From positions 4,092,001 through 4,156,000 of the forward strand of contig JBLDXI010000015.1 in NCBI GenBank assembly GCA_047495785.1: 64,000 nucleotides of DNA, given 5' to 3'. The notes under the pieces are model-generated. The model made no database searches. It was not told the DNA's origin and saw only the letters and a list, made by a program, of their open reading frames with translations. Numbering within the stretch: the first letter of the stretch is position 1; each line of letters starts with the position of its first letter. The translations under genes and the position numbers were made by a program. Below, in pieces: positions 1 through 64,000 of this stretch. Source of the DNA: Lepidodermella squamata (Eukaryota > Animalia > Gastrotricha).

Positions 1-2152
1 GAGCGACGTTTTGGACTTCTGTACCTCGGACGTAGCTGGTGGTTTTGAAGAAGAATCGAAGCCATCTGTTGCTGGAACAACCGACTGCTTCAATTGCCCG
101 AAGCCAGACTGCCGCGGCCTGGCTGAGATGGTGCCACCTTGCGTTCTTTTCATCTGCCCAGTTTGTAACTACCACATGTGTACCCGATGCAATACTGACT
201 GGCATGCGACGGTTACCTGCGAAGAGTACGCGAGGTGGCGCGAAGAAAACGGAAGAAAACCGATTATTAGCACTTTCGATTGCTGCCAATGCCGCAAGAT
301 TATGCCTAAAGAACACGTCTTCAGCATGTCGACCTGTTCTCATGAAATGTGCCACTCGTGCGCTGGCTTGTACTTCCGCAAACAAATCAGGGACAAGCAG
401 TATCCCATTACGTCCCCACTCCCCGAATTCCACCAGATAATAGATCCAGAAGATACCTCTATCTTGTGTTTGGATTGAAATCAGATGAAAACATTCAGCC
501 AGGATCGTTTTTAAATTTCTCGACTTGACAAGTTCGAATGATTGATCGCTTGTTTTAGTAATATCTAATTACCCATTTCTTAATATCCCAGAAATGACAA
601 CTATGACCAAACTCTCTGCATCATTTAGGCTTTTAAATGGCAACAAGTCGACCAAGCAATGCGGCAATCTGTTTTTTTTCGGCGTTGCGCGACACCTTTC
701 ATCTTTGACGGCTATCTGTTACGCTCTCCCATGTACCCGCATTGCCAGGCTGAACTGCATCGCGAGGAAACGGCTAGAGTCATAAACGAAAGCGATATTT
801 TGGACTTCTGCACCTTGGACGCAGCATTGAAACCGTCACAGGCTGACAATAAACGAAGCGTCGATCCCAAAACATCCAAGTGTGGCATGTGCTATGTTGT
901 TAGTTCGGGCGACGATCTTTTCGAACTTTCTACCGTTTGTTCGCATCATATTTGTCGCGAATGTGCTACGAAGTGGCTGACAGGTGCTCCAAGCAGATTC
1001 TCAGCAAGCATTAGATATTGTCCGATTCCGGACTGTATAATCAGATTTGAGCAAAGTCGGAGGGAACCCTTGTTCCAATTCGCTGACTTGCTGCCTTCTC
1101 CGCCTCCGGAAGAATTTCCGTGTGAGATCTGCTTCACGACCCAAGTCATTTTCGAAGTCTTCAAACTTCGCGATTGCCAGCACCAGATTTGTCGCGAATG
1201 TGCTCGCGAATACATCCGCTCGCTGACTGCCGACATGAAGAATATGACGTGCCCTATGGTCGGATGCATGGTACGTAAGTATTATTTCTAAATCGCTGAT
1301 AATTTATATTAATAATTAATTAATAAATCAATCAAATTGTTATCGATAATTTCTGAGTATTATCATTTCAATATTGATTTTACAAATCAGTGATTGTTCC
1401 GATATTAGCAGTCTAGGAAGCCTGCGTTGAACGTTGCCACCTAGCTGAAAACTATAGCAGAATCACAGGGTAAACGGGGAACCAGTCAAGAATACATAAG
1501 CAAAGAATCAGAAAAACTTAGCATGAGCACGCCTAAATTTAGAGTTAGAACGTCAATTTTAGTTGTGAAAACGTTACGGCCCTTAGTTTTTTTAATGCTT
1601 CGCTTGTTTAATTCTACTTTTTAGGGAGAACTGACACTTGAAGATGCCGAAACTGTCATCGAAGCAGATGAAATGAAGCGCCTTACTGACATGCTGCTGA
1701 AAAAAGCTGTCATCGACTGCTTCCATTGCCCGAAGCCAGACTGCCCCGGCCTGGCCGAGATGATCCCACCTTGCGTTCGATTCATCTGCCCAGTTTGTAA
1801 CTATAACATGTGTACGCAGTGCAACGCTGACTGGCATGCGACGGTCACCTGCGAAGAGTACGCGAGGTGGCGCGAAGAAAACGGAGCCGCTGATCAGCGG
1901 TTTACTGACTACGTCCGCGATAAGAAAGTCCAGGTCTGCCCGGCTTGCAAGCAGGGTGTCGAAAAAACCGAGGGCTGCAACCACATGACATGCCGCTGTG
2001 GGGCTCATTTTTGGTCAGTTTCTTTGTATTGTCAAAAATCACACAACTTGGAAATTTCCTCTTATAGTTATTTATGCGGCAAACGGTTCCAGAAACCTGG
2101 CTGGGAACCACATGGCTCTTCTTGTCCTCTGTTCAGTTATGATAATATTTGA
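1..2152 (+). CDS. RBR (RING-IBR-RING) E3 ubiquitin ligase-like gene, 5'-partial, with extra upstream RING/IBR repeats
   Basis: Terminal module: RING1 (CEIC...CQHQICREC...CPMVGC), intron 1271-1624, IBR (CPKPDC...CPVCNYNMCTQC...WH...C), and RING2 [29 protein letters not shown] after removing in-frame intron 2014-2067. The catalytic GCNHM Cys is present. Upstream repeats are partly degenerate and their exon joins are uncertain. Confidence 0.8.
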
Positions 2153-2563
2153 ACATGGAGATTCGAAAAATAGTTCGGCTTTTTTAATCTAACACTTCCC
2201 AATTGCTATTGCAATATATATATATGAAGATACCAGTATTATGCTTTGCTATGGACGAATATTTGTGTGATATGTGTGATATGAAAGTAAAAATGTGCTT
2301 CAACGAGTTTGATCCATCAAACGAATTTTTCATTTTTGCAGCCTCATTTACATAATATTAAACTTATCGCATTGTGCGACCACTTAAAAGTCCAATCCAT
2401 TGCGCACGCTGATTGGTCGATCGATCGTTGCTATGACTCCCGGATGAAACATCATGGTCATAAGATTTTTTGCAACAAGTGTTTGGGTAGATCAATTATT
2501 TCTACCTATATCTCCTTTTTGTTTATTTTTCATCAATTTTATGGAGCTTAAAATGATAATACT

Positions 2564-3866
2564 TCATTCCAAGTTATTACATTCTGGTATATTGCAGCCA
2601 TCCTTGTTCGCTCCTTGTTGGACCAAATAACGCGCAATTTCGAACAGTCCGTTCTCAACCGCCCAAACCAGTGGCGTCTTCCCATCACTGTTTTTCTCAT
2701 TAATATTAGCCCCATTCTGCACTACAAACTTGACCAATTCGAAATACGCGTTACTCACAGCTGACAGCAAAACACCACGACGAGTATTGTTGGTTCTATC
2801 GTTGATACTCGCGCCGAGTCCTAGCAGGTATTGAACAACAGGCAAGTGGCCATTAAGGGCAGCTTTCAAAATCGGCGAGTCGTTGTTGTTGTCCTTTTGA
2901 TTCACGCTCTGCCCTTTTTCCTCGACCAGAAACTTGACCAGATCCAAATTTCCACTCTCTGAAGCTGCCATCAGCGCCGTCATCCCATTTTCGTTCTTCT
3001 CATCAACGCTAGCACCTTTTCCCAGCAGATATTTCGCAACGTCTGATCGGCCGAAATTAGTCGCGATTAGGAATGGGGTCATTCCCTTTTGATCCCGGGC
3101 ATAGACTAAAGCGCCTTTATCGACTAAGAGCGATGCTGAATTCAAGCTGCCATTCCTCGCCGCCCACATCAGCGCCGTTCTGCCAGACCCGTCTTTCAAA
3201 TTAACATTCGCCCCCTTATCGATTAAATAAGAAACAGTTTGAGTCCTGCCATTATCCGAAGCTGATAATAACGCTGTTATTCCGTTGTTATTCTGCTCAT
3301 CAACAGCTATATTTTGCTCTTCAATGTAGAATTTAACGACACTTAACGCCCCACGGCCAGCAGCGTGGATCAACGCTAGGGCGCCGTTTTTGTCCCGTTG
3401 ATTCACATCGGCGCCGTTGCTGATCAAGAACTTGACCAATTCGAGGTGGTTATTCGCCGAAGCTGCGTGAATCGGAGCGTAGTTGTAAAGCAGCTCAACC
3501 CCATTAACATCAGCGCCTTTGTCGAGGAACAACTTCGCGAGATTACTTCTGCTTTGAGAAACATCGCAACTGGCTTGAACTGATCTCAGAAGAGCTGTAG
3601 CATTAGCCATTGTTACGAAACAAATTCGGCTTTGTAGGCCATCTGCCCATTTTGCGTCGTAGGCGTTACCATTAGCTTCTATTTGGCTGATGAGTTGTCG
3701 AACTTGCTGTACATTTCCACTAGTCGCTGCGTAATTAAGCTGGTCGTAAAGATTGCCTTGACCTGAAATAACCTTCGCAAAGGTCAATTGAACCCTCAAT
3801 ATCATACATTTAAAATTATACCTCGAGTAATGAAAAAATAGTAATCGTAATATGAAAAAGCAGCAT
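2564..3866 (-). CDS. Ankyrin-repeat protein (about 10 repeats) with predicted signal peptide; exons 3866-3822 and 3772-2564
   Basis: Repeated G-x-T-[AP]-L-x-x-A...G..-V-x-x-L-x-x-x-GA-x-V-N motifs. A phase-0 GT-AG intron at 3821-3773 joins MLLFHITITIFSLLE to VISGQG. Confidence 0.85.
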
Positions 3867-3892
3867 TTTTATTATAGACACGAAAGTTTTTT

Positions 3893-5029
3893 CTAACTTA
3901 AGTTGCTCATTTTGACTAGTATGACAGTAGTTGAAGCTGTGATGAGCAGCGTGCATAGCGTGAAGCATGCCAAATCGCTCATGTCGACCACCTTAATCCA
4001 AAACAATTTTCGCTTTTGTTTGCGGCATTTTTTGACGAAACGGTGGTGTAAGAAGCATGAAAACGCTGCATAGACTGTTATGAAGGTCGCGATGCCGAGT
4101 TGAAGGATGAACAGGATCGAGATGTAGCTCAACTTCGAACTTGTCGGCATTTTATCGTCGATATTTGTTTGAAGGACGCCTAACGCTAGTTGGCAGGTAA
4201 TTGCATAGGCCGACCGATCCGGGGCGTGGGGCGGAATTCCGAAGGTAGCTAGCTGGAGTAGGACGAGGAAACCCATTGGAATTATTGCGAGGTAGATAAA
4301 TTGTAGCGGGCGGCGTTTGAAGGAGATGCGAAACTCGGCAGCTCCGCTGAATCCTGCGCAATCCTTCCTTAAAATAGCTTCATAGCTAACTACATCCCAG
4401 CGAGAATTTTCCGGCGTGAAGGAAGATTGCTCGAAGACATTGCCGACCTGCATGCTAAGGTTCCCCACGCGAACATCAGTACACATGTCCATATAGCCGA
4501 ACTTGAACACACAAGTTTGAAGATCGAATGGGAAATACAGGAAATCCAACGGGCACATTGTTGTAATAGCTGGTACAGGCGGGAAATATGTGACTATTCC
4601 ACTGGATTTCACGTACATAGATTTGATTGCTAGGTCGACTTTGGTTAGGACATACATGTCCAGAGCGTTATTCATGTGCAGAAAGGAAGGCAGCCAAAGT
4701 TGTTGAGGGCTCAAGTTGACCTGCTTTATGCTTTGGAACTCAGGTATATCGTTCCATTTCCAAGTTACGTCGAGCCATCGGGATTCGAAATCTGGCATAA
4801 TAGTTAGAGTTTCGCCGATTTCGTCCATTGAAACGAAACTGATAGCTTTGAATGTGATATTTACTCGAATGACGTCACTACCATTGAGCTTTGGAGGGTT
4901 CATTCCGATCCCGGCTTCTTCCCGCCGTTGCTGAATAAACGATAGCAGGTTCGCAATGTGCCAGGTTGAGTTCAAAGTTGAACATGCGACCTTTGCAGTT
5001 AAAAAAATTAACGCCAGAAGCGATTTCAT
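3893..5029 (-). CDS. Atypical Cys-loop (pentameric ligand-gated) ion channel subunit, intronless
   Basis: Signal peptide MKSLLALIFL..., WLP motif, Cys-loop CPLDFLYFPFDLQTC, four TM helices, M2 PDRSAYAITCQLAL. Confidence 0.9.
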   Translation of the reverse strand: MKSLLALIFLTAKVACSTLNSTWHIANLLSFIQQRREEAGIGMNPPKLNGSDVIRVNITFKAISFVSMDEIGETLTIMPDFESRWLDVTWKWNDIPEFQSIKQVNLSPQQLWLPSFLHMNNALDMYVLTKVDLAIKSMYVKSSGIVTYFPPVPAITTMCPLDFLYFPFDLQTCVFKFGYMDMCTDVRVGNLSMQVGNVFEQSSFTPENSRWDVVSYEAILRKDCAGFSGAAEFRISFKRRPLQFIYLAIIPMGFLVLLQLATFGIPPHAPDRSAYAITCQLALGVLQTNIDDKMPTSSKLSYISILFILQLGIATFITVYAAFSCFLHHRFVKKCRKQKRKLFWIKVVDMSDLACFTLCTLLITASTTVILVKMSNLS

Positions 5030-5160
5030 CGAAAAGTATTCGGCGAGTAGATTTCTTCGCAAAAATCTCCTCTTTTATTATTAATTGTCAACAAATATCA
5101 AACCGCCTTTTTTGGATTGAGTTTTATTTGCTCAAATTTAGGCGCAAACATTCGAAAAAA

Positions 5161-6285
5161 TCAGATTTTTATCATATTCAAAATTACAGCTGTCGAAGAA
5201 ATGATGACAAAAAGCAGGCATACGACGAGAAAAATTGCATCGCTAATCATTATAACACGCTTCCAATACTGATGTTGAATTTTCCGACCATTCTTAACCT
5301 TCAAGTCGTAAACGAAAATTGTGGCTGAGGAATAAACTGTTACGAGAGTTGATATACCCATCTGCATAGCAATAAGTATTTCAATGAGGCTAAGTTGGGA
5401 ACTTGGCGGTAAATCGTTGTCGATAACTGATTGTAAGACTCCGAAGGCCAGTTGGCACGTGATTGAGTACGAGGCGCGTTCAGGATGTGAGACGGGCAAT
5501 CCGAACGATGCCAGCTGAAGAACAGCCATGAATAACATAGGCATTAAGGCTGAGTAGATGAATTGCAACGGCCGGCGTTTAAAATGTATTCTGAACTCAA
5601 TAGCTCCAGTATAACAGGCACAAGAATTACTAACAACAGCTTCACTGCCGATCAAAGACCAAACGGAATTGTCAGACATGAAGGTCAAGTCATCGATTTG
5701 AATGCTGACTTCATCCGTCAAAACATCCGAACATGGGTCCATGTAGCCAAAGGAGAATACGCAGACTTGTTTATCGAAAGGGAAATTTGTGAAATCTAGG
5801 GAGCACATTGTAGTTAGGGACGAAACAGGTGGGTAGAAGGTTAAGCTTCCACTCGGTTGTATGAAGGCAGTTTTTATCGAATCGTCATAGGCCAGAGTCG
5901 CGTACAGATTACCCGCGTTGTTCATGTGAATGAAACGTGGCTGCCAGAACAGCTTTGGCTCAAGAAGTAAGGTGGTTGTTAGGTTCTTGAACTGGGTGTT
6001 ATCCCAGCGCCACATTGGGTCGTTCCATGTCAGGTGCATGTCGCAGAGAATCGTCAGAGTCTCGTCTTGTTCGTTGAGGTCGACAAATTTCATCGCATGG
6101 AACGTGAAATTTACGAAGATTATCTCGTCGCCGATTTTCGGCGGGTCAAGGTCAATTTGAGCGCGCTGCCTTCGATCAATCAGAAATGTCCTCAATTTTG
6201 AACGCTCACTGATAGGAAAAGATGATGTACTGTCAGAGTTCACATCTACAAAATAGGCAATTGATAGAACGAGAAACAGAAACAT
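5161..6285 (-). CDS. Atypical Cys-loop ion channel subunit, intronless
   Basis: Signal peptide, WQP, Cys-loop CSLDFTNFPFDKQVC, M2 PERASYSITCQLAF, four TM helices. Confidence 0.9.
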   Translation of the reverse strand: MFLFLVLSIAYFVDVNSDSTSSFPISERSKLRTFLIDRRQRAQIDLDPPKIGDEIIFVNFTFHAMKFVDLNEQDETLTILCDMHLTWNDPMWRWDNTQFKNLTTTLLLEPKLFWQPRFIHMNNAGNLYATLAYDDSIKTAFIQPSGSLTFYPPVSSLTTMCSLDFTNFPFDKQVCVFSFGYMDPCSDVLTDEVSIQIDDLTFMSDNSVWSLIGSEAVVSNSCACYTGAIEFRIHFKRRPLQFIYSALMPMLFMAVLQLASFGLPVSHPERASYSITCQLAFGVLQSVIDNDLPPSSQLSLIEILIAMQMGISTLVTVYSSATIFVYDLKVKNGRKIQHQYWKRVIMISDAIFLVVCLLFVIISSTAVILNMIKI

Positions 6286-6290
6286 CAGTC

Positions 6291-7421
6291 TTAGGAATTG
6301 TAGTTAAGCATCAAACTCAAAATCACGATTGTCGAAAGAAGGGCGACAGCCGAGAATGCACAAAGTAAAGAAATGTCACAGATATCGATTATTTTTTCCC
6401 AATAGTTTTTCGAGGTTTTAATTGCCTTTCGCTTATAGAAGTAACAAGAAACTGCCGCGTATACTGTGATTAGGGTGCAAATACTGATTTGAAGCACAAC
6501 GAGGATACTGACGTAGCTGAGTTTCGAACTCGGAGGCATTTGCTCATTTATCGTCTCTTGAAGAACTCCGAGGGCTAATTGACAAGTTATTGCGTAAGCG
6601 GCTCTATCTGGTTCCGAAGCCGGGATGGCAAAGGTCGTAAGCTGTAAAATCATGAGAAAGGCCATTGGGATCAGAACCGAAGATACGAACTGGCTGGGTT
6701 GGCGTTGTAAATGAATTTCGAATTGGATCGCTCCGTTAAAGGACGAACACGAGTTAAATAGCCGAGCTTCAGCGCCTACTAGTTGCCATGGCGAGTTGTC
6801 AGACATGAAGTCCGATCCCTTCTTTAAAGGGACCGTGCCAAACCTTATAGCTAAGTTTTGAATTGCAACATCATCACATTCCTCATTGAAGGAGAAAATG
6901 TAGACACAAGTTTGGGTATCGAAAGGATACGCCGAGAAATCCATAGGGCACATCGTTGTTAGGGAGCCAAAGGCCGGGAAAAAAGTGACCCTTCCGTTTG
7001 AGCGAAGGTGAGTTATTTTGAGGGAGCGATCGAATTTCGCTGCCGCGTAAATGTCCTCCGCATTATTCATATGAATAGGTATCGGTTGCCAGAATAAACT
7101 CGGCTCCATGGATATAACGTTTGTTTCATTGAACGGGGGATCGTCATTCCACCGCCAGAATCGATCATACCATACAATTTCCAGATCTGCGAGAAGCTTT
7201 AGCTGCTCGGCAATCTCGTTAAGATGCACGAATGCTAGAGCTTTGAACGTGAAGTTGACCCAAATGGTCTCGTTGCCAATTTTCGGCAGCTCGAATCCAA
7301 TTTTAATTTTCTCTCTTCGTTCGAGGAGAAATGATCGTAGCTTTGCGCGATCAGGAGTTTCGATAGGCTCAGCAATGACCTCGGCAAAAAATATGATCAA
7401 AACAGAGAAATATATCACCAT
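6291..7421 (-). CDS. Atypical Cys-loop ion channel subunit, intronless
   Basis: Signal peptide MVIYFSVLIIFFAEVIA, Cys-loop CPMDFSAYPFDTQTC, M2 PDRAAYAITCQLAL. Confidence 0.9.
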   Translation of the reverse strand: MVIYFSVLIIFFAEVIAEPIETPDRAKLRSFLLERREKIKIGFELPKIGNETIWVNFTFKALAFVHLNEIAEQLKLLADLEIVWYDRFWRWNDDPPFNETNVISMEPSLFWQPIPIHMNNAEDIYAAAKFDRSLKITHLRSNGRVTFFPAFGSLTTMCPMDFSAYPFDTQTCVYIFSFNEECDDVAIQNLAIRFGTVPLKKGSDFMSDNSPWQLVGAEARLFNSCSSFNGAIQFEIHLQRQPSQFVSSVLIPMAFLMILQLTTFAIPASEPDRAAYAITCQLALGVLQETINEQMPPSSKLSYVSILVVLQISICTLITVYAAVSCYFYKRKAIKTSKNYWEKIIDICDISLLCAFSAVALLSTIVILSLMLNYNS

Positions 7422-8189
7422 TTTTTCTCGTAATATGCACCTCAAAAAGTCAAATAGGCCTTTTTAACCAGTTATGGAAGTATACTCAATAATTCTGTCC
7501 GGAAATTAGGATCTAAAATAAATACGAGCATTAATTGAAAATTTGGCAGCCATAAAAACGTACAACTGTTGTTTGAACAAAACTCATAAAGTACAATTAG
7601 GTATATTAGTGAATTTCAGCTTTTAGCGAAATGTCAAATCGATGACGTTTCTGCAGGTTATTTCAATCCGTTTATGGCCTAATAAATTGGTTGGTTAATC
7701 AAAAAGCATGGGGGCGTCCGTAAAGGACAGCACGCTCAAATTGGGATTTTTCGACCCCGCCCCTTTAATGGAGAGGCGATGATTAAGAGCCATCGACACG
7801 GATGTACCCGCAGCGGGCGCTTTAAAAGGTGCAAACGCGGCCTGCCGAACGGTCGGTGGCTCGGGGACGACCATCCTCCTTTCCTCAGACTTGGAGCGGC
7901 GGGAGTGTATTTAGTGGCGACTCACTTTCCTGATTTTCGGAGAAGGGGGTGAAAATGCGGCGATTTTTCGAATGTGGCGTTTATTTGAGTGTGGTCTTCA
8001 TTTCTTCCATTAGTTCTTACATGGTTATGAGACCGTTTATGGTGTTGTCACTCTTGTGGCTATTATTCAAGTGTGGCCTTTAGTCGAAGTGCGCGGCCTT
8101 TATACCACTAAATCCGGTATTTAGGCAATCTATTACCAAGTATTGGACGGAACCTTGATTTTCGATAGATTATGACGAATTGTCCAGAG

Positions 8190-8540
8190 GGACCGTCGCA
8201 GTTGTAAACGAAACACATCTTGATAACAAGAACATTTTTGCGAACATTCTTCCTGGCAGCACAATTTTCAGGGTTCAGGGTAGATCGTTCGAAAGCGTCA
8301 AAAGTCAATTATTCCGACAACGAGAATCAAAGCTCTGGGGATGTGGCCATCTTGGTCAAAATAACATAAGAATCGTGGAGAAAAGTATTCCTACTTCACT
8401 GAAGTAAACTGGACTTCGCGGCGCTTTCGACTTCCTTACGTCGCCGAATCATCTGGCACTTTGTTTCCCTCAATAAAAGATATTTTCAAGGAACGCCTCG
8501 ACCACCTACGGCCAAGGCTGCCTGGCAGCTGGCGATGTTA
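8190..8540 (+). mobile_element. Degraded non-LTR retrotransposon (LINE) APE-endonuclease fragment
   Basis: Motifs across frameshifts: VAVVNETHL...LPGSTIFR..., SGDVAILVK and LAAGDV, resembling APE motifs (xETWL, GGVAILVK, GDFN). Confidence 0.5.
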
Positions 8541-8717
8541 TGGTATATTATATATTAAACTTAGTTGAACCAGTGAATCCACAATTATCTGATTGGTCGG
8601 ATGGCTTAAAGTCTGCGATTGGTTGGTTCAAAGAGCACGCGACACGCACCATTTAATGTTTTTCTGCGATTATGATATATGAAATGTAGCGGAAAATGAC
8701 TACCTTTCTGCCGTCAA

Positions 8718-8790
8718 GCCGAGATAGCTCAGTTGGGAGAGCGTTAGACTGAAGATCTAAAGGTCCCTGGTTCGATCCCGGGTCTCGGCG
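8718..8790 (+). tRNA. trnF: tRNA-Phe (GAA)
   Basis: Acceptor stem GCCGAGA/TCTCGGC, D-arm GCTCAGTTGGGAGAGC, anticodon loop CT-GAA-GA, T-loop TTCGATC. Confidence 0.95.
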
Positions 8791-8859
8791 TACCTTTTTG
8801 CGCTGTCATTGGCCTATCCTAATTGCCATGTTAGAAGCCCACGGGAGTTTTCTATCGCA

Positions 8860-8923
8860 GGCCCGTTGGTATGATTCTCGCTTCGGGTGCGAGAGGTCTC
8901 GGGTTCAATTTCCGAACGGGCCC
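8860..8923 (+). pseudogene. tRNA-Pro (CGG)-like gene missing about 8 nt of the D-arm
   Basis: Acceptor stem GGCCCGT/ACGGGCC, anticodon arm CTCGC-TT-CGG-GT-GCGAG and T-arm are present. The usual TGGTCTAGTGGT is collapsed to a single TGGT. Confidence 0.75.
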
Positions 8924-8999
8924 ACTAGGTTTGTCTTCATTTGAATTTCAACAAGCTATTGAAAATGCATCACATAATCCAGGCATTTAATTTCATATC

Positions 9000-9071
9000 T
9001 CCCTGATGGTCTAGTGGTTAGGATTCCGCGCTTTCACCGCGGCGGCCCGGGTTCGATTCCCGGTCAGGGAA
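9000..9071 (+). tRNA. trnE: tRNA-Glu (TTC)
   Basis: Acceptor stem TCCCTGA/TCAGGGA, TGGTCTAGTGG A-box, anticodon arm CCGCG-CT-TTC-AC-CGCGG, GTTCGATTC B-box. Confidence 0.95.
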
Positions 9072-9211
9072 AGTTTTGCTCCTAAATGAGCTTTTTGCAA
9101 AAATCACTGCTTATCGCAAAAAATCGATTCTCAACTATAACGTAAAACTAGCAGTAATTTTTTGGAAAGCTGGCGCCATTCGGGAGACTCGAACCCCAGA
9201 AATTGCGATCA

Positions 9212-9826
9212 CCGTACTGCCCGAATTAAAAACCATGCCATTTATTAATTTCGAATGCTAGAGCCAGCGACCAAATTCCACGGGCTCAAAGAGAAACGTT
9301 CAGAAAAGACATGTGACGTAGATAGGACGCCGCACTCAGAGCACGCCGGCAGACAAGAAAACGTGTTCACTTTTTTCCTCATTAATATTCAGGATATTTT
9401 GCAGCTTAAAAAAAATAAAATGGTCGGGCTCAATTCGAAGTTGTTTAATAATTAAAATTAAACAATTAAAAATTAATTAGTTCAAGTTTCAAAGATCGCA
9501 AAAATTAGTGATTTGGCGCGGTTTCCGAGACCTACAAAGACGAGATGCATCTCTAAAAATGAATTCAGCTGATGAAATGGCAGCATCTGCTCAAAATTAC
9601 ACAGAAATAGCAAAAAAATATTTTGGCGGAAAATAACGACATGATTCATCTCATTAAATTTGAAACGATGAACTTTGCCCCTTATTAGTCTGACTTCAAC
9701 TTTTCGTGTCCGAAAACCTCTTAGTGCGGCGTCCTATCTACGTCACATGAGAAAAGAGGGTCCTAAAATTGAAATACCCCTACCCTGACATTTATTTGAG
9801 GCTGACATTAGTTTCGGGCAGTACGG
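9212..9826. mobile_element. Non-autonomous TIR element (family A, CCGTACTGCCCGAA termini, TA-type target) with internal perfect 27-bp inverted repeat
   Basis: CCGTACTGCCCGAA at 9212 and TTCGGGCAGTACGG+TA ending at 9826. Internal IR at 9310-9336 and 9723-9749. Same termini as 24122-24544. Confidence 0.8.
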
Positions 9827-9829
9827 TAA

Positions 9830-9870
9830 CTGCTCACGGGAGACCAGGGTTCGAATCCCTGCCAAGGAGC
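9830..9870 (+). pseudogene. 3'-half tRNA fragment (Asp/Glu-like) abutting the TIR element
   Basis: GGGAGACCAGGGTTCGAATCCCTGCCAAGGAG gives a T-arm and acceptor 3' strand only. Confidence 0.5.
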
Positions 9871-10276
9871 TAGCTTTTTCCCCAATTTTAAAGCATCGCC
9901 AACTTCGGCTGTAAGACAATGAACGAGCATTCGCCCGCATAGCGCATCCGCCACCGGGTCGATTTGATCCCAAATATTCCGCGGCGCGCAAGCATAATCT
10001 GGGTGATATTTAACGGTCCACTGACACCTTTCATAAAGTTCTGACTCATGCCTTGTTTCCGTTGCTTTGTAGATCCACAGCTTTGAGCTTAGCTTAAAAG
10101 AAGAACTCAGAAGAAACTTAGAAGAAGCTGCAGATTGACCATGGTTGTTGACCATGTTCGTCACCTGCAACGGCCCTCACACCATGTTAACTTTTTTCAT
10201 TTCTCTGCTATTAATCCTTTGTCCCCTTTGAGCCTCACACAACCGACTGCGCCTAAGCGTCGTTAAATAACTCGTT

Positions 10277-10394
10277 GTTTACGTCATTTTGAAGTTTAGG
10301 GGTAACAAGTAAAAAGGTTTAATCTCGCCTCATCATTCACGTTTACAAACGCCGCATTTTACTTGCCACCCGTCACCCTCAAACTGACGTAAAA
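10277..10394. repeat. Imperfect palindrome, probable MITE remnant
   Basis: TTTACGTCATTTTGA...ACAAGTAAAA pairs with TTTTACTTG...TCAAACTGACGTAAA. Confidence 0.45.
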
Positions 10395-10719
10395 AACCTA
10401 ACAATTACCCTAAAAATATGACCCTCGCGCCTGTTTTGCAGTCATATAGGTACACAGTACGTATTGCGATTATTTTACAAATTAATTAAAAATGAGCATC
10501 ATTCTCCAGAAATAACATGAAAATTATTGCATGATTCTTTGACACCCGCTGCATATGATAAATCATACTCATACGTATTATACTCATACTCATTTTATTG
10601 CAAATCGTTTTTTCAACAGTAAGCAAATAGAGATAAAGTTTTCAGTAGTTCAGCAGAAAAGGCGCCTCGCCACAGAAATGTTCTCAATTTTAGACGCTCG
10701 CACTGGTAGGAAAAATGAA

Positions 10720-10779
10720 TTAATTCTCAGAGTTTACATCCACAAAACAGACAGTTGATAGAACAAGAAACAGAAACAT
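10720..10779 (-). pseudogene. Truncated 5' relic of the Cys-loop gene at 5161-6285
   Basis: MFLFLVLSTVCFVDVNSEN* versus MFLFLVLSIAYFVDVNSDS. It lies 5 nt after the 10785 stop, exactly as the 6285 start lies after the 6291 stop. Confidence 0.75.
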
Positions 10780-10784
10780 CAGTC

Positions 10785-11912
10785 TTAGGAATTGTAGTTA
10801 AGCATTAAACTCAAAATCACGATTGTTGAAAGAAGGGCGATAGCCGAGAATGCACAAAGTAAAGAAATGTCACATCTATCGATTACTTTCTCCCAATAGT
10901 TTCCCGAAGTTTTAATTGTCTTTCGCTTATAGAAGTAACAAGAAGCTGCCGCGTAAACTGTGATTAGTGTGCAAATACTGATTTGAAGTACAACGAGGAT
11001 ACTGACGTAGCTGAGTTTCGAACTCGGCGGCATTCGTTCATTTATTGTCGCCTGAAGAACTCCGAGGGCTAATTGACAGGTTATTGCGTAAGCGGCTCTA
11101 TCAGGTTCCGAAGCCGGGATGGCAAAGGTCATGAGTTGTAGAATCATGAGAAAGGCCATTGGAATCAAAACCGAAGATACGAACTGGCTGGGTTGGCGCT
11201 GTAAATGAAATTTGAATTGGATTGCCCCGTTGAAGGATGAACACGAGTTGAAAAGTCGAGCTTCAGCCCCTGCTAGTTTCCATGCCGAGTTGTCAGACAT
11301 GAAATCCGAGCCGTTCTTAATAGCGACTGTGCCAAACCTTATGCCTAGCTTTTTGATTAAAACATCGTAGCATAGCTCAGTGAAGGAGAAAATGTAGACA
11401 CAAGTTTGGGTATCGAATGGAAACGCAGTGAAGTCCATAGGGCACATGGTTGTCAGGGATCCAAAAGCCGGGAAATAAGTCACTCGGCCGTTTGACTGGA
11501 TATAGGTCGTTTTAAGGTTGCGATCGAACTTCGCTGCTGCATAAATGTCCTCCGCATTGTTCATATGAATCGGCGTCGGTTGCCAGAACAAACTCGGCTC
11601 CATTGCTATGAGTTCTGTTTCATTGTACGGAGAAACGTCATTCCAGCGCCAGTATCTATCGTACCATCCAATTTCGAGATCGGCGAGCAGTTTTAGCTGC
11701 TCGGCAATCTCGTCAAGTTTCACGAATGCTAGAGCTTTGAAGGTGAAGTGCACCCAAATTGTCTCGTTGCCAATTTTCGGCTGGTCGAGTCCTATTTTAG
11801 TCTTCTCCCTTCTTTCAAGGAGAAATGAACGAAGCCTCGCGCGTTCAGGCGTTGGGAGAGGCTCAGCAATAACCTCGGCAAAAAATAGGATAAGAAAATG
11901 GAAAAACACCAT
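10785..11912 (-). CDS. Atypical Cys-loop ion channel subunit, intronless; close paralog of 6291-7421
   Basis: Cys-loop CPMDFTAFPFDTQTC. The TM region and C-terminus (LMLNYNS) are nearly identical to the 6291-7421 protein. Confidence 0.9.
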   Translation of the reverse strand: MVFFHFLILFFAEVIAEPLPTPERARLRSFLLERREKTKIGLDQPKIGNETIWVHFTFKALAFVKLDEIAEQLKLLADLEIGWYDRYWRWNDVSPYNETELIAMEPSLFWQPTPIHMNNAEDIYAAAKFDRNLKTTYIQSNGRVTYFPAFGSLTTMCPMDFTAFPFDTQTCVYIFSFTELCYDVLIKKLGIRFGTVAIKNGSDFMSDNSAWKLAGAEARLFNSCSSFNGAIQFKFHLQRQPSQFVSSVLIPMAFLMILQLMTFAIPASEPDRAAYAITCQLALGVLQATINERMPPSSKLSYVSILVVLQISICTLITVYAAASCYFYKRKTIKTSGNYWEKVIDRCDISLLCAFSAIALLSTIVILSLMLNYNS

Positions 11913-12119
11913 TATTATTTCTCTATGCTCTTAAAATCATCAAATGAGCTTTTAAATCAGTCGTGGAATTTTATTAGAAAAAATCTAGTCTGGGCGTCGC
12001 GATCAAAAGTAAATACTCGAATATTGAAAATTCCCAATTATACAATTGTTTGCACAAAACTCATATATTATAATACAATAATATCGACTGATCTTACCGA
12101 CATTTTTACATACTCTAGT

Positions 12120-13268
12120 CTAATAATGATGATTAAGCATAAGGCCTAGGATAATAATTGTCGATAGAAATGCAAAAGAAGAGAATCCACCGAGTAGGAA
12201 AATATCACAGAGGTCAATTATCCGTTTCCAATAACGGGCTTTGGATGACTTGATTTTGTGATGAGACACCTTCCGATCGTATAGGTAGCAGGACACAGCC
12301 GCGTAGATAGTTACAGCAGTGCAAATGCTGATTTGAAGCACGACGAGAATGGTGATGTAGCTAAGCTTCGAACTCGGAGGCATCTGCCCAGTTATTGTCG
12401 ACTGAAGAACACCCAGAGCCAGCTGGCATGTTATTGCATAGGAGGCTCGATCTGGCTCTGAAGCCGGGATAGCGAAGGTCGTAAGTTGCAGCACCATAAG
12501 AAAAGCCATCGGGATAAGTACCGAGCACAGAAATTGGCTAGGTTGACGCTGAAGGTAGAGCTTGAATCGGATTGTCCCGTTGAACGCGGCGCATTTATCT
12601 GTAAGGCTAACTTCATAGCCGGTCAATTTCCACTGAGAATTTTCGGACAGGAAATCGAACCCGTCAATCTCAGCTTTCATTGAGACAGTGTCTATCAAAA
12701 CCTCATCGCAATACATTAGAAAACTGAATATATAGGTGCATGTTTGGCGATCGTAGGGGAAAGCTGTAAAATCCATCGGGCACATCGTAGTCAGCGATCC
12801 GATTGGCGGATAGCAGTCGACCTTGCCATTCGAATAGACGTAGCATGACCGCAATGATCGGTCAAATTTCGTAGCGGCATAGATATCTTCAGCATTATTC
12901 ATATGGATAACAGCGGGTAGCCAGAATAAACTTGGTTCAATAGATATAGAAGTAGTAGAATTGTAGCTTGGGACATCAATCCAGCTCCAATATCGGTCGA
13001 ACCAGGAGAGTTTCAAATCGACCGATAGTTTCAGCTCTTCCCGTATCTCATCGAGTTTGACAAATTTTAGGGCTTTGAAGGTGAAGTTGAGTAGTATTGT
13101 CTCGTTTCCGAGCTTCGGCACGTCCAAATCAACACCGGTCTCAGCTCGTCGTTTCACCAGGAATGAGCGGAGTTTCGCGCGATCGGGGGCTTGCAACTTT
13201 TCGCTGCTACAAAGCAGGACAAATGCAGCCAGCAAGGTTGCTAGGATTATCTCGGAGTTGATAGCCAT
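12120..13268 (-). CDS. Atypical Cys-loop ion channel subunit, intronless
   Basis: Signal peptide MAINSEIILATLLAAFVLLCSS, Cys-loop CPMDFTAFPYDRQTC, M2 PDRASYAITCQLAL. Confidence 0.9.
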   Translation of the reverse strand: MAINSEIILATLLAAFVLLCSSEKLQAPDRAKLRSFLVKRRAETGVDLDVPKLGNETILLNFTFKALKFVKLDEIREELKLSVDLKLSWFDRYWSWIDVPSYNSTTSISIEPSLFWLPAVIHMNNAEDIYAATKFDRSLRSCYVYSNGKVDCYPPIGSLTTMCPMDFTAFPYDRQTCTYIFSFLMYCDEVLIDTVSMKAEIDGFDFLSENSQWKLTGYEVSLTDKCAAFNGTIRFKLYLQRQPSQFLCSVLIPMAFLMVLQLTTFAIPASEPDRASYAITCQLALGVLQSTITGQMPPSSKLSYITILVVLQISICTAVTIYAAVSCYLYDRKVSHHKIKSSKARYWKRIIDLCDIFLLGGFSSFAFLSTIIILGLMLNHHY

Positions 13269-14018
13269 TTTCAAAAAAAAATATGTCTGTGGATTCGAAT
13301 CTGTGGTTGGCGGGTTTGTTGTTTTCATTAATTCAATATTAGCTATCCGGAATGTGAGCGGAAATACGTCACCAGTACACTCGAGACTTTATCGAACCAC
13401 GCGCTATTATTGAAGAAAATGTTCAAACAAATAAAACAGCTGTATGGATCTGAACGGACCATAGGAACGGACCCAAGCTTGTGACTTTCGACTCCTCTTC
13501 TGTTCAAAGCTCTCTTTTTGTCTGTTTGCCCTGCCAAATTTTTGAAAAATTGAGGTTCAAGGGCTAAAAAATAAAATACTCTCGATTTTGCGATATTTAG
13601 CTATAGCTGATCAACCTGTTTTCTTTCAATTTTCTGCGCTTACAAAACTGCTGATTTCGGATATATCACCGATATATATTAAATCGATCAACAAAATCGA
13701 TATCGGCTCGACAGAATGAAGTTTAACTGACCACTTTTGGCTATTTTTTTTTATTTTCGTCAGATGGTGTGAAATAAAAAATTGAGATTCGGAGGGGAAA
13801 GTATACCTCGAAAAATCATATTTATTGGGAAATTTATTGAAATTATTAATTTATTCAATTGTCAATAATTGTTAGCTTTTGAGTCACTAAAATTCTTTGG
13901 GACACAAAAAGACCCATAATTTAACCGATTGATTTTTTGTTGCTAAATCAGTGGCAATAACTGAGCTGAGGTAGCTGTCAATTTTATGGCTCATTAAGTT
14001 CAAAAAGTAAGGATGTCA

Positions 14019-15176
14019 TTAATGATATTTAGTCATCAAAACAATTATAACAATCGTCGACAGAAACGCAAACGCCGAGAATCCGCTGGATAATAAAACA
14101 TCAGAAAAATCAATCGACTTTTTCCACCGGTCACTCGCCAACTTATTTCTATGTTTGGCGACGTTACGGTCGTAAAGGTAGCAAGAAATCGCAGCGTACA
14201 CGGTGACCAATGTGCAAATGCTGATTTGAAGCACGACGAGGATGCTGACGTAGCTGAGTTTCGAACTCGGCGGCATTCGGTCATTAATTGTCGTCTGAAG
14301 CACGCCTAGCGCCAACTGGCATGTTATCGCATAGGATGCTCGATCTGGCTCTGAAGCCGGAATAGCGAAGGTAGTTAGTTGCAGCACCATAAGAAAAGCC
14401 ATCGGGATAAGGACCGAACAAACAAATTGGCCAGGAAGTCGCTGAAGAACCAGGTGGAATTGAATAGCCTCGTCAAAGGATGAGCAATTGCTGAGCAGGT
14501 TAGACTCAAAGCCGACCAACTTCCACTGAGAATTGTAGGACATAAAATCCGACCCGGGCGAAGCGGATGTACCGATTTTCATCGAAACAGTGTCTATCAG
14601 CACGTCATCGCAATACTCGTGTATTCCGAAGCCGAAATTGCACGATTGGCGATCGAATGGGAAAGCCGTAAAATCCATTGGGCACATTGTAGTCAGCGAT
14701 CCAACTGGCGGGTAACAAATCACCTGGCCATTGGAAAAGATATAGCACGATCGCATTGATCGGTCGAATTTCGTCGCGGCATAAATGTCCTCGGCATTGT
14801 TCAAGTGGATGATAGTTGGCTGCCAGAATAAACTCGGCTCTATCGAAAGACTAGTGGTGGCGTTGAATTGCGGCGTATCGTCCCATCGCCAGTATTCGTC
14901 GCGCCAAGCCAGTTTCAAATCAACGGAAAGCTTTAGCTCTTCCCGAATTTCGTCCAGCTTAACGAATTTAAGGGCTTTAAATGTCAAGTTTATTAGCACT
15001 GCTTCGTTGCTTATTTTAGGGACGTCTAATGCTACACCGGATTCGCCTCGTTTCTTAACTAAGAAAGATCGGAGTTTGGCCCGAGATGGAGCTTGAACAA
15101 CAGGTTCAGCACTGCATTGCATCATGCTGCCTGCCAACAGGGCACTTGTAAAAATTTGCCCAATAGTGAGAGCCAT
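14019..15176 (-). CDS. Atypical Cys-loop ion channel subunit, intronless
   Basis: Signal peptide, Cys-loop CPMDFTAFPFDRQSC, M2 PDRASYAITCQLAL, four TM helices. Confidence 0.9.
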   Translation of the reverse strand: MALTIGQIFTSALLAGSMMQCSAEPVVQAPSRAKLRSFLVKKRGESGVALDVPKISNEAVLINLTFKALKFVKLDEIREELKLSVDLKLAWRDEYWRWDDTPQFNATTSLSIEPSLFWQPTIIHLNNAEDIYAATKFDRSMRSCYIFSNGQVICYPPVGSLTTMCPMDFTAFPFDRQSCNFGFGIHEYCDDVLIDTVSMKIGTSASPGSDFMSYNSQWKLVGFESNLLSNCSSFDEAIQFHLVLQRLPGQFVCSVLIPMAFLMVLQLTTFAIPASEPDRASYAITCQLALGVLQTTINDRMPPSSKLSYVSILVVLQISICTLVTVYAAISCYLYDRNVAKHRNKLASDRWKKSIDFSDVLLSSGFSAFAFLSTIVIIVLMTKYH

Positions 15177-17041
15177 TTTTAAATCTGAACAGCTGTAAAG
15201 GGATTTATTCTGTTTTCACGTTATTTCAATATTTGTCAAGCTATTACTCGGAGACATCCACCTAAATGCTGTTTGACGTCAAGTTTGGCAGGAGGAGTTC
15301 AGGAAGTCTGGTTTTTACTGCACCGCAGATATTATGAGCAAACAAATCGTTTGTATTTGCTAAATAAAATGGATCTAAAAATAATGCTCGTCTTGATTCC
15401 CATTCAAGACGGTTTTTGCAATCGATTCCCGCTTTTTTGTTGTATCATTAATTAATAGGGCGTAAACACTTGACACATAACAAATAATATGAGTTAATTT
15501 GGCCGGTCATCCTCAACAGCGTCAAAATAATTGAGCTATGGCCTTATAGCCGTGTTCATAATTCTGTTGGCTTCTAATTGGCTGAAAGCTGAACGCTGAC
15601 AACATCAGGATGCCGCTGTCACTCGTGCATATAGGTACAACAATTGCGTGTCGAGTAACGTGATTATCAATTATTGGCACCACTTCATCATCACTAGCAA
15701 ATATCGATTATAAATAAAATGAAGCGTTGAAGAAAAGAGTGAGACAGTATATGGCTTTTCGCGTGTAATGCGACGACAAGTGGCTACTAAATTGCATTTT
15801 ATCCGCTCGAATTACTGCGCGATACTTTTTCGGCGGCGCATCCCGGTTTTTTTTTGGTTTTCACCCTCGTGCAGAAAAATACGAATGGACTCGGTGAACA
15901 AAGTTTTGCTATCGTGGGACTTTTCACTGAAAATCTTTGCATTTTTTATTGATAATATTTCTTTCATAACCTATGGCTTTTCATTTTTTGTTGGATCTGA
16001 TGGTAGCCATGGCGTTGCTTTCTCTCATCGCAATAAATCTTTTGCGCACAATTTTTTACACAAAAATGTGCGCGCAATTAGGGTGGCTAATGCACCTAAA
16101 AAATGTTGGCGCATCTCTTACGACCTGCCATTCATCAACTGTTATACTACCTATAAAACAACAACAAATCGCTGCGCCGCTGCCGATTTAAAAGCCGAGT
16201 TATACCAGGTATGTAACGCGAGTAATACATGCTACAATTTTCGCTCGAGAGGCGCCGTGTTATTGACTCGCTACGAGGCTAAATTGTAACAGAAGAACGC
16301 TCGCAACTCATCGCAGCGTCTGGTACTGATTCGGAATATGCGCCCAGTGTATAATGATTATTTTGCTCAGAAAAATCAGTAATAACACCGAAAAACAACG
16401 CTAATAAAAACTGCGATATGTTTAGATAAATTATACCACTTTTCGTATTATAACAAATAAGCCTTTACCTTACGTATTTTCGGCTCAACTGGAGTGGCTC
16501 TTCTGTCTGTCCGAGCCATATTTTGGTATAATAAGAATCAGTGTTGCTATTAAATCAATCTATCGCAATAAATACCAATATATGCTCGGCTGCCAATATA
16601 TGTTTACGTGTTAATAAGACCCACGCGATGTTTGCCCGATGTCAAAATAAAACGCCTCATGCACCCAATAAAAAACTTGTTGCCTATTTGATTGATTTGA
16701 GGATATTTATTAGGCTATATAATTCTGATTGTTATAAACAACCCTAAACCAATGGCGAATGGTGAAACGCTTCGTTTGGTCCTTTCAAACATAGCCGAAT
16801 ATTTTTTAATTGATGCTTTCTTCGCACTACAACGTAAATTATTGATTTTTACTCATTCCAAGGGTATTTTTCAGTAAATATTTGTAAATAATTGATAAGA
16901 ATCACGTCACGCGAGGGCCATTGATTTGACTCAATTCAACTTATGATCATCTCCTACATATTATAACAGTCCATGGCTTTCCTATAGCTATTTTTCCCCT
17001 AAATTTTTCTTCAATTTCGTTGCTCATATATTAGGTTGAAA

Positions 17042-20000
17042 ATGAATGTATTTTATTGTCATGTATTATTATTCCTGCTAATCGAATCATCGCCCTTCGT
17101 TAATTCGTCTTCCTGCGGCCGAACAACGTGCTACGGCGAGGGTAGTAAATTCTACGGCGACGAGCCTGTTCCTTTCCTGCCGAATCAACGCTGCTCATGC
17201 TCGACGAGATGCGCACTGTTCGACGATTGCTGCGAAGATTTTCGAGCCATCTCAAAAAGCTACATCAAATACGCGCTCAAACATTTGACCGTTGAAAATT
17301 CAGCCACTAAGCTCCGCCCACTCGCCGATGCCGGCGTGTCGTGCGGCCTGCCTCGCCACCTCGTCGGACCTTCAAGGCATATACGATTCGCTGAAAACGT
17401 CCCACCTTTCTACCGGGTTGGGACATGCCCGGAAGACGCCTCTGGCTTTGCGCCGTTCGACGATAAAGACCCGCAAAGCCGGAATCCGTTTGTAACAGCC
17501 TGGCCGATAATCGATGTCGCAACGGGTATTGTTTTCGATAACATCGATATCGCGAGGTGTAACAGCTACACCCGGCTTAAAAATAGCACGAAATTAGCGG
17601 AATCTTACGAGCCTCGAATCGCGAAAGGTCCGCTGAAATATTGGCCGTCTTTCTCGATTTTATGCCAGAATGGCACGAAGTTCGGCGGCGATACTGATTT
17701 CAACCCATTCAACCCAGCCCAGGCTGAGGAAGTACTGGAAAAATTAGGCTGTCAGGTTCAGTTAACCGATCCTCAACGGCCTGTTATGTTTCCGATAGCG
17801 TTTTGCGTTCCGTTTTCGCCGGCGAGTCGCGTCGTGAGGAATGGATGCGTGATTAGCGCGAAGGAGACGGCTGAGGCTAACGATGACGGCTGTTTGAATG
17901 GCGATGTTGAAATCGTAGCTGTTTACCCGACTTGGAATGCTGAGCGAGGCGAAATGAGTGATGTGCCGATTTTTTACCGCAACGCGCACTGCGCGAGATG
18001 CACTGGCATCGACGATGACAATGAGTTCAACTGTTCGTTTAGTGTTGAAAATGGTTCAAAGTTTCAAAAGGCTTTGCTCAAATCAACGGCGCCTCGGCGT
18101 AATCTTCAGTTCAACGCCTTTAGAATGATGATGGTAAATTTAAATTAAATAGGACCGTTAAAATGTGAAAAGTGGGGTTTGGCGTATTTTCTGTATTTTC
18201 CGGCAAATGGCAAAACGTGTGTTGAATTGAAGTGGGGCTATTCTAGGATTCCTTACTCAGTTCTTACTCAGTTTTCTTGAGCATTATAGGGCGACTTTGC
18301 CCAAGGACTTTGAAGTCATGAGATCAAGGGCAAAGTCCGCCTATTTTTTTCTGGTCTTGGTCGCGCGGTCGTGTAAAAAATGCTCACTAAAAACCGAGAG
18401 TGGAAAAAGTGATGCACCAATAGCCAATAGGAGTCGAACTAGGGATGTTGGAATAACAAGCCGTGCTTTTCGTCCACTGCGCCATCAGCTGGAAGAAATC
18501 GGAAAATATTTACACCCATATTTTTGTCAATTGACACACTGATAGAAACTCTTAATTGCTATTTTAATTGGTGGGGTAGTAGATGAAAAACACGGCTTGT
18601 TATTCCAATATCCCTAGGTCGACTCCTTTTAGTGCATCACTTTTCCACTTTATTTTTTTTTAGCGAGCATTTTTTACACGATCGCTCCGCCACAACGACC
18701 GTGCGACCACGGCCAGAAAAAAATAGGTGGACTTTGCCCTTGATCACATGACTTCAAAGCCGCCCGATAATGAGAATTCTTAATTTTCAAATTTTAGACT
18801 CTAGAAGTCTCCCATCATAAGTCCCACATCAAAAGACGGGAGACCCCAAAGTGTCGCCGAAAGGTTGACATGGAAGCTTTAGCTTGATTCCATCAAACCT
18901 TTAGAGTATCTAGCTATTACCTTCCTTACCTAAGATCTCGAATGCGTATAAAATTAAAGAGAAACCCAAAACGTCGCGCAAATTAATTCGAAATGACGCG
19001 CAACTTAATTTTAAGGGACGTGCAGGTGCTGATCACGTGTCGCGCGACGAATTGTTAATTGATGCAATAAAAAACTTAATTTTTCTAACGCGCATTTTTC
19101 GAAATTAGCAATTTTCACCCTTAAACATTTGAAGCCCATTTTCTCAGCAACCCTGATGACTAGCAACCTCTTTTTGATATTCTCGACTCCTCTTTCATTG
19201 ATCTTGAAAGCGGCATCATAATCTCGCGATGTCACAACATTTCGCCAAACCCCACTTTTCACTTGATTGTCAATATAAAAATCCTCCTTAATATTTGTTT
19301 AATATAGGATTTCAGTTGGTCGCCCGAAGATCTGATACAACCGGGTATTGGTAGCGATTTTGAAGAGACGCGGCTCAAACAGGCGTGTGATTCTGAAAAT
19401 GATATTTTCGTGCCATTTCTCGGCAGTTGCCACCAGCTGACCATCAAAAACAGCGCCGATCTTGCCGAGGACGAAGCCCGGGCGGTAAATGTATCCTACA
19501 CCTTGGTGGCAAACAGCTCAAACAGCTCATCGCAAAACTGTTTCCTCGAGCTCAAACAACAAGATGTTGTAACCTATGCTATTTTCGAAAACGGAACTCT
19601 CAAAGTGAAATCAGTATTCTTCGAACCCGATCAGTATAAAATGAATGATAACGGCTCAATAACCCTGAAATACTGCTTCGACGCGCTGCAGCCGAGCGAT
19701 GACGATGGCGGGCGGCATTTTAAACACGGCGAGCGCGAAATTCCGATTCGTGACATCATCTCGCGCTTTATCACCCTAGCCTTCATGTGCATGTCCATGG
19801 TCGCGCTCGGGTTCCTTCTCGTCATCTACGCCATGTTCCCACAGCTGAGAAATCTGCCTGGCAAGGTCATGATGTGTCTATCGGCAACATTGCTAGTCGC
19901 TTTGGGCAACTATTCAGTCGGCGTCCTGGCTTTCGAAAAAATTTGGTAAACAAACATGATCTTCTACATAGTTTTCAATTTTGATTTTTTGGAGAAAGAT

Positions 20001-20885
20001 TTAATTTTTTCAATTTAAAAATTTCAATTTATATATATTTTTGGTTTTTTTCCGAATTCCAACAGGTATCCAGCGTGCTTTTCGATGGCCGTCATAATCC
20101 ACTATTCATTTCTATGCACCTTCGCCTTCAGCTCATGCTTGGCCTACGACATCTGGCGAACCTTTTCAAACCGAGCTGGGACAATGACTTCAGCTGAGGC
20201 GAAACGTCTCTACCGCCGTTATTGCTTCTTCGGCTGGGGAATGCCTCTACTCGTCATTGTCATCTCCGTTTTTCTCGAGTTCATCCCCGACATGAAAGTT
20301 TTCTCACTGCCCCGGCCTCGTTACTCGATGCCTGTTTCAATAATTCACCCATCAGATTTTCACACCAGCGACTACCACGAGCATTCAGTCTGGGTCTGCT
20401 GGATGATGAACCGTTACGCTGTAGTGGCGTATTTCAAAACTCCGATTTTCTTCTGCTTACTGACAAATGCAATATTCTTCACCATGACCATCGTTCAAAT
20501 TCGACGAGCTTCCGAACACAGTGCTCGAGCCGGCCGCGGCCATTCGATGGGCATCCGCCGCCGGCTGTTCATCTACCTTAAAATCAGCACAATTATGGGC
20601 ATGACGTGGCTGTTCGGCTTCATCGCGGCTGCGACTAAAATCGAAGCGCTGTGGATCCCGTTCGGCCTAGCCAACGCCCTACAAGGCATGTACGTCTGTC
20701 TGGCGTTTGTTTTCACGAAAAAAGTCGCACGGCTGTTGCGCGGATGGGCGGCCGGCGAAGAGCGCGCGACGATTGACCCGCGGCGTTACGCTTCATCGAG
20801 CAGCCAACACTGCACTACAGCAACAACAACAACGACAGCGTCGACTAATAACGCACCCTCACGGTTAACTTCGGTCCAAAAATGA
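17042..20885 (+). CDS. Family B (secretin/Methuselah-like) GPCR with N-terminal somatomedin-B domain; exons 17042-18133, 19308-19945, 20066-20885
   Basis: Signal peptide; SMB motif CSCSTRCALFDDCCEDF; YRNAHCARC; 7TM motifs LRNLPGKVMMCL, HYSFLCTF, GWGMP, CW, MGMTWLFGF, NALQG. Splice phases join cleanly. Confidence 0.88.
18153..19271. mobile_element. Non-autonomous TIR element (family B) in GPCR intron 1, carrying a nested foldback insertion
   Basis: GACCGTTAAAATGTGAAAAGTGGGGTTTGGCG ... CGCCAAACCCCACTTTTCACTTGATTGTC. Both arms align, in reverse orientation, to 24554-25116. Confidence 0.8.
18282..18772. mobile_element. Foldback/palindromic element nested in the family B element
   Basis: Arms of about 180 bp: CATTATAGGGCGACTTTG...GAATAACAAGCCGTG versus CACGGCTTGTTATTCC...CAAAGCCGCCCGATAATG. 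Flanked by AG on both sides, a possible 2-bp TSD. Confidence 0.75.
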
Positions 20886-21393
20886 TTCTTTTTTTTCGAA
20901 AAACGATATTAAATAAATAAAAATTGTGCATATTTCGCGTGGAATAATAATAATATTTAATTTGCTATTTTTTTTACGTTCAATGCGAGTGCTGCAAATA
21001 AAAAGCCGAATTATTATATCAATATTTAAAATCAAATAAAAATTATCTGTGGTTTCATTACACGAAGGCGTTGCTTTAGAAATTCGGATCGTTGCTCTAT
21101 GCCCGAGTAAAATCGGTGCTCGAAATGCTTATATACTATATGCGTTAGGTTCAACATGTGGCTGGCAATAAGTGATAGAAATAATCCCAACATAAATAAT
21201 GATAAAAAACATCGCATGATTTTTCCTTAATCAAATCTTCTTCAAATATCTTTCGTAGCAGATGATCGATTAAAAAGAGGTTTTTCTCCTAGCATTGCAT
21301 TGTGTACTTTTTTACCTCTGCGCATTTTTTGTATACGTAATAATAATGCTATTCGCCGACGACTCTTCGGAAACAGGTGCTTGTAGTATAGAC

Positions 21394-22017
21394 ATGGAGA
21401 GCAGCGAACTGGAAACAAGTAGTAATAACGCACCCCGGCCAAGTCGGAAGTTGATGATCACTGCTGATGATGCGGATGAATTGTTGAATAGCCAAATTAT
21501 TGTAGAGCCGACAACGAGCAATAATAATAACAACTCAGAAGCCGTCCTTGTTACGTCTTCGAATCGATCACTATTAAGAATGCGAGACAGTATTCTTGAG
21601 GAGTCGGCCTATCTGGCGAAAGCTAATCTCGCTCGCTCGGTCAAATACATCGCCAACGCACCTTACATATACCCGAACGGCATAGGACAAGAGTCACCAC
21701 CTCAATTCGTCATGAATTCATCGATGATATCGAAACCGCCAAGCGTGACTGTTATCCGCATCCCGGATGACGAGGCGAGGAAAGAATACGAACCTGGAGC
21801 GGAGAGTCTGCGTGAGGAGGCGATTTGTTGCGCTTTCAGTGCCTTCTGCTGCGGGCCCATGTGCCTATGGATACCTGCCTGCATTTGCGCCTTCAGAAAA
21901 TACCAATCAGAAGCAAGTTACCGCCTATCGATTCGACTCAGCACTGCTGCTATCATCATTGGAGCGCTATTAATTGTTGCCAATATTTTCTTCCGATTTT
22001 TCTATCAAGGACAGTAG
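21394..22017 (+). CDS. CD225/dispanin-like Cys-rich two-helix membrane protein
   Basis: LREEAICCAFSAFCCGPMCLWIPACICA...YRLSIRLSTAAIIIG. Start codon uncertain (21346 or 21394). Confidence 0.7.
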   Translation: MESSELETSSNNAPRPSRKLMITADDADELLNSQIIVEPTTSNNNNNSEAVLVTSSNRSLLRMRDSILEESAYLAKANLARSVKYIANAPYIYPNGIGQESPPQFVMNSSMISKPPSVTVIRIPDDEARKEYEPGAESLREEAICCAFSAFCCGPMCLWIPACICAFRKYQSEASYRLSIRLSTAAIIIGALLIVANIFFRFFYQGQ

Positions 22018-22119
22018 CTATTTTAATTTTGATGAGCTGCTAATTTTTTAATAAAACTTCATTCAAATTTTATTCACAAAATAATAGCAATAAAAAATTG
22101 TGAAAAATTGAGAAGGTCA

Positions 22120-22465
22120 TCATTTTCCAACTTTCGGGCCATAGATGAAAATGTGATTGCGGGACTTGGGCACAACTGCGAAAAAAAATTAATTTCACAC
22201 ATTATATTTTTTTCGGAAATTTACCTGTGCGTCGGCATCTGCCGGACACCTCCCATCGACCATCAGCTGAGCAGGTGATGATACCATCACCCTCAAGGGT
22301 GAAGCCTTCTGCACAGGTGAATGACCGTCTCGAGCCGACTGACGAAGCGCCCTGTTCGGTAAATAAGGCGTGGGCTATCGATGGTGAGTCGCCACAGTTC
22401 GGTACCAAGTTGGCAGTAACACACCAGGTGAGGACACCCAAAATTAAGGCGGATTGCTTGAACAT
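22120..22465 (-). CDS. Secreted single Sushi/CCP-domain protein; exons 22465-22225 and 22175-22120
   Basis: Signal peptide; C-x3-P...G...FTCAEGFTLEG...ITC...GRW...C Sushi pattern. A phase-1 intron gives the tail VVPKSRNHIFIYGPKVGK*. Confidence 0.8.
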
Positions 22466-22842
22466 ATTTTCGCAGTAAAACTCAGCGTAGCTTTTAATAA
22501 CTTTGAATGAATGAAACACATATCGTTTTCATCGCCCAGTTTATATAGGCTTAATTGATGCGTAAACAGACACGATTTTTCTCGAATCGTGGCTAGCCAA
22601 AAGGTCATTCTTATTTATTGTTTACAAGTTATTGCAGCCATTTTAGGTGCAGGGCAGTTAAGGGTGTGTGCACTCAAGCTGAAGCAATGACAAAAAATTG
22701 AGGCTTGAAAAGTGATTACAACATCCGCCATTCAATTAAAATTACGTTGAATTGAAGAAATAGCGGGTTCAATGAAGCGTAAAATTCATCATGGGCACGA
22801 TTCAAGCCCCGATTTGCTGCTAAAGAAATTTAGGTTAAAAAC

Positions 22843-25800
22843 ATGAATACAACCGACGAAGTTGAGTCCAACATCACCTGTGAAGTTACTTATCAAACAA
22901 CACTGAGCTATTACGATTTCCTCGCAATTTTCACGACATCTAAGCAGGAATCTGAACGGCCTTATTTCATATTTCCTAACCTGGCCTGGAGTAGTTTCTA
23001 CCTGGCCGGAATCGCTTTTATCACGATTACAATTTTCGGGCTTCTGGGCAACGGCTACTCGTTCCTAGCCAGCATTTTACAGAGGCCTACAAATAACAGC
23101 TATAATCGGTACCTTTTAAGAGCACTATTTTTCAACAACACTCTGCTATGCGTAAGTCGTTGCAAATTAACACAAAATTTGATGATTCATTTAAATAAAA
23201 TAATTCAGGCCTCAAATGCGATTTTATTAATTCCGTTCGGTATTTACCCCATCCCGCCAAAACCGAACAGTATCGGTTCGATTTACCATCTAGTCATACC
23301 TTGCGATGCTTACGTCGAGGCGCATCGTGTCCTTTACCCGTTATCAGCAATTTTGACCCAGGCCAATTCATGGCTAGCAATTACTATATTGGTCGAACGT
23401 CGCGTTTCACTGTACCGAAACTACGAAACGAACGGATCTTTGACGAAAAGAATGCGAAAAATGTGTGAAAGGCGGTGTTTACCTATGGCTGAAGCTTCCC
23501 AGGGCAAGTACCAATGTTTCGTTATTATTTGCATCTACGTCGCGGCGACTTTGCTAACCCTGCCCACTCTGTTCGAATTCGACTATCGATACATGAAATT
23601 TTCCACTCTGCAAGAGACGGTCGTCGTTCGGCCTTATCAAGAAGGCCATATTCCTTTAAGGAATTTTGTGACATCTTTAAGCAGAGAAACACTTGAACGG
23701 CTGAATGCAATTCGTGATTTCTGGCCTGAACCGGACTTGGGAGCCGCAAATTCGAGCGACCCGCGATACTCTGTTGACTTGTTCCACTTTCCCGACAATT
23801 TTTTCGAAGATGACCTCGTTGTCATGACAAGCAATTTCACGCAAAAAATGTTGATATTAGGACTTAATGGCAGTCTAATATCTGACAACGAATCATCAAT
23901 CGATATTCACACGCTGGAAAGTGAGGACAGTCATGAAGCTTTGTGCGAGTTCACTTTTATTTCAAAACTGGTCATTTCATTCAACGATTGGTCGGTGTCG
24001 TAAGTTGAGTCGATACTTATAACCATTTACGTAAAACTTTTTTCACACCAGTCAACACATTCGCAACTATTACAGATGGTTCAACAATGTCTTCCTTTTG
24101 GTAAGGAATTTTAACCTTATACCGTACTGCCCGAAAGGTTGGGCCTGTCCTTTATTTTTTTCAAAACAAGTCGAAACCCCGTCTTATATTTGAGACTGTC
24201 CTTTATTTGAGGCCTGACCTTTATTATTTCGAACCCTTCTCAACTCATCACATGTCGCTATACAACGCTTGCAGTCCCTATGAAATGGCCTCTAAAAAGA
24301 TCGCCATATGCTCGGTTTTTTAACCCGAGGAGTAGGCGATCATGATGCGATGACGTAGTAGAATCCGAATTTCTTTAAACTATTTCGAAATTTACCAAAA
24401 TATATTAATAAAATGATGATACACGGTAGACGACCTGACCATTATTTGAGGCCTGACCTTTATTATTTCGAATGACCCTTGGACCCCGTCTTATATTTGA
24501 GGCCGACTCTTATACGAGGCTGACTAACTTTTCGCGCAGTACGGTAATCATTTGACCGTTAACAAGTGAAAAGTGGGATCTGGCGAAATTTTTGACATGA
24601 TGACATTTTGATGCCGCTTTTAAGATCAATGAACGAGGAGTCGAGCGATATCAAGAAGAGGTTGATAGTCATCATGGTTGCTGAGAAAATGGGCTTCAAA
24701 GTTTACGAGTGAAAATTGCTAATTTCGGAAAATGCGCGCTTAAAAAATTCAGGTTTTTATTGCATCAATTAACAATTCGTCGCGCAATAAATTCTGCAGT
24801 CATTTTCTTATGCGCAGTCGAGATTTTCGGGGTGATCTGAGGTGAGGAATCTTGCTCGATATTCAAAAATTTCGATTGAATCAAGCTTGTGCTTTCACGT
24901 CAAGCCTTTTCGGCAACACTTTTCGGTCTCTCATTTTTTGAGGTGGATGGGAGCGTCCTGCAGATCTTAAGCTTAAAAATACAAAATCTTTAAGAAAAAC
25001 TGAGCAAGAACATCCAGTAATCCAAGAATCGTCCCTCTTCAAGGCAACACAATTTTTTCAATTTGCTTGAAAATACAGAAAATACGCCAAACCCCACTCT
25101 TCACTTGTTAACGGTCATTTTTGATATGCCTTGTGTCTATAAACAGGGCATTTTACCGATTTGTGTGGCTGTAAGCTGCGCTGGATCCCTCATCCTAGCT
25201 ATCAGTCGAGACGGCAGTCACAAGCCATCTGAAACTGCGTTCGATCCTAACACCATGTTATCGCTAAGGGCGATAGGGGATGAGCAATCTCAGTACACAA
25301 TGGCAGCAGCTTGCCACTCAATTTTCTCCATGATCGCCTGTACCCTGCCATTTCTATGGGCTGAGGTATCTCTTCTGGCTCAAAACAGAGGGGCGTTAGA
25401 TGAAAACGCGTCGGAAGAGCTTACGGCTGAAGATCATGCGAGGCTGTGGATGGAGATATCCTCCTTAATTTACGGCTGCTCCTCAGCATTCAGCTGGCTG
25501 TTCTACGCAGTTCTCTTGGATGCTTTCAAACTATGCCCGACGCTTTGCCATAAGGAACGCAGAGTTGTCGTGACAATCAAAGAATCTCCTAAATCTGAGG
25601 AGCCTAATAATAACTTCGTATCATTTGAGTCTTCCTTCTACAGCCCTGTAAGCTTCAGCTTCAAAATCGACTACGGCAATAGTGAAGAGCAGGAGCAGCC
25701 AAAACCGACGGCTGAGCAGCCTATGGTCGTGAAACCCCTCGATTCAGGCTGCCATTCTGACTCAGCATCAAGTTCAAGTGGAGAAATAGCTGCGAGTAGT

Positions 25801-25896
25801 TCGTCGAACAATGACGCCTCAGAGTCTTTTCAATCATCGTCTCCCGAACCACTGAAAATCGATGTCTATTCCGCCTACTTTGAAGTTGATGTATGA
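22843..25896 (+). CDS. Class A (rhodopsin-like, peptide-receptor-type) GPCR; exons 22843-23151, 23209-23999, 24052-24100, 25147-25896
   Basis: TM1 FGLLGN; TM3 SWLAITILVERRVSL (ERR at the DRY position); TM4 LTLPTLFE; TM5 YYRWFNNVFLL-GILP across a splice; TM6 CTLP; TM7 WLFY. ECL2 is very long. Confidence 0.75.
24122..24544. mobile_element. Non-autonomous TIR element (family A), TA target duplication
   Basis: TA+CCGTACTGCCCGAAA ... TTTCGCGCAGTACGG+TA. Internal direct repeats TATTTGAGGCCTGACCTTTATTATTTCGAA and CCCGTCTTATATTTGAG. Confidence 0.85.
24554..25116. mobile_element. Non-autonomous TIR element (family B), 4-bp ATTT target duplication
   Basis: ATTT+GACCGTTAACAAGTGAA ... TTCACTTGTTAACGGTC+ATTT. 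Homologous to 18153-19271. Confidence 0.85.
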
Positions 25897-26202
25897 TTTA
25901 TTAATTAAGGCTTTTCTATTTTTTGCTTGGCAATAAATAAACAAGTAGATGAAAGTGACGCAGACCTTGAAGTTTGTTGAATGAAAGTTTATTTTTGTCT
26001 CATATATTGAGTTTGCCAAGTGGAAGTTTGTTTTTGTCCTAGACATTTTGGTCTCTGAAAATCTGACGGAGAGTGAAAAGCTAATGCGTTACCTGTTATA
26101 CGCAAATTCTGCGTATTTCGTCTCCAGGTAACCAATTGAATTGTCTTTCTGGAGCCACTGGGTCAGCTTTTCATTGTGTGTATTTTTGAGCGTTCTAAAT
26201 TC

Positions 26203-29200
26203 ATGAAGATTTTCACGAAAGTTCTGTGCGTTTTACTGACTGCCATCGAAATGGTGAAAAGCATTCCCCCAGTGCCAGACACCATCTCTTTGCCGTTACC
26301 GAGTGATTACGCTTCTACACCTGAGTACGCCCCAGACTTGTCGTTTGACAAGGAAAACGCGAGCATTGATGGCTATTCGACAACTCAACGAAAATATGCC
26401 GCAGTGGCAGTTTCAAACGGCTTCCAGATAACATCAATGTCGGCGACACCTCCGACTCCAAGCACAACATTCGGCTTCGTAAAAACTGTTATTTGCCTTA
26501 ATATTTGTAATACTTTCAAGTATTTAAGTCAATTTTTTCCGCTCAGACCTCTACGATGGGCATGGGCAGGGTGAGCTCACATTGGAGGGCTGAAATGGAG
26601 GTGAGCGCCAACTATAAAACCGATGGGTCTGCGGGATGGTTCGGATTTGCAATAAGCGGTTGGGATGCAACTCCAAGTAATTTATTCCATAAAATTACAG
26701 CTTCTAAAACTAATCAAAATAATTACACAGCTTTCTCAAATCAATCGAATGGAACGGATTTTTACGATGCAATCACCTGGATGGGAAGTATCAACGTCTG
26801 GCAAAGCCTGTCGGTCGGAGGGGTGCAACATCTCGGATATGTTTCAGCAAGTGGAGGTGCGGCGCCGATGAAAATTCCCTCAAATGTTGTCAGGTCGTCA
26901 TCAGCGGGCTGTGGTAGAGCTGATATATTCAACAGCTCCGGAAAATTTGATTTCAGATTGATCGTGCAATCAGTTAAAGACAAAGTCACGGTATAAGTGA
27001 TTATCGTTATAAGGTGGATTTATTCATAGTTTTGTGTCTTATCAGACTACGCTGGTTCCCTTGCCTGGATTCGGGGCTACAACAGCCGCTGTTTGTATTT
27101 CGGACTATTACGCCAATGAAATGACTTATCAGCGACTGCAAGGAGACAGATTTTTATTCTTAGGAGCTATGGGACACAATGGTGATGCTCTGGTCAAAAA
27201 ATTGTATGACATTGTCAGTTGCGTGGCTTGAATTTCTTTTCAATCCTTCACTACTTAGCTACTTTTGGATATTGAACGAAACAATTTCGGCCGTTCCTGA
27301 TAATGCATCGCTACCGCTTCCATGGCAGTATTCGGGCACTCCTAAGTACTTCAGCTTTCAGTCATTCGATAAAACCAGCTACAATGCGACAGGGAACATG
27401 ATTATGACCGGTGCATCTTCATACACCGAAATCAGCTCCGGATTTCAGCTAACAAGAATGGGTTCGGTGACTACCGGAGTCATAAACTCGTTAGTAAGTT
27501 GGGCGATGACAATCGAAATTTTTCATCACCTGAAAATTTCCTTTATACTCAAGTTCGGAGGACCTAATGTGCTCCAATCTCAATGGAGAGTGGAGATTGA
27601 CCTACAGATTGATTATAAGACCGATGGCTCCTTTGCTTGGTTCGGAGTGAGTGTTGGCAGCAAATACTCCTGGGCAAATAGTAACAATTTTAGCATGTTT
27701 ATTGGAACTGATTACAACACCTGATACTTCTGTAGGCAAAACAAGTGGAGCAGTCAATTTCGACGCGCTGGCTAATTATAATGGTTTGCACGTTTGGCAA
27801 AAAATCGGTTATGGCTATGGTGAAATATACCTGACGAATGTGTCATCGTATGTTACTACTGTCACGCCCATACCATTAGACTACACTGCTGTATCTCCTA
27901 CGGCATGCAACAATCCATCACTTTTCCCGGCTACGGGTACAACAAATTATCGGATGATAATTCAATGCGCAGACGATTTTATAACGGTAATCTTACTTTT
28001 ACGAATGGAAATTTGACTAAAAATTGATAACAGGTTGCTGTAGTTACCCTGCCTCTCAACCCAGCCTCACCCAGCTCTATTTGTCTCGAAAATATAAACG
28101 CAACAGGACTCAAGACAACAATTGATGGAACAGGGATATGGCACCTGCATGGGTTCCTTGGCGGTAATGCGACCATTGTTGCGCAAAAATTGTGTGTTGT
28201 ACCTTAACAAATTGTCCCCTTGAAAACTAAAATGTGCTTGCCAGCTATCTATTTCGGCTTGCTGCTGGGATGGCCCCGTCGACGGTTCCAACTACATCTA
28301 CACCATCTACGACATCAACAACGACCACATCAACTCCATCGACGTCAACAATTAGTTCAACGTCGACCGAAACATCGACCGATTCCGACTCTACGACAAC
28401 AACTCAGATGATAACTAGCGCTCAATCGCAATCTCAGCCCGAGCTATCGACCTCAACGATGGCTTCAACTTCTACGACAACTGTCACACAATCGTCCTCT
28501 CAGCCAAGTTCCTCGACGACTAAACTGTCATCACCCTCTCAGCCTGTTATAACTGCCGGTGTAGTTACGACTGCTGGGCCAACAAATCAAGTTGATCCTG
28601 TAACGGGCTTCCCTATCCCAGCACTCATCGATGGAAATCGAGTTCCGATTTTGCGTTACGAAGACCTGGCTCCTTGTCAATCTCTGCAAGTCGACATCAG
28701 ATCTCCAGCAGCGAACACGAAAATCTACATGACATTTGCTGCCGAGGGCTTGCAAAGCCTCGACCCCAGCTCGCAGGAGATATCGTTATGGAGCTCAATC
28801 TTACTGCAGTGGATCGTGTCTGAGTGCAACGAAAAGGACGCGGCGCCCAATGTCGATGAAAAGGAGCGAATAGTGACAACCAAGCGAGAGGACATCTGGC
28901 GACCGTCGTTGATCTTCGCGAATACCACGTCAGATTTCTACATGGCCAACCCGGTTTACGGCGAGAAAATGGAAATCGTATACTACCCGACTCGGCCGAA
29001 TCGAACGCTGTTTTTCCACTGGAATCGGATCGGAACATTCACGTCTAGTTGTGATATGGATTTGGGGAAATTTCCGTTTGACAAGCAAACGTGCGATTTC
29101 ACCTTTCTAATCGACGAGTCGGCTGATTTTGTAACATTCGGAGGGCTGTACGTAACGACCAAAGGAGCTCTCTCAACTGAGATTTGGACATTCGATAAAG

Positions 29201-29724
29201 TGCAAAAAGAGATAGGAATCACGTTCTCCTCAAGCCGCCGGACGTCAACAATGAGCTATGCCAAAATTCGTTTCTCTTTCAAGCGAGATCCTACGTATTA
29301 CCTGGTTAATTTGGCCATACCCTGTTATATTATCGTTGTTCTCGCGTTTTGTTCTCTATTGATGGACCCTTTCTCGCCCGATCGACCCGTGTTTTGCGGC
29401 ACAATGATGTTAGCCCTGACTGTAGCCCAGTCTGATGTGATACAAAGTGTTCCGTTGACATCGCAGCATATCCTATACGCAAATTACATTCTGTTGCTTA
29501 CCGGCCTTTCGGCACTGTTGACAATTTATGAAATTCTCATGTCAACCTTGGGCCCAAAATTCTCGAAACCGTATCTGAAACACGTCCGCATTATGCCACT
29601 GCGGTTCAACCTGTTTCGTTCGATCGACTTTGCAATTTTCCTGATCGCATTTGATATGGTACTTGTGATTAACCTTTACCTGATCATGGTTGCCACCAGT
29701 GACTCGAATTGGATTACGGTTTGA
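26203..29724 (+). CDS. Multidomain Cys-loop channel of about 1024 aa: signal peptide, two beta-rich repeats, Ser/Thr mucin stalk, pLGIC ECD and 4TM; exons 26203-26478, 26547-26676, 26731-26990, 27046-27203, 27259-27493, 27554-27680, 27736-27986, 28034-28191, 28245-29724
   Basis: All eight introns are GT-AG and phase-compatible, giving 3075 nt of open frame. Channel motifs: WRPS, Cys-loop CDMDLGKFPFDKQTC, M1 YYLVNLAIP, M2 PDRPVFCGTMMLALTV. Confidence 0.82.
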
Positions 29725-30047
29725 TCTTTTTCAGCCTCGTTTTTATTTCTAATCAGGAAATTTTAAATGTTGTGCTCATGATTCATTATTTGATTTGCTA
29801 TTGATTAAGCCATGCCGGTCAAGAGTAGTAGCTCATGAAGCTAATTAAATAATCAGGTTTCAAATACAGCTTGACTTGCGTGGCGAAAGGACACCGGATT
29901 TTCCTGCCGATCATACAAAGTACGTGGTTGGTAAATGAAGAAATATTAACTTGTTTTTAGCTATTTCTGTATCTGCAAGAAAAGACGAATTTCTAAAAAA
30001 TGGGAGGAACCTTAAAGTTAAGTAGTTCACCGAGCAGTAGGACTCAG

Positions 30048-30128
30048 GCCTCAGAGTCTTTTCAAATGCCGTCTCCTGAATCACTAAAAAATGGCGATTA
30101 TTCCACCTACTTTGAAGCTAATGCTTGA
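30048..30128 (+). pseudogene. Duplicated relic of the 3' end of the class A GPCR (about 25816-25896), marking the left edge of a tandem duplication
   Basis: GCCTCAGAGTCTTTTCAA...TACTTTGAAGCTAATGCTTGA matches GCCTCAGAGTCTTTTCAA...TACTTTGAAGTTGATGTATGA. Confidence 0.7.
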
Positions 30129-30424
30129 TTTTTTCATTAGGGCGCTGCTATTTCTCTTTGGTTTGCAATAAATAAATAACTACATAAAAGCATTGCCATC
30201 CATGGACCCAGAGTTTGTTGAGTGGAAGTGGGAGTTTAGTATCGTCTCAAGTGTTTTCGTCACTGCGAGGTTTGCCTGGTAGGTAAAAAATGTACCTGAG
30301 CGAATATGTTACGCAAGTTGTACGCAAACCCTACATAATTTGTATCTAGGTAACCCCTCGAAAAGCATTTATCAAGCCCGCCGGTCCTCTTCCCACCACC
30401 TGCATTTTAAAACTTTCCAAATTC

Positions 30425-33400
30425 ATGGCAATTTTCACGAAAGTTTTGTGCGTGCTACTGATGTTGATCGAAACGGTTAAATGTATTCCCCCAGTTCCAG
30501 ACACCATTTCTTTTCCACTACCGAGTGATTACGCTTCAACACCTGAGTACGCCCCAGACTTGTCTTTTGACATGGAGAACTCGAGCATTGACGGCTATGC
30601 GGCAACTCAGCGAAGATACGCTGCGCAGGCCGTTTCCAATGGCTTCCAGATAACTTCAATGTCAGCAACACCGGTGTCTCCAAACACAACATTCGGTTAC
30701 GTAAAAATTGTAATTTCCCCCTGTATTTCCTATAACGTCGGTACTGCGAAAAAGGTTCTATCATAACATTTCCCTTTCTATCAATGAAAACAGCATAAAA
30801 AATGTGCAGGCCATCATAACAGCAAATAACCAAAACAGCAAATGCGACAAAACAGCAGAAATACGATGCATCTTTTTTGAAAAATTTGCTGTTTTTCGTA
30901 TTCGCTGTTCTGCGCAGTTGGTGTATTATCGTCGTACCAAAAAACTTTCCACGGTAATCATCCCTTCTGTGGATTGTTTTCCACGCTGGTTCGATTGGCA
31001 TGATCAGATTTTCTTTTAGAATGGCTGTTGTAAGCACTTTTGAACACTTTTGAAGATGGAGATAGCATCTTTACGCAGCGCGGCCATTTTATGACGTGCT
31101 CGATAAGGCCAAATTAATTTTACGATTCTTCATTTTTCAATGGTTTTGTTTGAACAACCGGAATCGCTTACTTTTAAAGCGAATAATCTTCATTGAATTA
31201 TCAAGAATTTTGCTGTCAATTTCCGATTTTCATGCATTAAAATGTAGCTATGTATATAGTTCCAAGTTGTCAGCGAACTTTGCGAATTTTCCCTTCCACT
31301 AATAAACAAGAAAACTGAGCTGGAAAGTGACTGTAGCAGGCTAACAACTATCAAGTATTACCTACCGTTCATTTTATAATAAGCAAGCACGATGGGCAGT
31401 CGAACCAACATTTTTGACATTATAATTGTTAACTTTATCGAAGCCCTAATTCAAAAAATCAAGATGACATTTTCTCCGAATTCACATGTGGATCTTTCTG
31501 GAAGTACTTACCACTGGTTCCCACCTTTCGTTTAAATTATAGCGGATTTTAGTTTGAAATGTGGCTCCTTGTAATAAACTAAATAAATCACACGGAGCAA
31601 TTCTCACGCGGGTGTGTTACGCTACGAGTCACAAGCAGAACATGATGCTATCTCCATTTCCTCCCGTTTCCCAGTATTATAATGAGCTAGAACAATTAGT
31701 GGAGACATGTTTCACCTACACGATGAAATTTCGTGGACATTTTGAAGGTTCGGACTGGGCAGGAAATGTTACTAAGAAGTAGGAAAAAACTATGAATCGT
31801 AAAAATGTGGAGATCGAACCTTTTCTCGCGGATTTCAGCTGATGATATTTTCAAAAACAGCAAGATATTCAATTCGTTTATTTTCGCACAGACCTCTTCA
31901 ATGGGCAAGGGCAGGGTGAGCTCACATTGGAGGGCTGAAATGGAGGTGAGCGCCAACTACAAAACCGACGGGTCTGTGGGATGGTTCGGATTTGCTATAA
32001 GCGGTTGGGATGCGACTCCAAGTAATTCATTAGATAAAATCAGAGCTTTTATAAAATTCATCCAAATTTCACAGCTTTCTCAAATCAATCAAATGGTACG
32101 GATTTTTACGACGCAGTTACCTGGCTGGGAAATCTTAATGTCTGGCAAAGCCTGTCGGTCGGAGGGGCGCAATATCTAGGATATGTTACAGCTAGTGGAG
32201 GTGCAGCGCCGATGAAAATCCCCTCAAACGTCGTCAGGGTGTCATCACCTGGTTGTGGTATAGCTGATCTATTCAACAGCTCAGGAAAATTAGATTTCAG
32301 GCTAATCGTGCAATCCGTTAAAGACAAAGCCACGGTATAAGAAATGATCATTAATTTGGATTTGTATAGAGCTTTCTTCCTTATATCAGACTGCGCTGGT
32401 TCCCTTGCCGGGTTTCGGACTTACACCAGCCGCTGTTTGCATTTCAAACTACTATGGCAATGAAATGACTAACCAGAGACTACAGGGCGACTTATTTCAC
32501 TTTATAGGGGCTATGGGTCAAAACGGCGATGTTCTGGTCAAAAAATTGTAAGACTTCGTCTGTTTAGTTACCTGAATATTTTTTTAATTTCTCATGCCTT
32601 TAGCTACTTTTGGATATTAAACGAAACGATTTCAGCCATTCCTGATACAGCGTCATTACCACTTCCGTGGCAGTATTCGGGCACCCCAAAGTACTTCAGC
32701 TTTCAATCCTTCGATAAAACCAGCTACAATGCAACCGGGAACATGATTATGACCGGCTCATCTTCATACACCGAAATCAGCTCAGGATTTCAGTTAACAA
32801 AAATGGGTTCGGTGACTTCCGGAGTCATAAACTCGTTAGTAAGTTGGTCGATGAAAATGGTGATTTTCATAACCCCTGAACATATGCATTCTCAAGTTCG
32901 GAGGACCTAATGTTCTGCAATCTCAATGGAGAGTAGAAATTGACCTACAGATTGATTATAAGACCGATGGCTCCTTTGCTTGGTTCGGAGTGAGTGTTGG
33001 AAACAAGTACTCGTGGTCGAATAGTAACAATTTCAGCGTCTTTACTTGAACTTGTTATAACTCCTAATGCTTCATATATAGGCAAAACAAGTGGATCAGC
33101 CAATTTCGACGCACTGGCTAATTATAATGGTTTGCACATTTGGCAGAAAATCGGCTATGGCTATGGTGAAATCTACTTGACGAATGTGACAAGTTACGTG
33201 ACAACTGTCACGCCCATACCATTGAACTACACTGCTGTATCTCCGACTTCATGCAACAATCCATCACTTTTCCCGGCTACGGGCACAACAAATTATCGAA
33301 TGATAATTCAGTCCGCAGATGATTTCATAACGGTATTATTATCTTCTTAGTACTTCGTAATGAGTATAAATTGATCACAGGTGGCTGTAGTTACCCTGCC

Positions 33401-35095
33401 TCTGAACCCTGCCTCACCCAGCACTATTTGTCTCGAAAATTTCAATGCAACAGGACTGAGGTCAACAAGTGATGGAGTAGGAATATGGCACCTGCATGGT
33501 TTCCTCGGCGGTAATGCGACAATTGTTGCGCAAAAATTGTGTGTTGTTGACAAATTATCCATCTTGAAAATAAAACTGTGTTCACTAGCTATCTATTTCG
33601 ACTGGCAGCCGGATCGGCATCCTCGACGGTTCCGACTACATCTACAACATCTACAACGACCACCTCTACTCCATCAACGTCAACAATTAGTTCTTCTACC
33701 GAACCACCGTCAACTTCGACCGAAACATCGACCGATTCCGACTCGACAACAACAACTCAGTTGATAACTATCACTCAAACACAGTCACAGTCCGAATTAA
33801 CGACTTCTTTGACGGCAACTTCTTCAACGGTTTCGACATCCTCCACTTCTACGACCACGCAATCGCCTTCTCAGCCCGGTTCTTCAGCGACTAACATGCG
33901 GTCAACCTCTCAGTCTGTAGCAACTGCCGGTGTAGTAACGACTGCCGGACCAACAAATCAAGTGGATCCTGTAACGGGCTTCCCGATCCCGGAACTTATC
34001 GATGGAAATCGAGTTCCAATATTGCGATACGAAGACCTTGCTCCTTGCCAATCTCTGCAAGTCGACATCAGATCCCCAGCAGCGAACACGAAAATCTACA
34101 TGACCTTTGCTGCCGAGGGCTTGCAAAGCCTCGATCCCAGCTCGCAGGAGGTATCGTTATGGAGCTCAATCTTACTGCAGTGGATCGTGTCTGAGTGCAA
34201 CGATAAGGACGCCGCGCCAAATGTCGATGAAAAGGAGCGCATTGTCACAACGAAGCGAGAGGACATCTGGCGACCGTCGTTGATCTTCGCGAATACCACG
34301 TCAGATTTCTACCTAGCCAACCCGGTTTACGGCGAGAAAATGGAAATTGTCTACTATCCTACTCATCCTAATCGAACGCTGTTTTTCCACTGGAATCGGA
34401 TCGGAACATTCACGTCTAGTTGTGATATGGATTTGGGGAAATTTCCGTTTGACAAGCAAACGTGCGATTTCACCTTTCTGATTGACGAATCGGCTGATTT
34501 TGTGACATTTGGAGGGCTGTACGTAACGACTAAAGGAGCGCTCTCAACTGAGATTTGGACATTCGATAAAGTGCAAAAAGAGATAGGAATCACGTTTTCC
34601 TCAAGCCGTCGGACGTCAACAATGAGCTATGCCAAAATTACCTTTTCTTTTAAACGAGATCCCACGTATTACCTGGTCAATTTGGCCATACCCTGTTATA
34701 TTATCGTTGTTCTCGCGTTTTGTTCTCTATTGATGGACCCTTTCGAACCCGATAGGCCTGTGTTTTGCGGCACAATGATGTTAGCCCTGACTGTAGCTCA
34801 GTCTGATGTCTTAGATAGTGTTCCCGTAACATCGCAGCATATCCTATATGCTAATTACATTCTAATGCTTACTGGTCTGTCAGCACTGTTGACAATTTAT
34901 GAAATTCTCATGTCAACCTTGGGCCCAAAATTCTCGAAACCGTATCTGAAACACGTCCGCATTATGCCACTGCGGTTCAACTTGTTTCGATCGATCGACT
35001 TTGCAATTTTCCTGATCGCATTTGATATGGTACTTGTGATTAACCTTTACCTGATCATGGTTGCCACCAGTGACTTGAATTGGATTGCGGTTTGA
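30425..35095 (+). CDS. Second copy of the multidomain beta-repeat/mucin/Cys-loop channel (9 exons; intron 1 enlarged, 30701-31891)
   Basis: Exon-by-exon homology to 26203-29724 with the same splice sites. The channel exon is nearly identical; the mucin stalk differs in length. Confidence 0.8.
30745..31831. mobile_element. Probable TIR-element insertion of about 1.1 kb in intron 1 of the second multidomain channel
   Basis: Absent from the 68-nt homologous intron of copy 1. Imperfect terminal IR CTGCGAAAAAGGTTC / GAACCTTTTCTCGCGG. Confidence 0.5.
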
Positions 35096-35736
35096 TCCTT
35101 TTCAGCCTCGTTTTTATTTCTATAATCAGCAAGTTATAAATGCTGTGCTCATGATTCATGATTTGATTTGATATTGAATAAGCCATGCCGATCAAGAGCA
35201 GTAGCTCATGATGCTAATTAAATAATCAAGGTTTCAAATACAGCTTTTCGCCCTGTCTCATTTAAATTCCCTCAAAATTACGAGGAGCTCTCAAAATGTG
35301 AAATATATGACAGAAAGGCTAAAGAAATTGATTTTTATCTTTTTATCAATTCAAAATCAATTCAAGGATTTTTTGCATGATTGATTGATTTAGAGTCTGT
35401 GCATGATTCAATTCCGAAGTAAATTCGAAGTCCCTGGCTGCATTATTGTAAAAAAAATGAGTTCAACAACCCATTATAGCAACCCTTGCTATACTTTTCG
35501 GAATAAAATAAGCATATTAAGGAGAAAATGCGAGTCTAACACAGCTTGTAAACAATGTTATCTAGATAATGACTCGAACATAGATGGCAATATGTAACTA
35601 GTAAATAGCGTAGCCAAGCTGCCGAATTCCTGATAACGCACTCGACGCTACCTGTTTCCGCCTTAATGATTATTTGTTCACATTTGTTTTTAAGCTCCTT
35701 TCTCTTTGCCTCGACATTTTACTAAATCGCTTCAAA

Positions 35737-36141
35737 ATGAGGACAATTTTCGCAATTATCACGGGACTGGCCATCGCAGTGCTCCCTGTTGCTCAAGGTG
35801 AAGGAGAAGAGGGTTCTCAAGCCGGCTGTTTCGAGCTGCCCCCGGTTGAGAACGGCATGTATGACACTGATAACAGTGGCCGAGTTGTTGGGACAGTTGC
35901 TACGCTGGTTTGTCGCGACGGTTTCACCTTGACCGGAGAAAATACCGTCAAATGCCAGGAAAATGGCCAGTGGTCGCAGCCTGGCACGTGCACTCAGCCG
36001 AATAGTAAATGTGAGTTCTCACTTTTTCTCACTTTTTTAAATTCCATTTAAATATGTTTATTTCCAGCGCCTAAAATGCCCAAAAGCTCCAAGTATACAT
36101 TCATTTTTGTTAGCCGGGGAAAACGATCAGCAAATGAATGA
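35737..36141 (+). CDS. Secreted single Sushi/CCP-domain protein; exons 35737-36010 and 36068-36141
   Basis: Signal peptide MRTIFAIITGLAIAVLPVAQG; CFELPPVENG...LVCRDGFTLTG...KCQENGQWS...C. A phase-1 intron gives the tail PKMPKSSKYTFIFVSRGKRSANE*. Confidence 0.8.
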
Positions 36142-36445
36142 ACTCTGCCTGCAAAAGACTCGCATTCATTGATCAAAATTTTTTTAGAAAAATAAACCGA
36201 TCATTTTTGAAAAACAAAAAAAACGTGAATTCCATCATAATCCACTGGAAAGCGTGTAGCTTCGGAACTAGCTACAACCAGCATTAAAGCTGTAATATGA
36301 AGTTCATCATAAGTTTCCAAGTCATTCATTATGTTGTAGATTTGATTGGCTTTCCAGTAAAAAGCCGGGCGTGCTGACCAAAAATTTTCCGAACCTCCGA
36401 GGTAAAGTTAAATGTTGCCATAATTAGCAGGCTTTGTATTGCATT

Positions 36446-36507
36446 GGGGGCTAAGCTTAGAACTCAAAAATTTCCATAGACACGATTTTGAGGTGAGCTT
36501 AGCCCCC
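36446..36507. repeat. 62-bp mini inverted repeat
   Basis: GGGGGCTAAGCT...CTCAAAA / TTTTGAG...AGCTTAGCCCCC. Confidence 0.6.
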
Positions 36508-36651
36508 TATAAATCAACCATCAACTTGAGAATGTCTATCAGCGTTTTGAATTTGTTGTTTGAAAAACCTTTGGCCAGCACTTCTCGTCAAGCATTTGGA
36601 ACCTTGGAGACAACAGGAACTTCGACTTCTGCGAAAAAATGCAATGCAACA

Positions 36652-36882
36652 TCAAATTTGGCGGGAAATTAATTTAATACCCTCGATGCAATTTCCTAGT
36701 AGGTCCCATTTGCAGATCCAAGAGCCGGCTGAAGTCAAAGAACCGTAATTATTTTTACGATAATACGTCATATCGCCTTCATTCTCCGTTGTTTGAACGC
36801 CATTTTCGCTCCATTCCAGTGCCGTTGGATAAGCGATGCAAGCGGCGGTAACAAGTAGATTAGTTACCGAAAATCTGATCAT
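36652..36882 (-). CDS. Possible small secreted protein (first exon or whole gene)
   Basis: ATG, hydrophobic signal-like N-terminus and two Cys. Downstream exon structure is unresolved. Confidence 0.3.
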   Translation of the reverse strand: MIRFSVTNLLVTAACIAYPTALEWSENGVQTTENEGDMTYYRKNNYGSLTSAGSWICKWDLLGNCIEGIKLISRQI

Positions 36883-37070
36883 TTATCGCAGATTGCAAAG
36901 ATTTTTCACAGAAACAAGACAAATCAATTAAAAATTGAATGTAAGCATAAATAACTCGATAAAATTGCTGTATTTTCAGCGCGGTTATATAGGCTGCGGT
37001 AAACACGTGAAATAATATTATCACCTGACCTTATCACATGATTTTATTATTTTAAACGCGTAAATATTTG

Positions 37071-37481
37071 TCAAAGCCACGTTAATTTGACCACGTTCTG
37101 CAGCGCCACAATGCCTATCCAGACGATGACCGTCGTGAAAAAAATGCCCGTAAAAATTGCGGCGATGCTCAGCTGGATCGATGTTCGATAATCTATTTCA
37201 TCGGCTTTCGATCTTCTCGCGAAAATGAAAGCAGGTATCGAGAGGCAGGAACAGCCAATGAAGAGAGCAGTGGTTGCAAGTGTCAGTGCGATTTTCTTCA
37301 GCCGCCCGATTTCCCGCTGGTGAAAGTTGGCCTCGTCGTCTCGAAGAACAGGCAGCGAATCGATGATGATAAAAGATGAGTCACTGGAGATTTTCCGAGT
37401 TAAAGTAACGGCTGGTAGGTCGGGCGAGTCAACGCGAGCTTTTTCCATTTCGGGCTCTTTGAGACTTTTGTGTAAGCTCAT
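37071..37481 (-). CDS. CD225/dispanin-like membrane protein
   Basis: LKKIALTLATTALFIGCSCLSIPAFIFA...YRTSIQLSIAAIFTG family motif. Confidence 0.72.
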   Translation of the reverse strand: MSLHKSLKEPEMEKARVDSPDLPAVTLTRKISSDSSFIIIDSLPVLRDDEANFHQREIGRLKKIALTLATTALFIGCSCLSIPAFIFARRSKADEIDYRTSIQLSIAAIFTGIFFTTVIVWIGIVALQNVVKLTWL

Positions 37482-37894
37482 TTTTCGGTAGTAATAATAT
37501 TATATACTAATAAACCTGCACCCAGTGAATAATTTTATTTACTGGTTTGTTTTTCATAATATTCGCTGCTAGTAATTCAATACCAGGCGATTGAGGCGGG
37601 AGGATCCGGCCAGTGGGATTTAGCAGCTTGCAGCCTGTACAAACATGTTTTGCATTCATGATGATATATATGTAAAAATGACAAGACATATATTATTTAA
37701 TTAAACTGCCAGTATTTATCTCAATTTATTTAGACTCGAGGAGCAACTTAGATATAGTTGTATTTCGCTACAATAAATCTATCACTTGTTAGTTTGGTAT
37801 AGTTATCATAGTTGGATTATAGTCCACTCAAGTCCGGTTTATGACATCATCCGAAATATGAAGCATAAATCATTCATTCTTCATCTGCAATGAT

Positions 37895-38299
37895 TTAGTT
37901 CCATTGATGCAAAGAATTAGCAGAAAAGTAGTTATCTGTTAATGATTTAATCAATAGCAGAGAAAGAATAAGACCAACGACGATGCTGACAATGCTGCAT
38001 TGGATAGACTTCCAGTAACTTGCTTCCGGCTTGTGCTTCTTGCAGGCGCAGAAGATAGCTGGCAAGGAACAGCAGGGACAGCCGATGCAACAAGCCACAA
38101 TCGACAAGATCAATGCTTTTTCACGCAGGTTTTGGGCGTCGGGGTCGATTACTTTGGCAGGCTGTTGTTGAATGATAACTTGCGCATCACCCGGTTGGGA
38201 TTGGATGGGTTGCTGCTGGATCGGCTGCATCATAGTCATTGGCTGTGGTTGCCCGCCGTTATTCCCATAAGCCATCGGGGCCTGATCAGCGGAAATCAT
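37895..38299 (-). CDS. CD225/dispanin-like membrane protein, Q/P-rich N-terminus
   Basis: LREKALILSIVACCIGCPCCSLPAIFCA...YWKSIQCSIVSIVVG. Confidence 0.75.
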   Translation of the reverse strand: MISADQAPMAYGNNGGQPQPMTMMQPIQQQPIQSQPGDAQVIIQQQPAKVIDPDAQNLREKALILSIVACCIGCPCCSLPAIFCACKKHKPEASYWKSIQCSIVSIVVGLILSLLLIKSLTDNYFSANSLHQWN

Positions 38300-38534
38300 A
38301 TCGTTGAATGATTAACGATTTCTAGTAAAATTAGACAGAAAACAAATGAATTCTAAAATATCAATTCTGAATTTTTAAGGTAGCGATAGTTTTGGCTTCC
38401 CTTGACTTCATATTCCTCAAAACACGCGATGGAGCGAGGTAGCAAGGTAGCACAGGCGTGAAAGAATACTTCGCAGATATTTATCAGAAGCCTGGATCCT
38501 GGCTACTTGCAACACCTAGCTAGGAGAAAGACAA

Positions 38535-38924
38535 TCAAAGATAGCCTTTTAGGTTCGTCGGCATTAACTCAATAATCATTAGCGAAACAAGAATAAGAGC
38601 AACGACGATGTTGAGAATGCTGCACTGGATGGACTGCCAGTAAGTGGCTTCCGGCTCGTGCTTCAAGCAGGCGCAGAAGATAGCTGGCAAGGCACAGCAG
38701 CAGGGGAAGGTGATGCAACAAGCAACAATCGACAAGATCAATGCTTTTTGACGCAGGCTTTGGGCGTCGGGGTCGATTACTTTGCCAGGCTGTTGAATGA
38801 TGATTTGCGCATCACCCGATTGGATGGGTTGCTGCTGGATTGGCTGCATCATAATCATCTGCTGTGGTGGCCTGCCGTGTTTCGCATAAGCCATCGGGGC
38901 CTGACCTTCATCAATGGAAATCAT
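38535..38924 (-). CDS. CD225/dispanin-like membrane protein; tandem duplicate of 37895-38299
   Basis: High similarity to the neighbour, extending into upstream non-coding DNA (GAGCGAGGTAGC, GGATCCTGGCTAC). Confidence 0.75.
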   Translation of the reverse strand: MISIDEGQAPMAYAKHGRPPQQMIMMQPIQQQPIQSGDAQIIIQQPGKVIDPDAQSLRQKALILSIVACCITFPCCCALPAIFCACLKHEPEATYWQSIQCSILNIVVALILVSLMIIELMPTNLKGYL

Positions 38925-40387
38925 TATAATTGAATGCCTAACGATTCCTAGTAATCAGAAAAAGGAGTTATCTGGAAAACTTGGAATTTAGAAAATCATT
39001 ATTGAATTCGTAGGGTAGAGATAGTTTTAGCTTTTCTTGTCTTCGGCCTTCACCTTCCTCAAAACACGATGGAGCGAGGTAGCGACGATGTGAAACAAAT
39101 CTTTGTAGATAGTTATTAGAAGCCCGGATCCTGGCTACAGGCGACGCCTAAGAGGGCTAGAATGAAAGATTTGGCTTAGGTTCGACTTCCATGTTAAACG
39201 CGAAAATCGTTGAGATACATCGGACAATTAGCATTGAATTCCAATTTCACGATGAGAAAATCTAAAATAAGAAGTTAATGGGTCATCATCAACAATAATA
39301 TGCTATGAAAACATCCTGCTTAGCTAATCCTCAAAAAATCGCCGAAAATGAAAAAAAATTCCCGAAGTGAACAGCTCTTTTTCTGAAGTCAATAAGAAAT
39401 CAACGAAAATCGGCGTGCTTCAAATTTAAACAGGCGAAAATTGAGCACCTCGCCAATGTTTTGCTAAAAATGAGTTTGAAAATTGTTCGAAGCTCCTATT
39501 GTATTATTCTATTTTACATCGGTAATCAGATAAGATGGCCTTGAAATCGCACCTTCGACCTGGAAATCAGTTTATGTAAACTACTGTTAGAGCTTTGGCC
39601 AACTGACAACTTAAGTTTACGGGAAAGCTATTGAAAATTGGTCAAGTTCCAATAAATTGCCCCAACGGGTACCTAACTTGGCCGATTTGGCGAGATGGTA
39701 CTTAATAGCGAGAAATTGATACGCCGCTAAGCGAGGTAAGCATTTGGCTTTTACAACTCTGATGAAACGATAAGCCCATTGGCTGTTTGGCCGCACATGG
39801 CTTTTTCAAGGTGGAAATTTAGCAAAGCACTGTTTCCGACGGAAGCTTTTGCAGGAGCTTGGTGGACAAACACGACCCTTAGAGCTCATGAAAACTATTA
39901 GAAGATCAAAAAAGTTGAAAGAAGTTTGCGCCACCGTTCGTCGTCGCCGTCGTGATGCAATGATGCACGTGCGGTCAAAGTGATCGCCGCCATAACGAAC
40001 GCAAAACGAACGATGATGACACGCGCGTGGCACACACGCGACTGAAAAACGTTTATAGGCCATTTTTTATTTGCCACACACGCGCCGGTTTGTTAATGGT
40101 GCGGTTTTTATGAATCACACTGTACAACGAATCCGTAGTCGCTTTTGGCCAGCGTTCGACCTATATTCCAAATTTTCTGAAAATTATTTTGGGACTGCTG
40201 AACTGCTGGGAAACGTCTATAATGTTCATTTATCTAGAATATTTTGTTCAAACCAAAAATTGAAGCAGCGAGGTGAACAAAATTTAGATAATAAATTCTC
40301 CTTTTATTCGGATTTTCTATGATTAAATAGAAATGGCATAGGTTTTGAATACTCGATATAATTTGTCGCTTGCTGACTATTTGACAA

Positions 40388-40951
40388 TCAATTAAAGTTC
40401 TTAGGCTTCATCGGCGATCCGATGGTCGTTGTTGAATTGTTGAGTAGTTCAACAAAATCCATTTCGCTGATAGAAGCCGACAAGATGCGAAGGCCTAGCG
40501 AACATATGCCGAGGGTGACGCCGATGACGAGCGCGGCGATGCTGAGCTTTATCGATAAGCGATACCTGTTCTTCGATCCGTTCGGCTTGCACGCGTAGAC
40601 AATGGCAGGCACGGCGAGGCAGAGGCAGCCGCAAAATAGCGCGACTATCGACAGCGGCATGGCACAACGCCTCAGCCTATCCGCCTCTGGGTCGTAATGC
40701 ACGTGCGGTATTTGTACGAGGACTTGAGCACCTGGTGGCATGGGTTGACCCGGGACGAGCATGACTGGTTGTTGTTGGATCGGGGCACCGTATTGCTGTT
40801 GAGGCAGCATCGGCACTTGCTCTGGTGGCACTTTGATGTCGGTATTCGGGTCTTGACCTTGAGATGGGTAGTAATTTGGCGGCTGGGCATACCCTGGCTG
40901 TCTCGGATAATCTGGCTGTCTCGGGTAATCCGGTTGTTTCGGATAACTCAT
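40388..40951 (-). CDS. CD225/dispanin-like membrane protein with Pro/Gln/Tyr-rich N-terminus
   Basis: YPKQPD-YPRQPD-YPRQPG repeats and PPNY; LRRCAMPLSIVALFCGCLCLAVPAIVYA...YRLSIKLSIAALVIG. Confidence 0.78.
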   Translation of the reverse strand: MSYPKQPDYPRQPDYPRQPGYAQPPNYYPSQGQDPNTDIKVPPEQVPMLPQQQYGAPIQQQPVMLVPGQPMPPGAQVLVQIPHVHYDPEADRLRRCAMPLSIVALFCGCLCLAVPAIVYACKPNGSKNRYRLSIKLSIAALVIGVTLGICSLGLRILSASISEMDFVELLNNSTTTIGSPMKPKNFN

Positions 40952-42729
40952 TTTCGCTTCAAAAACCTAAAAATAAATTCAAAAGTTGAAACAATGATGA
41001 AAATATATGAAAATCAGAAAAATCCAAGCTAAATGAAACCAGCTAATCCGAATTCCGCATAAAATATCTCAAAATCTAGACGCTCTTAGTGCGAAAATAG
41101 TTTTCCTATATCTTCCTTTTCCTGTAATTTGATGAATCGCTCTCGAAGTGCAGTAAACATATTACAGGATTATATATTATTTTTATCGGTCAAAAATTGA
41201 TCGCCACGAGCGAAGAAATCAGTCTTTTGAAGGCCTAGGTATGGCTGATCTCTGATACGGAGTGTAATATAGGCACTGAAGGTGAGAGAAAACAGGGCTT
41301 GGATAAAGCTATATAGCAGCGAAATTACTACATAAATCAGCCTTATAATATTGTGTGTTATTGCGTGTTGTGTTCGAATTCGATCTCAGTTGAAAAGCTA
41401 TATAGTATTATAGTGTGCGATCTGTGATGCGGTTGGGGTGCTGCATAGAATATTAGAGGGAATATAGCTGCTTCTCTCTGCCACTGAAAATAAAAAGCAC
41501 AGACCGCGCGCGCTCATGGCATACACTTTTGCATCTTATAGTGTAAACAACATAAATAGTAATGACGACGGCTTTCATAGCCGCATGTGCGCCGTATAGA
41601 AATATTGGGCGCGTTTTTTACTCACGTTTCTGCGTGCTATGTATAGGCCTTAGTCACGCCGATAATAAGAGCCGGCGCTAACTATGTGATCATTTTTTAT
41701 TAGAAAGGCGCTGTGAACACTTAAATGCCTATACTATGCAAATATTAGCCGGTTTGCTAAAAAACGGCTGAATAGTTTGGTACACGTAAAAAAAATCACA
41801 AAAATATGCAAAACATCCTCTAATGTATGTATATGTTATCACAAGGGAATGAATATCCTAAATTTGAGACGCTAAGAAGAGGGCAGTTCAATGAAAAAGG
41901 AGTTGAGACAAAAGGCGCACTCCACAGCGTGCGTCTTCAAAAAAGGAAATGAAAGGGTAAAGGGGTCCTATTTCGCGGAAAATGGGTTTATCTAAACAAA
42001 GGTAATGATGGTGTGAAATTTTTTTATATTGGTCAAAGTTGGCATTTGCATATGAAAAATAGGAAAAAACGTGCAAAAAAGTTGAATGTGGAGGATTATC
42101 TTCAATCCTATCCTCGATCTTAAATGATAAAAAATGTCAAAAAAAAACGCGAGTAATCCCGCGTATATCACTACACAAGATACTAAAAATTGGTTCAAGG
42201 CCAACTACTTTACTAAGAAATCGATTTATGGTAATTTAATAAGAGAGGATTAGAATTCTTACAAACCCCTCAGTTTTGGGATTATCGGAACTTACCGATG
42301 ATAAAGGAATATAAATGCGATAGGATTGGAAATCGGCCCAAAGTTGATTTCAAAAGATTAGTTATTGGCATGTCATAAAAAATTTTTCAAAAGCCACTGG
42401 TTGATTTAGTTGGAAATTTAGGTTCGTGAAACATGAAGTATGTTCCTAGACCCTAGACGGGTCCGTTTTGCACGTCTTATAAGTGTCATTCTAAGATTAT
42501 CCGGGGTTCTCTGCTTCATTTAGAAGGATTTTTAATCCTATCGGATTGAGGAGAATTTCTCGTCCAAAGCCAAAAAGCGATTGATATAAGACCACGCTGT
42601 AGTATTTTATTAAAAATTGTAGGAATTGTTTCATTATTTATCAATTCAAATGATACAAAAGTTCATGAATTTACATAATTTCCGCGTGTTGAAGCTTCAA
42701 ATTGATTCGTTTATATCGGCGTTTCAATG

Positions 42730-43176
42730 TCAGTCATACAGGAAGTAAAATAGAGATCCAGAGAAGATGAAACCCAGGACCAGCGCGACTAAGCTCAGCT
42801 CGATCGAGCGAATGTAGATTTTTCGAGGCGAATTGCGTCTGCAGGCGCAACAAGCAGCCGGCAAGGCGACGCAAATGCAGCCAAACAGCATGGAGAAAAT
42901 ACTGAGGATAATGGCACAAGTTCGCAGGTTACCCGTCTCCTTTTCTTCCTCGATGTGGCGATCTGGTTCGACGATTCTGACCACGGTTGTCCTTGGAGGC
43001 TGTTGCTGTTGGACTGAAGGGCCACTCGAATCAAGACTTGGGTACAGTGGTGGTTTTGGCTCGTTGCCAGCCGGGTGTTGATATTGGCCACTTGGATGCT
43101 CTTCATAGGGCGGAGCATTAGGCGGCGGCATGCTCCAACCAACCGGTGTTGCTTGTTGTTGCTGATAGTCTGACAT
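42730..43176 (-). CDS. CD225/dispanin-like membrane protein
   Basis: P/Q-rich N-terminus with PPLY; LRTCAIILSIFSMLFGCICVALPAACCA...YIRSIELSLVALVLG. Confidence 0.78.
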   Translation of the reverse strand: MSDYQQQQATPVGWSMPPPNAPPYEEHPSGQYQHPAGNEPKPPLYPSLDSSGPSVQQQQPPRTTVVRIVEPDRHIEEEKETGNLRTCAIILSIFSMLFGCICVALPAACCACRRNSPRKIYIRSIELSLVALVLGFIFSGSLFYFLYD

Positions 43177-43581
43177 AATTTTGGCTAATTTAATTTTTAA
43201 GAAAAATGAAAAGAGAGCTCTGAATCGAGGTCGACACTTCGCCACATGTGATTCATTGGACGTAATTTTATCATAATTGTTGCGTCACCCTACCAATCGC
43301 ACAGAGAATTTCCAAATTTCGAGGAAAACCAGAGTTCTTTATTTTATAAAAATATTTGCTTTGTGATGCTTCCCTTCGATTTTCGTCACAACAAATTACA
43401 ATTATTTTCAGGCTTCTGTGGGAATTGAAAAACGACAAAATTATTTGTCAAATATATTTATTTTTTTTCGACAGGGATTTCAGCGATTGGAAGGTCTTCA
43501 ACACTCCCAGCAGCTGTAACAAAATTTAAAATCGATAAGACATTGATTTGGCAAGCAGACGATGAATATCGGTTCTGAAAC

Positions 43582-46500
43582 CTAAAGGTCAAGGGTCATT
43601 GTCAAAATCGCGTAATCATCTGAAGCCGCGCTGTAAGGCCGCGTCCCATCTTCGAGTTGGAAATTTGACGCATGTAGTGAGTAGCGTTCTTTGTAGCCCA
43701 ATATGTCTCGTTCCATCGCCTGAAAATATTAGTTGCCATGTCAAGATCTTGAGCAAGTTTTTCCATTCAAAAACTCACCTGTGTTGCTAAGGACGCGTTT
43801 TTAGTTAGGATGACCTTGTAACCAGCCTGGCGAGCTCTTCGAATCAATTCGAGTTCAACTTCGAGAAAAATCGCACTAGCATCATTTTGATCAATATTCG
43901 GATCGACGTAGACCATTCGATACGACAAGACAACACCTCGAGGTAGTTTACCAGTGGCTTTATCAGCGTACTTCTCCAACAATTCGTTGTACACCGGGAG
44001 TTCAGCGGCTGATAGAAGGGCTCGAACAGCTTCGATGCCCTGCCATACATTAGGATCCGTCACGCGGTCAGTCGCGTCACAGCACAGAATGGCACCAGCC
44101 AGCGAACTGCCATTTGACCGCCGTTTGTCGAAGAAAGCGAAAGACAGCGAGCCGACGTTACGGTACAAAGGCCATTCGCCTGAAATTAAACGTTCAAAAC
44201 CGGAATTTTCGAATCAAATCCTTACCATATAACAATTTTGAAAATGCATTATTTGGAAGCTTCAGCAGTTTTCCGAGAGGACCAGTTACTGAAAACGAGT
44301 AATCGATGCGTTGTATCAAGTGATCCGTGTCGCTTTTCTTCAACGCCTCTAAATTTTGATACGCCAACCAGTCAATGACTGGCAACGGCTCCTTCCGGCG
44401 TTTCTTCACAGCCCGCTCATCCTCGTCATCTTGGGACGATTCGAACGAGTCGGCCAGTTTTTGGGCGAATTGCCGTAGACTAGTATTGGGTGTCAGCAGC
44501 ATCTCGGCCAGGGCGTTGACGAACCCGAGTCGGTGAAGCGTGACGATCGCCGAAATCACCGATAGCGAGTTGCCGCCCTGGTTGAAAAACGTCGCTTCCA
44601 TCACCACCTGGCTGGCATCTAGGCCTAGCGTCGACGCGGCAACAAGGCGGACCGCTTCCGTGGCAGAATTGACTAGATCGTCTTCGTTCAATTTGAACTG
44701 GTCGAGTAAGGAATTTGTATTTTCACACGATTTTATCAATGCCTCTTGCGCTAGTTTTTTCAGCCGTTGTTGGTCAGTTTTACCGGTATGCGCTTGCATA
44801 GGGAAAGTACCGATCGGGAGAGGTAGCAACAGTTCAGGGACTGCGTAATGCGGCAGTTTTTCAGCCAGTGACACGCGAACGTTATCAGGGCGCAGGCAGA
44901 ACGACGCTTCCGGCCATGTCTCGTAGAAACCAGCTAGGCGGAACGTTGCACTTGCTTGATGCTCGATGGCTACAACGCGGCATTTTGGGGGTTGAATGTT
45001 ATTGGCTAATTGAGGTGGCTTTTTTGCAACTATGTCACGGATGATTGCTTTCAGTGTATCCTCGACTTGAACTGTGCTAACGCGATTGCCGCGAATTTTC
45101 ACAAGCGAATCGCCTCGTCCACAATGAACTATTAAAGAAGGAAAAGATCAGTTATCAATTTCGAAGTCAAATGAAAATTTCTCATACCTAGTTCACCACC
45201 TGGGACAATTTTTCCCAAATCACCCATGCTGAGAAGTCGATTTCCGATACCGATTTCCGCCATTCCGGGCGGTTTTGTTGAAAACCGATCGATATGCCTG
45301 GAAGACTCGCCAGCAAAGCCGAGGCAGACATTCTCTCCTGATACGTAGATGTGTCCGACCTGTCCGATAGGGACCGGGATTGGCATGTCCTCGCGGCAAA
45401 CGAAAATACTTGTGTTGTACACTGCCTTGCCAATTGATAGGAAACCATCGAACGTTCTCGCGATGACGTCAGCTTCACTCGCGAATACAGCGGCTGTCAC
45501 GTCGCCGGTGACTTCAGTCGAGCCGTAGAAATTCGCGAGACGAGGTTGGCTAGCGCTGTTGGCCAGGGTTCGGAAGAAACGACGGGCGAGGTCGGATGGC
45601 AACGCCTCGCCGCTGCTCACCACGAGGCGTAATGAGGCGAGGTCCGTTGCGGCACTGGGCAGTTCCAGCATTGCGGATAGGAGAGACGGAACCAGGATCA
45701 GCCGAGTGACAGCGTGTTCTCGAATCGTGTCAGCCATCAACGCGGCCACGTTGTCGCTTGAAGTCGCCGAGCTGCGCCACGCCTGAGCATCGACTACGAC
45801 GAGGCGCTGTAGTCGAAGCACCGCCCCGAGAACTTCGGTATACGAGTCCACGAATAGCACATTAGTCTTCGCGAGGCAAACATCAGACGCATCAGGGGCA
45901 AAGGGCAACTCGGCCCACTGCCACCTGAGTCGGTTTAAAATATTTGCGTCAGTTAGACACACACCTTTCGGGACACCCGTGCTACCGCTTGTGTACAATA
46001 TCAAACTCGGTAGTTGCTCCAGAGCTCCGTTTTTGGTGTCATTCAATTCTCCATTTAGTTCGATGCGCCCGTTGAGATTAACGTTCAAACCGGCACTGTT
46101 GCAGTCTTCGTCGATCAAAATCTTTGGGCATTGGCGCGAGGCTATCAGTTTGGACAAACCAAAATCCTAAAAGCGAAAATTAATATAAAAAAATCCTCCT
46201 TAATACTTTGCAATTACTTTTTTTAAATGATACAATTTAAGCTGGTCAAAGCGACCGATTTTCTTTTTATGAAGCCTACTCACCGTTATAACTGCCTGAG
46301 CCTTAGAATGCTCGAGAATGAAGGCATGTTGATCTGCCGTCTGAACAGTATCGAGGGGTACAAAAGGCACTCGTAGAGCGTTCAGTGACAACAAGGCAGC
46401 AATTCTTGCGCAACCGGGTGGCAGCAAAACAGCGATTGGTTTACGAAGCGAACTTGCACCGGGAAGTGTCACTCGAACGAGGTCAATCAGTCGATTGACA

Positions 46501-46709
46501 CACGCGTCCAAATGCGCGTAGGTCAAGCGCCGGCCTGATGGTTCGACTATAGCTTCGAGTTGGTTAGCGAAATGTGAATTTTTTTGAAATTGGCGTTGAT
46601 ATTCGTTATATATTGTCGTAGTCGGGTTGTCTTCGAGCTCCTGAGGTTGAACTCGGGTGCCATCGATGACGCTGGGCATAACTACGCTCACCAGCTTGTC
46701 CTCGCCCAT
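43582..46709 (-). CDS. ebony: Ebony-type NRPS-like beta-alanyl-amine synthetase, copy A (A-T-aaNAT-like); exons 46709-46284, 46166-45188, 45128-44226, 44179-43779, 43719-43582
   Basis: A-domain motifs LYTSGSTGVPKG, LFVDS, NFYGSTE, MGDLG, GRGDSLVKIRGNRV and TGKTD; carrier motif FFNQGGNSL; C-terminal GNAT-like domain with TKNASLATQ...LGY as in Ebony. Confidence 0.85.
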
Positions 46710-48016
46710 TTCAACCTCAGAAATGAAACGCCTAATACGAGAAAAATCTTGATATTATGACAAGGCTTGATATCCATTAAAAATTAACTGAACACCTTGG
46801 AAAATATTGCGGCCATGGAAGCAATTAAGTTTTTTATGCCTGGGGCCCGCTTGCTAGAATAAAGGCGGCTTATTCAAAAAAATCGATAAAGTCGCCTGCG
46901 GAAATTGTAACGAGTTAGAAAAATGCGGTCGCGGAACTTGAAAGAAACCTAGATCCTACACGCGGCGCTTTTAGATGCCTCCTGGTTTCACATGGGTATC
47001 GATTTTCGAAGAGAGTGTGAACTATATGGGAAGAGTATGATTTTCTGTGGCAACATGCCGGGCTTCATTTTTAATTCTGAGGATTGAAAAATTACTCGTT
47101 TACAAGCCTGAAGCTGAGAGATGATATAATGATCATATAAGCTGCCGAAAGGGATTCGACTATCAGTATACGCAATATTCACAGCTTTTTTCTCTAGGTT
47201 CACAGCAGCTGTAGAAAAAATGAGGAGAGAAAAAAACCCGAAAAACTCGCCGCTGTTTTTTTGCCAGTTGCAATGATGGATGAAAGCGCGCGATATTTTT
47301 CGGCCTCCCGTAAGCTATACAATATCAAAAATACTGATTACCGAAGCCCAGTTGTTAACCTAAAATCGCCGCAGTTTTTTTAGGTGTGCGCACATCACAA
47401 GCGGCACGAAAAAAACCGGCGTTTTTTTTACTTGGCTATTATAAATATTGAAGCGTATTGTTTTTTTTATAGCGCCTGGGAGGCACCTCAAACGGAATCG
47501 CAATTTTTGAGATAAACTGTGTATATATCCAAAATAGGGAGTACATGGCAATGTTTAATATTCGAAATTTCGTCGAAATTAGCTCACTCGAGAGCCGCAA
47601 CTACGTCGCTCTTATTATAAAGCAATAGCATATTACTTCATTACTTGACACACATATTATTATAAGTAAATGAAAGGCATCGATAGTGAAAAAAATTCGC
47701 TAAAATGTAAGCTACACCTGTGTTTCATATTATTGCAAGAATATCTAATCAATTTTAAGCATCTGTCTTTGATTGAAGCTTTCGTCACAAAACTCGCAGC
47801 TTCGCGTCAGTAGATCCGCTCTCCTGGACTATTATATGCTTGAAAACAGATTGAATCGATGTACTCAGCGAGTATCAGCTAGCAAAATTGATTCGAGTAA
47901 TGAATTCGCACGAAAGGAAGGAAATGAGGATTTCGCCTTTACGTTCATCTTAATACATCTATTTGACTCTTATCATTTATTCAAATTGTCAAAATCCTGC
48001 ACATCAGAATAATATT

Positions 48017-48533
48017 TTAATTATCTGGGTCACGAAGGTAATAAACTGTGCATCTGCATTTGTAGCCAGCTAAAATAGAGAAAAATATAAGAATAATGTA
48101 AAAAATTGGCCTGAAAATTTCACAAACCTGGGCATAAAGTGGAATAGACGGTATTGCCACCCATTTCAAGGCACGTTCCATTCGCATTCATACCGACAAA
48201 TTTGATTAAATACCGCTGCTGGCAGGCGTAATTGCAGTTAGCAATAGCTACATCCAGCGCGTCTCGAGCACTTCCGTGAAAATTGGTGTTCGGAGCTAGC
48301 GTAGTTGTTGTAGTCGTCGTCGGGCGAGGATTCGAGCAAGTTTTGCTCTGCGCATTCCAGACCCAAGCGTCGCGGCAGTCGCATACCCCCATCGGAAGTA
48401 TAGGATTCGGCTTTCGGCAGTAAAGAGCTGGATGGCAGCTGGAGTCAAAGAAGCAATCGACGCCGAATAGCAACTCGCCCGCGGTAGTTAAATGAAAGGC
48501 ACCTAACAACAGGAGACCTGCGAGCCTGAGCAT
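48017..48533 (-). CDS. Small secreted Cys-rich protein (EB/EGF-like module, Thr linker, second 6-Cys module); exons 48533-48128 and 48069-48017
   Basis: Signal peptide MLRLAGLLLLGAFHLTTA; C-x5-C-x5-C...CDC...C; TTTTTTT; NCNYAC...C...CP-AGYKCRC after a phase-1 intron. Confidence 0.7.
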
Positions 48534-48763
48534 AATGCTGCGTGAAAGCAAGAAAATTTCGACAAAGTAAGTCAAAGTTTACGGGCGTGTTCCTACACAA
48601 TTATAAAGTGCGCAAATAAAGCTTTTTTTATTGTCGGTGCTCGCCATTTTTTCCGCAACAGTAAAGCATTCAGCTATAGGCTTTGTAAACAAGAAATTAC
48701 AAAAACAAACAAAGGCATGAATAGATTCTTTTTATTTTAATAAAGCTAATATAGGATCAAAGG

Positions 48764-51691
48764 CTACAGGTCTAAAGTCATCGTAACCATGGCGTAGTCT
48801 TCAGGGGCATGGGAATAAGGTCGAGTACCGTCTGGAAGGACCAATTGGCAAGCATATACTGCGTTGCGCTCCTTGAACCCCAGCAAATCTCGTTCCAAAG
48901 TCTTATTAAAAATGAATGAAAAAAAACCAAGTTATTTTTGATAAATTAAAAGTTACCAGGGTTGCAGGTGAGGCATTTTTTGTCACGATTGTTTTAAAGC
49001 CGGCTTTTTTCGCCCGGCGAATTAGCTCGAATTCAAGCTCGAGAAACACCGATGAAGCGTCATTTTCCGGAATTTCCGACTCAACGTACAACATTCTATA
49101 CGACAAAACAGCCCCGAGTGGCAATTTCCCATCAGGTGAACCATATTGCTGGTACAATTCCTTGTGAACTGGAGCTTCAGTTGCATGTGAAAACGCGGCG
49201 ATAGCTTCTAAGCCGGCCCAGAAACTGGTATCAGGATTTTTTACCGCCAAATCAGTGCATAAAATTGCGCCAACTATCGCATCAGGCTGGCCGTTTTTAC
49301 GCTCATCAACGGCGACGAACGATAAATCGCCGGCTTTGGCGAAGAACGGCCAGTCGCCAACAATTGGGCGGTAATAAGCGTCGCTTGGTAATCGGAGTAA
49401 TTTACCAGCAATGGGCCCTAGAACCGAAAAGGAATAGCCCATCCGTTTTTGCACATAATGAGTCTCAGCATCTGACAACTCAGTTAAATTTCGGAAATTC
49501 AACCATCCAGGCCGCTCTTTAACTGAATCTGAGGTCGAAACGGCTAGCTGGTTGGAAACCTGTTCCAGCGATTTATTCGCCAGTAATAAATCGGCTGTTG
49601 CATTTGGAAAGCCAAGCTTGTTCAGAGCGAGGACTGCAGCGATGACTGACAATGAATTTCCGCCTAAATGGAAAAAAGTCGCATCCATAACGACTTGTTC
49701 GATTTCCAGGCCGAGAGTTGACGCTGTTACCAGTTTCACAGCTTCTTTCGCTGATTTTAAAACGTCTTTATCGTCGAATTTGTATTCACTGATAAGCCTA
49801 TCGATCTCAACGTTGCATTTCTCGAAATTGCGCTCGGCTAATTTTTTAAGGGCGATTTGATCAATTTTTCCGGTGTGAGCCTGAAGCGGGAAAGTTCCGA
49901 TCGGCATTGAGCTAAGAATTTCCGGCAGGGCGAATGGAGGCAGGTGTTCAGATAGAGATTTCCTAACGTTGTCTTGACGAAGACATACAGCTGCTTCAGG
50001 CCAAGATTCGTAAAAAGCAGCCAGTCGAAAGGTTGCTTTGTGTTCGACAGCGACTACGGCACATTTCGGTGTCTGACGTGAATTCGCGATTGGTGGCGAT
50101 TTTTCGAAAACGGCTCGAAGCACAGATTTTAGAGCGTCTTGAACTTGGATCGTACTGACGCGATTTCCTCGAATTTTCACCAAGCTGTCCCCTCTGCCGC
50201 AATAAACTTGAAACAAATTCGTAATAAAATTATAAGATGAACTTGATTAAAAGTTTATACCCAATTCTCCCCCATTCATGATTTTGCCAAGATCGCCCAT
50301 ACTTAATAGTCTATTACCATATCCGACATTAGCCAAGCTGGGTAATTTTACGGAGAATCGGTCGATTTGCCGTCTTGCCTCGCCGGCATAGCCTTGGCAC
50401 ACGTTGTCACCTGAAACGTAGATATGGCCAATTTGTCCGATTGGAACAGGAATGGGTAGATCTTCCTGGCAGACATAGATACTTGTGTTGTAAACGGGCC
50501 GACCCATCGAAACGAAGCCGTCGAACGTTCTCGCGATGACGTCAGCTTCACTCGCGAAAACAGCGGCTGTTACGTCGCCGGTGACTTCAGTCGAGCCGTA
50601 GAAATTCGCGAGACGAGGTTGGCTAGCGCTGTTGGCCAGGGTTCGGAAGAAACGACGGGCGAGGTCGGATGGCAACGCCTCGCCGCTGCTCACCACGAGG
50701 CGTAATGAGGCGAGGTCCGTTGAGGCACTGGGCAGTTCCAGCATTGCGGATAGGAGAGAAGGAACCAGGATCAGCCGGGTGACAGCGTGTTCTCGAATCG
50801 TGTCGGCCATCAACGCGGCCACGTTGTCGCTTGATGTTGCCGAGCTGCGCCACGCCTGTGCGTCGACTACGACGAGGCGCTGTAGTCGAAGCACCGCCCC
50901 GAGAACTTCGGTATACGAGTCCACGAACAGCACATTAGTCTTCGCGAGGCAAACATCAGACGCGTCCGGGGCAAAGGGCAACTCGGCCCACTGCCACCTG
51001 AGTCGGTTCAGGATATTTGCGTCAGTCAGACACACGCCTTTCGGGACACCCGTGCTACCACTTGTGTAAAGAATCAAGCAAACTCGATCGGTGTTTTCAG
51101 GTCCAGTAATCTCATCAGTATCGGAATTTTGATCGCTTTTCGATAAATCATCGTCATTTACCAGTATTGTTGGCGCAATTCCAGCGGGGATCATTTCCAA
51201 GTGACCATTATCCTAGAAATGTCCAGAAATTCACTTTTAATCTACCAAGCTTGCGTTTATTTTACCGTAATCACTGCCTGTGCTTTTGAATGGCCGATAA
51301 TGTAACGCCGCTGCTCGTTGGTTTGAACACAATCTAGCGGAACAAAAGGTACTCCAAGGGCGTTCAAGGCAAGTAAAACTGCTATCCTGCTGGCGCTCGG
51401 AGGCAACAGCACCGCTGCCGGCAAACTGTCTCCGTTATTCGCATTTTTGACGGTGAGTTCCAACTTTAGTTTCGATACAAGTCTTCCGATGTAGCTGTTG
51501 AGTTGGGAATAGCTAATAGCTTGCCCTTTTGGCAAAATTATGGTGGATGATGATGTTCGATTTCTGGCGACTTGACGTTGAAATTCTTGGAAAATTGTCT
51601 TTGCCGGTTCAGCTTCGAGGCGGGTCGGGTTGAATAAAATGCCGTCGGATACGCTAGGAATTTTCATCGAGTATGTTCCGTTCGAAGCCAT
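48764..51691 (-). CDS. ebony: Ebony-type NRPS-like synthetase, copy B; exons 51691-51266, 51212-50261, 50206-48957, 48901-48764
   Basis: Same A motifs; carrier motif FFHLGGNSL; C-terminal TKNASPATL...LGF...MTLDL*. The last exon is 138 nt, as in copy A. Confidence 0.85.
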
Positions 51692-52498
51692 TCTCGGCGA
51701 AAAAAAATCGTGTAATAGCCGGCGAGCGCGTACTATTTGATATATATAATGTACCTTGCGAGGAGTTATTTATTTTCACGACGTGTTGCCTGCTTATCAT
51801 AGGTAGCGCCCGTTCACCCATATAGCAGCGCAACTTCCTTGCGTCTGTTTTTCATTTACGCCGGCGCTTCTTCATCTTGCGTCCATAATAATAGGAACAA
51901 TCAGATAACAACTCGATACTTATCTATGTAGCCGGAAGACTCAATAATCTGGAAGAGAAATTATCTTAGGTCGATGAGCGGTAAAAAGTGTTAAGCTGGT
52001 TGGTGCGGGACCAATTATCATTCAAATCATTTAAATAAAATTCAACATATTAAATCGAAAATTGTCATTGTTTGTAACATTTAATTCTTTTCAATTTGGT
52101 ATTTCCATTCATTCATTGATTCACAATTTTGCATAGTCATCTTCTTCGTCGGCTGGGTCATGGCGCAGCAGCCTGAATCTAGGTCATCAGCCTCTCATTA
52201 GCGATAGACAGTCGTTTAATACGACGCACAAAAGCTGAACCTAACCACCTTAATAAAAATATAATCGCGTGATGATGACGTTCGTTTTTGCGACTTGGCA
52301 CGACGAACAAAAACGGCACGCGTCTATTTGCAATTGCTTGCGATAAAAGCAACAACAATCTTCGAAACTAATGCGTTTTCTCAGTTGATTATTGATTGAT
52401 TTTTTTGTGCTCAGATTCAAATCTTGCAAGAGTCTTTGACATCCATATTGGCTATTAAGCTTTTCTTATTGTTCAGAATAATTTTTATGGCATGAAAA

Positions 52499-53032
52499 AT
52501 GTCGAATGGTAAAGATGAACACCGAAGAGATCAAGGCAGCGGTACGATTTCACCTAAACCATTCGCATCACCATCGCCAGCGCCGTCGAAGCTGTTGAGT
52601 GAGGGTAGTATCGATTTACTTCAGAATTCGGACGGCTCGATCGGACCTCTGCCTCACATGCGCAGTTCAAGGCAGCATTTAGGAGAGCGGTTGGTTGACC
52701 AGACAGCCATCCAGCGAACTGTGAGCCAAACTGTGTTCAAGCCGATTTCGAGGCGATGTCGAGATAGCAGCTGTCGATCAGCCTCTGCCTTCCTGCCGAG
52801 CATTCTTGAAGCGAGACTGGCTAAACTGAGAAAATGGGCCCGAATAATTTCAATCATTGCCCTCATCTCCGGCTGTATTTTCGTGTCGATTCCAGCCGTC
52901 GTGTTAGCCTGGAGGAAAACTTCGACCATACAGAACTGCAAACGCTCGATCAAACTAAGTGTCACCGCTGTCATTATTCAAAACGTGTTCTTGCTGGTTT
53001 CTTTTGTGATATTCGTCGCACTGTGGAGATAA
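52499..53032 (+). CDS. CD225/dispanin-like membrane protein
   Basis: LRKWARIISIIALISGCIFVSIPAVVLA...KRSIKLSVTAVII. Confidence 0.72.
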   Translation: MSNGKDEHRRDQGSGTISPKPFASPSPAPSKLLSEGSIDLLQNSDGSIGPLPHMRSSRQHLGERLVDQTAIQRTVSQTVFKPISRRCRDSSCRSASAFLPSILEARLAKLRKWARIISIIALISGCIFVSIPAVVLAWRKTSTIQNCKRSIKLSVTAVIIQNVFLLVSFVIFVALWR

Positions 53033-53582
53033 ATTCTTGAAGGAAAAATTTTGAATTTCATAGACATTTTTAGAAGAGACGATCGATCTGGTTGCCTGAT
53101 TTTTCAGTTCGATTTTTAATCATTTTCGGTTTAATTTAGGTATTTTTCTCACAACTACTTCGAAGCTTTTTTTGCGCAGAAAACGTTAGGTGATGAGGTG
53201 TCCTGTGTTTTATTACCTGGGAATTGGGTCACTCGATTGCGCACACACACGCGAGCAACGCGTGGCTCGATTTTCTGCGTTCCCACGCTCGTACAGAAGC
53301 TCAACAGAACAAGACAAGGTACTTTATCATTTGGTATTTACTTCGATGCGCTCAGAATGAAATTGCTCAAGGTCATAAAATTTATTTTCCTATTTTTTTG
53401 AGAAAAAATTAAAAATGTCAATTTAATTTTGCCGATAACGAATTAGTTAGCAAATTGCTTATGGTCTTAAATACCTATAGCTATATTTTTTTATCAAGTG
53501 AAACATGCTTCTGTTTCGAATTTTTATTTTAGACAACGAACTGGACGAATTCATAGAGTTTGCCGTTGTATCAAATTGAAAA

Positions 53583-53963
53583 ATGTCCTACTGCTCGGTC
53601 GAAATGGTACGATACCCTCCTGGCTACGATCCATCATCGCCCGCGGCTAAATCTTCTCGAGCTGTGAGGCCGCGAATTTCGGAGCAATCCATGCCGCCGC
53701 TGGATCCTTTCGTCGCACGTGAGCGCCGCTGGGCCCTGTTTTGGTCGATTTTCTCCTTGTTTGGCGGCTGCGCCTGCTGCTCGATCTACGCACTGTACCT
53801 GGCGATGAAGCGCAACGCCCCGCTCAGCACGTATCGCAACTCGATCATGATCAGCCTGGCATCGTTGCTCGTCGCAATTTTTGTCATCATGATTTTCGCC
53901 TGGGCTGTTTATCCCCAATGCGCCAAATTTTCGCAACCGATTCGTCAAGCGATGTTTTGTTGA
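53583..53963 (+). CDS. CD225/dispanin-like membrane protein
   Basis: PPGY; RRWALFWSIFSLFGGCACCSIYALYLA...YRNSIMISLASLLV. Confidence 0.75.
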   Translation: MSYCSVEMVRYPPGYDPSSPAAKSSRAVRPRISEQSMPPLDPFVARERRWALFWSIFSLFGGCACCSIYALYLAMKRNAPLSTYRNSIMISLASLLVAIFVIMIFAWAVYPQCAKFSQPIRQAMFC

Positions 53964-54027
53964 TTTTTTCGTTGAAGATGTAAATTTGATTTGATCGAGA
54001 TGTAATTTTAATTTTTTCAATTTTTAG

Positions 54028-54249
54028 ATGTTTATTGCATTCGATAAGAAAAAAATCGAAAATGATTTGCGACGCGTGACCCGTGCAATTTTGGGGACTA
54101 TCTGCTTCTGTCTCAGCGTTCATCTTGCAGCCAATGCCTTGTTCCTGCTGGTTTTCAAGAACGCCAATGCCAATCGCGACATGCTTATTTTCGGAATCAT
54201 CTACACTTTATCGAAATCGCTTTTGTTCCAGTATTTCAAATTGAAGTAA
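54028..54249 (+). CDS. Possible small hydrophobic membrane protein
   Basis: ATG-initiated 73-aa ORF with two hydrophobic segments, inside the co-oriented small-gene array. Confidence 0.35.
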   Translation: MFIAFDKKKIENDLRRVTRAILGTICFCLSVHLAANALFLLVFKNANANRDMLIFGIIYTLSKSLLFQYFKLK

Positions 54250-54285
54250 AGCGTGAATTCTTCCGAATTTATAGGCTTTATATTT

Positions 54286-54678
54286 ATGACAAGTCAAAAT
54301 CTACAAGCTGCTCCTCAACCTGTGCCGCATTACAATGCGAGAAGCGTTTCAACTGATTTTCGAATCCCGCTGAAAGAATCCTCGATAACTAGATTTGCGA
54401 TCGAATTCGAAATCCAACGCGAGCGGCAATGCGCTCTAGCGTGTTCGATTTGCTCCATGTTTTTTGGCTGCTGTTGTTTATCGGCTTGGGCTCTGAACCT
54501 GGTTCTCTGTGAAACTGCTAGCCCTGAGACTAATGCAAAGGTCTTCAAAATCTGCTTCTATTCGATCCTTATAGGGGCGTTTTCTTATGTAATTTTGATT
54601 TCGGTATACACCTCCGCTGCCGGAAACTTGATTCAGCCAAATAAGACATCATTACAGCCAAATAAGACATATTGCTGA
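54286..54678 (+). CDS. CD225/dispanin-like membrane protein
   Basis: RQCALACSICSMFFGCCCLSAWALNLV...KICFYSILIG; C-terminal QPNKT repeat. Confidence 0.7.
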   Translation: MTSQNLQAAPQPVPHYNARSVSTDFRIPLKESSITRFAIEFEIQRERQCALACSICSMFFGCCCLSAWALNLVLCETASPETNAKVFKICFYSILIGAFSYVILISVYTSAAGNLIQPNKTSLQPNKTYC

Positions 54679-54735
54679 AAATTCAGTAAAATGCATGAAT
54701 TTGATATTTGTCTTTATTTCTAGGTATTTATTGAG

Positions 54736-55023
54736 ATGGGCTCAGGCTGGGCTGTCTGTGGATTTTGTTTCCTCTTAGTAGTGATTGCCGGCGTTGCTTT
54801 AGTTGTTGTATACTTCAACAACGACGACTTTCAGGAGTTCATCTCGGCCATGTTCAACAACAACAAGCTTCGAGAGGCCAAAATTCGCAATAGTACGGCC
54901 AAAGTATACATCGAGAGTCCAGACGATTCCTATTACGAACCACGAAATCAAAACCAATACAAGTTCGAATACAAGTACAAATCCAGTGGTTCAAAGAAAT
55001 CGAAAAAGTCGAAATATGGATGA
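54736..55023 (+). CDS. Small single-pass membrane protein
   Basis: N-terminal VCGFC plus TM helix and Lys-rich tail. Paralogous to 55134-55367. Confidence 0.6.
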   Translation: MGSGWAVCGFCFLLVVIAGVALVVVYFNNDDFQEFISAMFNNNKLREAKIRNSTAKVYIESPDDSYYEPRNQNQYKFEYKYKSSGSKKSKKSKYG

Positions 55024-55133
55024 AGCTATGTTTCCTGAGATGATGTGATGCGATGAATCGACTTTGTGCCAATAAAATCTTTCATGCTCATATCTGATTG
55101 TTTCCCAATTTATAGGATTTGTTATCGCAATTG

Positions 55134-55367
55134 ATGGCTAATTCCTGCGGTGTCGTATGCGGATGTTTTTTCAGCACCTTAGCCGTGCTTTTCGGCACTG
55201 CTTGCATAATCATGTTTTGCGACGCTGAAGTTTGGCAATTCGTCAATCGCCTATTCCAACCCTGCCGATTTCCTAAGCATTGTTTCAATTCAACGACGAT
55301 GGCCAAAGTGCAGTCTACATCATTACTCACCTCGTTTGTCCCTGCGAACTCGCGACGAACGATCTAA
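55134..55367 (+). CDS. Small single-pass membrane protein, paralog of 54736-55023
   Basis: Shared pattern M..S...VCG...G.A....F....F...F...NST..AKV. Confidence 0.5.
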   Translation: MANSCGVVCGCFFSTLAVLFGTACIIMFCDAEVWQFVNRLFQPCRFPKHCFNSTTMAKVQSTSLLTSFVPANSRRTI

Positions 55368-55608
55368 TATTGGCTGATTTTTCTGTGAACTATTTGTCGC
55401 GCTCATTTTTCGAGAAATTTATTATTGAATTGTGGAATTAAAATTATTCGAAATCATCTTATATTGTTCTGGTTGCAAGGTTAAGTTTTTTATAGGTTTT
55501 TTCCGAGTTGGAAATGCCCCAATTCCGAATTTTTAACTAACGGTGAGCTGAATCTCTCCTAATTATGGCATGATCATTTTTTCTTAAGGTTGTGCGAGTT
55601 TTCGATTG

Positions 55609-56043
55609 ATGCCAGCTGCCGCTCATCGATTTCGAGTGTCATCGAAACGTCCTCTTCCAAGGGAGAAGAAATCCTTCGAAGATATGGTGAAAAATATGTT
55701 CTTCTCATTAGGATTTGTTAACTGGCTTCTCATCGCCGTTAACGCCATGGAATTTCCGAACTTCAACTTTTCAGTGACTAATCGGACGTTTAAAAAAGTT
55801 GTATTGAATTACTTAGATCTACTTATGCCCTTCCTCTTTAGTTTGCCTGTCTACTCGCTATATTGTCTTGTTATTTGTTGCAAATACGGTACTGGTTTGC
55901 CGTGGTCGGCTTACCGTGTCAAGGTTTCGTTCCTTTTAACATTATCAGTCATCTTCTCTGTGTTGAATTTTCTGTACGTGGCTGCTCTCATTTCATTTCG
56001 AATTGGCAGGGTGTACCACCCATCGATGATGAACTGGCTGTAA
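55609..56043 (+). CDS. Unknown three-TM membrane protein
   Basis: Three hydrophobic segments with N-x-S/T sites between TM1 and TM2. Confidence 0.55.
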   Translation: MPAAAHRFRVSSKRPLPREKKSFEDMVKNMFFSLGFVNWLLIAVNAMEFPNFNFSVTNRTFKKVVLNYLDLLMPFLFSLPVYSLYCLVICCKYGTGLPWSAYRVKVSFLLTLSVIFSVLNFLYVAALISFRIGRVYHPSMMNWL

Positions 56044-56221
56044 TAGCTATTTCTCGAAGAAAACATTGTTAAATGCTGCATTTTATTAGGTAATCTCGGT
56101 GTTAATTTCATTTTTCAAGTGCGAAAACTGAACGGATGAAAAATTGACATTAAAATTGTTTGATCTGATCAATGAGGCAAATTCGTAATTATAGTGATAA
56201 AAAACTGTCTCTAATTTATAG

Positions 56222-56692
56222 ATGGATTCGCGTAAGGATGAAATGCCAGCGACTGCTCCTGAAATCGACCCTGCAACAGCCAATCAACCACCGAAATACT
56301 GGAATCCGAATAGCGGGCTCGGCGGGCCTTTCTCACCTGTTCAGTACCCGCAACCGCCGCAATCTGTTGCTTTCTCTCCGACGACAGCTAACAGCAGCCA
56401 GCAGCATGTTTTGGTGAACATGCAGCCTAAATCGCAGGACAACAGGGAGCTGCAACGATGCGCTCTGACCTGGGCCATTGCGACCCTGCCGATGTGTTGC
56501 TGTGAGCTGTCAATGGCCGCGCTTTACATCGCGCTGAAGCCGAATGGACCAAGATCGATTTACAAAACATCCCTTTACATCACTGCGGGTTCAGTGGTTC
56601 TTGGCTTTATTATGTGGGCAGTTCTAATTAAAGTATTCTTAGAATATTCGTCGACGAAGTCTGTGTATTATCCTGAACCGTATAGTCCTTGA
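56222..56692 (+). CDS. CD225/dispanin-like membrane protein
   Basis: PPKY; LQRCALTWAIATLPMCCCELSMAALYIA...YKTSLYITAGSVVLG. Confidence 0.75.
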   Translation: MDSRKDEMPATAPEIDPATANQPPKYWNPNSGLGGPFSPVQYPQPPQSVAFSPTTANSSQQHVLVNMQPKSQDNRELQRCALTWAIATLPMCCCELSMAALYIALKPNGPRSIYKTSLYITAGSVVLGFIMWAVLIKVFLEYSSTKSVYYPEPYSP

Positions 56693-56802
56693 GCGTAGGA
56701 TTGAGAGTATCAGAATGAAAGCGGATGAGTCGTTGAGAAATAAAAGCTCGAAATAAATCAGAATTCATTCAGATTTTAGACTTTTTTCGTTATAGTTTAT
56801 TA

Positions 56803-57192
56803 ATGGCGGAAATAGATAAACTGGCAAAGAAGCCGTCGACCGTTAGTGGCCTAGCCATGACGTCTTTCGACTCGATTCAAGCCGAAATTCGCGATCGAGC
56901 TATTCTACGACAACGCGCTCTGTGTCTTTCGATATTTTCCCTTATTTTCGGTTGCCTTCCACTGTCTGTTGTTGCGATAGTCTTGGCTTGCGATAAAGAG
57001 GCTGATATGGACACGTGGCACAAGTCGACTGGCCTCAGCCTCATTTCAACTATTTTAGGACTCATTTTCAGCATCGCATTTCTCCCGCGAATTTGGGCGT
57101 TGCTTAATGGGACCGAAAATAACAATTCTACGCCCTGGCCACTGCTGAATTGGACCGAAAATAACAATTCCACGTCCTTTTACGAAAAATAA
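56803..57192 (+). CDS. CD225/dispanin-like membrane protein
   Basis: LRQRALCLSIFSLIFGCLPLSVVAIVLA, the copy closest to the canonical CD225 CLPLGIVAI; duplicated LLNxTENNNST tail. Confidence 0.78.
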   Translation: MAEIDKLAKKPSTVSGLAMTSFDSIQAEIRDRAILRQRALCLSIFSLIFGCLPLSVVAIVLACDKEADMDTWHKSTGLSLISTILGLIFSIAFLPRIWALLNGTENNNSTPWPLLNWTENNNSTSFYEK

Positions 57193-57259
57193 AGACTTGA
57201 ATTCGTGTGGATTTGATTTTAATTTTTTTTTCAATTTATTTCTCGATTTGTAGAGGTGT

Positions 57260-57775
57260 ATGTCTGAAAGCCCAGGTTTGAAACCGCAGTCGGGTCGATC
57301 GAACCCTGGCGGGAAGGTCTCTAATATTCCGGTTCACCTTCATTATCTACCCGATCGGACGCAATCTCAGGTTGTCAATACTACCCGCTGCTCAACCGCA
57401 GTTCGCACCTGCGTCTCATCGCCGGAATTGCGAAAACGAGCCGAGTCGACGGCTCGGATAAAGCCGCTGGTTGAACTCATAGCTCAATGGTTTCTCGTTC
57501 TATCGGCTGTTTTCGTAATTATGACAATAACTTGGCTCGACGTTTTGCCAATTTCCAACAACAAGTACTACGCTCGACTCATCCTGACCAAGTTTGTGAT
57601 CACCTGTTCCGGTATAATGGCTACTGGCTGCTGTCTAATCAGCATTGGATGCGCGATTTCGACGGGTTTCGATGCGATAAAGCCTGAAGTTGTCAAAAAT
57701 TCGCATATCGCCGTAGTTTTGGCTTGTATTACACTCTTCGCTTTCGCTATAAGACTATTACTTGCTTTCAATTAA
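57260..57775 (+). CDS. Unknown three-TM membrane protein
   Basis: Three hydrophobic segments and a GCC motif; possibly a distant family member. Confidence 0.55.
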   Translation: MSESPGLKPQSGRSNPGGKVSNIPVHLHYLPDRTQSQVVNTTRCSTAVRTCVSSPELRKRAESTARIKPLVELIAQWFLVLSAVFVIMTITWLDVLPISNNKYYARLILTKFVITCSGIMATGCCLISIGCAISTGFDAIKPEVVKNSHIAVVLACITLFAFAIRLLLAFN

Positions 57776-58657
57776 AACCTGTTCCACCTTATAATAATGT
57801 ATCGGCTATAGTTTGGTTCAAGCGAAAAAAAAATAAAAAATTGGCAGCTGTGGAGAATTTTTTATTTTCTCGAAGTTGGCAACACGAATCGATGCAAAAT
57901 AAAATTATTCACGCCTTGAAAAGCATATGTCATTTGCGCCGATAATTTAATTTCCATTGAGAATTGAAAGTCACGAGTCATGTGTCAAGAAAATCAAAGA
58001 GGCAATTTTCATCCAGGAATTTGAGCTCCTCCGCTACTTTATTTGCCTGGTTTATATTTGGATTTTCCCCCAATAATTTATGAAAACAACGCTTCGCCTC
58101 AACGAAAACATAACTAGAATCGAAAAATAGCAACATAATACACATATAAGCGAAAATCCTCGTTAAATCACCATGGAATTTTACGTATGGATCGGGCTCT
58201 CATAATATCGATTATATATCGCCGATTACTGATCGGTGATGGGCGAAAACACGCTCGTTAATAGAAACGATACAATAAACAACGCTATATAGCACGACCG
58301 TTTTTTGTACCCATGGTATCAATAACCGCACTCTGTTTGCCCACAATAGGGCAGAAGCATTGGTTAAATCAATCTTCGCTATTCAACCGGGCTATAATAG
58401 ATGATGCGAGCCCTTATATACAGTTCCAGTTTCCTCGCAGTTTACCTGCGATTTACCGATAGTTTATACCTTAGTTGATTTACAGTTTTTGTTAGACAAA
58501 AAACGTATGATTGTTTGGGCAATTTTTGAATTTTTTTCCGTAATTTAATTAATTAATTGAAAATTATTAAAAAGTCAAATTTTGATAATGAAGGCACTTT
58601 TTAAGGAGGACTTTTTATTTTTAAGTCTAGGTCTAATATTAATTTCCTATTTTAAAA

Positions 58658-59005
58658 ATGCCATCAGCTAAAGACCGAGGTGAACAAACAGTGGTCTTTA
58701 TCGAGCCCTCAGCAACAAATTCACCAACAGCAATCAACATCAACGCAAGTAATGCCCCTCAGAGCGAAACAGACGAAAATCGGCGCCTTCAAGGCAAAGC
58801 TCTGACCTGGGCCATCGTATCAGCTGTACTCGGTTGCCATTGGCTGGCCATTCCAGCGCTTATTCTCGCCCTTCGAAGCGGCGGAACGCCCGAAAACTAC
58901 AATCGGTCAATCAGATTCAGCATAGCCGGCATTGTTGTCGGCATTTTCGCCATCGGTCTTTATATCACCTTATTGCTATACATGCTCCGAGTAATCAAGT
59001 TTTGA
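58658..59005 (+). CDS. CD225/dispanin-like membrane protein
   Basis: LQGKALTWAIVSAVLGCHWLAIPALILA...YNRSIRFSIAGIVVG. Confidence 0.78.
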   Translation: MPSAKDRGEQTVVFIEPSATNSPTAININASNAPQSETDENRRLQGKALTWAIVSAVLGCHWLAIPALILALRSGGTPENYNRSIRFSIAGIVVGIFAIGLYITLLLYMLRVIKF

Positions 59006-59288
59006 TCTATATTAAGTGAAATAAAGAATTTATCGTCGTAATAATGAAATTGCTCTGAACTGGTGTATTGCCGCATCAGAAATCAATCGATCATATTCGG
59101 CGCCGCGCAAATCCGCCGCATGACCAGTGTGTAAAAATTTAGTTATATATCTCAGCCGGTATCATCATTACAAAGTGGCCAATATCAATTTATTTTTTTA
59201 TCGTCTCACACCAACTGGAGCGGAACAAATTGTACTCGAAAGCGCGACGCGGTTGTTTTCAGAAATAGCTTTATTTATTTCTAAAACT

Positions 59289-60161
59289 ATGAGCAGCCGT
59301 GAAATTTCAAGCGTAGACTACCTGTATGACGAGAATGACGAATTGATCGCGTCGGCTTTTATTAGGACCCTCCTTCTAGACAGCGCGACATCTTTGGAAC
59401 AGCCCACCAGTAGTTTCACCTGCATGGCTACGGCAGCAGGTGGGAGCGGCTCGAATCAAAAGCGGAGCAGTTCGGTGAATAGGATCGCATCGAATGCTAA
59501 CAAGGCGAAAACCAGCCAGACCTCTAGTAATTTCAACATTAATTACTCGGTTGGGTTACCTCTAGCCGACAATGCTACAACATCCGCAGCTGCTGAGGCT
59601 GACGATGTCTGTTTGAAACTCTACGGCCACGTTAGTTCCATGTTTCCAATGTTGGCGAAATTAGCGAGGCGACTATCCGCCAGTGAGCGGAAATGCCTTC
59701 AATTGCAGCTTCAGAACGAGCAGTTAACAGCTAAGCAAGAGCTAATGGCGAAGGAGGCAGAGTCAGCCCATGAAAGGATCGCAGTTCTCGAGGCGGAAAA
59801 TGAGCACTTGTGCGATCAACTGCGTCGGGAGGAGGAACTTAACAAGTCACTGGTCGAGCTGTCTTTTCGAACAATCGGCTGGCTGGATGATAAAAGCGAC
59901 GAGTTGCAGCATGAACTGCAAAATTTGATGAAAAAGCAACAGTCTGGCTCTTCGTGTTGCGATGACGATTGCACGTGTTGCGAGTTGGAGCTGGCTGCTC
60001 ATCGGGCCGAAATCGGTGATGCGAGCAGTCACCCTGCCCGGCCGTTAAGTGCAACGGATGGCACGAGTAAGCAAGTGGAGACAAATGCGACAAATAACGA
60101 CGCAAGTTGCAGTTCGGAGAGCGTAACTGTCACTAATGACTGGTTGCCAAGTGATGCGTGA
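59289..60161 (+). CDS. Unknown coiled-coil protein
   Basis: Long ORF with a heptad-rich segment (LQLQNEQL...LEAENEHL...LQHELQNL) and a CCDDDCTCC motif. Confidence 0.6.
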   Translation: MSSREISSVDYLYDENDELIASAFIRTLLLDSATSLEQPTSSFTCMATAAGGSGSNQKRSSSVNRIASNANKAKTSQTSSNFNINYSVGLPLADNATTSAAAEADDVCLKLYGHVSSMFPMLAKLARRLSASERKCLQLQLQNEQLTAKQELMAKEAESAHERIAVLEAENEHLCDQLRREEELNKSLVELSFRTIGWLDDKSDELQHELQNLMKKQQSGSSCCDDDCTCCELELAAHRAEIGDASSHPARPLSATDGTSKQVETNATNNDASCSSESVTVTNDWLPSDA

Positions 60162-60173
60162 CATCGCCATATA

Positions 60174-60338
60174 CCGTAACTCGGTGTGATTTTAGACGCA
60201 CATACTAATTGCTAAAAATCAGGTCAAAATTACCGAAATGTGCAGGAATACAAGGAATCAGCTTGCCCATCACATTCGGCTGAAATGTTGAGCATAAAGG
60301 CTGGTTTTAACCTTAGCCCTAAGTTACCCCGAGTTACG
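60174..60338. mobile_element. Short MITE with CCGTAACTCGG termini
   Basis: TA+CCGTAACTCGG ... CCGAGTTACGG. Confidence 0.65.
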
Positions 60339-60488
60339 GTCAACTGAAACTTGAAACGGATCCTATTTTCCTCATTTTTTCGTTATCTCAAATAAAACAA
60401 CGAAATGTCTCATGAATTAATTACGATTTTTATTTTTTATTGCGACAATTTTCAATAACTGTTCTTCTTACAGCTCTCTCTCGCTTTC

Positions 60489-60859
60489 TTACGCACAAAT
60501 CAAGCGGCCGGCGATGGCTTTTTTGTAGACAGCGGTAGTTTTAGGATCCGCAATGTCCCCAAGCTTTGCTGTGACGCAGCTGTTGACGAGTCTGCAGGTC
60601 TTGCCTGTTGTTGACCAAGCGAAGAAAGTACAGCGTCGACTATTCATGCAAAGACTGGCGCAATCGCCGATTGGCTTGCCAGTGTTGATCGCGACATCTT
60701 TGCTATTCAAGCAATCTTTCGTGTCTCTCGCGTAATGACCCCTAGTTTCGACGTGAACTGCATAACGCGTAAATGCTTCAATGTATGGTGAAATATTATG
60801 AAAAAATCTTACGGGGATCTATACCCAGAGTAAATTGGGCTGGCAATTTTGGAAAGCAT
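60489..60859 (-). pseudogene. PAN/apple-domain gene with deleted signal peptide and frameshift
   Basis: Exon 2 is intact (DCASLC...CTFFAWS...TC). Exon 1 (60859-60813, 47 nt) lacks the hydrophobic core seen in 62699-62621 and ends in phase 2, while the acceptor needs phase 1. Confidence 0.65.
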
Positions 60860-61237
60860 AGCGCGAATTTCAAGTTTATAGGTAAAAGTTGAAGAAAGAG
60901 AAAATTTGACAAATAATGACGAGAGAACTTTCGTAATACAGTTTCTACTATATGAGTGATAATTTTTACAAAGTGTGATAGCGCCTCTTTGGGGTAGATA
61001 ATTGATCATATGCTCTAACAGGCGCCTGCGGCTATTCGTCGATGAGTCGGCCGCAACATGTTGGAACAGCTGCAATTATTTCGCATTCTTTTACAATACG
61101 AATGAAAGAAAAAACAGCTAGTTGATTTCAAAATTTTTGCAAAATGAACACTAACTGTACTTAAAATGTTGGAGAAGTACCTATTAGTGTGAAGCAAATT
61201 TTCCTAAATTAACAAGTAAATCCCAAAACGTGTGCTG

Positions 61238-61929
61238 CCGTGGCGTGGGGTAACTTGGCCGTAAAAGTCGCCTTCTGGCCGATTTCACGCGGAGAAAAAC
61301 GTTTTTCTTAGACATTTTTTTCATAGAAACATTCCTTGCCACCTGAGCTACAACTCCCTTTTTACCGAATTCGGTAATCGTTTTTAGAATGACAAGAAAG
61401 GTCAGTATACAAACTCGTTCATTTTGGGCGCTGAGATTTTGAGCATTTATAACAAGGAATTCTGGGATCGGAGGAAAACGCCGTTTTCACAGAAAGACTT
61501 CTCTCGGTGATACCTTTCGAATGACACCTTGAACTCGGAAAACTGATGTCGCAATCGCGAGCGGTAATTACCTGAATTTTGTGGGGTAACTTGGCCGATT
61601 TTTAACGTGCGAAATGCGCCCTAAAATGTGGCCAAGACATGAGAGGGCGTGATGAATCATCGACCTAGTTTCTGCCAGATGGTTCATCGCCGAGTGAAAT
61701 AGCCACGCGGCCAAGTTACCCCACGCACCGGCCAAGTTACCCCACTTGGTCAAGATCACTTCAACCTCCACAGAATCGATTGATTTCATCGGTCGTCGAC
61801 CGGGTTTTGACCAATCGATCGAGAATGGAACGGGGATTTTTACGGTATAAAATTTAAAAAGAAACAAGTTACCAGAGACAAAAGAGGTTCAAAAAACCAT
61901 ATTTTTGGCCAAGTTACACCACAACACGG
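61238..61929. mobile_element. Non-autonomous TIR element with GGGGTAACTTGGCC subterminal and internal repeats
   Basis: CCGTGGCGTGGGGTAACTTGGCC ... GGCCAAGTTACACCACAACACGG+TA; internal copies near 61583, 61709 and 61729. Confidence 0.8.
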
Positions 61930-62296
61930 TAACGTGTAAAAAATTCAATAAACGGAGTGAGATTTCTCACATCAGATATCACAGATCACAGTTTTTATGC
62001 ATTTTTTAGGTTGTCTTTCCTTCGCCTTGCAAACAACCCAGAATGCCACAATCAAACACTCGCGGAGAAGGGCTGATTTTTTAACCTTCGTCCATGTGTA
62101 TTCGTCTATGTTACCCCGAGGTACGGCGGTATGTGCGAATGCTTTTTAAATTGATCATATTTTCATCATCTTCAAAGTAAAGCAACGAAATATAGGTATA
62201 TTCTCATGAATTTATCATGGCTTTTAATCCGACAATTTTCAGAAAACATTCTTCCTACAGTTTTCTCTCTCCCTCTCTTTCTCTCTCAAGCACAAA

Positions 62297-62699
62297 TCAA
62301 ACATGGCCACGGGACGTAAATACGTAGACAGCGGTAGTTTTAGGATCCGCAATGTCCGCTAGCTTTGCCGCGCCGCAGTTGCCTAAGACGATTCTGCAGG
62401 TGTTGCCGGTTGTTGACCAAGCGAAGAAATAACATTTAAATTTTACGCAATTAACAGAGCAATCGCCGATTGACGACACGCCACGTTGAACGACGGCATT
62501 TTTGGTGTTCGGACAGTCTTTCGTGTATCTTTCGAAATAACCCCTAGTATTGAGGAAAACTGCATAAAACAAGAAAATTCTTCAATATATTATGGTTAGA
62601 TCTTATAAAAAAATTGTTACGGGGATCATCTACCACGATACCCAGAGCAAGTTGGGCTGTCAGGGCGAACACCAGGGCGATGGCGATTTTTGATAGCAT
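62297..62699 (-). CDS. Small secreted PAN/apple-domain protein; exons 62699-62621 and 62559-62297
   Basis: Signal peptide MLSKIAIALVFALTAQLALG; DC...DCSVNC...CYFFAWS...TC PAN pattern; phase-1 intron. Confidence 0.75.
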
Positions 62700-63546
62700 A
62701 GCGCGAATTTCAACTTAGGAATAAGTTCAAGAAAGATAAAAATTTAGCAATATATAAATGAAATTACAACTTTCGCAATGGCTTTGAATGAATGATTATT
62801 ACAAAATGTGATGGCGCCTCTAGCTTTAGGGTAGATAATTTATCACCTGCTCCAACGGGTGCCTGGCTATTTGTCGATGAGTTTTGGCCGCCGTAACATG
62901 TTGGAACAGCTGCATTCCATGTACTTGTCAATTGTTTTGCCCTTTTGATACGGAAAAACATGTTTGGTGCAATTTCGAAATGTTCGCTTTTCGCAACATT
63001 GCATTACAGGAAAAAAATCGCTTGACCTTTCAATATGTTTCCAGTTCAAAATTATTAAAGTATTATTAATTATTATCAAGTTCTCTCTCAAGCATTGCTT
63101 CACTCAAGTTCATGGAGTAAATAGAAAAAATAACGGGCTTCTATTACAGCCTGGGCTACTAACAATTCAATCGTGAAATTTCAAAAAATGAATTGTCGGT
63201 GAATGGTTCATTTTTTATGTTTTTTTAGAACCGACTTGGTACCTCAACCCTGGGCTATACTAATCGATTATTTGCGACTGGGAAGGAACAAGTACGGTAA
63301 GCACGGGATTAAAAGTTTGCTCCTCTCGATCAGAACCGCATGTTGGAAGAGTATTTTATTAAGCGAACTTTAATAACGTAGGTAAATAAACTGAATCATC
63401 TGCAAATAAACCTGAGTGAAAATAAGCGGAAAAACGTAAGCGAAATGCTTGTTCGTGAAGTTGATTTAATTGAAATTGGCCTCAAGATAAATTCAAGCAA
63501 AGCCAGCCATCCGATGTGAATCTACCGCAAAATTCAACAAAGCTTT

Positions 63547-64000
63547 ATGGAGCTTTATTTCAGCTTAATTTCAGCGCTGTTTTACGCGGATTATGCACTT
63601 GGCCGAAACCCAAACTGGAACATTTCAAGGCTTCAAACGCTACTGCAACAACGCCGGGACAAAGACCACATAACGGGGCGCGACCCGCCAAAATTGAATG
63701 AACAGGATGTTATATCGTTGAACTTGACCTTCCGAGCGATGAGTTTCATTTCATTGGATGAGATACACGAAACACTCACTGTTATGCCGGACTTCGAAGT
63801 CAAATGGCAGGACTTGCTCGTCAAATGGGACGATATCAGCGAATTTGATGGTATCGATGAGCTGACTATGAGCCCGCGAAACAACTGGGTGCCTAAACTT
63901 TTACATATGAACAACGCTGAAGACATTTATGCGACGTTGAAGTACGAAAAAGAGCTCGAAACGATACATGTGCTGTCTCATGGGGTCGTCAAATTCTTCC
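63547..64000 (+). CDS. Atypical Cys-loop channel subunit, 3'-partial (absent from the ORF track because it runs off the window)
   Basis: Frame 1 reads MELYFSLISALFYADYALG...PPKLN...NLTFRAMSFISLDEIHETLTVMPDFEVKW...WVPKLLHMNNAEDIYA. Most like the 3893-5029 protein. Confidence 0.88.
   Translation, partial: MELYFSLISALFYADYALGRNPNWNISRLQTLLQQRRDKDHITGRDPPKLNEQDVISLNLTFRAMSFISLDEIHETLTVMPDFEVKWQDLLVKWDDISEFDGIDELTMSPRNNWVPKLLHMNNAEDIYATLKYEKELETIHVLSHGVVKFF

Follow-up and report, generated by a model that had tools for sequence, protein, structure and literature searches.

Gene structure of the tandem pair

The window, by which we mean the whole 64-kb stretch of gastrotrich (Lepidodermella squamata) DNA that was analysed, carries two adjoining minus-strand genes that form a tandem pair with an overall protein identity of 63%. 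Gene A (51691–48764) encodes 921 aa in 4 exons and gene B (46709–43582) encodes 948 aa in 5 exons. Both genes are intact: each runs for more than 920 codons with a single stop, the terminal one, and all introns are canonical (GT-AG) and span 46–117 bp. The intron and flanking sequences bear no relation between the copies, and a tblastn search found no further copy or fragment of the genes in the 64-kb window. Single exons served as input for the sequence, family and fold searches, while joined coding sequences were used for alignment and substitution counts.

Exon 1 of gene A (51266–51691; aa 1–142) runs from an ATG at 51691 to a donor GT at 51265 and encodes the start of the adenylation domain (Pfam AMP-binding, E = 3.1e-9); in the alignment this start lines up with that of gene B and with that of an environmental ortholog (L001). 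The adenylation core with motifs A3 to A7 lies in exon 2 (50261–51212; AMP-binding, E = 7.7e-42), between an acceptor AG at 51214–51213 and a phase 1 donor GT at 50260. Exon 3 (48957–50206) contains A8–A10, the carrier domain and most of the C-terminal GNAT domain, as judged from a PP-binding match (E = 1.7e-5), the located motifs and a fold model. Exon 4 (48764–48901; acceptor AG at 48903–48902) supplies the final 45 residues of the GNAT domain and the stop, and it falls within the C-terminal profile that matches Ebony (see below); across the exon 3/4 junction the sequence is continuous in the ortholog, which has no intron there.

Gene B is organized along similar lines. Its exon 1 (46284–46709; AMP-binding, E = 8.3e-10) extends from an ATG at 46709 to a donor GT at 46283 and is followed by exon 2 (45188–46166), which encodes the adenylation core (E = 2.1e-37), and by exon 3 (44226–45128), which encodes A8–A10, the carrier domain (PP-binding, E = 1.3e-4) and the start of the C-terminal domain, both placed by their splice sites as well. 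The middle of the C-terminal domain lies in exon 4 (43779–44179), supported by splice sites and by 50% identity to gene A when aligned; the intron preceding this exon is absent from gene A. Exon 5 (43582–43719), bounded by a splice site and covered by the C-terminal profile, encodes the end of that domain and the stop.

Domains and amino-acid pocket

Pfam identified AMP-binding and PP-binding domains in both genes, and motifs A3, A4, A5, A7 and A8, the A10 lysine and the GGNSLS serine were located in both copies. The serine predicted to carry the phosphopantetheine arm is S644 in gene A (49653–49655, minus strand) and S656 in gene B (44566–44568, minus strand), each inside the PP-binding match. 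No exon of A or B matched the Pfam model of the standard condensation domain (PF00668), as a canonical NRPS module (C-A-T) would require.

The C-terminal domain comprises ∼230 aa in each gene, a region where Pfam was blank, acetyltransferase models included. Drosophila Ebony is a beta-alanyl-biogenic-amine synthetase, and its C-terminal domain has been solved as PDB entry 6dym and related entries. Searched as a profile, the C-terminal half of the window domain retrieved 6dym from the PDB (E = 1.4e-6, 31.8 bits), followed by a beetle arylalkylamine N-acyltransferase (E = 0.003), and the top match of the N-terminal half was also Ebony (E = 0.092). This link to Ebony rests on a small profile, and Ebony was found by profiles alone, as a PDB search with the single C-terminal sequence did not find it. 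The fold model of gene A (48957–49529; pLDDT 59, lacking the last 45 aa) also had 6dym as its top Foldseek match (E = 1.8e-3, probability 1.0), and VIA-align of this low-confidence model gave a Z of 9.7 over 151 aligned residues, consistent with a GNAT fold.

Identity to Ebony across the C-terminal domain is about 16–22%; the motifs common with Ebony (E-N-x-A, T-x-N-x-S-x-x-T and D-G-x-R-P) are kept in both copies, and the language-model look-alikes of the domain are arthropod aralkylamine N-acetyltransferase clusters. Relatives of the domain are few. A phmmer search returned one at E ≤ 0.001 among 1.84 billion representative proteins, a word search with the region found none, and of 299 pattern matches in a metagenome scan 0 were confirmed by tblastn. 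On profile and fold evidence, the C-terminal region is a GNAT domain like those of arylalkylamine N-acetyltransferases, homologous to that of Ebony and standing in place of the standard condensation domain. An earlier note on this DNA had described two intact A-T-GNAT genes, and this holds: the genes lie at the coordinates given, are intact and have the domains and the GNAT fold.

Vertebrate AASDH (ACSF4-U26), a beta-alanine-activating enzyme, carries PQQ-like repeats behind its adenylation and carrier domains. It was rejected as a candidate identity, given the C-terminal GNAT fold and the lack of any repeat family in the Pfam results. In a tree of adenylation domains, a branch with 97% SH-aLRT support put the window genes together with every one of the 10 named ebony-like rows from animals and apart from 16 named bacterial rows. 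The ebony-like side was not resolved internally and also held unnamed metagenomic rows and two rows with automatic NRPS names from JGI.

Gene A, gene B and the ortholog share the same nine pocket residues, VDTIVSFGD. A Limulus protein and the moth protein annotated as 'Ebony, partial [Operophtera brumata]' have VDTVVSFGD there, such that the window genes match the moth Ebony code at 8 of 9 positions. One bacterial beta-alanine code is VDWVISLADK; this string was not found in the literature searched, and its nine-residue form, VDWVISLAD, occurs in two unnamed matches (P0062 and P0104). Ungapped alignment to NRPS domains in the PDB places the V on Asp235 and the D on position 236. Both copies thus have a pocket of the beta-alanine type, in which Val235/Asp236 replaces the Asp235 of alpha-amino-acid adenylation domains (PMC12283262 gives the Asp235 rule). 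Given the 8 of 9 positions shared with moth Ebony, beta-alanine is the likely substrate of both enzymes from the pocket code alone, and it is well supported that the two paralogs would use the same amino acid. The Ebony-type assignment and the common amino acid, both put forward earlier, are thereby supported by the identical pocket, its agreement with moth Ebony and the C-terminal homology.

The near-identical adenylation core

Residues 188–375 of protein A and 197–384 of protein B differ at one position in 188. At the DNA level, the underlying tract spans 50521–51068 in gene A (minus strand; aa 191–373, reaching from motif A3 to 22 residues beyond A5) and 45448–45995 in gene B (minus strand), and in gene A it holds all nine pocket positions (235–331). 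Over its 548 nt the two genes show 19 mismatches, almost all of them synonymous, with the frame kept. Codon shuffles, synonymous divergence and GC3 support the tract in both copies. The best DNA segment scored 472, a value reached by 0 of 2000 codon shuffles (maximum 60). Between A and B the tract has a dS of 0.146 and a dN of 0.002, with dS saturated in both flanks, and GC3 is 0.63–0.67 inside the tract, with 0.67 for gene A, vs 0.43–0.54 in the flanks, a rise not seen in the ortholog. With dS this low against saturated flanks and saturated outgroup comparisons, the identical core comes from interlocus gene conversion between the paralogs.

Strong purifying selection on the protein, with no gene conversion, could also produce an identical core. 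The tract is indeed the best conserved region relative to the outgroup (71% identity and dN 0.25, compared with a dN of 0.58–0.77 elsewhere), and beyond its 3′ end the proteins continue identical to aa 375, apart from the difference at aa 306, despite differing third codon positions. Selection at the protein level would, however, leave synonymous sites free, and within the tract these sites are saturated between A and the ortholog and between B and the ortholog, with no synonymous conservation, yet little diverged between A and B. The GC3 rise is likewise specific to the A/B pair. We therefore reject this explanation, which has almost no chance of being correct.

We likewise reject, as highly improbable, a misassembly in which reads from one paralog were placed in the other to create the tract, or a dead copy. 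Near-identical repeats of ∼0.5 kb can mislead assemblers, but the two tracts carry the in-frame, largely synonymous differences described above, and open frames of this length would be unexpected for a pseudogene after synonymous divergence has reached saturation.

Outside the tract, identity between A and B is 45% in the first 187 residues of the adenylation domain, 56% in its C-terminal subdomain (Asub), 58% in the carrier domain and 51% in the C-terminal domain; the A6–A8 stretch is at 78%. Leaving that stretch aside, the rest of the protein is about equally diverged (45–58%), and the C-terminal domain is not exceptional. The earlier note had described a near-identical amino-acid-selecting core beside diverged carrier and C-terminal domains. 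The core is real, and both of those domains have diverged, but so have the N-terminal region and Asub, and the core is not a conserved island next to unusually diverged acceptor domains.

On this evidence the pair very probably represents functional tandem Ebony-type NRPS-like paralogs, which arose by an old duplication and later underwent conversion over ∼550 bp. In the proposed mechanism, the adenylation domain would activate beta-alanine, which the carrier domain would then tether through a thioester to its phosphopantetheine arm; the C-terminal domain, resembling arylalkylamine N-acetyltransferases, would transfer the beta-alanyl moiety to a free amine. With synonymous sites saturated, the duplication is old. 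Later conversion, in one event or several, copied between the genes the portion of the adenylation core that recognizes the substrate (motif A3 to shortly after A5), leaving both enzymes with the same amino-acid pocket.

Amine use and comparison with known systems

Our best guess is that the duties of one ancestral enzyme have been divided between the copies, with a division by tissue or stage no less likely than one by amine. The former reading, in which A and B yield the same set of beta-alanyl amines but differ in the tissue or stage where they do so, is a credible if tentative one. Both copies have stayed intact long after synonymous saturation, every catalytic motif is present in each, and their flanks and introns share no similarity. 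In Drosophila, a single gene serves both cuticle and glia. Ebony roles in pigmentation and other processes are known, as PMC10531068 records. A split by expression would not predict the asymmetry of rates in the C-terminal domain, where copy A has 34 unique changes relative to the outgroup and copy B has 17 (p = 0.024, uncorrected).

The latter reading, put forward in the earlier note, is that the enzymes have their amino acid in common and that their diverged C-terminal domains choose different amines, yielding two distinct small-molecule signals. We consider this doubtful. In its favour are the identical pocket, the 51% identity of the C-terminal domains, the twofold excess of unique substitutions in copy A when all other regions are symmetric, and the position of the least conserved 40-aa block of the C-terminal domain (aa 761–800, dN 0.76). 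The asymmetry is at most a weak hint of a shift in copy A, as it loses significance once about eight regions are corrected for. Moreover, C-terminal divergence is no greater than that of the N-terminal adenylation region, Asub or the carrier domain, and the motifs shared with Ebony are retained in both copies. Nor does divergence need to mean a new specificity, as Drosophila Ebony alone accepts several amines. A more elaborate scenario, which we regard as improbable, is that selection kept repeated conversion of the recognition subdomain, so that both enzymes would be locked on beta-alanine while the acceptor domains were free to diverge toward two different beta-alanyl amines, one of them possibly a signal like the schistosome pheromone. 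If true, this would amount to natural subdomain exchange in an animal.

By sequence, the genes belong to the already known Ebony family. They share with Drosophila Ebony the order of adenylation domain, carrier domain and an arylalkylamine N-acetyltransferase-like domain replacing the condensation domain, together with the C-terminal profile homology and top fold match; they also share most of the pocket code of moth Ebony and group with named animal ebony-like proteins by adenylation domain. Unlike the one gene of Drosophila, there are two tandem copies in the window, and the host is a gastrotrich rather than an arthropod. In insects, the products of Ebony-type enzymes are neurotransmitter conjugates and cuticle precursors; in schistosomes the product is a sex pheromone, with Sm-NRPS of Schistosoma mansoni as the maker of the pheromone beta-alanyl-tryptamine. 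The window genes would fit the wider clade of Sm-NRPS and its relatives in other phyla; Gastrotricha are not mentioned in a survey of those relatives across phyla. An intact pair in this little-studied lineage would extend the Ebony-type family, and it offers a natural experiment in which the donor pocket is constant between two enzymes whose acceptor domains are 51% identical.

Insect arylalkylamine and agmatine N-acetyltransferases (such as 6v3t, 7ciu and 5gif) have the same GNAT fold and the same long insertion as the C-terminal domain (151–152 residues aligned), and this group provided the second-best profile match and the language-model look-alikes. In contrast, they are stand-alone enzymes that use acetyl-CoA, whereas the window domain is fused behind a carrier and has no Pfam acetyltransferase match.

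Recombination of the Acore subdomain is described for adenylation domains of bacterial NRPSs (PMC8097286), and recognition subdomains have been swapped by engineering (Kries 2015, as cited in PMC11355689). In those systems, as here, the exchanged unit is part of the adenylation core with the specificity code, and Asub and the Asub-carrier interface stay native. The difference is that the exchange here took place between two animal paralogs and made them alike (concerted evolution) rather than giving one of them a new substrate. The locus is a clean example, in an animal, of gene conversion restricted to the same adenylation subdomain that is the target of bacterial recombination and of engineered swaps.

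Two intact Ebony-type genes and their environmental ortholog

The tandem NRPS-like paralogs, A and B, are co-oriented on the minus strand at 43582-51691 of the window. Gene A was modelled with exons 51691-51266, 51212-50261, 50206-48957 and 48901-48764 (minus strand; 921 aa), and gene B with exons 46709-46284, 46166-45188, 45128-44226, 44179-43779 and 43719-43582 (minus strand; 948 aa). The seven introns, 46 to 117 bp in length, all have GT-AG boundaries, and each joined frame has a single, terminal stop, confirming the two intact genes described in the earlier note. Pfam AMP-binding and PP-binding domains were matched in both genes, each exon being searched separately, and both carry motifs A3, A4, A5, A7 and A8, the A10 lysine and the GGNSLS serine; A and B are two intact Ebony-type genes. 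Database searches with these spliced genes used single exons, with the joined models confined to local scripts (alignment, counts, tree and motif positions). No further copy was found by tblastn in the whole 64-kb window. In both genes a T-rich run and then an AG precede the start codon, the AG being 1 nt away in A (51693-51694, minus strand) and 6 nt away in B (46716-46717, minus strand); this would fit spliced-leader acceptor sites.

A single-copy ortholog with the same domain layout, modelled at 914 aa, was found on three ENA metagenome contigs (ERZ27333047, ERZ23486764 and ERZ23486787, here L001-L003; L001 4496-7406), one of its exons being the protein database entry P0001. The flanking sequence, about 4.5 kb on the upstream side and 3.3 kb on the downstream side, holds no second copy; the ortholog's neighbours are FAD monooxygenase and enoyl-CoA hydratase genes before it and a Cys-loop receptor gene after it. 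The first two introns share positions and phases among A, B and the ortholog, while introns have turned over in the C-terminal domain: B has an extra 46-bp intron (44180-44225, minus strand) absent from A, and the ortholog has an intron elsewhere (L001 7048-7109) and lacks the last intron common to A and B. In every region the ortholog is more distant from A and from B than these are from each other, and the duplication therefore probably postdates the split from the ortholog lineage.

Between A and B lies a cysteine-rich 151-aa open frame (48120-48575, minus strand) with a signal-peptide-like start, a run of seven threonines and no Pfam match. This frame may encode a small secreted protein, so that A and B, though in tandem, are perhaps not directly adjacent. 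Five small minus-strand open frames (37071-37481, 37895-38299, 38535-38924, 40388-40951 and 42730-43245) share a start rich in proline and glutamine and a membrane segment rich in cysteine, and look like a tandem family; one of them matched CD225/dispanin weakly and below threshold (E 0.0034).

A gene-conversion tract limited to the recognition subdomain

The A and B proteins are 63% identical overall, yet A 188-375 and B 197-384 differ at a single residue. Their DNA was alignable in this core region only, with a best-scoring segment of 548 nt and 19 mismatches (A 51068-50521, B 45995-45448, minus strand) whose score was approached by none of 2000 codon shuffles. Within this tract dS was 0.146 and dN 0.002, whereas A-B synonymous sites were saturated in every part outside it. 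Inside the tract, synonymous sites were saturated as well when A and B were compared with the ortholog; no cross-species constraint acts on silent sites there. Gene conversion, limited to the recognition subdomain, accounts for the identical core; the tract spans motif A3 to 22 residues beyond A5 and encloses all nine pocket positions. On its 3′ side protein identity continues for two residues, to aa 375 of A, and farther on the protein is well conserved with third positions differing, which is ordinary purifying selection. GC3 was 0.67 and 0.63 in the tract versus 0.43–0.54 in the flanks, a rise compatible with GC-biased conversion; no comparable rise was seen in the ortholog. Antisense open frames lie above the tracts (50632-51069, plus strand, 145 aa; 45559-45786, plus strand, 75 aa); with no evidence supporting gene status for either, they are most simply by-products of high G+C (GC3 0.63–0.67).

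Donor pocket and acceptor domain

Pocket codes (nine positions, 235–331) were read via an alignment of 120 homologs. In ungapped HMMER alignments F-V-D-S of A and B sits on the F-D-x-S motif of PDB NRPS domains, and position 235 is therefore Val and 236 Asp; Asp235 is retained in all alpha-amino-acid domains (PMC12283262). The code VDTIVSFGD is common to A, B and the L001 ortholog. VDTVVSFGD was read in "Ebony, partial [Operophtera brumata]" and a Limulus protein, VDSVVSFGD in further arthropod matches (Anopheles, Diploptera, Darwinula) and VDSTVSFGD in P0004, one of two "ebony-like" Glandiceps proteins; 90 of the 120 homologs have codes starting with VD. A maximum-likelihood tree of adenylation homologs (77 rows) placed the A/B clade on the same side as all ten named animal ebony-like rows, and a branch with 97% SH-aLRT sets this side apart from 16 bacterial rows with names. 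Within the ebony-like side there was no resolution, with unnamed metagenomic rows interspersed. Pocket code and kinship together suggest beta-alanine as the donor of both enzymes, and the earlier proposal that they load the same amino acid was upheld, the Ebony-like donor pocket being identical in A and B.

By sequence, the C-terminal domain is almost an orphan. Exon-wise Pfam searches gave no match across the last ∼230 residues of A or B, a word search and a metagenome scan returned zero relatives of the domain, and exhaustive phmmer against 1.84 billion representatives gave a single match, P0001. Small profiles were built from A, B and the ortholog. That of the C-terminal half of the domain matched 6dym, the solved C-terminal domain of Drosophila Ebony (E 1.4e-6), followed by a beetle arylalkylamine N-acyltransferase (E 0.003); for the N-terminal half the best match was again 6dym, at only E 0.092. 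Motifs in common with the Ebony domain, including E-N-x-A, T-x-N-x-S-x-x-T and D-G-x-R-P, are retained in A and B. A low-confidence AlphaFold model of 48957-49529 (minus strand; pLDDT 59, pTM 0.63; last exon missing) placed 6dym first in Foldseek (E 1.8e-3, probability 1.0), ahead of insect amine N-acetyltransferases. VIA-align on this low-confidence model gave a GNAT fold in all matches (6dym: Z 9.7, 151 residues aligned, the longest in the list being 152), and language-model look-alikes were arthropod aralkylamine N-acetyltransferase clusters. These predicted fold matches point the same way as the profile link to Ebony. Beta-alanine would be loaded onto the carrier domain, and the GNAT domain would presumably pass it to an amine.

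The acceptor domains, described as diverged in the earlier note, are not specially so: A-B identity is 51% in the C-terminal domain and 58% in the carrier domain versus 45% in the N-terminal adenylation part and 56% in Asub (78% in A6-A8). Relative-rate counts against the ortholog were symmetric in all regions but the C-terminal domain, where A has 34 unique changes and B 17 (p 0.024, uncorrected across about eight regions), at most hinting at a shift in copy A. That A and B take different amines and yield two signals, as the note supposed, and that they are split by expression are comparable possibilities.

Comparison with known systems

Relatives of Ebony and Sm-NRPS are already known in several phyla (PMC10531068). 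Gastrotricha go unmentioned in that survey, and our literature search found no paper connecting gastrotrichs with Ebony. The pair is a tidy case of concerted evolution limited to one subdomain, within a known family. The unit exchanged is the same as in the partial Acore exchange dominant in bacterial NRPS recombination (PMC8097286) and as the recognition subdomain used in NRPS engineering (PMC11355689); here, the exchange makes two paralogs alike, homogenising the subdomain.
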